A DNA stretch of 63,856 bases, the filler included, from Neolecta irregularis DAH-3 (lineage: Eukaryota), in assembly GCA_001929475.1 (NCBI GenBank). It is 6 parts of 6 records of this genome, joined end to end, with 100 filler letters (N's around TTAATTAATTAA, not from the genome) between each part and the next. Parts side by side here need not be neighbours in the genome. Positions count along the whole stretch, not along the records: positions 24,781 to 49,377 come from LXFE01000178.1; 5 more parts are not named here. One strand, written 5' to 3'. A program made the position numbers and the translations under genes. Under the pieces are notes generated by a model that was given only the letters and a program-made list of their open reading frames with translations, was not told where the DNA came from and did no database searches. This document shows positions 1 to 63,856 of this stretch, one piece after another (the stretch's first letter is position 1; every line of letters starts with the position of its first letter).

Positions 1-599
1 AATGGAGTCGTTTCACAGGCCAACCAGATCGCTATAAACTGATGTGGGAAAATGAAGTCCTAGTAGCTCGTTTAAGCAGCCTGGTCCAAAAGCATGGTGG
101 ACGCCGGTTGAACAAGGTCGCCGTGCGAGACCTTGTGCGACGTCGTACTTTTGGACAACTTTGAAGATTGGTAGATGATTGCAACGACAAATGTCCAGAT
201 TAGAAGACCTTGGAGCATTCGTTTTTATATTTTGATGAACTGGCGCAAAATATAATTTGTGGGAAGTAACACCTGGAAGATATTAATTACACAACATATT
301 GAAATCTCATGTTTTTAGTCAAACCTCCTAATCACATCCAGTGCGCCGAATACCCCACCCCATTGGATGGGGTGGCGCACTTGTTTATGATTGCAGGTGT
401 TATAGCCCCAGATTCAATGAGTTGGAGACTCACATTAAAGGTTTCAGCGATTTGGCATCCCTTATCCCTCACCCAGGGGTGTGATGTGCTTACAGTTATA
501 TTCATCTATTTAGACAGAAAAGAAACTCTGTAACCGATTATAAAAACGATACAGCAGATTGGTTGCGCGTTATTTCGATAAAATACGAGCGACCTTTGA

Positions 600-687
600 A
601 ACCCGAGGCGGGACTCGAACCCGCAGCCTTTGGCTTACAAAACATCTCTGTTAGGAGGCCAACACGCTACCGTTGCGCCACACGGGC
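600..687 (-). tRNA. tRNA-Arg(CCT) with 16-nt intron (636-651)
   Basis: Reverse complement folds as a cloverleaf: acceptor GCCCGTG/CTCGGGT (one mismatch), D stem GCGC/GCGT, anticodon stem TTGGC/GCCAA with CCT at 655-653, intron after position 37, T arm GCGGG-TTCGAGT-CCCGC. Confidence 0.93.
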
Positions 688-802
688 TTGGAATAACTAG
701 CCCTCTCAATATGGTCTTAATGATTGTTCCTAGTCGAGCTTGCAAATCCAGTTATCTTTTGACAATAGCTTTATTTACCGATATGATACTCCACTAAAGT
801 TC

Positions 803-1717
803 TTAACCAAAAAGTCTTCCTGCGAGACCCCCAAATACTTTTCCTGTTAATCCACCTGAACGAGAGAAAACCGACGCGGCAAATCCGGTAGCCCATTTCT
901 GTTTGGTATCTCTATCACAACGAGTAAATGCCACGACGTTTGCCATGTTTAGTGTCAATGCAATGACTAATGGATGAGTTTCTTCTGTTAAGAGTGAATT
1001 TTACCCACTAAAGTCAACTGAGATGTCAGAAGATTGTAAGGAACAAAGCCATTACCCATATGAATTCGAATTTTATCATTGCGACAAGAGCGAAAACAAG
1101 CCAGATCACAGGTACTATATATAACACAATCCAAAAGAGCCGCGAATCTGTAGGATTGATCCGTTTTTGAGGCTACTTCTTAGAACATATTCTCTTGGGT
1201 AATGTATACATCTGCGCTTTCAAAGACCCAAACACTCTCTCCATTGCTCTCTGTCTCGTTCCACCATCTTGTATTTAGCACAATTGCAACACCTTTGACT
1301 CCATACCTGAGTCCAACTAGCAGCCGGCCGCTGACATTTTTTACTGTCCAGAAATCAAATGCGAGCAGTAATACGATTATGACAAACACAAAGATGCTAA
1401 TGTATGTTATGAGCTCGCATGAGAGATATAGACGCACAAATTAGATGTAAATAGGAGGCCAAGCAGGTATATTGTCAAAGCGGCTCATTTTTAGCACCCA
1501 TGTTAAATATACGCTGATACCACTTCTGAATGCCAAGAAGAAGAAGAGCGCGATTGGATGAGAAGACAATTGGAAAATAGATTGTTTGGTCGCTTGCGAT
1601 GGATTTTGAGTATTTGGTGAACGAGCGGTGACTGGAGGTGGCAGATCCTGATCCACAGTTAATATATTTGAGCGATCTGTCTTTATAAATCAGAAGGGAA
1701 ATTTATTGATGTACCAT
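803..1717 (-). CDS. TVP23: Golgi apparatus membrane protein Tvp23 (7 introns; ATG-only first exon, 13-nt micro-exon)
   Basis: Motifs [35 protein letters not shown]; spliced model MTDRSNIL...GRLFG*. Confidence 0.9.
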
Positions 1718-1779
1718 TGGAGGTGTTGAGGTAAATGGTGATAGTCAAGTTCTTTTGTCATAACCGCCAACCTTGCACC

Positions 1780-2610
1780 ATGATCCTCCACAATATTCAA
1801 GACCAACAAACTTTTGATTCGTTTTGCAAAGATGCAGAAAAAGGCGTTGCAGTACTCTACTTTTGGGCAGATTGGGCCGCACCATGCAAACAGATGGATC
1901 AAGTCTTTTCAGAACTCTCAGCAAAACATCCAGATATTTCTTTTGGCAGAGTACAGATCGCCCTTCATTCCTTTTTCATATCGCTATAGATTGAAGCAGA
2001 AGAGCTTGGAGATATAACCGAGAGATTCGATGTATCGGCCGTCCCATTCTTTGTCATTCTCAAGGTTTTTTGGCTGAATTCCACACTGTATAACCGTTTA
2101 GAATAACGAAAAAGTAGCTACAGTATCGGGCGTCAATCCTATAGAACTCACAGCTGCCTTGGGCAAATTTTCATCTTTATCCACCATTCCACCTGCACAA
2201 AAAGTTGATTACACATCATCCCCCGATAAAGATTTCGCACAGGGAGAAGAGGATCTAGACACTCGACTAGGAAAACTCGTAAAAGCAGCCTCTGTCATGT
2301 TATTCATGAAAGGTACCCCAGCGCAGCCTCAGTGTGGTTTCAGTCGTCAGATAATTCAGATATTACGGGACCGTGGAGTGCGTTTCGGCTTCTTCAACAT
2401 TCTCGCAGACGACGAAGTTCGCCAAGGTTTGGAGTATCAGTGGTATCCATTAACTCTGCAGGTCTTAAAGAATTTTCAGATTGGCCAACGTTCCCTCAGT
2501 TATATATCAAAGGAGAACTAGTCGGAGGTCTGGATATTGTAAAAGAAATGGTGGAAAATGGCGAGTTCGATGAACTGCTGGAGGCCGTAAATCAACCATC
2601 ACCTACATAG
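1780..2610 (+). CDS. GRX4: Monothiol glutaredoxin with N-terminal thioredoxin domain (Grx3/Grx4)
   Basis: WAAPCKQM Trx-like motif, PQCGFS active site, [17 protein letters not shown]; 3 introns. Confidence 0.95.
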
Positions 2611-2638
2611 CGAACAAATAAAAGATGCAAACGACTAG

Positions 2639-3483
2639 TTACTCCTCTCCCTCGTTTGCCGCTTCCAATAGGCTGATATCTGTATTGATATCACTAGGCA
2701 GCAATTGCGCGTCCTCGAGTGCTCTTCTGCCTTCTTCGATTTCCCCCAAACGTCTTATGACATCAATTAAGGCTCTGTCTAATTCAGTCTGACCAAGCTC
2801 GCGAGGATCGGACTCAGAGATGTCATAACGTCTAATGTAATAAATAATTCCAGCAGAGAGAGCTAGTTCCCTTGCTTTCTCTCCACTAAGCATAATGTAG
2901 TTGAGGATTTGCAAAGCCTCCGTTTCTCCACTCATGGACCGTGATACAGAGGCGGAAATATTGTCATCCAAGGCATTCAAGAGACTCGTCGTGAGAGCAA
3001 GGAGAAACGAATATGCTACAAGCTTGTATCTCACCGACGCTAAATAGTTAAGGATGTCAGATATTACGACTCACGATTGAACTGAACACAAAATAAGACC
3101 AGTTTGAGAACTTTTAGGCGCTCATTGCGATCATCTGATATCAAGGAATGTTCAAGAAGCGTCAATGACTCGGCAAGTCTATTAACGAGTATTTTTGTGG
3201 CCCTGTGAGCCGGTCATTGATGATAAAAGTACACAGTATACACGTTTGAAAGGTTGAGATTTGCACCATTGGCGAGTACCGCGAGACTTTCCAGTGACAG
3301 ATCTATGCAATCAATATAGCTCATTTCTTTTATACTTTTTTCAGCGAGAAATTTGCGCTTGCGTCTCAGGTATATTGACGATGAATAAGGGTGCGATGCT
3401 AAGAGAGACAAGTAAAAGCCTGAGCATCCCCCAACTACCAGGATAAATCCAGTGATCAGATCGAGTAGATACGACCTAAACAT
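2639..3483 (-). CDS. Hypothetical protein, N-terminal TM segment plus helical (ARM-like) body; 3 exons joining ORFs 3214-3483 and 2639-3034
   Basis: An open middle exon (ATKILVNRLAESLTLLEHSLISDDRNERLKVLKLVLF, ~3090-3205) links the two ORFs through short GT-AG introns. Confidence 0.55.
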
Positions 3484-3578
3484 GATTGTTACTATTTTAT
3501 ATTCGTATATATTTTATGGTGGTGAGGACACGCGGTTATGGTACCAGGAATTATCTTTTTTCTCGACGTTGACTTGTA

Positions 3579-4627
3579 ATGCTTCGAACAATGTACAAAT
3601 CTATTTTATGAGCTCTACTAATTCTTTTCCAGAAAACCAAAAAACGCAAGGTCTAAACGTGTGTTAGATGCGCGTGAGCCAAAACTCAAGGAAAATGCCA
3701 AAAAAGCAATTTTTGTTCGTGGATCCTCGACTTCAAACGATGTGACCCAGGCTTTAACCGATCTTGTATACTTTTTTCTATGCAAAATCCTCTTATTTAC
3801 CGCCTAGTACTCATTAAAAAAACCAGCAGCAGTTAATTTTACCAAACGCAACATGATCCGTCCTTTTGAAGATGGATCGAGCCTCGAGTTCTTTGCCCAG
3901 AAAAATGATGCCAGTTTAATTGTATTTGGATCACATTCAAAGAAACGGCCGAATAATTTGACTTGGGCTCGAATGTTTGACTATCATGTGTTGGATATGA
4001 TTGAGCTGCTTATGGTGAAATTTACATCTTTGAAGAATTTCAAGGTGGATTACTCTTTTGATTCTGGGGCTAATCATGCAGACGCCCAAGACTGCAGTCG
4101 GAATGCGACCCGTCATGCTTTTTTGCGGTCCAATATTCGAGGCTCATCCTACATTTCGTCATATTCGGTCTCTTTTTCTTGATTTTTTCCGCGGGCAAGA
4201 TGCTTCTTTGATTGATGTTGCTGGTCTTCAGCAGATGATTGTTATTTCTGCAGACGAAGCAGTAGATGGGCAGCCAATTCCTCGTGTTCATTTTCGAGTA
4301 TATTCAATTTCTACGTGCAAGAGTGGACATAAATTACCTCGGGTTGAACTTGTAGAGATGGGGCCGCGTATAGATTTCCAGGTTGGTAGAGTCCAGGAAG
4401 CTGCGGAGGATATTTTGAAAGAAGCCATGAGGAGACCCAAGCAACTGGAAATGAAGAAGAAGAAGAATGTTGATGTGGACAGTATTGGTGACAAGATTGC
4501 GAGAGTTCATACTGGAAAACAGGATTTGAGCAAGTTGCAAACGCGGAAAATGAAGGGACTGAAACGCAAAGACGAGAGTGATGAAGATGAAGATGGCAAA
4601 GATGTAAAAAGAGTGAAAATGGCGTAA
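3579..4627 (+). CDS. RPF2: Ribosome biogenesis Brix-domain protein Rpf2
   Basis: MLRTIKPKNARSKR start, GSHSKKRPNNL, LPRVELVEMGPRIDF, KLQTRKMKGLK; 3 introns. Confidence 0.96.
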
Positions 4628-4762
4628 AAAAGAGTGATGGGATGAAATGATAGTTGATAAAAAGTGATGACATGAAATTAAAGAGTTATGGGATGAATGA
4701 TGATAAAGAGCAATGGCATGAAATGATGATAAAGTAAGTAATGGATACCCAAGTCGACTTAA

Positions 4763-5734
4763 TTACGATGAAACAGTCCTATTCTCAATCAAACGAAGCT
4801 GGTTTCTGCACAACATTGCGATTGTCACCTTTCCAATCGACGGAACATAAATGGACGCCCGTTCCTGGACGTCATCTTGGAAATTTTTGTACGACGAGAA
4901 GCAGATGCAGACTGCACCATCGCGAATCAAGTTTGTAGGAAACTTGTACGCTGGGTTAGGGACTCCGGTGATAATGACATCGCATTTTGGAGCAATTTCA
5001 GAAAGCGGATTGCTGATGTCTGTTACATGATGACAACGCAGTTTTATTCCTGCGCCTCGGGTAAACAGCTGCATTCCGCTCAGATCCAGGCTGTAAACTG
5101 TTGCGCCATCGTTTGCCAATAAAGCAGCCAACGGACGGCCAACGACTTCTGATCTGTTTACGACGAGAACAGTTTTGCCATAGAGGCGATTGCCGTGGTG
5201 GAGCAGTGGATGGTAGATTTGCAGATATTCGAGCACTTTGACGATTCCCAGCGGCGTACACGGCAGGATGCTCTTTTTTTTCTGGTTCTGGTCGAGGAAC
5301 CGGATATTGTGGTACATGTTGTACAGATCCAGATGGGATAATCCCTCAACGTCTTTTTCAGGAGAAAGACAATTCAGCAGATACTGGTCCTGCTTGTTTC
5401 CATGCACCGGCATGTATATCATAATTCCATCTACCGTCTCGTCGCTGTTGAGCTGCGTGATCGTGTCCTCGATCTCATCCTTGTCCTCAACAACACGCAA
5501 ATCAAAGCAGAATCCAATCTCTTGCGCAGTCTTCGCCGTCCAGTCTGCGTATTTCTTGGCCGCTGGATCATTATTCGCGAGTAGACCAACAAGGCGAGGA
5601 GGCACAGGCAGAGCAGCCGCCCGCACGGCCAGATCGTGTAAATAGTGCTTTGCGATTGCACACGCAAGTATTTTTCCTGGATTATTAAAAATGTTCAAGA
5701 GGATTTAAAGGATACGGCAGGCGTGTTCAGCCAT
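4763..5734 (-). CDS. MTD1: NAD-dependent methylenetetrahydrofolate dehydrogenase
   Basis: KDVEGL, SILPCTPL, VVNRSEVVGRPLAALLANDGATVYS, PSIGKVTIAML; start MAEHAC followed by one intron. Confidence 0.93.
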
Positions 5735-5946
5735 ATTAGTAGAGGTAGTCCTATTTAAAATTTTATTGCTAAGGGTGAGCTCGCCAGCCACCAGAAAAAT
5801 AAATCACGATATGCTAACACAGGGAATACATATCATACTTTCTGGTGGAAATTAAAATTGTAATATCTCTTTCTGTTGACGCCACAAAACGGGTTTAGCG
5901 ACGAATATCACAAAAGGAAGTTGGAATTTGCCAAAATTACCTAATA

Positions 5947-7080
5947 CAGTCGTACCTGCTTATAACGAATGTAGCTGGGCAGGGTGTTCAGTTCGTTACA
6001 AGGCGGATTCGTTATATCATGATAGCAAAAGAGAGAAAACACAGGATCCAAGCCAATCCAAACCAAATAAATGAGAGACGAAAATAACTTGATACAGCCA
6101 TCTATATCTTGATGATGATGTATACATCAACGTTGTTGTGATTTGAGCCACATTGTGCCCTAGGTTGAGTAGAATCTATGGGACACTTCACAACAAGATT
6201 CATGGGGGCCCTACTCCACACCTCCTGCTTCGTCATGCTGAACATCTAATTTTATCACGAGTCTTAAACCTATAAGCCACCCATTGCTAACCCCTACCTG
6301 CAGGGATTCATGAGAAAAGAATTGGTCCTTCTCTTGTAACAAGTCTCCAGTCAGTGTCGAGTACAGGCCAAGAAAAAAGCCCGGCCCATTGGCCCATCGG
6401 CCGAAACAGGGGTTTTCACGTGATATTAAATAATACTACGTAGCCCTTCACCTCCCATGTCCCCTCCCTATCCTTGCATGAGGGGAACATACCTAGCCTC
6501 CCCCATTCCCAGCACTATATAATATTTATATCAAGCCTCATCAGCAGCCACCCTACCATTTCCGTCTTCGGTAAGGATATACTGGAGTGTATATCCTTAC
6601 CCAGCCCATGGGCTGGGCCGGACCCTCAGAAAAGCCCATGGGCTTTGGCCCGTCCCCAACACTGTAGACTCCAGTTATAATAATCTGCTCTTGCATCCTT
6701 GTTGTCCATTCATGCAATGCAGCTTCCAATTCAGGCCAATCAACATTTTGACACTTTGATTCTTGGATTGTTAGGGTGTAAGAGTCTAGGATGTTATTCT
6801 GTGGTGAGAGGATCTCAAAGACAGAGGATGCAGCAATAGGTATTGTATGGCTGGTTCAAAGTCTTATATTCCTGATGAGGATTCAGGCGGTGGCGGGCAG
6901 GCAGAGCAATCTTTTGCTCATTTGTAACTCCGGAACGGCGCTTCATTTTTATATATAACGAATTTCGCATTAATTTAACGAACTTCGTATTAAGATTTCA
7001 ATTCGTTAGACCCCATACAACCAACTTTGGAAGCCAGTTGAATTCGTTATATGGAAGTTCCCTATAGCCAGGTTCGATTG
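5947..7080 (-). mobile_element. Degenerate pogo/Tigger-type (CENP-B HTH) DNA transposon derivative
   Basis: Left TIR TA|CAGTCGTACCTGCTTATAACGAAT, decayed right TIR ...AGCCAGGTTCGATTG; minus-strand relic from ATG 6946 (MKRRSGVTNEQKIAL...WPELEAALHEWTTRMQEQIIITG/DLLQEK...SNGWL) with stops and frameshifts. Confidence 0.8.
6352..6664. mobile_element. hAT-type MITE nested in the pogo relic
   Basis: CAGTGT...ACACTG ends, GCCCATGGGC subterminal repeats, CTCCAGT duplicated on both sides (right copy offset by 4 nt); left part matches 38235-38345. Confidence 0.75.
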
Positions 7081-7154
7081 CGTCATGATATTTGGGTCAA
7101 ATTGGTGGTTGGCGAACGCACCCTGATATTAATTGACCCACAACCAAAAACAGA

Positions 7155-10100
7155 ATGGACGAAATTGCGGCGGCTCTGTATTCCGCACGCGCAGACGGAC
7201 CAGCGCAGGAACTCGCAGAACACAGCAGGCAGATCGCTGCAGGTTGCATAATTATGGCATTTTACCTGATGCGACAGAAATTTCAGCTGGAAAAAATACT
7301 TTGTTTCAGCTGGTAGAGCGCATTGGTTGCGAATGTTTGGCTGCCTCAGATATTTCAATTAAAGCGCGCGGTACTTCTTTTTTGGGGGGTTATGCGAGAC
7401 TGAAATTGCAGGAGTTTTGCTGCTCGGTGCAGTTTTGAATCGTTTGCCTCAAACATTGCTCGTTCCTTCGCAGATTTCTGCTGTAGTGCAATTTCTGTGT
7501 GCATATCTAGACGATGTGCGAGAAAATAAAGACTCTGACATGCACCCCGCGCTATATTCGCTGTGTTCGATATCGCAGATGTCTGCACTCACCGCCGCAG
7601 ATGTATCGCTGATCTGCAATTCGTATGTTGTCGTTATAGCTCGACTAATACGATAAAGCATCTTTGCAATTGGCGATTTGCACCACCAGCCGCAGCGCGT
7701 TCGTTTCCTCGTTTATTCACTGCTCCACCATATTCTCGCCAATCATCGCAAAGGCATAGCATCTGCATTTGAAGCTCATCTTTCAGGAGCATTTTCAACC
7801 GGCGGCGAGTTTATTTCAGGATTCGCTGCAATCGTCGATGGCGAAAAGGATCCGCGAAATCTCATGCTCGCCTTTTCCATCTTGAAAGTCATTTTGGCAG
7901 AATTTGATATTTCAAAACATCTCACCGTACTTTTTTTTCCAATTCATCTAATCAAGAGTCGCTTTTCGACATCGTAGTCTGCTATTTTCCCATCACTTTT
8001 CGTCCTCCCCCAGACAATCCATACGGTATAACCGCCAATGATCTCAAACAACGCCTCAGGTATTCTCAACTGCTGTCTTTCTGATATCAGAGAATGTATT
8101 GCTGCAACTCCCCTTTTTGCTCCGGAAGCAATTCCCATGCTGCTCGACAAACTAAACTCGCCAACCTTGTCAGCAAAGGTATTCACCCCCTACTTTCTTA
8201 CCATAACTCATAGATCGATGTACTCGAGACTCTTGCTCTCTGCTGCAAGATATTTGGCCCCCGTGAAATTGTCGTTTTTATCACCCAAATCTGGGACTCT
8301 GTCAAATTCGAAATACTCCAACCAGGAGAAGAACAACTCGTCTCTAACGCACTCTTAGTCATTATCTCCGCCATCAAAACTCTCTCCCGCGGTCTCGACA
8401 ATCCTCTTCCAAATACTCCTCTCTCAAGATTCCTCAAAATCGTCTTTCACGAATGCCATTCTCAAATCACAGATTCAAAGGCCTTGCGAGCTGCTGGACG
8501 TATACTCGGCTCAACCTCACAAGCATCTCGACCTTCAAACATTTCAACTCTGCAGGAAATGCTTCCGTTCGTCTTGCAGTCCCTGAAAGAAACCGAACAA
8601 GTTTCAAACCAGATTGCATTACTAGACATTTGCTACGAAATCCTTTTCGGTTCTGCACTCCTCTATCCTCGCAGCTTGATCCGTGTCTCTGCACAGAAAG
8701 AGGACGAAATGATGACTGGAGACGACAATATATTTGAACGAAATGACGATATATTCGAAATGACACAGAAAGACGACATCCTAGGCATCCTCGCACAATT
8801 CCTCTCAAGTAGTGATTGTCATGTAAAAACAGTTTCCTTGCGCTGCTTATCAAAACTCTGTGATATCAGCGGCCTGCTCGATGATTCTCAAGTATCCCAG
8901 ATTATCCAATACTTTAATACAATTGCCCTGCAAGACGAAAATCTCGATCTGAGGTACCTCTTAACATTTTCTTGAATAACATCTCCAGTCAGGAAGCTTT
9001 ACTATCCCTCGCAAATATCTCAGTCTATAGAAGCCAACTCATCATTGAAAGCTCTTTTCCAGAATTCTTGTCCCGTCTTCCCTTACTGCCCACAAACGAC
9101 GAATATAAAAGAGTATTGAGCGCTCTGAGTCAACTTTCAAAATCTGCACCTATAATAGAATGCCTATTTATTCGTCTGACAGCAAAAGTGGATGAGCTCG
9201 TTAGGAACGGCCTAGGAAATTACCTCACTGCAGTCTTCGCTACAATTCTTGCTGTCGTGCAACAATGGTATGAATCCAATCCATCCATGAGAATTCCCCT
9301 TGCAGACCGGTTGTTGGCGCAAATCATGACAATATCTACTCAGCACACCTCGTCATATATTTTGCAACCCCAAATTCTCAAGATTGCCGCACAAATCGTC
9401 AATATAATCATCAGAAACGACAATGAGACTCTTCAGTTGAAACATGCTGTAAACCTTTTCTCACTATTTGTTACATACGACAAATCAATATGGTCAAGTG
9501 AATCAATAGAATTTGCTCCCATGACCCCCGACGCTTCATTGGATCAGATAAAAACACTTTCTATCTTTATCTATGGCTTTGCCGCTCTCAAACGCAGTGC
9601 AAGTTTACTTTTTAATCCTAAATTAACGACTAGACACCCCTTCCTGAAAACATTAATCTACAGTTATTCGCTTCAAATCTTGTGGCTAGAGTCGCTGATC
9701 CTATCCCTGATGAATCAACAGTCCAGTTCAATTTAATATTAGCTTGTCTTTTCAATAAATATTTCAGCGACGACGAAATCAATTGTATTATACGCCCAGA
9801 AATTGAAAAATTAAAAACAATGTTGGATTCTACAGAGATTGCTTCTAGAGCATTACATTTATTACTCAACGTAATTTTCTTTTTCTCTACGCTGACTGCA
9901 GATTGCAAAACCATTGCTGTTGAGGACACACAAGACCGCGTTCGAAATAATCGAGATAGTCATCGCGAGATTGGCAGATTCTATCATGGGCCACCAAGCT
10001 GCAGCTGGATTTGCCTTACTTTCTCAAGATCACGAAATTCTGAATCCTACAAACCACGCAGTCATTCGCATCCTACACAAACAGCGATTCTTTGTATTTT

Positions 10101-10657
10101 GTCTTCCTCGATTGTTCGACGGGTTTAAAGCTGCTCAAGCTGGTGAGATTCCTTGTTGAATCATTTCATTAGAATCAGGTATCAAACCGAATTACCTCAT
10201 TGCATTATCGAACTTGCTCGCGAACACCCCTCAAAAGATATATTCCTCCGATTTACCAGAGATTCTACCCTTGTTGCTTGAAAGTCTTACCCTAAATCAT
10301 TCAAATGTAAAGGCGTCAACAATTGATACATTATACGTCACAATATTCAAGAGTCCTGCTCTTATCTCTGAGCATGTTGCTACAATTGTTCCACAACTAT
10401 TAAAGGCCATTCAACTGTCTGAAATCAACACGATGGTACTATTGCCTGAAACTCGTCTGACGTACTAGAACGTGCGGCTCGCCGCTCTTAAATGTTTGTC
10501 TATCATTCCTGGGAGTATCCGGTACGAATTGATACACCCGTTCAAAGATCAAGTCGTTCGTGGGTTACTCGGGTCACTCGACGACCCACTAAGGATCGTG
10601 CGAAAAGAAGCTGTTGACTGTAGACATAAATGGATCAACGCCTCTGGACTTTTGTGA
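7155..10657 (+). CDS. MMS19: MMS19/Met18 cytosolic Fe-S assembly targeting factor (HEAT repeats), ~11 introns
   Basis: DGEKDPRNLMLAF, CYFPITFRPPPDNPYGIT, LDDPLRIVRKEAVDCR. Confidence 0.94.
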
Positions 10658-10688
10658 ATAAAAAAGTGATATAGGAGAAATATCTTTT

Positions 10689-11596
10689 TTATTTGACCTT
10701 AAATTTTTCAAGAATCCGGGTTTCTATGCCATTTAGAATCCATTCATGCTGCACCAGCTCCAGATTATCTGCCTCTGCAACAAACATCTTGTGAGGATCC
10801 TGGCCGGGAGCAAAGGTCATTGGTGCTGCTCCAGCCATACCACTCATCGCCTGCATATCGGCCGCTCAAAGGGTTAGTCAGTCCGAGGGGACATGTACCA
10901 TTGTCATCGCCTAGAATCAGTGAATACACTGAACGTAGACCAAATAAATTCAAAAAATACCACGACAAACTTGAAACCCACCGAGCGTCAAGGTCGCCTG
11001 TACGAATTCCCGATTGCAACATACTTTTGAACCGAATCGTCAGAGGAAATGGAAGTTTGACTTACTAGTTAGAAAGATGGAAATGTGTCTCTTACTAAGA
11101 ATGAAGCCGGTGAAGAAGAAGTTGATCCACGACATGATAATGGCCTGGGGCACCATATTGGCCATATTCCCCTTCATCATGGAAAGCATAGCATCCATTC
11201 CAGCGGGATCGGTCATTGGATTGGCAGGTGGTTTTCCCTTTGATTCTGGATCCTTCAAAAAGGTTCCTGCATGGAACGCAGTGGCGAGATACCGCTTCCG
11301 TGTTTCGAAAGCAGAGGGGGGTAAATGATTAGCGTTGTTGCGAACAATTGAGCCTTTCTGAAGGTGAAGTCTTGTGTTTAATGGTTATCGGGACAAGTAA
11401 AATACTGTTCCCGAAGTGCTTTGAGGGTCTGTTTCTTTGGTGCTGATTGCACAAGCAAGGTAATATTGTGCCGAAGAATTCCAACCAAGATCATGACGAA
11501 CCATATAGGAAGCAAGACCCAATTGCGCAAAGCTACATGTTAAAATTGGTGATTTTTGACCTTGCCTGGATCTAGAAACAGGTCCTGGTCGTTCAT
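10689..11596 (-). CDS. EMC3: ER membrane protein complex subunit 3
   Basis: [64 protein letters not shown]; first intron is GC-AG. Confidence 0.93.
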
Positions 11597-11648
11597 AGAA
11601 ATTCAGGAGGTTAGAACACGACCACTTCAATCGTATTCCAAACTCCAA

Positions 11649-12264
11649 ATGAGCGAAAGCAGGCCCAATACTTCCAATCTCGCGGATCTCAAGAACGCAA
11701 GCGACGATGCTATAGCTGTCGTATGTATTGTGGATTATCAAGGTACTAAAGTGCAGTATATGAATGATAAAGGCTACCGGCAATCAAACTACTTGCTGGA
11801 CGTGAGACTGGCTCTTGGCTATTTTGCGGTACTGGTTGCTGCTGCAACTGCGGGCTACGACTATCTTGTTGGTTTCCAAGCGGCAAAGTTCTATACATGG
11901 ATTGGCGCACCGTCATATTTCTTGCTTGACGGGGCGATGATGCTTTGGACTTGGTTGGTGGAGAAGAAAGTCGTCTACGTAGGAGAAAAGGATGGCAAAA
12001 CAGTGAACCCGCACTGGAAAGAATGCTGATGTGCAGATCCGAATATCGAGTCACTGCGGCAAGTTTGACCCTACGTATCATTTGAAGCTGTTGGTTAACC
12101 CTGAACACTCGCGCAAGACGGTGGAGATCAAGGGCGTTTTTCCTACTTGGTTCACTCGAGATGGAATTTTTGTCAAAGAGGTGTTTGAAACTTGGATGGA
12201 TAAAGCTGTAAAGGAAGTGGAAAAGCATACCATGGCAGCGAAGTTTTCCAAAAAGAGCGAGTAG
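11649..12264 (+). CDS. SPC2: Signal peptidase complex subunit 2 (SPC25 family)
   Basis: NLADLKNASDDAI, YRQSNYLLDVRLALGY, two TM segments, WFTRDG; 2 introns. Confidence 0.88.
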
Positions 12265-12292
12265 ATGAAATAATGAGCATATAATCAGTAGT

Positions 12293-12957
12293 CTACATGT
12301 TTTGGAGGATATCAGTAGCCTTATCTTCAATGCCAAGCCACCTGAGAATTTCTGCGTCTATTTCGTGCCTGATACTGTCGCGGTAACGACGGTTGGCAAC
12401 TTTACTGTTTTCTCTTTGTTCAAAGGTGGAAAAATCGCCAGTTCCCCCTACGGGTACGTTGAAAGGGGACCCTGATGTGAGAACATTGCTGTAGAGGTGA
12501 GTGTATGAGGTTTGAAGGAGCGTACTGAACGTTTGAGAGATCGTACGAGGACGGCAGACGTGCTTGCTGGAGGAGAATGCGCTCACGGGCAATAGCACGG
12601 GCCATTTGGACTCTGTAAGATTCAACAAGGTTGGTATTTGACTTGTCGATGGAGGATGAGAGACAGGAAGAAATGAAAGAAGTGCCGTTATGCGATTCTG
12701 CATAGACCTGATCGGCGTAGTAGGCAGTTCCGAAGAGCATGACAAGGAGAAACGGCGAACGCCAAGAGGAAAAGTCTGTGATTAGTAGACGCAGAATATT
12801 ATTTACCTTCTGTAGTTGTATGCGGAGTATGCGGAGTATGCTGTGTATGGGATGAATACAGTCGATGTTGTTTATACGGTGTATGCAGTGCATATAGTTT
12901 ATTACCGGCATGCGAATTCCAGCAGCGGCAGATACTCACTGTACTTTTTATAGTCAT
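12293..12957 (-). CDS. Probable mitochondrial complex I accessory subunit (Neurospora 17.8-kDa-like)
   Basis: Spliced model: presequence-like ...RLYSSHTQHTPHTPH, single TM, C-terminal GSPFNVPVG resembling GSPYNVPAG of fungal nuo17.8; 2 introns. Confidence 0.55.
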
Positions 12958-13049
12958 AGTATTGCGTAGTTTGTACTAGTTTGATGGTGGTGGTGATGAT
13001 AGATGTAATGGGCAGATGAGGATGGTGCTGGTGAATAGTAGCGTAACTG

Positions 13050-13909
13050 ATGGGCCCAGGCTACTATTCACCGCCACCATCAAAAAATTGGTATTGCAAT
13101 TGCAAACCGCGTCTACCTGCTGCCTTTTTGCAGGTCCGTAGTGATATTTCTTCCAACAAGGTGTCTTCTATGCACTGTTTTCTATTTTTTTGACTCTGCA
13201 GGGTCGCTGGTTCTATGCATGTTCCGCTGAAAATGACTTGCGCTGTACTTGCCGCTCGCTTCTATTCTGACATCCAGGCCGTTTCTTCCTCTGGGCAGAC
13301 GAAGCCCGAATGCGGGAAGCTGATAGTGATAGCCCGCGGAATTTGTCTGCAGCGACTCGAGAGATATCAACATCGGACAAGGGGAAAGTGCAATCTCCAC
13401 CAAAGAGCTCCCCCAAAAGAGCTATTACACCAAGTGCAGAGAGCACTTCAGAGTCTGAGGGTGAATCTCCTTTCTTTGCAACTCCACACAAGGACACCCC
13501 GTTCCGGGAAAATCACAAATCAGACCCATTTGCTACTCCAACAGCCCATGAAGTCCAGACTGCTACACCACCAACAACCCATCACTCATCCCCTCCGCCC
13601 CCCTTTTTTCTCTCCCCTGTCAAACCATCCCTTCATGATATCCTGCGTAGAATAAAGGACCCCCAACTAGCGAGTGAACTCTGCAATCTCACCTCCAGAC
13701 AAGAACGGGTCTCCCAGGGTATAATCAAAGGTCGAGATGCCGCAAGAGCCGCTCTGAAAGAACGTGACGATCGAATCTTGTCGCTCACTGCTCGCATTCA
13801 AACTCTCGAGGCTGAAGTTGAATCAAGAAAGACCATAAACCGCGCCCTTGAGAGAGAGAAGGAAGTCGCCTTTACACTCCTGAAAGCTCAGAATCAAGTC
13901 CGTCATTGA
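13050..13909 (+). CDS. GRF zinc-finger protein with C-terminal coiled coil
   Basis: Spliced: WYCNCKPRLPA...NK/GRWFYAC...C/RFFLWADE, then S/P-rich linker and KGRDAARAALKERDDRI coiled coil. Confidence 0.8.
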
Positions 13910-13987
13910 GTACGAGTGCTTTTCTCTTGGTTGCTGTCTGTCGTTCATATGTCGTATTATACTGTATTTTATCCTATAATTCTACCG

Positions 13988-16128
13988 TTACTCAAAACTA
14001 TCAAACCAAAAATTCGCAGTCAATCCGTCACGACTTGGAATAGGGGGTGCGACCTGGGGAACAGTGATTTGCTCTGCTCGTAAATCCAACAGTTTTACCT
14101 ATAGTTAGACTACCGGCAACACATCATCATACTTTGATGCCTACTTCTACCAAGGTTGTTACAAGTGAAAGGGTTTCCGACGTGACAGGCGGCTTTCGAA
14201 TCAACATGAGCAATCCGTCGATCCATTCAGATGCAGACAGATTATTCTCAGCACATAGCGTCAAAAGAACAACTGGATTCGTCGCAGTAGAATTCGGAAC
14301 CAGCTTAGTGTGTCCAAAAATGGCAAATGAGAAAGGCTCAGGGACATTTGAGCTGACAACTGAAACACGTTTATTATCCAACTTCCGGTTCATGGTAAAG
14401 CCTGATGGCAAAGAAACGACATTTGAAATGTTTGACAACTCGACTAAAATGAGTACTAGTGCCCAGAAAATCGCTTACTTTTCTCTCCGAGATCTTCAAT
14501 TTTAATATTTTCGCCGTTTATTTCAAAGTCTCCGTAATGAATGGCTTTCCTATCATCTTAGCATACTAGAATACAGTCAAGTACCGATTAGGACTCAATC
14601 TGACAAATCTCCACTTCATCAGAGGTCTCTTCTTTATTATGCTCTTTCCTTCATTCTTTAACGCACCCGGTTTCAGTGCAAACCAACTACCTTTGAGAAG
14701 ACAAGCCACTCTTGATGCTTTTATGAATTGATAAGTATCTTGTTTCAATCTTTCATTTAGTGCCTGCACAGCTACTTGCCAAGGTTCCTCTTTGACTTGT
14801 TGAAACTCCTTCAACTGAGCATTTCGAAGTTCATGATAATCAAAGTCGCAAAGCTCATGTTCTACCACCTCGATTTCTCGATTTCTATCTCCAACTACTC
14901 TTCTTAGTAGAAATTCCGCAAGATTGCGGATCTTTTCGTAATCATCAGTTTGGGCAAGAGATTCTTCCCAGAGTTTTTGAAATGCTTTCAATCCGGTCCG
15001 ATGTAGTCGCGGGATATGTAATAAAAGCGAACTCATTGTTCTCATGCTCATAGTCTGCATGTCTCGAGGCAAGTCCTCTGTCACTAGTTCGAATATCTCG
15101 GATAACAAAAGAGTGACAGTCACACTCGCACGGGCCACTGGAAAACGAGATTTCTCCGGCTTGGCTTCTTGCTCCGTAATCAACTAGCAGTAAGGAGCGG
15201 ATTCGAGAATCGCGGCATACTCGCCGGAAACTCAATTCGTCTTTTAAGGCACAGCCTCGAAGATTCATAACTCCAAACCAACCGACGGATAGAAATTCAT
15301 AAGCTGGATTCTCTGTTTCAAACCCGAGTTTGACCCACTTTCGTCCATCATCAACCTGTCCGGATATCTTCCAGAGTTCATCAAAAATTGAACGATGTTC
15401 GTTGTCCTCAAGATCGACTTCGACACTCATCCAGCGCCGCATCACGCCTTTTGCCAGAGATTGGAAATCAAGTAGAGGGTATGCAAGGTCGTTTGTTCGT
15501 GTTCCGGATAGAGTCAGCTCTGAAACGGCTTTGAACAATCCAAATTGATAGCTCTCTTTCATAAAGTTCCTCCATAAAGGACCTTTTAAAGCAGAACGTA
15601 GCAGAGAATTGATGAGTAACAAAGAGTTTGCAGACAACATGTGGTCAGCTGAATTGAGACGAGTAATCAAAATTCTGAGAAGAGACGACTGCTGCGTCGT
15701 GAATGTTGCGATTTCCTTGTTTGAAAGGTGGACGAGTATGGCTGTTGCAGAACGCAGAATGTTGACTGAGGGATTATCATCGCTGATGAGACTAACGAGC
15801 TGTAATACTAAGTGGTTTTATACTGGAAGATCTGGAGTACCTTGTCGATAAACTCGAAATCAGCGGCACTCCAGCCAAGATCGCATTCCAAAAGCTTTTC
15901 AAAGCAGGATAAACCATACGCAAGCGAATTTCCGGTTGACGAGCTTATGCAATTGACGAGATGAAGAAGACCGTCCGATGCTAGAAAAATATCTATAAAC
16001 TGCAGATCACCGACACAAGATTGTAATTTGAACAGTGCCATCTTCTTCACGCTGTCTGGACCTTGCATTCGCAGAATAATCTCGGAACATTCTTGGGTAA
16101 ATGAAATTGAAGGCGCGATGGAGGACAT
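13988..16128 (-). CDS. ELMO/CED-12 domain protein with C-terminal PH domain
   Basis: VKKMALFKLQ, GNSLAYGL, WVKLGFETENPAYEF, RVACLLKGSWF, WRFVRLSPNR, SEWIDGLLML; 5 introns. Confidence 0.88.
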
Positions 16129-16193
16129 TCCTACTGAAAACTCCCCTGAAACCGCTTATTTACATAGTAACCTTTCCCGCGCTTATCATTATC

Positions 16194-16928
16194 ATGTTAC
16201 TCGAACACCTCAGGGTTTGTGCAATGCATTCGCTTGTTATTCTGACATCCAGGAATCTCTTTTGAAATTTCTGCTCGATCCAAAAAACAGGCCGTTTCTT
16301 GCAGTTGTCAAAGGTCTGCGTAATGGTCTGGTGTATGGCACAAAGATCAGGTTTTCCCATGCCGCAGTCATGGCCATGCTATTTAAGACCGGATCGTACG
16401 GAACGTTATAATTACACTTGATGATATCTGCAGGGTCCGTGACAAGATGCATTGGGTCTTTATGGCGACCAAGACACACGCAAAGAACCTCGGCTTGTAT
16501 GTCACCATATACAAAACTGCAATGCTGCTATTATCCATCCTCGGCCAGGGAAAAGAAACTTCTGCGGATCCGTTTATTGCAGGTCTGTTGGGCGGTTATA
16601 TTGTATTTCGCCGCAGTAACAATATCAATCAACAGGTATGTTCCACCAAAAAAGCATGTCTCACCCCAAGATCGTGCTCTATGTATTCGCTCGTAATATG
16701 CTTGCATTAGCCAAACTGCCAATCCACAAAAACCTGCTTCCGGCAAAAGAACGGATCCAGTATCATGCTTGGCCGTTGTTTGCGAGTTTAACATGGGGAA
16801 CAGTGATGTGGCTGTTCAAATACTATCCTGAACTTGTCCAGCCTAGTATGAGGAACAGCATGGTCTATCTTTATTCCAGGGCCGATACCTGGGACGGGTT
16901 TAGGAATTTCCTTTGGCATAATCAGTGA
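16194..16928 (+). CDS. PXMP4: Peroxisomal membrane protein PMP24/PXMP4 (Tim17 family)
   Basis: VKGLRNGLVYGTKIRFSHA, ATKTHAKNL, INQQIVLYVFAR, WGTVMWLF, SMVYLY; 3 introns. Confidence 0.9.
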
Positions 16929-16974
16929 TATATGTACTGCGTATATTTAATCGAGATTAGTTGGTTAGGACTAC

Positions 16975-17114
16975 TGTAAGTGTCTGAACTCAAGTACGAA
17001 TAAGACTGAGTTGTAGCGAGAACTAGCCTAAGTGAATGCTTGAACTTTGGCCAGGTATTCTTCGAATCTACTTGATATACAGCCAAACCTGGTAATAAAG
17101 AATGTGACTTGACA
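16975..17114. repeat. Solo-LTR-like dispersed repeat (copy 1)
   Basis: TGTAAG...TTGACA with AATAAA near the end; core AAGTACGAATAAGAC..CTAGCCTAAGT shared with 38655-38774 (reverse), 49208-49320 and 55012-55220. Confidence 0.55.
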
Positions 17115-17265
17115 GTGTGTACCGTTCGTTATAGGGAGGATTCGTTGTATGAAGATAGCAGAATAGAAACTAAACAAGACCCAAGCCAATCCAATCCAAA
17201 TGAATCAGAGAGAAAAATAACTTGATCCTGTCATCTATATCTTGATGATGATGTATATGATTGAT
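17115..17265. mobile_element. Fragment of the pogo-like element end
   Basis: Aligns with ~5985-6125 (CCAAGCCAATCCAA..., AAAATAACTTGAT..., CATCTATATCTTGATGATGATGTATA). Confidence 0.75.
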
Positions 17266-17312
17266 GTGGCGTTTTTGAAAGCATCTACCAAGACTGCGAA
17301 TGACGTAATATT

Positions 17313-18476
17313 ATGGCCAGCCTTCCTTCCGTAATGGTAAAATATACCCCTTGCGCTTACAACTACATACTTCACTATAACATGGGCCTCACAAACTCGT
17401 CTCCTGCGACATCCAAGCAAAAGATTGCCGCGCTAATTCGTGCAAACCACCAAAGTTACTCAATCTTGAACAAAGACGAATCTTCATTCAACACCGTAAT
17501 CGAGGTCGCCCACTCGGTAAAGAAGTAAACTAAAGGGCAGTATCTATGTGCCGCATATGCGCTTGGGACAACAGGATCAGAAATATATGACTTTTATGAA
17601 ATTGCTATAAATCTTTATACCAAAGACAGACAACCGTCACCTTGCGAAGTCACGGAGGGGGATTGGAATACGTTTTCAGGGAATAAAGAGTCTAGAGTAC
17701 TTGTAATGTTACGATTGACTCTATAGCTATGCCTTGGGGTTTGTAAATTTCTTTGATGATCAAATTGCATCGGCGAATTATAACTGGGTGGGGTTAATTG
17801 AGTGTTATTTGATGGAGGACACTGTATTACAAGGATTTCTAGGCGACTGTACGCGCTCAAATTGTAATGGGATAAACTAACATCAGCTCTCTTACCGCTT
17901 ATCCACTTGTCTGTATTACGTATTCTAGATCCTGACTCATTGATTTGCAGCACGCGTATGAGCTTGAAAGTTGTGATGTCGCATCAGAAGGTGCGTTTTT
18001 GAAACTTTGCGCAACTCACAGCAGCCTTAGGTATGGCATGCGTCAACTCTAAACGTGAATCATCAAATCAAAAGGAGAACGTTGAACTCGACGACATTCT
18101 CTTGCATTGTGCAATTACTCTCGCTAAACAAGGTAGACCAAGTCTGGAGTTATTCGAAGCAGTACAGGCACTGCATATTCTACAACAATATTTACCAAAA
18201 TTTTCAGATTGTTTTGAAGAGAATTTATATCGACGAGTCAAAGAAATTTGCCTGGAAAACACTTTTTCTCATTTTATTGCCGAGCCGTTGCTTTCCTGGA
18301 TCGACATAAAAAATGCTGCTATAAAGAGCAAAGATGATAGAATAAGAGGTAGAATAAAAAGATGTCACAGTGCTGATATTGTAGCTATCCGAGCATTATA
18401 TTACTGTGAAATGGTATGGGGCTTGCAAGAAAATGTCTTTAGAAATTTGGCATCTGGTTTAGTAACGAATATATAA
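17313..18476 (+). CDS. Divergent questin oxidase-like/HypA (DUF4243) family protein
   Basis: ALIRANHQSYSIL, YLCAAYALG, PSPCEVTEGDWNTFSG, FVNFFDDQI..NW match the family pattern; start (17313 or 17382) and some exon borders uncertain. Confidence 0.6.
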
Positions 18477-18511
18477 TCGTATGTCATATGTAGTCAATAT
18501 TAAACGGGCTT

Positions 18512-19387
18512 TCAAGCCTTGGCACCAGCAACGATTCCTATTGTTAAAACAATGTCAATAATGCAAAATCTCACGTTCAACATCGGCAATGCTTTGTTGC
18601 AAGATTTGTTGTTGGAATTTCGGATTACTCAATTCTTTTTGAATCTTGGCGATGACTGACTCTGCGAGTGTTTTTTGCTCACTTTGTCGGACAGAAACTT
18701 CATATCGGACCCATGAATCTAGGACTACCTTGGCTTCACGGGCGAAAGCAACTTTCTGCTCTAGCTCGTAGGCTTTTGCTTCTTCTTGAACAGTTTCCTT
18801 GCGGTTTAACACATTGTCAAAACGACACGAGATACCTTGGAGACAGCAAAAAGAGCCTTGGTAACATCGACAACGCCCTTCATTTCACTGACGCTGTCAA
18901 TTCGGTCTTTGACTGCTTGAGTATGATCCTCCCGGGCTTTGTTCAAAACACTTTTCATTCGGTTGATATGCCCTTCGGCCCATTCAACATAGGCTGGAGA
19001 ACCCGTTTTGGCGATTAGATATAAAACGATAGAGAAGGCGATGAGAATAACAGTCTCTTCATTCACAACGTAGATTTCCTTGCTTAGAAGGATCGAGGCT
19101 AGTCCAGTCGCAGCAGTGATTATTCCAGTTTTTGACATGAGCGAATTGCCTGGAAGAGATTGGATCAAGGACTGCACTTTAGTTTTGGGGTCAGGACGGT
19201 GAGTCGAATGATAACGAGGGACACTGGCATCATTAGAAAAGCAGTAAATTTGGAAGTTCATGCATCGCTAATGATCGCGGGGTGATAAAAGGACGCGCGG
19301 CAGAAAGAAACTCTTGAAAAATCAGCTTAATGCAATAGGGTTATCGATACCAGGTGATTTGCGGTTGAGGATTCGCAGGGCAGCCAT
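18512..19387 (-). CDS. ATP4: Mitochondrial ATP synthase subunit b (4)
   Basis: SLPGNSLMSKTGI, EIYVVNEET, EAKVVLDSWVRYE; 4 introns, one GC-AG. Confidence 0.95.
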
Positions 19388-19557
19388 GAAGTTGAAGTTT
19401 AACTACCAGGGTTACAGTGATGAAAGTGACGATACTTCAAACTCGGCTTGGATTGGAATATGCAAGTCACGAGATTTCAACAACAAAAATCTGACAACAA
19501 ATTGATTGATTACTACAAACGTATCTATAAAAAAACGCAACTTTAAGAACCTATGTC

Positions 19558-20130
19558 TTAGAAGAGAGCGATCGCGGCCATGACGATAGCGCCGAAGGCA
19601 GTCATCCCAACAACATTTGAGCTTTCGGCTCTATTGGAAGGCTGGGTTGGCCTGGCTGTAGGAGTAGTGGTGTTGCTTTTGGCGGTAGGGGTAGCGCTAG
19701 CTAGTTAAAACTCAAATAGCAAAAGAGCAGAATACCGAGCAGAGGACGAGGCTGGCAAGACGACGGCCTTTGGGGTCGGAGAACTACATTGTGAGGTCAA
19801 TAATAAAGCGTGGTAACTACCTTGATGAGCCGGCTACCGACGGGCTGCTTCCAGCTCCATTGGATGAGCCCGAAGACCCGCAGAGCTGTTGTCCTTGAGT
19901 TGCAAGAGTTTGCATGTCTTGTGGGGAGCAGTTGCTGGCTTGGACGCAAGCTCCAATTGCGGACTGTTTTGAGCAAATACAGGTCAAGTCGGTTGCCGAA
20001 CTGCTGTGATTAGAATAATGAAGACGGGGGAGCAATACCATCCAACCTTGGCAAAACAGCTTGCCGCACAGGCTGGAGCCTGGGCCATGGCGGCAGAGGT
20101 GAAAAGGATAAGAGCAAAGACAGCACGCAT
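19558..20130 (-). CDS. GPI-anchored CFEM-domain cell-surface protein
   Basis: Signal peptide MRAVFALILFTSAAMA, 8-Cys CFEM PACAASC..GC/SSATDLTCIC..C..NC..LC, S/T-rich stalk, hydrophobic C-terminus GAIVMAAIALF*; 3 introns. Confidence 0.87.
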
Positions 20131-21026
20131 GTGGGAGAGTTATGACAAAGGAGGCAACAGATAGGATTGTAGGAGCGGGAATGGCCTTTTTATAGGAAAA
20201 CTGTAGAGGGCAATCACGGGCTGCCCCGCATATCTGCATATATGCACTTTCTGCGGGATGGTCAGACTGCGCCACCGGCTGTGGTGGCGTCGGACCCCTT
20301 GCTCAATCGATGGTTTGCAAGGAATGACTGCTCGAGCAAATAGTCGCTTCTGTGCGATGCATTTATCTGAATTATCTACCAAGAGACGTGGTTGTAGTCA
20401 TATTGGTCACAGAATATACTGCAATTGAAATTCGTCAACTGATTGTTGCACCGCCTCCTGGCGCATATTCCGTTTTCTTATCATTTCAAGGTAGGTGGGC
20501 GCACGAGCATCGTGTATCTGCACTATTTTTGGCCCGCGGATCATTTCGGTATTTCATCTTTTCCTTATTTCCAGACATGTGTGCCACTTCACAGGTCCAT
20601 ATATGTGAACACGTTGAGAATATGTAGAGCCATCCTTTGTATAAAGCTAGTGTATTTTGAACACTACTAGCACTTGTCCTCACAACGGGTCGAATATCAA
20701 CATTGCTTTTGATATGCGAGCGATATACGTCACATGAGGGCATCATACAGGGATGCCATACTACCCACCATGCTCTACTTAAACATAGTTAATAGAGGTA
20801 GCTACGTAACTGGTTCTGGGTCCTGGGTTTCCTGTGCCAAACTATTCGTAATACGGCATATAGTCCTTCTTTTCCCCAGCAATGTCAAATCTGAAACAGA
20901 CTATCATATAATAATAACGAAACATGGGTCCCTAGCCGCAATCAGACGTGGGTCTTGCATACAGTATATGTATTGAGGGAGCACCAGGGTCACACGGCTA
21001 TTTGTACGACTCCACTTGCAACCTCC

Positions 21027-22046
21027 ATGGTCGCACAACCACACAAATATCTTCCAAAACGTTCTTTGAGCGTTGTTGGATGTCCATTTTCAGGCGGCCA
21101 ACACCGTTCAGGCGTCGATATCGGCCCCACAACGCTCGTCGAACGTGGATTGATTAACGAAATTAGAACCCTGGGTTGGGACGTCGAGTTTACTGGTCAC
21201 CAGGCTTTTGCCCATCTAAAGCCTGCCTCTGATCCTGATGACGGCAAATTGAAGAATCCGCGATATGTCAGCAGCGTTACCAGGGCTGTTGCAGACACCG
21301 TTGGACAAGTCTGCAAAGCGGGTCGCTTTCCATTAATCATAGGCGGCGATCATTCACTGGGCATCGGTACCATTGTGGGTGTGATGCAGAAATATCCAGA
21401 TGCCTGTGTAATCTGGGTCGACGCCCATGCAGATATCAATACTCGTGAGTCCTTCTTGCTCCACTTCTTCTACCCTTCAAGCCGAAACAACAGCATCTGG
21501 CAATATACATGGATGTCCATTGAGTTTTGTCACCGGTCTCGCCAATCCTCCTACAGAATCGTTCGCCTGGGTTCCTAAATGCCTCGATTTCTCAAGACTG
21601 GCCTATATCGGTCTCCGAGATGTAGATTTTCACGAGAAGCAATTCATCCTCGAAAACAACATTGCTGCCTTTAGTATGCATCATATCGATAAATACGGTA
21701 CAATTATCTCCCACTGTTTCCAATGCTGAATCAAGGAATTGGAAAAGTCGTCGACATGGCGCTGGCCAGAGTCAATCCCGATCTTTCTCGCCCCATTCAC
21801 TTGTCTTTTGACGTTGATGGCATGGATCCCAGTGTCGCTCCCTCTACAGGCACTCCTGTCCGAGGCGGTCTGTCCTGGAGAGAAAGCATGTATATTTGTG
21901 AAGCTCTTCATGAGACTGGCTGTCTTGTTGCTATGGATATTATGGAAGTCAATCCCAGCCTTGCAAATACCCCGGAAGAAGCCGAGATCACCATTTCTGC
22001 AGGCCTGAGTTTGGCCAGATGTGCCCTTGGAGACACTCTTTTATAA
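21027..22046 (+). CDS. CAR1: Arginase
   Basis: [52 protein letters not shown]. Confidence 0.97.
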
Positions 22047-22414
22047 GCATTACCTGCAGTATATAGTCCACTATAGTAAACCAGTCTATCTGCACCATTC
22101 AAAAAGCATAACCTGGGCTGTGGAATCAAGTTTCGCTACTCTACTATTCTTTCTTTGAGATAATACATGTTCTATCTACATTATACGATACATAAACCAT
22201 TTAAAACAAAACTCTGTACAATCTTGATATTTCCGCATAGTCGCTGTTTTGATTCAAGTTTCCTCAAATTGAAACAACCGCTTCAACCCCCCCGCGTTTG
22301 GTGTGGGGACTTGAATTTCCAATCCATATCACTCACGCCATTAATCCTGCTTCTCAAAGAACGCAGAATTGTAAGATGTCTAAGCTAGAATTTCGAAAAA
22401 GCTTGTCGACTGAA

Positions 22415-23734
22415 ATGGGGTACGAATCACAGGAAACAACGTTCCTTTCTGCAATTTTCCAGGTCAATTCGCATTAGACTATGAATATAAATGGAATTAA
22501 CACTGGCCTAGGCAACCCTTTTTCAATGGATATCCATCCTATTCCTAATCTTTGGTGGATGTTGTATGAGCGTGCTCACACTTGAAACGCTAATCAGGTA
22601 TATCTTGTATTTCAATCATTTCTAACAAGCTTTTTAGGGACGACTCATCCGCCGGTAACAATTCTATCAACTCTTGTCTAAAAAGAAAGGGACGTTGATC
22701 ACTTTTTGCCAGTTCCTGTTTGTCGCGATCGAGGGGTATATGGCGCACTTTGACGGAAAATCAACAAATTTTATGAAATTGAAATCGACTACTATTCCCA
22801 TTCGTCGCTGGTTAACAATCGTTGTTCTATTTGTAACTCAATCTGTACTCAACAATGCAGCTCTGGGGTTCAATGTCGCCATTCCAATTCATATCATTTT
22901 TCGCAGCGCAGGTGTCGCCGTGACCATGATTTTGGGTTTTTTCATTTCAAAGAAACGGTAATTTTACCTCCTTTATGATGAATTTCCTTTATTTTTAGGT
23001 ACAGTGTTACACAAATGGTAGGTGTGGCCGTACTCACTTGTGGAGTGTTGGTGGCAACTTTGTCAAATAGTCACTCACAGGTATGTCCTTTTCTAGTGCT
23101 TTGAATTTGATCAATAAGTCAAACAATGGCGCAAGTGATGATGGTCTGTATTTCATTGGAATAGGTATTCTCGCCTTATGTCTTTTGATTTCCGCAGTCA
23201 TGGGTCTTCTTTTGGAAGCGACATATTCGCAATATGGATCAAATTGGAGAGAAGGTCTCTTTTACACTGTACAATTTGCCAATTTCTTTTCTAACATCTA
23301 ACATGCAGCATTTTCTGGCGCTTCCATTCTTTCTTCCTATGTTTCCCACTATTTATCGGTCGTTTAACCAGCTGTCTACGGCGTCATCAATGCCTCTCGA
23401 GGATATACCTGCAAATGCACCAATGTCACACACCAATCCAATCATGGGATCCCCCTTTTTCAGACTCCTCTTGAACGTTTTAACGCAGTACGTCTGCGTT
23501 CGCGGTGTGAATCGTCTCAGTGCAAAAGCATCTGCATTAACTCTTGCAATCGTTCTCAATATTCGAAAGTTTGTCAGCCTTGGTCTCAGCGTGCTATTAT
23601 TCAATAATAATCTCTCCCCTGGTGTGATTTTTGGCGCCATATTAGTATTCGGAGGTGCAGCAGTTTACGCTCGCGAGACTGCAAATATACAGCAAATGAA
23701 TCGGTTACGCGCTCGCAGTCTCGGACATAACTGA
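22415..23734 (+). CDS. YEA4: UDP-N-acetylglucosamine transporter (UAA family, Yea4/SLC35B4)
   Basis: LIFGGCC, GTLITFCQF, IPIHIIFRS, WREGLFYTH, NVLTQYVCVRGVNRL, LNIRKFVSL; 6 introns. Confidence 0.9.
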
Positions 23735-23903
23735 GGTGTGCACTTGATTATTTATTGTGAAAACTGGTTGTGCAGACTGATTTGGATATATGTAGGGAAA
23801 GGTCATAAACTCATAAACAAATTCTTTCACAGGATTTAGAAAATCCAAAGCCCATACGGCGATATAGTAATATATGGATTACTGATAGATATAACAGGTC
23901 GAT

Positions 23904-24680
23904 TTAAAGATACCGTTCGAGGAACCCTACCGACCAGTTTCCAAAACTCCGTAGGCTTGTAGGAAGATGTGTACTACTTACTTCTAGTCGATCGCGCAAG
24001 GAGTGGAAAGCTTCTTCGGAATAGCTTATTTTGTCAAACTCTTTCTCATTATATTCCAGAGACATTCTTTGCGAACAATTTTCTGAAATGTAAAAGATTT
24101 TAAGAGCCGCCGTCGGCTGCCTGAAATTCGAGTGCCCAAATATAAAGTTTGATGTGAAAATAATGTTTGGATTGAATATCCAAATCTGATTTCATGAGTA
24201 ATGCATGGCTTTGCTAGTTTCTATACCAGCAGTTTAGGCGATTGATCCTCTCCTATATTGATTAAAAACTTTCGAATCGATGTAAATTCCGATAGACTAG
24301 CAAGTTCTGCAGTTGAAAAAATAAAACTCTGATATCCAATGTACCTATATCTCAATGGTAAGAGCGGTGTTTCTAATACCCCGATCCAAGATCAAGCTTG
24401 AGAGCCGCTTTTCTGAGCCTGTAACCTCCAGAATCATCGATCGAACCAATATTTGTATTGCATTCTGAACAGAAAATACCAGTATCATCAACCTATTGAC
24501 AATGAGAATTTGTATGAATCACGGAAGATGGAAGGCTAATTTAAGCAGTCCAGAATAGAATCATGCTTCGAGACCCGTAATCCAAGCCGGAGCTAGATAC
24601 TTCGAGTAACGTTAAAATTTTAATGTAGGACCTGTGTATCGGTGAGGTAACGACTGAACCATTTCTCACATTCTTAAAGT
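23904..24680 (-). CDS. 3' part of a HECT_2/UBE3D (Ipa1-like) E2-binding protein; 5' end lost in the gap
   Basis: Spliced exons give FCSECNTNIG..YRLRK, LLIWIFNPNIIFTS, AALKIFY, LPTSLRSFGNWSVGFLERYL*; absent from the ORF track. Confidence 0.72.
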
Positions 24681-24780
24681 NNNNNNNNNNNNNNNNNNNN
24701 NNNNNNNNNNNNNNNNNNNNNNNNTTAATTAATTAANNNNNNNNNNNNNNNNNNNNNNNNNNNNNNNNNNNNNNNNNNNN
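24681..24780. other. Assembly gap with TTAATTAATTAA spacer (also at 49378-49477, 54045-54144, 59903-60002, 62081-62180)
   Basis: 100-nt N runs with an identical central all-frame stop linker. Confidence 0.97.
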
Positions 24781-25059
24781 ATCTTCTATTTTCTAAATCT
24801 GTGATATCTAATTGTACCATCTGCTCATTGGTTTCCATTTTTAATAAGCGGTGTGGGAGAAATTTTGGTTTGGAAATTTACGTTTTTTTTTGGTGAGGTG
24901 TCGCGTAAAGGGGGGTGTCGCTTAACTCGACGTTGAGCTTATGATATTCCCTGTTTTAGAAAATGGAGATATTTCTTTTGTGTGGCTGGCAAACGCAGCC
25001 TAAACTATCCACAATGCAATTTATTGAAAGTCATACCTGAATCTACATACTATACCCTT

Positions 25060-27605
<2,546 letters not shown>

Positions 27606-27777
27606 GATGGTTGATGTGAAAGACGTTTATTCGCAGAAAAATTCAGAGTCTCAAATGCACAAAAAGAAATGCCGTCGAGATCTAGTCTAGCAAGAAAAGA
27701 CGAGTTCACAGGAATGGCAATGGATTCATTATACAAATCTTGGTCTTTGACTCCCGCCACCCATGCCACTATACAGT

Positions 27778-28351
27778 CTAAATGTCATCTAGAGAATCAA
27801 AATAGCACAAAAACAGACATACCAATTTCGCCAACATCGTCGCCAAATTCGAAATTGGCATCTGCTTCTTCTTCATTGCCAAAGGTGTCGCCTTCGTTGA
27901 TTTTAGCAGAATCTGGGAGTTCACCGTATGCTTTGAGGCTTCGAGCTTCGTCTGGAGTGTATTTCAGTAAAACATCTGCTTTTTCGTCTTCGAATTCTCT
28001 GAGTGAGAGCAGGACAATATCGCCCTGATTGATCCAGACCTGGAGAGTCAGTAATTGAATAGCAGCTCAAGTGCTTTTTTGCGCATTTTACCACGGATAT
28101 GGGCAAGACGAGTAACACCGTCAAAGCAAGCAGCAGTTACTCTTCCGTTTCCTAGCATTTTTAGGACCTGTGCGTATTCTGGAGGTGAGAAACAATATTC
28201 AAAAGGAGATTTATGCCTTGGCCGTCTTCTTTAAAGACAAGTTCGCGCTTTTGATCTTCTGCTTCGTTTTTTCCTCGTCGCCTGTTTTTACCTGGATATT
28301 TAACAGATGTTGAAAGGATGAAATACCTCCTTTTCCCTTGTTCTTGGGCAT
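27778..28351 (-). CDS. TIF11: Translation initiation factor eIF1A
   Basis: [54 protein letters not shown]; 4 introns, two GC-AG. Confidence 0.97.
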
Positions 28352-28487
28352 TATGGGAGAGCAGCGATTAAAACGTGGTTAGAATTCAATTCACTCCACC
28401 ATAAACCAAATCACCGTCAACGTAGTAGAATCATACCAAAAGTATAGCAGAATTAAACGCTTTAATAACACTATAGCATCGGAGAAA

Positions 28488-29548
28488 ATGACCAACTACT
28501 ATGAGCAGACACAATCGCAAGCACCGCCCTATGAACATTTGGTTCATCCTGTGCCTCAACATATTGCTCGACCAATGCAACAGTATGGGTCGCAGCAGCA
28601 GCAGCAGCAATTCTCCCAACCACAAAATTCGCAGCAACAACAGTATTCGCAACAACAACAATATCCGCAACATGCGCAATATTTGACCCATCCACTCACC
28701 TCCATATTTGCAGTACCAGATGGCACGGCGCAGGTCGGACTGCATATGGGCCGCACTGCCGTTGCGCAAGGAGCCAACTATGTAGCGCGCTATGTCGATG
28801 TTGCTGCGCTCAAACACTATTTCAACGTGTCAAACTACTTTGTCCTGCACAAATTGCGACTGGTGCTATTTCCCTGGAGACACTCGCCTTGGTCGCGTCT
28901 CGTTTCGAGATCTGCTATGAATCCGTCTGCAGATCTCTATAAACCACCGCGAGATGATCTCAATTCGCCCGACATGTATATTCCGGTCATGGCATTCGTC
29001 ACGTACATTCTCCTCGCCGGTGTCATGGCTGGAATCAGAGGCGATTTTCGTCCAGAACTGCTCGGAATCACTGCGAGTTTTGCGTTTGCCGTGGTGTTGA
29101 TCGAGTTTCTCGTAGTAAAACTCGGCTGTTACCTGCTAAACATCACCAGCGAATCGCAGTACCTCGACCTCATTGCGTACAGCGGCTACAAATTCGTCGG
29201 GTGTGTTTTTGTTCTTTTGTCCGTTCTAAACTCCAGAATCATCGCCACAATGATTTCCCAGTTCGCTTTTGCAGATAAGAGCTGGCTTCCGTGGCTCGTT
29301 TTCTTCTATACATACGCAGCAAATGGCTTCTTTCTCGTATGTCTTTGAATTATCATGCTGATTATCAGCTCCGCAGTCTCAAATATGTAGTCCTCCCAGA
29401 AACATCTGGGTCTGCTACAACTACGGCGACTGTTACTTCTGCTCAGCGCACTCGCCGCATCCATTTCCTTGCAATCATCTCTGTCGGCCAGATTATCGCC
29501 ATGTGGTTCAGTGTTCCGGATGGACCATGGATTTTATCCCGTCCATGA
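28488..29548 (+). CDS. YIF1: ER-Golgi transport protein Yif1/Hrf1; last residues derived from a transposon
   Basis: LKHYFNVSNYFVLHKLRLVLFPWRH, PPRDDLNSPDMYIPVMAFVTY, DLIAYSGYKFVG, FFL/LRSLKY. Confidence 0.93.
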
Positions 29549-30487
29549 AAAGTTGAACTTTATCCATGGATTTTTAGTCCATGGACTGGACTAGGGAAAA
29601 AGCCTGGTCCATCCGGTCCATGGACTGGATGGACCGTATCACGTGATATTTGATTGTAGGGATTTACCTCGTCAAACAATGAATTTTCATTTCACGCACT
29701 CCAACTCCCACGCCCGCTGCAGCGCCCTCACCTGCTCCAGCGCCCTCACCTGCTCCAACTCCCTGGCCCGCTGCACTGCTCCCACCCACTCCAGCACCTT
29801 TGCCAGCTCCAGCACTCTCACCCACTCCAACTCCCTGGCCCGATCCAGTGCCCTTACCCGCTCCACTGCCCTTACCCGCTCCAACACTCTCGCCCGCTCC
29901 AGCGCCCTCGCCAGTTGCAGAACCCCCGCCTGCTGACGCCCTCTCTGGCTGCAACTCCCTCACCCCTGCCGCTGAAACTCCGATTCCCGCAAACTCAGTC
30001 AACCTGTTGAGTAAGTTAAATCAAAAGCCGGTGCAAGTTGCTTGATACATGTAGCTTTCACATGTTGTCTAAGAGACTTGGTTGTGTTGGGAATATCTAT
30101 TAGGTATTTCAGACATCATTGTTTGGTTGTTTCTGACGTATGATTTCTATTTTATGTGACATGTATAAACAAAGTCAGTCTCTCCCACCTCCCGCATCTC
30201 GCCTTTCCTGTCCCACCCGACCTTCCAGTCCCGCCCACCTTTCCAGTTCCACCGTGCTTCCTCTGCAGTCCCGCCATGCCCGTCCCTCCCTCCTCACCCA
30301 TCCCACGCATCCCTCCTGCCTCGCTTATTCCGCCCTTGCCCATCCCGCGAGTCCCTGTCCGCCTATGCCTCCTCTCCCATCCTGCCTGACTCTCCCATCC
30401 CGCCCGTGCTGCCTGTCCCTGTCCAACCCATGCCTCCTCTCCCATCCTGCCTGACTCTCCCATCCTGCCAGACTCTCAGGAACACTG
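29509..30487. mobile_element. Non-autonomous hAT element (979 bp) with 8-bp TSD ATGTGGTT
   Basis: TIRs CAGTGTTCC/GGAACACTG; TSD at 29501-29508 and 30488-30495; TCCATGGA subterminal repeats; internal ~18-bp C-rich tandem repeats. Confidence 0.92.
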
Positions 30488-30589
30488 ATGTGGTTGCTGA
30501 GTTGAAAAGTTATATCATTATTCGCTTATTTTACCCGGGTCATTTTATGTGTTATCTATTTATGTGACCCGTACTCTTATCCCCCCCAA

Positions 30590-31839
30590 ATGGACCAACA
30601 CCAAAATTCTCCAGATGAACAAATCCTCCTCTGCAAAACAGCCCGGTCGTTTGATCTATACTCTCAGCATTCCTACCGCCAGACTCAAAAGCGCAGACGC
30701 GATTTTTATGTATTGCCGTTGGCTCATAGATCCCTTTTGCCAGACCACCTATCCCTTATCGACGCCGTAGACGACCGTATTCGCAAAAATCAAGATTTTC
30801 TCAGTAAAATAATCGCCGGTCTCGGGTTGTCTTTGGCATGCCCTGCGGCAGAATTACAAAATGCTGCTTCATCTGACCCTTCAGTAGAATCACACGACGT
30901 CGATAAAGTAAAAAGTACTCTAAAACAATTCGTCCGCGATTGGAGCACAGAGGTACCCAAACCCAGAAAGCCGTTTTAAATTTACAGGGCGAAGAAGAAC
31001 GCAGAAAGACGTACGACCCAATCATCTTTCAACTCCAAAAATACTTTCCCGACCCGTGAGCATACCTGTATTCGTACTAATGACGAGAAAAGATATCAGA
31101 GTACTTGTACCCGGCGCAGGGCTGGCTAGATTATGCGTGGAAATATATCGATTGGGATACCATGTCCAGGGCAATGAATTCAGTTGGCACATGCTCTTTG
31201 CATCCCAATTCATCCTCAACACGTACTTGTTCCAATATGTCCCATCAATAACCATTCAGACCAATGGAAAAACATTCGTGTGTAATATATCCATATATCC
31301 ATACATTTAGCAATCACCCATCAAACACTTCTCTTCTTCGTGGAATCACAATTCCAGATATCGTTCCCGGAGATATTCTCGATCGAGCCACAGGAGATCT
31401 TTCCATGAATGCCGGAGAATTCGTAGACTGTTACTCTCGTCCTTCTGAAAGACGTACTCCGCTGCGTAGCGCGGACTGATAGTTAGATGCATGGGATTGT
31501 ATCATTACATGTTTTTTCATCGATACAGCCCCAAATATAATCGCTTATCTTGATACAATTCGGTACTGTCTCAAACCAGAATCAGGTCGGTGGATCAATC
31601 TTGGTCCGTTGCTATGGCACTGGGAAGGCCGGCCCGACGAATCGAGTCTAGAATTGGGCATGCATGAAGTCATTCAACTTGCCCAACGAATGGGATTCGA
31701 CTTTTTGGAAAGAAAGGGCATTTTGACTGGATACACAGAGAACAAACATAGTGAGAAAATGATTAGAGCAATCTAATATGGAGGTCTGCTCAAGTATCAA
31801 TATACCACAGAATTATGGACCGCACGGACAGCTGAATGA
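30590..31839 (+). CDS. Carnosine N-methyltransferase / N2227-like SAM methyltransferase
   Basis: [56 protein letters not shown]; 5 introns. Confidence 0.92.
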
Positions 31840-31968
31840 TGGTGATAGTTACCATAAAATGGATACCACGTACTGCAGTATAGATCGCATGCAATGACGA
31901 CGATAATCACTAATTAACTAAACTTCAGATATAAAAACACACAACCCCGTTTTCTATAGGAATGATTG

Positions 31969-33008
31969 TTAAATCTCGGCCCACCCAGCACCAACAGAGA
32001 TACCGCTACTTATCGTCATCCCAGCTTCCCAATAACATGATCTTCTGGAGAGTGTGTTTCTCGAGCGTACTGATAGACTTGTACAACTCTTTGAATGCCG
32101 ATGCTGAATTGAGGACCCGCTTCTCGTTGCAGCCGGTGAGTTCTTTGCACAAAAGTAGGTGCGGACAATTTCCCAGACCATTGGCAATCCTATTTTCTCG
32201 TCCCAGTTGGTAGAGCTGGCTATATCCGAATGCCGTTCTTCAATGCCCCAGTCCAATAACATAGAACTGAACGGTGCGGTAGAAGACTGACTGTGTTGCA
32301 TCGATTCTTGCATTCTGCAATGTTCTGGCTCCTCGTCTTCTTCCTTCTCTTCAACAGGATTCAAAATCCAGAAAGGATATCCAAGCTGCTTTGCATTTTC
32401 ACTCAAAAACCTCTCCCAAAAATGCATCTCGAAAACATCTCCGCTTCCAGGATATCCTCCCTTGCAAAACAACGCATCCAAAACAAGAGGCTCCTCCACA
32501 CCTGCCAGACTCTGCACAACCTTCTTCAACAGTCGGCCATAAATCCCGTCTTCGATAGGCCCTGTCACGGAATTCCTGCGCGAGCGGCGGTAATGTACTT
32601 GCCGGATAAGTTCAGAAAGTAAAAGACGAGACTGCTCCGCTTGCCAAGCGTGTACTTTATCACCGACATTGCACCCCGGAGCGGTATTCTCATCGACAGT
32701 GATATTAGTATCGCTCGATTTAGCAAGACTCTTTTCCTCTTGCGCTATTGTTGTAAATCCACCGATTCCGTTATGGCCAGGAAACACTACCACGCCCGCA
32801 TCACCGGCTCCCATAGACCCATTATCAAATATGGTAACATGCTAAAAAATCAGCCTGCAGGAAAACCGAAAGAGCAGACCTCTACTTCGGTATATATACC
32901 AGCAGAACTAATAAAAGACCCCGTCGAGTCAGACAACATAACCCACTCCGTTGGACCTTTCGACTCCCCATTCCTCTCGAACTGCTGCGCATGCGCCTGG
33001 AATGTCAT
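31969..33008 (-). CDS. Conserved fungal hypothetical protein
   Basis: 281-aa exon (FPGHNGIGGF; VHAWQAEQSRLLLSEL; YWEAG..S.SVG.GWAEI) plus upstream exon MTFQ...TEWVML; start uncertain. Confidence 0.6.
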
Positions 33009-33303
33009 ATTTGTGTCTGCGCGGTGTCAGAGTAGAAACAGCGATTTGAGATACCTGGGAAGAGGATGTGGCGGGGAAGGTAATCATTGGCGCCATTTGC
33101 AGATAGGCGCCAATTACCCGATATCAGCCGATGATAACCCAACTCGGGCATCAACAATAAACAGACAAATAAAGATAAGGCGCAGGCACACAAATCTTCT
33201 TTCTGACAAATGCTTATCCATGTAGGACAGTAGAAAGTGGTCTACAGCAGATAATTACCTGTGGCCTAGGAAAAAGGGAAAAGACAGGATTGCACGCCTA
33301 ATC

Positions 33304-34931
33304 ATGGATGATCCAGCCGCCCTCCCGCTCGCGCTGACCCCCGCAGAGACCGTCGATCCGCACAACCCCGCCTCGCTCGAGCTGCTCGCTGCCCCAATGT
33401 CGCCCAAAGTCGCGCCAACCGCCTCTAGCAGATCATCGCCCGCGCCGGCGCCCCCGATGCTGGTCGTCTGTGCGGCATCATCGTCAGCTCCCTCGATGAG
33501 AAAGACGGCAAAGACGGCGACGATCTCGACCTCCTGGAAAAGAAACTCCAATCCGCAAACTTGTCTGAGCAAGGCAGGCTGCCCTCGCCCTTTAGCACTA
33601 ACTTCTAGCCTCAAAAGTCGCAAGCCGCGAATTGGGCCCGTCTCAAAAGAATGCATCCTACACAACCCGAGTACATTGTTTGCATAACTTACCTCGAAAC
33701 GCTCTCAGAGATTAACACCACCGCATCCGACAATCTCGACCTTTCTACAGTCTCCCGCGAACAACTCGACGCAGATCACTACGGTTTAGAAAACGTCAAG
33801 AAACGCCTACTTGAATATCTCGCTGTTCTACGACTCAAAAAAGCTACAAACTCAAATTCCGTCGACAAAGCTCCCATCTTGCTCCTCGTCGGCCCCCCAG
33901 GCACCGGGAAACCCAGTCTTGCCAAGAGTATTGCAAAAAGCATTGGCCGCAAGTTTTTAAGAATCAGCCTTGGTGGCGTCCGCGACGAGGCAGAAATCAG
34001 AGGCCATCGAAGAACATACGTTGGCGCCATGCCAGGAGTCATCCTCCAAGGTTTACGAAAAATACAAGTTTGCAACCCTGTTTGCTTCTGGACGAGGCAC
34101 AATCATCTCTCTTTGAGTCTGACTTTACAGGTTGACAAACTCTCCGCTAACAATTTCCACGGAGATCCTTCGGCTGCAATGCTCAAAGTCTTTGACCCCG
34201 AACAAAACTTTTCCTTTTCAGATCAGTACATCAACATTCCTGTGGATTTATCCCGCGTCCTCTTCATCGCCACCGCTAATTCGCTCGATACTATTTCGGG
34301 ACCTTTATTAGATCGAATGGAAGTAATTCACCTATCCGACTACACATACCACGAAAAACTCCATATCGCTAAACAACACCTCGTCTCTAAACAGGTAAAA
34401 GAAAATGGACTAGCAAAGTTATCCATCGAGGATGATGCGCTGATAAAAATCGCCACAGGGTATACCCACGAAGCCGGTGTTCGGAGTCTTAACGACAATT
34501 TGCGGCAGTATGTCGATATATAGCAGTCGAATCAACTGAAAATCCAAATGCCTCATAAACATCTATCACCGTCGACGATATCCCAAAAATCCTCGGAATC
34601 GAGAAATATACACTTGAAATCACAGAACGGAGTAATCGGCCTGGAGTCGTTACTGGTCTTGCTTACATGGCTCCCGGTACAGGAGGAATTCTCTTCATTG
34701 AACCCACTTCCATGCCTGGTTCCGGAGTCCTCCCAATGCCCGGAAATCTCGGAAATGTCATCGAAGAATCGCCTCTGTGCGCTTTCTTGGCTTAAATTCC
34801 ACGCTTTTCAACTTCATTTGACGGCTTTACCTTCTGGCAAATGCATCGTTTGGCGGGGGACAGGCATACGCTACGGACATCCTACTAGCTCAAAGTGCCT
34901 TCTACGGTCAACATTTTGGTGCAGCATTTGA
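33304..34931 (+). pseudogene. Lon protease (peroxisomal Lon2-like) pseudogene
   Basis: [33 protein letters not shown] present, but Walker A reads GKPS, Walker B (LLLDE) is frameshifted near 34080, further frameshifts near 33635 and 34490, and the N- and C-termini are truncated. Confidence 0.85.
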
Positions 34932-35485
34932 TCTGCTACTCGTTATATCAACGCAAGTTCTCGGATATTCCCTTGCCGGCTTATCGAGGCGGCTTCTAGT
35001 TTGGCCTGCAGCAGTCATTTGGCCAGCAGTTCTTGTCAACACTCAAACACTCCACACAGATCTCAACGTAACCTTTTCTCCTTACATACATCATAACCAT
35101 TCAGCGCGTTGCATTTGGGTGGAAAATATCGCGATATCAATTTTTCATGTCTCCATTGGTGGATTCTTCTGGTACTTCTTTCCCGGTTACATTTTCACCG
35201 GATTGTCTACATTTCATGGATCATGGATCATTTATCTATGAAAAACCTGGTTTATTTAATAGTTATCCAGTGAAAACAAAGAATATTCGTGACTGCATAT
35301 GCGATACATTTCTTTATTGTAAGATCAAGTCAAAACCTTTTGAAATTACACTTGTTGCCCCCGAATAACACTACTATGTCAAGTTCATTCATTTTCTCCA
35401 AGACAACCTTTTTGCCCACAACGTTTGGCCAAATATGTTGATGTATTGTTATTTCACCGCTTATAAAAACGATATTATTCCTTGA

Positions 35486-36241
35486 TTAAATAGGTAAAGA
35501 CATGAGGGATTTCAGGTCTGGTATAGCGCCTTTCGCTAATAGATATCTTACCATCCGCTTACTTTCATTTCGAGTCGCAATTCCAATCAGTTGTTTATTG
35601 TTGGCCACTAGAGCTCCATTTGCAATCAAAACATCGCAAATCTCTTCATCGTCAACGTCAACTGCAGCAACCAAAGCTTCATCATATAGATTTTCCGCTC
35701 GAAAATCGGCTTTGGCATTGATGAGTGCGCGCAGCAGAGAAACTCGTCCTAATCGAATGACATCGTTTAAAATCATCTCGAAATCCAGTTTTTCAATCCT
35801 GGCGCCTTTAAAATACAGAGAAAGCAGCAAATCTTCTTTCCCTGCAAGTACAAGAGACCCAGGTATTATAATTTTCTCGAGGCTGAGTTTGTCAATAATC
35901 TTTTGCTTTATAAGCCAGTTTTCAATATAGACCAAGGTTTTCGCCGTAAAAAAGCGTCTTCGTAGCCCGTATTGAAGAAATACTGGCCAATTTCTATGCA
36001 AGGATCGAAGGAATTGAACCTTTGCGAATTCAGGTGGACTAGACAAGCGTGTATATATCGTTCTCGACACAAGCGGTAGCAGATGGTTAGACGACCGGCA
36101 CAAGATATTCAACAACAACTCTGTCGGTAAAGATTCGAAAGGTGATGCAGAAGCAATATACTTGCGGTTCGAATTCTCTGAGAAAGTGCAGGTCGTTTGT
36201 TTCATCAAAGGACGTCTTTTGTCGGTGATATTGTTGCCCAT
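35486..36241 (-). CDS. F-box-like plus ankyrin-repeat protein
   Basis: FESLPTELLLNILC..LPLVSR; ankyrin-like ALVAAV..EICDVLIANGA, MVRYLLAKGA; intronless. Confidence 0.72.
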   Translation of the reverse strand: MGNNITDKRRPLMKQTTCTFSENSNRKYIASASPFESLPTELLLNILCRSSNHLLPLVSRTIYTRLSSPPEFAKVQFLRSLHRNWPVFLQYGLRRRFFTAKTLVYIENWLIKQKIIDKLSLEKIIIPGSLVLAGKEDLLLSLYFKGARIEKLDFEMILNDVIRLGRVSLLRALINAKADFRAENLYDEALVAAVDVDDEEICDVLIANGALVANNKQLIGIATRNESKRMVRYLLAKGAIPDLKSLMSLPI

Positions 36242-36412
36242 GGTGGAGAAAAACCGCGTAATAAGCTCGATTTTAACATCTGCAATTATTACCCCACAAT
36301 ATTGGGGTCTTCTAACTTGTACCAATGCCAATACCTTTTGGGTTCAAGAATCGAGGTAAAAAGAATACCCGGGTTGGATTGTGGTTATTATATTACAATC
36401 CGGATAGATTCT

Positions 36413-37813
36413 TTACATGTTGCTCTCCTTCAGAACTTTTCTACTATGCAGTGTATTTTTAATATTACCCCAATCAACAAATATCTTTGCTGGAAAGAGT
36501 AATTCATTCTCTCTATAAGCCCAATTCTCATTGAACTCGGGAGCATCCTGTGTAGAATTCCTCCCAATCCAGACCCATGCGTCAGGCGATAATGTAACTT
36601 TCAAAGAATGTAGCTTAAGAAATCCTTGTATGCCAAATAAAATTCCCCGTTTGAAGAAGGTTGCATGATCCAATTCAATGATTTTAATAGATGGGTTTGC
36701 TCTCTTCAGCCTGAATAAATGCCGGAGTACGGAATTTCCAATATCTATGGCATCCTGGTCATTGTTTATTGTTCTAAACAGAGAAGCGGCTTGTAACCAG
36801 TTCCAACCAAGCTGAAGATAAGTTAAACTATCTGAAATTCTCGTTCTGGTGAACTTTCTAAATGATTCACACCAGAGATCATCTTCTGGAATTGATTGAC
36901 TAATGATTGAGAGTTTTTGAAGATTTGTCTTTTCCTCAAAGTTTGTAAATATTGCGAATGTCCCAACTTGAATTATTGTATTAGCATCTGTATATATCAT
37001 AATTTCCCTCGAGGAACTCGCAAGTATATTCAATACCACAATCCTTAAAAGATCTCCAATTAACGATTTGCAGTAATCTCCAATAATGTCAAGTCTCTTG
37101 CATGTATCCATTATAATTTGAAGTTTTGATTGTATAAGATGGTGTAGTGCATGAAGTACATCTGCAGAGTTTGTAATATCCCGAGCATTAACAAAGATAA
37201 TCCTTATAGTCTTCTTGAAAGATAGAAGTTCATTTACTAGAGTAGCATATTCCTGAACCCTGAGGTATGGTATTTCAATAAACAGAAGCTGAATATTCCC
37301 CAGCGTGAAAATATTTCGATGCACAGAAAGGCAAACAGCGGCGAGACACTTGTCATTATTTGCAAAAGCAGTTGAAAAAAATGCACTGGCTTTAAATACA
37401 GTATGATATTGACTTGAATGGATTAAATTTCTCCAATGTGAACATATTGATGAGAGAATTGTGTAACAGGGCAATCCAGTAATGTGGTCTCTTTGCGGGA
37501 TCCATGAATGAGGAGCCAAATTGAAGATTTTGAGGTTGGAGAAATTGACTAAAGGTTCAACATGTGAAAAGATTTGCAGAACAAGATTATCCGGAAGTTT
37601 GCTGAAATAATTTTCCTTTTTCCTCAGTTGTATTGTGGGAAGTTCATCATATATCCTAGATCTCTGCTTCTTTGGTACAAGATTGATCATATGTGCGGCT
37701 GACCCAACAGAGTCTAGCTGAGAAGTTCTTGATTTGGACCTTTTTTTGAGAGAAAATGTTCTACCGAATTTCTTTTTTGATTTGGAATCCTCTAGATTAT
37801 GGCAGTGAGGCAT
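36413..37813 (-). CDS. Lineage-specific F-box protein (LRR-like body), intronless
   Basis: 466-aa ORF; FSKLPDNLVLQIFSHV...LSSICSHWRNLI. Confidence 0.72.
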   Translation of the reverse strand: MPHCHNLEDSKSKKKFGRTFSLKKRSKSRTSQLDSVGSAAHMINLVPKKQRSRIYDELPTIQLRKKENYFSKLPDNLVLQIFSHVEPLVNFSNLKIFNLAPHSWIPQRDHITGLPCYTILSSICSHWRNLIHSSQYHTVFKASAFFSTAFANNDKCLAAVCLSVHRNIFTLGNIQLLFIEIPYLRVQEYATLVNELLSFKKTIRIIFVNARDITNSADVLHALHHLIQSKLQIIMDTCKRLDIIGDYCKSLIGDLLRIVVLNILASSSREIMIYTDANTIIQVGTFAIFTNFEEKTNLQKLSIISQSIPEDDLWCESFRKFTRTRISDSLTYLQLGWNWLQAASLFRTINNDQDAIDIGNSVLRHLFRLKRANPSIKIIELDHATFFKRGILFGIQGFLKLHSLKVTLSPDAWVWIGRNSTQDAPEFNENWAYRENELLFPAKIFVDWGNIKNTLHSRKVLKESNM

Positions 37814-37921
37814 TAAGCTTAAAAGTTCTAGATTCTTGAGATGAATAATTGGAATTCACTAGATAGGAAATGGTCTACAGCAGAACTCTGTCTTTAGAAC
37901 ATTGATGGTTGAGATTATATT

Positions 37922-39076
37922 CAGCGTGTCCAACCTTCTGACCGTCACCGGCGGCAGCATGAATTAACAATTTATATAGGTTCAACTACGCATTCATTAA
38001 ATAATGTCAATTGCTAATATAAATTGATTTCTATCTTGCTATTTCTTCTATCACTATTATTTCTCCTTGTTACTGTTTACAAAAGCCCCTTAAGCAACTA
38101 GTTCTTCTGGCATTCATCTGTTTCAACTGCATCATCCCCCAGACGGTTTCTTTCATCAGTCATCAGTTTTTCTGCTTGGTTGAATACTCTTTCACATTCT
38201 GCACTCATTCGCTAGACAGGCGGTTGGACACACTCAGTGTTGGCTGTGAGCCATGGGTCGGGCCAAGAAAAAAGCCCGGCCCATCGGTCCATGGGCCTAC
38301 ATGGGCCGAAACGGGCTTTTTCATGTGATCTTGAATAATACTATGCGGTCCTTCTCCTCCCTAACCGCCTTCCTACCGGCCTCGCCTGCCCGCCTTGCCA
38401 GTCCATCTCGCGAGCCTCTTCCATCTCACCCTCCTCGCGCTCTTCTCACCTACCTGGCTCGCCCGCCTCTCCCGTCTATCTCTCCTGCCTCTCCCGCCCG
38501 TCTCAAGCAGCAGTGCACGGCCAGGGCGAGTAGCACATCGGCAACCGCAAAGACGACGCTGCGCCAGGCTGCCACCGAAGAGTACAGCCACGGGTTCGCG
38601 GGCAGCGGGCGGTGAGCAGCCAACGTCCACAGCAGCACCCGCGTAATCATTGGTTACGCATACCTAACCAAGTTCCCACACTTAGGCTAGTTATGCTCCC
38701 TGTATATTAGAAGTTCCCGCACTTAGGTTAAATTATAGAACCGAGTCTTATTGTACTTCCGGCGATCACTTACATTATTACAATAATATCTTTATATTCT
38801 CATTTTCTTGGAGTTTTGTCAACTAGCACAAGCTGGTCATACTGTGACATTGCTAGCTGCATTTTCACCTTTGTCTTCTTATTTAGAGAAATTTGTCTTT
38901 CAATCCTCCAGTGTCTTCAGGTGTGCCACTTCCCTGTGAGTCAATTGAAGCAGATAAATATTCTGTATTTGGCAATGAAGATGGTTCACATCTCTTCGGC
39001 GCGTGTGTGGCTTAGTAATCTGCCCGTCGATCCGCCGCTGGACAACTCTCCGAAGGACAGGTGGTTGGACACACTG
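37922..39076 (-). mobile_element. Composite hAT element with 8-bp TSD ATTATATT
   Basis: TIRs CAGCGTGTCCAACC / GGTTGGACACACTG; TSD at 37914-37921 and 39077-39084; contains a transposase relic and nested repeats. Confidence 0.88.
38077..38208 (-). pseudogene. hAT transposase C-terminal dimerization domain relic
   Basis: MSAECERVFNQAEKLMTDERNRLGDDAVETDECQKN*; the conserved Trp codon has become TAG. Confidence 0.85.
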
Positions 39077-39255
39077 ATTATATTCTCCATGCATAAACTC
39101 CCCTGACGAATCTAAAGCTTTTAAAATACATAACATACACAATAAAGACTTGAAGAAAATGTATTTTCAAAGATGAATGTGACCATGATAAATGCCAACT
39201 TGATGCGGTTTCGCAGACATACCCAGAAATTCTACCACGATTGAACTATACGATC

Positions 39256-41252
39256 ATGCTTGACGCTTTTTCGATCTTGACTGAAGGAGGAATTGTCCTT
39301 TGGTCCAGGACATTTGTTCCTATTTCTTCGCGTATCATAAATTCTCTGATTTGTGATAAATTCATCGAATCCCATTCCGGGGATAAGTCATTCACCAAAG
39401 ATTCATACTCTGTCAAATATGAACTGGCAAACGAGCTCGGCCTTATATTTGTGGTATCTTTATTATAGGGGCCTAAGGTCTCATTCTCCAGGTTGTCTAT
39501 CAGAGTTTGTTGCAGTTAAGTTTCATTGATGATCTCTTGGAAAATGTGAAAAGGATGTTCTTGAAGCTTTATGGTACCGAATTAAAGAAAAATAAAGGCC
39601 CGCTTCCGGAATGCAAATTCGACTACTATTTTGACAAGAAGTTGGAAGAATTGGAGGAATTTGGAAGAGTATTAAATCAAGCACAGCTCTTATTGATTTT
39701 AGATTCGTCCAACTCCAGTTACCAAAGTAGATGCATTGCCTACGCCGGAACAGAAATATGAGGGTTGGCCTCAATTTTATGCCAAAGCTGAGGGGCAGAA
39801 AATCACACCAACTCCGTTGAATTGACACCGACTCAAGCGCTTGAAAGATTGCGTCTTAGGCATTCCGCCCCTCGCCGAGGAGGGAGAAGAGGTGGATCAC
39901 GAAAGATAAGTCCATTTGAATCACCGGCTCAATCGAGGTCTACCGAAATTCTAGAATATATCTTATGATCTTAGCGGAGATGAAGCAATCAAACCCGGAA
40001 AGAAACCAGCTAAAAAGATGCGAAAATGGGCGGTAGATGGTGCTATGCAAGACGAAGATGACGACAATAAGCCTCTCGACTTCAGCGAGGGGAACACGTC
40101 ATCTATTAATACATCTTCTGCCAATCAAATGGTCGACCATTCCCGTGAATGGGGATCTACGACGAACGGAGAGTTTGTTTTGAAGGATCTTGGGGAAGAC
40201 GACGATTTCACGGCTTCTATCCTGGATGCCACTGCTGATGATAAGACCATTGAATCATTCGGTTTCTTCAAATCTTTCATTGGAGGAAAACAGATTTCAA
40301 CTGAGTCACTTCAACCTGCCCTTGAAAAAATGCGAGAACACCTGATGAAAAAGAATGTCGCCAAGGGCATTGCTGATCACCTGTGCGAGAGCGTCGAAAA
40401 GATTCTGATTGATCAAAAGACTGGTAATTTTCAAACAATCAAGAACAAGGTTAGACAAACGATGCAAGATTCATTACGTCGAATATTAACGCCTGGGTCA
40501 ACGATTGACGTATTACGAGAAATACGCCAAGTCCGACGTGAGCTTCGACCTTTTGCGATCTCTTTTGTTGGTGTAAATGGAGTCGGCAAATCAACAAACC
40601 TTTCCAAAGTAGCCTTTTTTCTTTTGCAGAATAAGTTGAAAATTTTAATAGCTGCGTGTGATACCTTTCGAAGTGGAGCAGTTGAACAATTAAGAGTTCA
40701 TGTTAGTAATCTGAAGGAGTTGACAGAACGAGAAGGCGGACGAATTGAACTCTTCGATAGAGGATATGGAAAGGATGCTGCAACAATAGCCAAAGACGCC
40801 GTTGATTTTGGTGCGAATTCCTTCAAGGTTTCAACTGACTGGTCAGCTACAAAGGAGGATTTTGATGTTGTATTGATTGATACAGCTGGTCGAAGGCATA
40901 GCGATCAGCGGCTAATGGGTTCTCTTGAAAAGGTATTGTGTTTTCTTTTTGCACTCTAACTGTACAGTTTGCGAGCCTTGCCAAGCCTGATCTAATTCTC
41001 ATGGTTGCTGAAGCCCTGGTGGGAACTGACTCGGTGGCTCAAGCTCAGAACTTTAACAATGCGCTCGGGACAAATCGACGTCTGGATGGCTTCGTCATAT
41101 CGAAATGTGACACTGTTGGAGATATGGTCGGTACAATGATTAGCATGGTGTATTCCACCTCTATTCCAATTGTGTTTGTTGGAGTAGGGCAGATGTATAC
41201 GGATCTGAGGAAACTGGACGTTGAGAAGACAGTCCGGCTGTTGATGTCTTGA
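39256..41252 (+). CDS. SRP101: Signal recognition particle receptor alpha subunit
   Basis: MLDAFSILTEGGIVLW, GVNGVGKSTNLSKV, ACDTFRSGAVEQL, DTAGR, SKCDTV, GVGQMYTDL; 5 introns. Confidence 0.96.
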
Positions 41253-41634
41253 GATTAACATTCGAACCATGTCTTGAAATTCCACGTGTCGAGCGATCCT
41301 CATCGTAGTATCAATGCCAAATGATTCAATGTAACCAGACGAGAAGGTTTACGTTGTTGCAAGACTATTCATATATTGTTCCAATAAGAAACAGAACCAG
41401 CACACGTCGATATAGAAAAGAAACCAGAGTGAATTCGAGTTCTCGGCGATCCCAACCTCCGTTCTTCAAACTGCGACTCCACATTTTAGCATCCCTCTCA
41501 TTGCCTCGAGTTGCTTTCTTGAGTCTAACTGCGTGTGAATACTGAGGCAAACAGGTATATCCTGTTGGCTGGCGAGTACGATAGGTGGATGTTTATAGCG
41601 GTAGCCGTATCGTGAACTTGGCAGTTTCTGTCCA

Positions 41635-42561
41635 ATGACGGAGAATTTTGCTCTGGCCACTAGAGCTTCTGTCTGCAATTTTCCATTGAAGCGGCAGCGG
41701 TCAGAGTCGAGTTTCGACGAGGATCAGAGCTCCGGCGACTCGTATTCTACCGGATATTCAGAGCGCGACGGTAGCTATGCAGCCACTATAAGTTCTGGGT
41801 CGCATTCTCTGTTAGACCAGCCGCAAAGGGCCTCGTGGTTACAGGATTACAGGATCACTTCTCGCGACATTGACAAAATTGAGCAGAAATCACCTAAAAG
41901 ACAAAAGTTATCGCAGGACCAATACATACCAAAGTCAACCGAGCTTACTTCTGATCCGTCGCTCGAAGCGCCTTGTACGGATCATAATCTTCCTCCATTC
42001 ATTTTACAATACGGCCTTTCCAATACCCATGAAAATCGTCAAAATATCGATTACTGTTGGATTATGCAAAATGTTGCGGTTTCAAACCCCGTCATCGATC
42101 TGTACGCAAGTGCACTCTTTGAGTATGGACCATTTCACGAACTGGACTTACCGCCTATCACATATATGTCACAAACTCCTCATTCTGCAGAACCGATTCC
42201 ATGGCATCAAACTATACATGGCCAATGCTCTTTTCCACGAGTGTTCCATTGTCAAGAACACCAAGTCAAGATTTGCGAATCGACAGAACCGCTTCCAACA
42301 CCGGAAAACTTGATTCACACGCTTCACTCCCCGGATTTAGCAGCTCACTCCCAACCCACAAAGGTCAAATTGGCCCCGCTTCCCGCATCGCACCGAGGTC
42401 ATGCATTACTTTCGATCGATAATCTTGATCTGGACGATATCACTGTTACCGAATGTAAAAAGATACTGAAACAGAGAGGAGAACCGACAACTGGGAAGAA
42501 GGAGCTTCTCATTAGTCGGATTAAACTTCTCCAATCTGCTCAAACGAGAATATGTACATGA
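41635..42561 (+). CDS. Hypothetical protein with C-terminal SAP domain
   Basis: 308-aa ORF ending LDDITVTECKKILKQRGEPTTGKKELLISRI. Confidence 0.75.
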   Translation: MTENFALATRASVCNFPLKRQRSESSFDEDQSSGDSYSTGYSERDGSYAATISSGSHSLLDQPQRASWLQDYRITSRDIDKIEQKSPKRQKLSQDQYIPKSTELTSDPSLEAPCTDHNLPPFILQYGLSNTHENRQNIDYCWIMQNVAVSNPVIDLYASALFEYGPFHELDLPPITYMSQTPHSAEPIPWHQTIHGQCSFPRVFHCQEHQVKICESTEPLPTPENLIHTLHSPDLAAHSQPTKVKLAPLPASHRGHALLSIDNLDLDDITVTECKKILKQRGEPTTGKKELLISRIKLLQSAQTRICT

Positions 42562-42865
42562 CCACCTCATGTTGGACATTATTAATTAACATTTCGTGGA
42601 ATGCTCTTCTTTTTTCGTATCAATATTTCCTTTGGGGTTCAGGAGAAGGGGTGCATATGTCAATGCAATAAAATATCGGGCATTATTGGTCTAGCAAAGG
42701 AAACGTACTGAAGTAGTATTTCATTGTTCAACAAGTGTAACAGACTCGATGAAATCTCCCGTTGAACATCTGAAACAAATTTCAGTCGAATGTGGGAACT
42801 TCTTTACAGTATGGCCAACCACCAACCACCGGGTTATTTCGAGTTGGGGCTTTCCTTGACAAAAC

Positions 42866-43030
42866 CCGTCTGTGCGGATATACCGGGTGCCGCCTGGATG
42901 GATCTGAATAAGTGCATCTTGGCCGACTGCAATTGTAGGTGTTGATGAGAAAAAACAGGTATCAGTTACTTCTTCCACTGTCTCTCCAATGGATAAAATC
43001 AATGTTCCATTGGAGAACGAGAGAATGTCA
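42866..43030 (-). pseudogene. Isolated fragment of RSE1/SF3B3 (U2 snRNP SF3b130)
   Basis: [51 protein letters not shown] matches the central propeller of SF3B3, with a small deletion and substitutions. Confidence 0.8.
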
Positions 43031-43169
43031 AAAAACCCAGTTCTCAAACATCCTTATCATTATCATCAACGACGAAAGAATAACCTACTTCTCCATTATC
43101 TCGAACAGTGCTGATTTGCGGGGTTTGTGGTCCATACAGCTGTAGGTCGTTTTTGTACTGAAAGTTTTG

Positions 43170-43295
43170 TACAATTCCTCCTTATAACGAACCCAACTAC
43201 CCTCCAAAATTGTATTGTGCATCATGATAGAAAATCTGCCTTATAACAAATTCAGCATCCTTGAACGTCACATTCGTTATAAGCAGGTTCGACTG
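43170..43295 (+). mobile_element. Terminal fragment of the pogo-like element
   Basis: ATTCGTTATAAGCAGGTTCGACTG|TA is the reverse complement of the 5945 terminus; similarity extends ~70 bp. Confidence 0.8.
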
Positions 43296-43585
43296 TAGCT
43301 AAAAAAGTGACAGAGCTGAAAAAAGAATTCGCGGTTGGGACATGTGAAACTGACTCGTAAATTTTGCAGCAATTAGAGAATTTCTACCACTTGCTTTTCC
43401 CAGACTTGTCGGCTATTACCACCATTCTCCAAATCAGGTACATCATTTTAATTTTCCCTTGCTCGATCAATGATGCCTGCATAATAGATGTTAGACTACT
43501 GATTACTCATGTTGATCAATATTTCATGCCTGAGACCTCGAATATATATCTTCTTCTATGAAAATGAATAAGCACTAATTCTTAG

Positions 43586-45301
43586 ATGTGTGGAATATTA
43601 GGGGTTTGCCTGACCGATTCAGCTGAATGTGCGAGTCCACTTCTTGCTGAAGGGCTAACGGTTCTTCAACATCGCGGTCAGGGACAATTTCTTACCAAGG
43701 GTGTCCTAATATTTAGGATGCTGCGGGAATAGTAACGTGCGGACCCCATGGGAAACTGTATCAGCGTAAAGGAAACGGAATGGTCAGCGATGTATTTAGA
43801 GATGAAACTTTGCTGATGGGTTTGTTGGGCTGTATGGGAATTAGTCATGGTACACTCTGAAATTTTCTTCATAGTATTGATTTCAGTGCGATATCCAACA
43901 GCAGGAAGCTCCGCAAATGCGGAAGCTCAGCCGTTTTATGTTAATGCGCCGTATGGGATTAGTCTTGCTCATGTATCTCTTTCATAATTAATTTACTCTG
44001 ACAATGCAGAACGGAAACTTGGTTAATGCGCCCACCTTGAAAAGGTTCCTTGACGCAGTTGAACACAGACATATAAATACAGACTCCGATTCCGAGCTCT
44101 TACTCAACATCTTCGCTGCAGCCCTTCAGAAAACAGGGAAATCGAGAACAAACGCAGATGATCTATTCACCGCTTGTAAAAGCATCTACACCCAATGTGT
44201 CGGAGCGTATGCCTGCGTGGCTATGATCGCAGGGTTTGGCATAATCGCGTTCCGGGATCCTCATGGCATCCGTCCTCTAGTGTATGGTCGAAAGAAGTCA
44301 AGGACAGGAGGTTATGACTATGCTTTTGCTAGTGAAAGTGTTGCATTGAATTTCCTTGGCTTTGACGAATTCTGGGACGTGTTACCTGGACAAGCTGTCC
44401 TTGTACAAAGGAAGAACCAGGACGAGCAAAAAGATCCTATCATCAGACAAGTCTATCCCGCGCTAGCTTATGCTCCGGATATCTTCGAGTACGTCTATTT
44501 CGCTAGACCAGACTCTGTTATGGATGGGATTAATGTTCATCATTCAAGGCTAGCCATGGGCGTTTCTCTTGGAAAATCTGTTGTTCAAAAGTTGGAGAGC
44601 ATGGGATTGAGTAGGGACGATGTCGATGTTGTTATTCCAGTTCCTGACACCAGTCGAAACTCGGCATTGAAATTGGCTAATGAATTTGGATGGACTTATT
44701 CCGAGGGATTCGTCAAGAACCGTTATATCTTCAGAACATTCATTATGCGCGAGCAGAGCACAAGGTTACAATCAGTAAAATGAACACGTTAACATTTAGA
44801 ATTAAAAGCGTACGAAGAAAGCTAAGTCCCATGCCATCCGAATTCGCAAACAAAAACGTTCTTATCGTCGACGACTCAATAGTACGAGGAACAACATCGC
44901 GAGAAATAGTACGAATGGCCCGAGAAGCAGGAGCTGCAAAAGTCTATTTCGCAAGTGCGGCCCCACCTGTTCGTTACCGTCATATTTATGGCATCGACCT
45001 TGCAGATGATCGCGAACTTGTTGCATTCGGTAAATCGGAATATGAGGTTGCTGATATTATTGAAGCGGATGCCGTTATTTACCAATCCTTGCCGAATCTT
45101 GTAGAAGCTTGTCGAAGCATAAATCCTAACATCAAAGAATTTGAGGATGGTGTATTCTCTGGAAAATATATCACAGAAGTGCCGAAAGGATATTTCGGAC
45201 ATCTAGAAGAAGTGCGTGAATTCAATGCTCATCAAAAGGCCATTGGAGTTGAATTTCATGCACCAGATGATATTGCACTTTATAACTACAGGGGGTGTTA
45301 A
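43586..45301 (+). CDS. ADE4: Amidophosphoribosyltransferase
   Basis: MCGILG start, [39 protein letters not shown]; first CDS intron has a GG donor. Confidence 0.96.
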
Positions 45302-45370
45302 TGTATTGGTAGTATTTAATTTAGATGACAGTATATATGGAGTTTTCGAGCATTGCATATCATCGAGATT

Positions 45371-46604
45371 TTATATTGTGACCGTCTCGAAAAGGTCATT
45401 GCCTCCGTCTTCCCCTGTCTCTGTTGGACTAGGTAGCTTGCAGATTGATGAATCCTCTTGCGCAGTTTCAATTGTCCTTCCTTCGGGTGATGTTTCCTCA
45501 GGGAGAGATACTTCTGAGTTTTCAGACTTTGTAATTTCCGAATTGTTTTGTTCTGCATATGGACTTTGTTTACTTGGTTCGGCGGGTTCCTCGTAGATTG
45601 GTGCTTGCTGATAAGGATGCACTGTTCGAGATAATGGAGAAGTAGGTTCTTCTTTCGTCGCTGATGATAATGATAAGGATGTTTGAGAACTACGTTTTTT
45701 TGAATTATACGATTGGCTAGTTGGGCCGACAGATTGTCTTCGCAAAGCAGGATCAGCACCCAGATAGTATCTTGCCTTTAGTAATTCATCTACAATAGGT
45801 TAATATACCCTTTCACTCCGACTATGCGTCCTTCTTGAGCACATGCTTCAATCCAGTCAACTGTAACACTCGGTATACTCTTTTGCTCAGCCTTCTTCCA
45901 TTCTTCGCCTCTTCCAACTGCACAAACAAAATGAGTTGTATCGATCTGAACAGTCTCCTGGATGGGTAATCGTGCACCAATATTGATAACTGCTGCTTGC
46001 AAGCGCTTCTCCTCGGACTCGGGTAATTCCCCTTTACAAATCGTAATTCCAGAGAGATCAGTCATTTTATGGGTATGAACGGTCAGCGGAGGCGAACTAA
46101 AAGTTCCACCGGTGGTAGAAAGGACTAGATGAAACGAGTAAATAGTATCGAGTTGAAGACCGCTAAGTTTGGTAACTGTTTGATTCATCGGATCAGGAAT
46201 CTTTCCCAAACGATGTCCATTCTTCCATAAACTCAAGTCTTTGAAGGTGCATGAAGCAAGTTCTAAAGGATCCCATTCCAATACTATGCTCGTTTGTGTG
46301 GCGTTACGAAGACGAAGTACTGGGGGAGATGGAGATGTGGATCCGTACTTTTGGAGTATCTGAGCTTGCAACAAGTTGAATTTCTCAATTTCTTCCTTCT
46401 CAGCCTGATGGTCCTGACAAACAGTAATGTTGATTATGCTTCCTGCTGTAACTGCTTTGGGGAGAAGTATTGATGGAAACTCGATTTGATGATGATCAGA
46501 AGTCAAAAGGACGGCCTGCAGAAATAGTATTAGCTTTCTTCTCTGATGATTGAATGAACCATCCCAGCGTCAAGCTTTCCTACTGTGAGTTGCTGTCCTC
46601 CCAT
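45371..46604 (-). CDS. CHS5: Exomer subunit Chs5/Cfr1 (FN3 + BRCT)
   Basis: TVGKLDAGM/AVLLT, IEFPSILLP, LRNATQTSIVLEWDPL, THKMTDLSGIT, IDTTHFVC; acidic tail. Confidence 0.94.
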
Positions 46605-47954
46605 GGAAAAATGAAAGGACAACAATGGTGGGGAAACGCTCTTTATCGATATTCTCGGATTTTACGTGGTCAAAACAAGACGCATGTCCTAAGATCCTAT
46701 ATTAGACTATTTAAATAAATTTAGAAGAGTCAATATCATATTGTTGCATAAAAAGGATTTCATTGTCCTGAGGGAATGCCGCATGGTGGAACGGGGCGTG
46801 CTGTTCTTAGCCTGTTCTCGTATCTTTCTGCAGCCAGCTCAACCTTTCAATTGAGAGTAATCCGGTTTCCTTTGCAAATTTTATGTATAATAAGTTCTGC
46901 AGCTTTCAACTTACTCCTGGCGCATGAAATACGCAGATTGCGTAGGGAGATTCGCGATTTTATCTTGAGTACTTTACTGCGTGCTTTGAGGAAAAAGGCG
47001 GGAAAAGATTCGAAAGGAAATCTATAGAGCTGAAATAAGAAAGCTCGAGTGGACTTGGTAAAGAGGGAAGTTCAGATATTGTATTCTCGGCATCTGAAAG
47101 GCTAGCTCCTGGGCTATATCTACAGAAAAGGAAATACAGCGTCCCCTTTTCCTGCAGAAAGTGAGATATTTAAAGAAATTGACAAATAAGGGAAGACTAT
47201 CTAAAGAAAAACCGTCAAGTGACTATTGAGTACTTAACCTGTCCTTGATGATGGTAGTGTTTGAGATTAGGCAATTCCCTCAATTTATCCGGTGAACAGG
47301 CTTTATTGCACAGATTACTGATAGAAATGTTTGGATAAGGAGAGTAGGTTGTTGTAGTTGATTACGAAAGGGAGGGGTTTCAAGCAATAGTGTTTTGGAA
47401 GCGAATGAGAAGGGGAAGTGATTGTAAAATCAAGATGGTTAGAACTTTACTTTTGAAGAAGACTTGCGAAAATGTGCCTCTTGCAACAGGTATTACTCAC
47501 TACGGTGCAGTTGACTTTTACACTAAAGATTCCAGCACACGCTTCATAATTCCCCGTGTAGTTATTAGTGCTGATTCCTTAAAAGTGATTCCGGAAACTA
47601 AATTGGCAAAGTGAAATGGTTCCTGAAAGCGTCAGCTCTATTTTTAGATCATAGGGATTGCTTAATGCTTAAAGACCCATCAAAGATCCTAGATGGTGTT
47701 CTAACTGCAAAAACCGTCCGGATTTAATTACAGAAATGCAACCGTTTCGCTCTTGTGAATTCCAGTACTTTTTATGTATAATTGCCCTTTACGGCCTAAA
47801 ACTGTCGACATGGGTCAAGTCTAAGAGTTTGGTCAAACATTCTCCTTTTTTAGTTGGCAGATGAACTTGTATTCATATCTCTTTCCTTCCCTTTTGCTAG
47901 ATTAGTTCGTCGCCTCAGCCCGCTCTTTCATATTTCGATTTTTGCTGCTCTACA

Positions 47955-49112
47955 ATGAGTGTTCACACTGGACTCAGTTCTCCTATACTCTCTCAACCTC
48001 TTGTTATATTTGGACCCCTTGGTGAGAATGTCACTCTCCATTTGCGTGACTTGGAAGAAGTTAGTATGTTGCTGCCTTTGAGGATTGACATATTGACCTT
48101 CCAGTGTTTCCTAGGCTCATGAATTGTTCAGCATACACTTCCCATATCTCAATGTGTGCAGCTGTGCTGTTCGTCCTTTTAATTACAACTCAACGAGATC
48201 GCCTGAAAACACCTGTTCACATATTTAACATACTCAGCCTGATTAGTTCAATCATATTTAGCGCAATGCAATACATAAACATGACAGGCCCCGCTTTTCA
48301 AATCGAAGTACAACTATTTCACGATTTTACAACACTTTCTCAAAAGAATACCAATTTCGCTCATATTATACCGATGTTTGGCTCGATCGTCGTCGGTTTT
48401 ATTGAATTTAGTCTCGTTTTACAATGTCGCTCAGTGTTTGCGTCATATAAAAGCATCAGAAAGTGGATGACTTTAGTGACTACCTCTGTTGCCACAGCCG
48501 TCACATCGTGGTGTCTTGCCGTCGATATACACCGGTCTCTCTCATTCGGAAGCGGGACTGGTAACTTGACTTGGATGGACAAATCAAAGAACATTATCTT
48601 CGCCTTTAGTATCTGCTTCTTCTCTTCAATTTTCGTCACAAAACTTTGGAGGTCTATTCATACTCAAAGAAATCTTGGATTTAGACAATTTGGTCCTTTG
48701 CAGGTGATTTTCATCATGGCATGCCAATCCATGATTCTGCCACGTATAATCCCACATTTAATTCGCCAGGTCTAATATTACAGTGGTCTTTTGTTTCTTC
48801 GGAGTCCTTTATCCCGTTCAGGTTGCTGTGAGTCATACTGCAAGAGTCATGGTCGCAATCAATTTACCGCTCTCCTCTGTTTGGGCAGCAGCCCAGGCTG
48901 ATATGACTACTGATGACAACATTTCTTCTCTTATGCAGAGTTTCGTCCAACCTATGGATTCGAGTTTCGGTAATATTTTATCCTCGGGTTCTGGCGTTCT
49001 TCTACACCCTGATGTTCCAACATCTCCGAAATTCGACCAAAACAAGAACATGGATATCACCATTGGAAATTACCTCGAGAATAAAGGTTACATGGATAGT
49101 AATGCGTTATAA
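47955..49112 (+). CDS. STE2: Peptide (alpha/P-factor-type) pheromone receptor GPCR
   Basis: KTPVHIFNILSL, IEFSLVLQ, KLWRSIHTQRNLGFRQFGPLQVIFIMACQSMILP, LPLSSVWA; 2 introns. Confidence 0.92.
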
Positions 49113-49207
49113 GGAATTCTGACATTTGTAATATTTTAAATTACAAGACTGGATTTTGTGGTATATTTGTTTATTTTAATACATAAGTATTTAAGCAGTA
49201 TGTCCAC

Positions 49208-49320
49208 TGTAAGCGATCGCCGAAGTACGAATAAGACCAGGTATATTCTAGCCTAAGTAATTGTATTTCTTTAAAGAGGTGTACCTAACCTAAGTAATTG
49301 TACTTGGTTAGGTATGCGCA
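49208..49320. repeat. Solo-LTR-like dispersed repeat copy
   Basis: TGTAAGCGATCGCCGAAGTACGAATAAGAC..CTAGCCTAAGT; reverse-complement match to 38655-38774. Confidence 0.6.
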
Positions 49321-49851
49321 GACTTGCTAACAAGTAAGCAAGTCCAATTCTGGACTTTGGACTTGCTTGCTTGCATANNNNNNNNNNNNNNNNNNNNNNN
49401 NNNNNNNNNNNNNNNNNNNNNTTAATTAATTAANNNNNNNNNNNNNNNNNNNNNNNNNNNNNNNNNNNNNNNNNNNNCAGTGTCCATTCATGTCCATTGC
49501 AAGGCTAACCCTAACCCTAAGATCTTGTCCTAGACATTGGTGACATAATATCAGGTTGACGCCTCTGATTTCCTGGTTTGTATTTCTAAAACCAGCAGTT
49601 AATATAGCATTAGCCCATTTCATCGTTGTGAGACAATGTCAAGTCTATCAAAACAGGCGAAGCTAACCGAGCAAGGGGCATAAAATTAGTTTCAAATGGT
49701 TTTTGCGTCATTTGCACTTTCAGAAAATCTCAACTTACTCGCTTAAAATTCACCCAAACACCAGGACGCACACTCACAAACACTGGATTTTTCAAGTTGT
49801 TCTGAAATCAATTCGTATTTTATCGGCAACTCGTTAATATCCAAATTTTGA

Positions 49852-50748
49852 ATGAAAAAAAAGTTTGCAGTAACCATCAACGATCTTCCCAACCACATAT
49901 GGCTTCAAATCGCAGAATACTCTATCATGACTAGTCTCAAAGAGCGTCATAATAAGTTCATTCACAACGCTGTAATACTGTGCAAACGTAGTTTTCGCCT
50001 ATTCAATCCAATTTTGTACCGCGATGTGCGTCTCCATCTTGCCAACCAATCAAAATGTCTCTATCGGACACTCCTATCAAACATTACCTTTTGCAAATAT
50101 GTCAAAACAATCTCCTTCTCTTTCGATTCAGATGGAATCGAATCGCGAGATAGAGAGATAATGGGACAGGCAACTGACTGCGCTGCCGTAATTTATCGGA
50201 TACTACCCCTTCTATCAAACATAGAATTGCTGGATCTGGATGTATCAAGGTATCAGTTGTGGGATATTCCAAGCTTAGAGAGTCGGGCAATCAAGCCTAT
50301 CCACATCTCTGCATTGCAAAAATTGACCTATTCGATGGATTCGGTATTTCCGATATCCATTATTTCGTCAACCACGCTAGCAAACATTTCTTTTCTCCGC
50401 CTGTCGATCGTTTCGATTATCAAAGGCCTGGGATTCCCCTTGTTGGGATTTACAAATTTAGTTGAAATGGAAATAGTTTCTGACCGGTTAAACTGTTCAA
50501 CGCACTCGTTTACGCAATCGGTTCTACAGGACGCGTTGATGCTCTGCCGTTCCATTAAACGAGTTACCGTCGAAACATCGTTCCCATTATGCGAACAGCA
50601 CCACGAAACCCACGTTTGCGAACTGTGGCTTTTTGCATTGTATTTCGAAAGAAAGGGCGCAGAGTTTGATATAATCCCATTAGAAGAATGGAACGAGGAA
50701 TGGGATGTGGTACGTGCCATCATGGGATCTTCCGAGGAACAAGAATAG
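49852..50748 (+). CDS. Lineage-specific F-box protein, intronless
   Basis: INDLPNHIWLQIAEY...LCKRSFRLFNPILYRDV. Confidence 0.72.
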   Translation: MKKKFAVTINDLPNHIWLQIAEYSIMTSLKERHNKFIHNAVILCKRSFRLFNPILYRDVRLHLANQSKCLYRTLLSNITFCKYVKTISFSFDSDGIESRDREIMGQATDCAAVIYRILPLLSNIELLDLDVSRYQLWDIPSLESRAIKPIHISALQKLTYSMDSVFPISIISSTTLANISFLRLSIVSIIKGLGFPLLGFTNLVEMEIVSDRLNCSTHSFTQSVLQDALMLCRSIKRVTVETSFPLCEQHHETHVCELWLFALYFERKGAEFDIIPLEEWNEEWDVVRAIMGSSEEQE

Positions 50749-51089
50749 TCCAAGAGATAAATGATTGTTCGACAGACACGCTGCAAAGTCAGTTCCTTTC
50801 GGTTGATGCCACGTTATCTCTGGACAATATACTTGCTTTTATCTTGCAAACTTTGAGATAAAGGTGGCTCAAGTCTCCTCCACTATCTCACCAAATTGAT
50901 CGTATGGCCATTCAAGAATTATCGATCTAAAGTGTTGCACTCCTATTCGCTCACCTTTTCGGACTCTGAAACCCACATCAAATCCGACAATCCATTCGAT
51001 AAAACATCACCTTGGTTCCACTAAGGGATAGCGGCTCAATAGTCAAACGCCTCACCTCCATAATTCCATCCCATCACTAAATCTTCCTC

Positions 51090-51985
51090 ATGCAGTTGAT
51101 CAATATCATAAAGAACGACCTTTTATGTCTTTCGCTTTGCTCTAGTCTCTCCACGAAATCGCTCTTCTCGTTATCGGTCACTTCAAGACTAATCCATGCA
51201 ACTTTGATTACTACCAGCGGTGTGTGGCGGTCTCTGGAATTCGCAGAACACGAAAATCTAACCACCGCTATCCCCCGACTTTTAAAACGCCCTGAAATAC
51301 TGTACGACCTGAGAATATTGATACTTGACAACACATCCATTTCTCACCAATTTCTCTGCGATATATTAACGAACCCCTCCTTGCGGATCGCAGAACTTTC
51401 GATACGAGGATGTGCAAACGTGAATATCGACCACTTTTCAAAAGCGATAAAACGTTTGAATAAAGATTCACAACCTTGTTCGCTAAAACTTATTCGAGTT
51501 ATGGGACACCCTGAAATACGAGGAGGATCAGCGGCATCCATCGCAAGAGACTTTATAGATGATCTCGGAGATCTCATCAGAACCGACATTCCAGGTTTCT
51601 GCTGCGGCGTAGTTGCCCTTGAAACAGAGAGTATATGTAACTGTGGAATGCGACAATTCTTGTGTCCCAAATGTCGACAACGTAGAAAAACCTGTCTTTC
51701 GTGCAATACCTGGAAATGCGAGAGATGTGACCCGAGAATCCTGGTACGAACTATGCTAGGATATTGCTGAATAGTAGTATGTTAAAACCCTCTGTTACGA
51801 CTGTGGACCGAGATGTACGCCATGTAAAATGACAGAAACGTGTCTTTGGTGTGGAGCCCATTACTGTGTGGTACGGACCACTCATTCCCTGAACTCGTCC
51901 TCACTTTTTCTAGGAACACCGTGAGCGAAAATCCGAGAAAAGAAAGTACTGCGATTGGTGCTGTGTCGGTGGTCGCAAGCGATAA
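51090..51985 (+). CDS. F-box/LRR protein with Cys-rich C-terminus; true start may be upstream (~50761)
   Basis: LSTKSLFSLSVTSR, LRILILDNT, LSIRGCANV, then multiple CxxC motifs over 3 exons ending CDWCCVGGRKR*. Confidence 0.68.
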
Positions 51986-52203
51986 TTGGTGTGTCACGAG
52001 ATTGAAATATTCACCATTTACTTTTAGTAAGCATTGATGAAAAGTTGCTAAGGTTTCGGTGTTTTGGCTCGTTGTCCTTTTTTCATTATTTGCTGTTCAT
52101 GTCAATACATTTGTGAGGTTTATCTTTTTTTGGTAATGGATATCAGTGTTTTCATTTCTTCATATGTATACAAGAACATATTAGAAGAGATAAATGGGCT
52201 TCA

Positions 52204-53678
<1,475 letters not shown>

Positions 53679-54144
53679 ATCTTTGTAAATTGCGGTGCTT
53701 GAGTATAAATATGTTGCTCGAGAAATGTAAAATATGCGAGACGTGAAGGGAAATAACCACCGCCACCACACCCACTCAAAGCTTTGCTTATACCCATCTA
53801 GATGCCTGTTATCCGTGATCCATCTCTACAGGAACCAGCAACACTATTGATAATGCATACAATTGGATTCTAAAGCCTCATCAAGACCTGAACCATGGTG
53901 CTATAGAAAAAACATACCCTGAACTTAAGAAGTATGCTTGTGGAATTAGCTGAGAGAAAATCAGGTGGCTATTGCCACGTTGTATTGTCTGTCAGTTAAA
54001 TGCAGCAAGTAAAGAATATTTAGAAGTGACTCAACAGAGCCCATNNNNNNNNNNNNNNNNNNNNNNNNNNNNNNNNNNNNNNNNNNNNTTAATTAATTAA
54101 NNNNNNNNNNNNNNNNNNNNNNNNNNNNNNNNNNNNNNNNNNNN

Positions 54145-54324
54145 GGAAAGGAAGCCGCCTAGGACGTCTGCTGCTGTGACTGCTACGGTAGAGGTTAATC
54201 TTTCAAGCTTTGACAGCAAAATACGGAGACGATCCACGGACAAAGCAAAGGTAAGTTAAGTCTTGCCAATGTGGGGAACAATAATTTATTATGACTTTTT
54301 TCATAAGGCACTTCTGTCTCCGAA
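54145..54324 (+). repeat. Near-identical duplicate of 57210-57389 (3' end of the APH-like gene)
   Basis: Direct match with two visible substitutions. Confidence 0.9.
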
Positions 54325-55011
54325 NNNNNNNNNNCAAGGATCCTTGTGTGAAACCGAATAAAGTACTCTGTATGAGATGTCGAACCAGTGCTCCGAATCG
54401 CAAGCTACCATGACTCCCCCAACGGTCCAAGGCCCGCTGACGTCAACGCCGATCAAAGCAGCCTGACGCGTGCAAGGCAGTACCACCGAGCCAAGTCAGG
54501 AAGATCACAAGCTTTTCCACCCGAGAGGTATGCAGGGAGGCAAACAGAGATGAGGAAGCCCATGTGCCAGTTCTTCTATAAATAGGGCCTGGCTTGATTA
54601 GCAAGTCAGGTCAAACCGGAGCAATAATATACGTAGTTGCCATCGTATATTCCTAGTGAAGCCTCCTGAGCGGCAAGTCCGGACACCCTCCGCTCACACT
54701 ATGTTAGTTCGTGAGGAATACCTAACCCATGACTTCACTTGACCCGGCAGGAGTAACCGTAACCAGTATAGCTCAGAGTCTGCCCAATGGAGGAGCATAT
54801 TAGACCAGAAAAGAAAAGAAGAGATTCTGCGGGACCCAAAGCATTATGAGAGCGCAAATCGGTTAGAAGTACCTCGGCTGGAGGAGACCGCTAGTGGAAG
54901 ACCCCTGGTACTATATGCTACATAAAGAAGGCTGGCTGGACTAATGAGGAGGCTTTAGCCGACAATTTTAATAGTATTGTTACTTTCCAAATTGTTGTTA
55001 TGCTGCCCAGT

Positions 55012-55220
55012 TGTTTTAATACTCCGAAGTACAAATAAGACCGGGTTTATAGTACTAGCCTAAGTGTTGTATCTTCTAGGGAAACATACCTAGCCTACGT
55101 GTTGTATCTTAGGCTAGGTATTCTAATTACATCAAGCTTATATCCGGCCATAAAGGTCGCAATATAATTCCACGCCTCTTGCTGTATCAGTAAGGTGTAC
55201 CTGAAGGGTACATTCTTACA
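55012..55220. repeat. Solo-LTR-like dispersed repeat copy
   Basis: TG...CTTACA; CCGAAGTACAAATAAGAC..CTAGCCTAAGT core. Confidence 0.5.
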
Positions 55221-55754
55221 CTAAGCCTATCTGAGATACACCACACATCGCTCTCCAGCTTCTCTCTTTCGAGCGTTCTTCTTTCAGATAACCTGATTTA
55301 TAGTCCGGTCAACACATCCTGTCTGGCTGACTGCAGCTTTTCTGCCTGATGCAGATGCATCGATGCCATGAAAATGGGATATGCCGCAGAGACGGGGGTC
55401 CGAGATTATGGAAAATTTGAAAAAGTAACCCTAAGTCACTTCACAAGACCACCTGCAAGTTTTCTTCAATAGCTAGCGGAAAACTACATTTGAAGACTGT
55501 GGCACGAGTTAGTTCAGAGTGTCTGCAGCCCGCACAAGTTCACATGATGAGTCAGTCTATCTCTAACCTCAACCCGGCTAGATGAAGGCCGGTTTCGTTA
55601 TGTCAGGTCAATGCATGCACCCCTGAATGTGTACATCATCCAGATAGACACCCTTGCCGCCATGATCGTCACTCTTCGTCCATCTTCGCACTTAATAAGC
55701 TAATAATACGAGTCTGAACTCTATTCCCTTCAGTTCTCCCGTATAAGTCTCCAA

Positions 55755-57324
55755 ATGATTCGGAAAAAACTCCGGTTTCTAACTCCCACCAAGTTCTTCA
55801 CTAGATCGAATTCCCCGGGTACACATGACCTGCTTTCCCCTGAAGGAATGATTGACCAATAGGTCCCAGCGCGCTGGAAACCTTTCTTGATGACATTGTT
55901 CGGACGGATTCACTCCCTCCTAAAGAAACCATTGTTATCGATTTTGATATCCCTAAGCTTAAGCAAATCGCCGGGAAGGTAGCAGGAAATAAAACATGCC
56001 GAGGGTTACATAGAATTGACCAAGGGTCGAGTTATCTGATCTATCTGCTTGGTATGGATGATGGAACAGAGTTTATCGCTCGCATAGCGCATACGAATCT
56101 GCCGGAACGGAAATTGGCCAGCGAAGTAGCTACAATCGACTTTGTTCGAAGAAATACGGCAATTCCGGTTCCGAAAGTTCTGGCATACTGTACAGATCCA
56201 TCGATTATCGGCGCAGAATATATGATCATGGAGAAGGCTCCCGGTGACAACTTAGCAAAGAAGTGGGATCACTTAGATCTTCAGCAACGAAAAGATATTG
56301 TCGAACAGTTGGTCGAGTTCCAAGCCGAGTTGTTGCAGTTGCCTTTTGACCGGATTGGAAGTCTTTTTTATGGAAATAAATCCCTTTCATCAATGTCTAT
56401 CGAAATTGGACCAGCTGTTCAAAAGCCTTTCTGTGAAGGGGAGCGAGCCACAATGGATGATATCGATCGAGGTCCCTGTATGTTAATGGTGGTTTTAAAT
56501 TTTCCTCATTAGAGCTAGGGAGTCAAACGGCTGCCTATTTCACTGCTATTGGTCAGAAAGAGCTTGCCTGGATTAGTCAATTCGGAGATGCAAGATGTTC
56601 AGACTACAACCAAGACTGTGACGTTTATCTTGCAGTGCATCAACTGTTCACTTCAATGGCTCAATACATGATCCCATGCAATCCTGACTTACTCCGTCCA
56701 GTTCTTTCACATCCTGACCTTCGACTTCCTAACATTCAAATTTCTGGAGATAAAGTTGTCTGTATTCTTGACTGGGAAGCAAGTTGTATTCTTCCTTTTT
56801 TCCTGCATCCCGCCTACCCAGACTTTCTGATCGGCGAAGAAATCTGGAAACGCCCAGAAGATTATGATTTCATACAGGATCATCATTGGCTCGCCGAAAT
56901 TGATGAAGATATCACTCGAACTCACTTACGAAAACACTTTGAAGATCTCTGGTGGAAGCATCTATCCCTTTATGTAGAAACTATGCGAGATGAAGGGACA
57001 CTTGGAGCTTATCGAGATGCGATCTGCCAGGCTAGTTTATGCTGCGATTGCAGTTCCGATAACCTCTGGACATCCCTTTGTGTTGTCCAAAGGAAATGGG
57101 ACGACATTGGTTTCGTACCGCCTTGTCAGATGCCTTTACCGAAGGAAGAAATTCAAGAACCCACGAAGTATTTTGAAAGATATCAACAGATGGCTATCGA
57201 AGCCCGGGAGGAAAGGAAGCCGCCTAGGACGTCTGCTGCTGTGACTGCTACGGTAGAGGTTAATCTTTCAAGCTTCGACAGCAAAATACGGAGACGATCC
57301 ACGGACAAAGCAAAGGTAAGTTGA
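55755..57324 (+). CDS. APH phosphotransferase-family (Aim9-like) kinase
   Basis: SEVATIDFVR..IPVPKVL, GAEYMIMEKAPG, LSHPDLRLPNI, ILDWE; Arg/Lys-rich N-terminus MIRKKLRFL; 2 introns. Confidence 0.88.
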
Positions 57325-57733
57325 GTCTTGCCAATGTGGGGAACAATAATTTATTATGACTTTTTTCATAAGGCACTTCTGTCTCCGAATTGATTGTTTT
57401 TGGTACGAAGAGGTGACATATCAATCAAGATATGTTGCACCAAACGGTAGGATGTTCTATATACAATCTAGTCCATTATGTCAACCTCGCAATTGTCGGA
57501 ATTGTATGCAAGACACATCTTTCTGTAGTACCCTATCTCGTAATTCCAAATACCACAGTTTCCTTACATCTCTTGGAATGAACTACAAATTCACCAAAAA
57601 ACCGTATTGATGATCGAACCGAACACGTTTTGTCAATTATGAGAAAGCCTTCGGCTATTGAGACTTGCGAATCCAAGATCAGTATTCAAATACCCAGTAC
57701 CCTCTGTACTATACTTCATTCCTTGGTTCGATA

Positions 57734-59655
57734 ATGTCGGACAATGAACCGGCCACAAAAAGACGTAGAATATCTCAGACTTGCAAAAACTGCCGTGCCA
57801 GAAAACTAAGATGTGATCGACGTCGACCATGCAAAACATGTAAGGCGAGGTCTGACGATTGTATTTATGACAACTTGTGTAGTTCTTGAAAATACTTGTA
57901 CTAACTTTGCAGAGGCGTAGTCATAATTGACGAGGTAGAGTTAAAAGAACGACTTCGAAAGGCGGAAGCTGAATTAGCTCAACTGAGAACTGAAATTCCA
58001 GAGCTTTCTGAATATGGCCAAGCTGCGTTGGAAATCGAGAAGATTTCTGTGCATCCGTCTATTGGATATCTTAAACCAGCAGACGTAGGCGCCCTCAGAC
58101 CTGGTATTTGGGCTGATTGGATTCAGGTTGATTATCTCAAACACTCGGTTCCAACTCAAACCTTCATTCAGCATATACCTGAGCGAATTCAAAATCTTCT
58201 GCCTTCTAGAGCTCTCTCAGATCTGATATTGGCACGATTTTACCAGTTCGTTCCCGGAGCCCCACTTCTTCTTCACATTCCTTCCTTCAACAATGAGTAT
58301 GAAGCATTTTGGAGCCAATACCACGCAATTGAAGCTAAAGCAGTTCAGCCAAGTAAGCTAGACCCTCAACCAGATAGACCTTTTTGGATAACTTTACTAT
58401 TTGCTATCTATAGCACAGCAATAAGGACATATGTGCATCAAAACGACCCTGTTCTGGTTTCAATTCTGGAATTTTATAGAATGCCGCAGATGGAGGCTAG
58501 AATATCTTTACAAAATGGCATCAACGATGTGCTACAACGTGGTGAATACTTTGAAAGTTATGATTTGGATGTCATCACTGCTCACTGCATCAATCAACAC
58601 AACATAGATCTAATGTCTACTTGTAAATCCCTTCTTGGCTTGCTTTTAATTGATGAATAGCTTTTATTTGGATGCAAAGTGGCATGATGGTTCAAATGGC
58701 CCACGGGCTTAAGTATCCTGTTGTTTACTGCAGCTATTGAAATGAAGGCTTTTCCTGGAACCAGAAATGTTGGGATATTCTGTCCTTGAGACAGAAATTC
58801 GACGACGATTGGGACTCATGGTTCGTGTCTGGGATGTGTATAGTTTCCACAAACTTCTTCTTTAATGACAGAGCAATATGTTACTACGAAGGGTTACCTA
58901 CCAGAATCCGCGATGAAGATTGCACAGCACTCCCACCTTCCTTCAGCGAGTATTTTGATGACCGTGGAGAGCAGCAATCAATAAGTTGGATGATTCATCT
59001 TGGAAAAATCATTTTAATATACCCTCAAATGTGGCATTGGGCATATTCCGTCAAGGAACCCCTTGAGAACGACATTCTTCGAATTGATAATTTGTTTAAA
59101 ATCTGGGAAGATGAGCAAAAGCGACATCTAACTCTATCGTTCAACGACTCCGATCCGAGTATGCTTTTACGAGCCTTCATATCTGAGTTCATTTCATTTC
59201 GACTTTTGTTATTTTTGCACATTCCTTTCATGCAAAGCCAGTTTCCTTATTCTATGAAGCGCGGTATTGAAGGTGCGAAGAGAGGTATCGAATTGATTAT
59301 TGCACTTTTCTCTGCATCTTCTAAAATCGACCAATATCAATGGTATGGGCAGATTTGGCTTATGACAGGCTCAATTATTGCTGTTTTAGTTTATTCGATC
59401 TATCTGGTGAAAACTGAAGAGGTTGACCAGGAACATTGGAAATTGGTTGACAAAGGCTGTGAAGCTTTGATGAACTTGTCACAAGTTCGAAACCTGACAT
59501 GTGCAAGAAGACCCATGGCGATCATTCATGAATTAAGGGCCTCGAGGATGTTGTCGGAACACTTTATTGAAGATATTGATAGTTTTCAAAAGGTTGAACA
59601 ACACAACTGGCCCCTTCTTCAACACTACTTAAAGTCTTTCATCAAGCTTTCGTAG
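57734..59655 (+). CDS. Zn(II)2Cys6 transcription factor with fungal TF middle-homology domain
   Basis: CKNCRARKLRCDRRRPCKTC..DDC, LLPSR..LLHIPSF..Y..FW, TEIRRRL; 4 introns. Confidence 0.92.
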
Positions 59656-60002
59656 TGCTGGTTCGTGCCATCTTTTGTAGGTCGCGTATTGTCATATTGG
59701 ATCGTTTGAAATTCGTTTCTCAGAACTGGAAAGTTAATCTAAGCAGCCACAATCGACGGATTTCTACATCTCTTTTAACAACAGACCGTATTGCAAAACC
59801 TAAAGCGGTGATATTAATGCCGGCTGAATCATCTCAAAGATTATTAACCATACTAAAAATGACACGACTTGAACAAGCAATTTTTACATTAAAAACAAAA
59901 AANNNNNNNNNNNNNNNNNNNNNNNNNNNNNNNNNNNNNNNNNNNNTTAATTAATTAANNNNNNNNNNNNNNNNNNNNNNNNNNNNNNNNNNNNNNNNNN
60001 NN

Positions 60003-60543
60003 ATTCGATTCATTCCGTGACTTCGATTCATTCAATTCATTCCGTGATTTCGATTCATTCAATTCATTTCGTGATTTCGATTCATTCGATTCATTCCGTG
60101 ATTTCGATTCATTCGATTCATTCCGTGATTTCGATTCCTTCAATCTCAATTCATACCACGACTTTTTTTGTTCAGTCGACTCTGGACTCATCAACGGCGT
60201 CCGCTCATTCGCCCGTTCATTTTTCACATCTCCATTGACTTTTCCATTCTTCCACTCAGCCTTCCGAGGAAGCGAATTCATAGACATCCCGCCCTCAACC
60301 CCCAAATCCCTCGCCAACCTCTCGGCCTGTTCTCGTTTTACTAAAGACTGATCGATTTCAGATTGATTGATTGATTGATTGAGTGATTGATCGATCGATT
60401 GATTGATTGATTGATTGCTTGATTGATTGATTGATTGATTGATCGATTGATCGACTGATTGATTGATCGATTGATCGATTGATTCATTCATTCCTTCCCG
60501 AGTGTGATTGATCGATTGATCGATTGATTCATTCATTCCTTCC
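60003..60543. repeat. 27-bp minisatellite, duplicated segment (matches 61840-62080) and (GATT)n microsatellite
   Basis: GATTCATTCAATTCATTCCGTGATTTC units; GATT/GATC tract ~60349-60540. Confidence 0.9.
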
Positions 60544-60598
60544 NNNNNNNNNNACCGATGGGTGTATATCAGGGGCGGATGAGAGCAGACCACCACCG

Positions 60599-61424
60599 AT
60601 GGCGGACTGGGCCGAGCAGCAACACGCAGCAGCAGCCGGGGACGGGCGCAAGTGGACGGACGAGGACGAGGACGCGGGCGAGACAGAGGTGGCGGTACGT
60701 GCTGGGCAGAGCGAGCTGAGCGCAGGACGACTGGGAACTCGCAGCCAGCGAGGGCGAGGGCGAGGCGACGAGTACTGCAAAGAGCGCGGCAAAGAGTATG
60801 GACACGGCAAAGAGTACGAGTACGGCAAAGAGTACGAACACGGCAAAGAGCATGGGGACGAGTACGGGTACGGGTAAGAGTAAGAGTAAGAGAGCAGAGA
60901 GGGAGAGAGAGAGAGAGAGGGAGAGGGAGAGAGAGAAAGAGAGAGAAAGAGAGAACGAGAAAGAGAAAGAGACAAGCGACGGAGCATCGCCCCTGCAGCG
61001 CGAGATCGACAGCGACCTGTGCAACGCGGCAGACCTGCTCGGAGACACTGCGCCGAGCCAGCCTGCGCTCTCGCCTGCACTCTCGCCTGCACTCTCGCTC
61101 GCACACATCCCGCTACGCTCCACCGCCGACTACGACGCCCTCGCCGCGGCGCTGCACGCGCTGCTCGCCCCGCACGCACACAAACCGCTCTACGCCGCCT
61201 TCCTGCTCGCCCTGCTGCGCTCGCTCGCCGCCCCGCTGCCCAGCCACGACGCCCGCAAGTGCGCCGCCCTGCTCGCCCGCCAGGCCTCAGACGCCCTCGC
61301 CCGCGAAAAGGCTGCCCTGCGCGGCCCCAGGAAGCAGAAGCCCGCGCTCGGCGGCCTCGGCGAGGGCGCCCGCCCCTACACCGAAGTCCTCGACGACGAC
61401 GACGACTTTGACGGTTTCATGTAG
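60599..61424 (+). CDS. HCR1: Translation initiation factor eIF3 subunit j (Hcr1), GC-rich and repeat-expanded
   Basis: MADW...KWTDEDED/DDWE, EIDSDLCNAADLLG, LYAAFL, terminal DDDDFDGFM; 31-nt intron at 60695-60725 keeps the frame. Confidence 0.8.
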
Positions 61425-61589
61425 CTATCACCTACGTCCTTCTTGTCTTGTCTTCCTTTCTTGTCTCCTCCAATTTCCAGTTCTGTTCGTACATAGATAG
61501 ACTTTCCCATGCTGCCTGCCGACTGGGGTGCAGGCCTATATTCCTCACGTCTTCTATCCTGTGATTCCAGTTGTGTTTTTGATTCATTC

Positions 61590-61975
61590 AATTCCTGCGT
61601 ATTTGATTTATTCATGGTCTGTGATTTTGATACTGATTTATGTGGTGATTTTGATTCTGTATCTGGCGATTTTGATTCTGATTTATGTAGTGATTTTGAT
61701 TCTGTATCTGGCGATTTTGATTCTGATTTATATGGTGATATTGATTCTGATTTATGTGGTGATATTGATTCTGTATCTGGAGATTTTGATTCTGATTTAT
61801 GTGGTGATTTTGATTCTGTATCTGGCGATTTCGATTCATTCGATTCATTCCGTGACTTCGATTCATTCAATTCATTCCGTGATTTCGATTCATTCAATTC
61901 ATTCCGTGATTTCGATTCATTCAATTCATTCCGTGATTTCAATTCATTCAATTCATTCCGTGATTTCGATTCCTT
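61590..61975. repeat. Compound minisatellite (21/24-bp then 27-bp units), open on the minus strand as (SKSPDTE/SKSPHKSE)n and (SKSRNELNE)n
   Basis: GATTTTGATTCTGTATCTGGC / GATTTTGATTCTGATTTATGTGGT alternation followed by 27-bp units. Confidence 0.9.
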
Positions 61976-63856
61976 CAATCTCAATTCATACCACGACTTT
62001 TTTTGTTCAGTCGTCTCTGGACTCATCAACGGCGTCCGCTCATTCGCCCGTTCATTTTTCACATCTCCATTGACTTTTCCNNNNNNNNNNNNNNNNNNNN
62101 NNNNNNNNNNNNNNNNNNNNNNNNTTAATTAATTAANNNNNNNNNNNNNNNNNNNNNNNNNNNNNNNNNNNNNNNNNNNNTAGTTGCAGGCAGGTTAGGC
62201 AACTGCCCTGAACACTGCCTATTTAAGCCCATGGGCGCTAAGCCCAAGCCAGTGACAACATGGATTGGGATGATATCCTAAGAGCATCAGATCAATCACC
62301 AAGTACCTGGGATTCCTTACCAAAAAATATTGTCCCTCGTGGATTTTCAGCTGGCGGATGTAGTCAATTCTGAAATTGACGAGTTTATAGTACAATTGGA
62401 TTTCAGTGGCAATACAGTAGCATATTCCTACTGGGCGACATGAAAAAACACGGTAATTAAAGTAGAGCATATAAGGAGGAGAGATACATACTATTTACCA
62501 TGTCGGTTGAGATAATGTGTAAAAGATTTTCAGGACAAGGTCCCTGTGGCTCTTTATATTTAGGGTACGTTTGGTGTGCGCCAAATTTCTCTGCGTTCCC
62601 AATGTATCACAAGTCATGTCATATTTAATTTAACCCTTTCCGTTTGGTTTCGGATATGGTCAGCCAAAATACAGTGCACTTTCTCATAAAAGTGGCTGTC
62701 AGAGGATCATCTTTGAGGTTGAAGGATTATCTCAGTTCATGAAATCGGTAGGATATTGGAGCTTCTGTTTAATTACAGAAATTTTATCAATTCCAGATTT
62801 CTTTAGTTGTGACGATTTTAAATATTATAATGATCATTTTCTGCAGACTTGATATTGATGAAAAGTCAAAACCATATTTCTGGTATCTACCAAGTGTTGA
62901 TATTCCACAATTATTTTAACAGAGCAATGTCTTCAACAATAAATCCCCAATTAATTGCTGCACGTCTTCGGACCCTCCACTTCCTCTCGCATTGTTCCCG
63001 ACTGTCTCCAGAAGGAGAACTGAGCCTTTGGAACGGGTAGTATCACAAGACATTGCCTTATTAAGTGCCATAGTCAAACTCTGAAATTTGATGCTGTGGA
63101 GGCAGTCGACTCAATGGAAAGCAAGATTGCAATCAAAGGGCTCAGTACTTCGTGGGGCAAAGCCAATGTAGTTCTAAGAGGCGGAGATCTTGTGTATCTC
63201 GCAGTCGAGATTTAACACGGAAATTATAGGAAAGCATGTGTCAGGGCAGGCTTGCAAATCAATCAACTGTTTCAATATATTGATTGAATTGATTGACAAG
63301 TATCAATTCAATTCAATCAATCTGTAGTCTCCAAATTTTTCAATCAATTCGATTGATACCCCTGTCAATATTGATTATATTGATAATACTGATATATCAC
63401 ATGACAATAGCCTTCAGATCAAATGTTTCTGAAATAGGAGGTCAGGACTTGGATGTAGCCCTTCACTACTCACTTGCTGTCCTCTGACTCGCGGCCTACG
63501 GGCTGGCTTTCGTGCAGTTGCTTACTCGGTCATCATCTACAATTGACCTCCACTACCACTACTACTCCCCCCCACATCAATCACTCGGAACTCCTCGGTT
63601 CCAGAATCCTGCAGGGCATCTTTGACTTTGAAACACTTGTCTTCACTTCCGTCGGCAACATGTACTTGTCCACCAGCGCAGTCTCTGTATCGCCATAGCA
63701 TCGCTTGCTCTCATTGGCACGACCTTGTTCACCCCGATCGTTGTCGGCAGAATGACACATTCCATGGGCATGAGCTGGTCTTTTTGTCTTGTCGTCATGT
63801 TTTCCCACCTGCAGTTAGCAATGCGAACAGTTACCCGCCCCAGTGCACTTTTGCCC

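Follow-up and report, generated by a model that had tools for sequence, protein, structure and literature searches.

The gene for amidophosphoribosyltransferase (ADE4/PurF type) in Neolecta irregularis DAH-3 very probably contains a genuine, constitutively removed U2-type intron of 35 nt that begins with GG and ends with AG. It occupies positions 43682–43716 of the window, by which we mean the whole 63,856-nucleotide stretch of DNA that was analysed. The initial annotation, made from the sequence alone, had offered two readings of this segment, a true GG-AG intron or a T>G base error or mutation. The first of these is now supported by a G at 43683 in the contigs of one public sequencing run, by a skip over the segment in the contigs of another and by the identity of the spliced product with a public protein. 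Few signals in eukaryotic genes are as conserved as the GT at the start of introns, and it is rare for a housekeeping gene to use GG efficiently and constitutively in its place. We regard the finding as sound and of modest weight; it gains interest only if Neolecta reads the second intron position (+2) loosely across its genome.

Reading frame and gene structure of ADE4

ADE4 lies on the plus strand and opens with an ATG at 43586, giving the N-terminus MCGILG. Exon 1 (43586–43681) holds 32 codons, from MCGILG to LQHRGQ, and ends with CAG at 43679–43681. Between codons 32 and 33, in phase 0, stands the segment 43682–43716, which reads GGACAATTTCTTACCAAGGGTGTCCTAATATTTAG (GGACAA...CTAAT...TTTAG) and is followed by GATGCTGCGGGA, encoding DAAG. 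If exon 1 is read through unspliced, a stop codon is reached at 43730–43732.

Stop-free, frame-restoring removals around this site were enumerated, and just one of the 1124, that of 43682–43716, produces the motif QHRGQDAAG. The earlier claim that the motif requires removal of a 35-nt segment with a GG donor therefore holds, and the removal restores the frame in the way expected of a U2-type GG-AG intron. Because AGG is repeated at both ends, the removal can also be shifted to 43680–43714, 43681–43715 or 43683–43717; the registers AG..TT, GG..TA and GA..GG give the same spliced sequence as GG..AG and are indistinguishable from it by sequence. Judged by their letters, these other registers would break more splice rules than GG..AG does. 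In the register 43682–43716 the segment has G at +1 and AG at its 3' end, and the G at +2 (position 43683, in the window as well as in contig 4 of run X1, described below) makes it neither a canonical GT-AG nor a GC-AG intron.

Introns with more usual donors were also considered. The in-frame GT-AG options, at 43661–43716 (56 nt), 43677–43732 (56 nt) and 43701–43732 (32 nt), delete or replace conserved residues. The same is true of the GC-AG removals, none of which yields QHRGQDAAG. When paired with the AG at 43716, GT 43701 would give an 'intron' of 16 nt, and GT 43677 would give one of 40 nt with a frameshift. The initial annotation had set aside the nearby GT donors for giving frameshifts, stops or a 16-nt intron, and its observation is confirmed.

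The pattern HRGQDA[AC]G is present in 99 of the 120 best homologues. The other 21 are public models whose start lies downstream of both the motif and the catalytic Cys, for example at MARDVF, a pattern which suggests that annotation often overlooks the short 5' exons of ADE4.

Once 43681 is joined to 43717 and three more short segments, all GT-AG, are taken out, an open frame of 523 codons results. Exon 2 (43717–43849) and exon 3 (43887–43972), placed from the spliced frame together with the X2 contig described below, are separated by intron 2 (43850–43886, 37 nt, GTACAC..CAG). Intron 3 (43973–44009, 37 nt, GTATCT..CTGAC..CAG) leads to exon 4 (44010–44764), which carries the glutamine amidotransferase domain (Pfam GATase_7/GATase_6). 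Intron 4 (44765–44799, 35 nt, GTTACA..TTAAC..TAG) leads to exon 5 (44800–45301), which carries the phosphoribosyltransferase domain (Pfam) and ends with the stop codon TAA. Upstream, an intron of 148 nt in the 5' leader (43438–43585, GTACAT..CACTAAT..TAG) abuts the ATG and is four times the length of the coding introns. All of these introns are on the plus strand.

The spliced product contains both the catalytic N-terminal Cys and the QHRGQDAAG motif. It is identical over 523/523 residues to OLL26475.1 (Amidophosphoribosyltransferase, Neolecta irregularis DAH-3), which confirms that the rest of the gene is intact, as had been stated, and means that the public annotation already removes 43682–43716. 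According to the supplement of PMC5309816, Neolecta gene models were guided by transcripts (Trinity, PASA, MAKER), and N. irregularis introns average 42 bp, with 4.3 per gene. In the main text of that paper the words 'intron' and 'splice' have 0 occurrences, as has 'canonical' in its supplement 1. Titles and abstract openings in the Neolecta literature on introns and splice sites point to no paper about non-canonical splice sites.

Relatives of the gene were also sought. A protein of JGI source (P0121, 347 aa, from a contig of 2291 nt) is identical to Neolecta ADE4 at 313/347 residues and runs seamlessly across the intron-4 junction; this similarity points to a close relative of N. irregularis in an environmental data set. 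A metagenome scan for relatives gave only loci of 48–53% identity (L001 and L002). The 48-aa read-through ORF of exon 1, used as a query for the unspliced ORF of a relative, returned no candidate.

Several features surround the gene. An 82-nt inverted repeat, 95% complementary, flanks the whole of ADE4, with arms at 43030–43111 and 45619–45700. The right arm falls within an ORF that forms the C-terminal tail of a minus-strand CHS5-like gene, whose Pfam domains CHS5_N, fn3_2 and BRCT lie at 45790–46569. On the other side, an isolated minus-strand ORF of 110 aa (42721–43053) matches only positions 37–103 of the second beta-propeller of the RSE1/DDB1/CPSF1 family (E 2.2e-07). It is probably a gene fragment, because the interval between the SAP-domain gene and ADE4 is too short for the remainder of such a gene.

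Base 43683 and splicing in public sequencing runs

Only two public runs contain the stretch, X1 from sample S1 and X2 from sample S2, and the record type of both, 'DNA?', is a guess. The runs were compared with the window over 43000–45600 in the form of Logan contigs, which drop rare variants.

Contig 4 of X1 (2479 nt, word depth 437.8) spans 43170–45600 with 0 other letters and 0 gaps. At 43683 it reads G, and the run has no variant row and no alternative contig at that base. The initial annotation had named a T at 43683 in the genomic reads as the observation that would overturn a GG donor; the contig instead gives G at the depth just mentioned, at a level of comparison where a minority T may be hidden. 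X1 may itself be the source of the assembly; its G would then come from a second assembly of those reads and would not be evidence independent of the window.

Next to this, a stretch of ~125 nt in the transcribed region upstream of ADE4 (43173–43298) has a word depth of 2570–4090 in X1, against 438 in adjacent sequence, and both runs have many loose ends at its borders, 43173 and 43297. The stretch is a dispersed repeat that is present in many copies and has short terminal inverted repeats.

Contig 9 of X2 (3270 nt, depth 129.4) equals the window except for six skipped segments. One of its pieces, 43584–43679, is joined directly to 43715 (contig positions 510 to 511), so that 35 nt are skipped and 3 letters fit both sides; given these 3 ambiguous letters, the cut equals 43682–43716. 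The same contig skips the four plus-strand GT..AG segments of 148, 37, 37 and 35 nt, that is, the leader intron and introns 2, 3 and 4. The remaining skip, at 43350–43387 (38 nt, CT..AC), corresponds to a minus-strand GTAGAA...CAG intron and indicates a spliced antisense or divergent transcript that overlaps the ADE4 leader and was merged into one contig.

The X2 pieces have 0 other letters relative to the window over about 2.2 kb, leader and 3' flank included. Six skipped intron-like segments in sequence that otherwise matches the genome, flanks included, are most simply explained if X2 is cDNA. The GG-AG segment is thus exactly absent, with its exons joined, from sequence that we infer to be RNA-derived. 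The depth of X2 is 105.6 in the bin 43609–43695 and 101.1 in the bin 43696–43782. Both values are the contribution of contig 9 alone, so there is no contig with the intron retained, and the interior of 43682–43716 is covered by no X2 contig. Retention of the intron in transcripts had been the other observation proposed as a refutation; what is seen is a cDNA-like contig that skips the 35 nt. The leader intron is the only ADE4 intron with a trace of cover in X2 (1.49, bin 43435–43521).

Two explanations that leave the spliceosome aside can be discarded. Ribosomal hopping over the 35 nt is ruled out because the segment is already absent at the RNA level in the X2 contig, and conversion of the donor to GU by G-to-U RNA editing is ruled out because we know of no editing system of that kind.

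It is very improbable that the 35-nt gap in X2 is an artefact, whether from template switching by reverse transcriptase at the AGG repeat or from an error of assembly. Such an origin is suggested by the 3-nt direct repeat AGG that the junction carries, and false non-canonical junctions are known to arise by template switching, as passages of PMC4176328 and PMC7072748 describe. On the other hand, the gap is the only form found in X2, where no retained form was seen, and it restores both the conserved motif and the frame exactly. The AG|G at its two ends is the usual splice-site consensus, and the segment between them has a donor context of the local consensus, a branch box and the modal length. 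Left unspliced, an otherwise intact ADE4 would moreover be a null allele.

A different concern is that the G at 43683 might be private to the DNA specimen, as a recent T>G change, an allele of a heterokaryon or a consensus error, while the RNA came from an allele with GT. The DNA and RNA runs do come from different samples (S1 and S2), the absence of an intron-containing contig from X2 means that the donor in the RNA sample could in principle be GT, and a minority or heterozygous T at 43683 could escape contigs, which hide minor variants. GG-AG introns are also very rare elsewhere, at 0.0217% in Ganoderma (Table 1 of PMC11590231), and such rarity favours a private T>G change. Against these points, a plain base-call error is very unlikely given a G at word depth 437.8 in X1 with no alternative contig or variant row. 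The agreement between X2 and the window over about 2.2 kb implies that the two samples are nearly identical, so that a difference placed just at +2 would be improbable a priori. An ADE4 that could not be spliced would have a broken catalytic N-terminal region, which would be an unlikely state in a wild fruiting body, and the rest of the GG donor is of above-average quality (see below). Taken together, a change private to the specimen appears quite unlikely.

Splicing signals and recognition of the GG donor

For a local background, introns were predicted in the window with our own ab initio splice-aware gene finder, trained on the window itself; its output is noisy and provides only a rough background of 120–135 introns. 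Its flaws include overlapping models on both strands and, for ADE4, a model that started at 43780, ran past the stop codon and missed the GG intron. The intron was still not recovered when donors were relaxed. That setting proposed two other GG candidates, neither of them convincing: 5336–5368 lacks a branch box and sits where the models conflict, and 29529–29722 is 194 nt long. Gene finders that demand GT or GC would lose the catalytic N-terminus of ADE4, as the start of our own model at 43780 illustrates. The window contains 460 N in total, with a gap from 24681.

Apart from +2, the ADE4 segment looks like an ordinary intron of this population. Among the 135 predicted introns, 129 are 29–47 nt long, and the mode is 35 nt (26/135), the length of the segment. 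In the 121 introns used for training, donors follow a weak GTAY consensus, with A at +3 in 81/121, T or C at +4 in 64/121 and 31/121, respectively, and G at +5 in 36/121. The initial annotation had described GTACAA donors as common in the window, and this stands only in part: GTACA begins just 7 of the 120 predicted GT introns. The RNA-supported GT introns of ADE4 start with GTACAT, GTACAC, GTATCT and GTTACA.

When scored without +1 and +2, the GG donor reaches 2.45, which is the 83rd percentile of the 120 predicted GT introns, and just 1.1% of all 6512 GT sites score at least as high. Its context, CAG|GGAC, has the complete exon-end and +3/+4 consensus; a MAG exon end is found in 19/120 predicted GT introns and the full MAG|..AY context in 10/120. 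The acceptor region is average (56th percentile). A branch-site-like CTAAT at 43706–43710 fits the YTRAY box, and its putative branch A at 43709 is 7 nt from the intron end, within the 6–8 nt found in 44 of the 84 predicted introns that bear such a motif. The branch site had been called normal, and in both motif and distance it is so. Setting +2 aside, the GG intron ranks above the average of the local population, in keeping with compensation for the unusual base.

Deviation at +2 is not confined to ADE4 in these predictions, where 8 of the 135 introns are GC-AG. Five predicted GC-AG introns of 34–38 nt have plausible branch boxes, at 9599–9633 and 33574–33608 on the plus strand and at 28179–28216, 28040–28074 and 26811–26844 on the minus strand. 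The frequency of GC-AG suggests that +2 is under weak constraint in Neolecta, with G as a rare extreme of the tolerance.

The GG donor might also be reached indirectly. U1 could dock first on the GT at 43677 (GCG|GTCAGG), with the cut then made at GG, a variant of the splicing mechanism that we consider unlikely. The GT at 43677–43678 lies 5 nt upstream of the GG and has a G at its +5, and PMC4176328 describes a comparable case, the GA donor of the FGFR genes, which depends on a canonical GT 6 nt upstream. Yet the GT at 43677 scores –3.92 on the local donor matrix, where the GG site reaches 2.45. Donors in this genome show no preference for G at +5, as the count given above indicates, and X2 contains no product of GT 43677. 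A search of the whole window with Rfam at gathering scores returned one tRNA gene only (600–687, minus strand) and no U1, U6 or other snRNA.

Removal by another machinery, either non-spliceosomal (of the Ire1/HAC1 type or by a tRNA-type endonuclease) or the minor U12 spliceosome, is extremely improbable; the non-GT start is the sole point that speaks for it. The predicted fold of 43662–43736 has a minimum free energy of –17 kcal/mol (z = –1.07), and 32 of 200 shuffled sequences fold as well. In that fold no twin stem-loops are seen at the cut sites of 43682–43716, and the stem-loops or bulge-helix-bulge of Ire1-cut and tRNA-type introns are thus lacking. U12-type introns have the donor box [AG]TATCCTT and the branch box TCCTTAAC. 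The donor GGACAATT and the branch motif CTAAT match neither, no TCCTTAAC is present, and the intron is accordingly not of U12 type by its boxes. The neighbouring introns of similar size, skipped in the same X2 contig, are all GT-AG, which also counts against a separate route.

Removal by the major spliceosome would then proceed by intron definition, as for the neighbouring introns of 31–45 nt. The missing U at +2 may be offset by a donor that is otherwise unusually complete (CAG|G.AC), by the modal length of 35 nt and by a CTAAT box at the usual distance from a YAG acceptor. Recognition would depend on the exon end CAG|G and the A at +3 together with the branch box and the AG acceptor. The G retained at +1 and the AG at the 3' end should still permit both catalytic steps. 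In budding yeast reporters, it is chiefly the later steps of splicing that suffer from mutations at +2; efficient use of GG in ADE4 would accordingly hint at some tolerance in the active site.

A broader proposal is that the Neolecta spliceosome is generally loose at the second intron base, and perhaps at the second-to-last, and recognizes introns mainly by their fixed length of 31–45 nt, by the branch box and by AG|G at the exon end. C at +2 would then be common, and G at +2 workable in a constitutive intron of a housekeeping gene. We offer this tentatively, as a possibility that is on balance doubtful. If it is true, the ADE4 intron would be a GG-AG substrate that occurs naturally and is spliced efficiently, and Neolecta would be a fungal counterpart of the tunicates and copepods with relaxed donors. 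A clean natural case with four GT-AG neighbours in the same transcript as internal controls is a possible substrate for testing how the U at +2 can be compensated.

Comparison with known non-canonical introns

The ADE4 intron is a documented addition to a known rare class, implicit until now in the public gene model, and a single case does not establish a genome-wide habit. In the curated annotation of Ganoderma lingzhi, Table 1 of PMC11590231 lists 20 GG-AG introns among about 92,000 (the 0.0217% cited above), together with 1706 GC-AG and 35 GA-AG introns. A testis-specific GG-AG site is described for human CPSF3 in PMC4176328. The ADE4 intron resembles these cases in having G at +1 and +2, AG at the 3' end, U2-like surroundings and transcript support. 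It differs from known GG-AG cases in being only 35 nt long, in interrupting a housekeeping gene within its first 100 nt, and in belonging to a host with unusually degenerate donors. It also appears to occur in one constitutive form only, with neither a retained nor an alternative contig, whereas the CPSF3 site is a tissue-specific alternative.

Across 130 fungal annotations, Table 1 of PMC7072748 gives GT-AG at 98.715%, GC-AG at 1.009%, AT-AC at 0.019% and others at 0.257%; the main text of that paper makes no mention of GG-AG. GC-AG introns share with the ADE4 intron a deviation at +2 only and an otherwise good donor context, but their C at +2 is a common tolerated variant and the G of ADE4 is far rarer. 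GA-AG introns are reported, in passages of PMC7072748 and PMC4176328, from FGFR genes, Eurytemora affinis and Oikopleura dioica. The GA-AG donors of Eurytemora and Oikopleura, as given in PMC7072748, have the AG|G.A context that is also found in the ADE4 intron. They differ in having A at +2 and in forming a genome-wide class in these animals, possibly with a variant U1, whereas the Neolecta GG is one documented case.

A further comparison is with the ordinary mini-introns of Neolecta. In length, branch box, acceptor and phase the ADE4 intron matches them, and it differs by a G in place of T at +2; a single transcript has it spliced out along with its four GT-AG neighbours.
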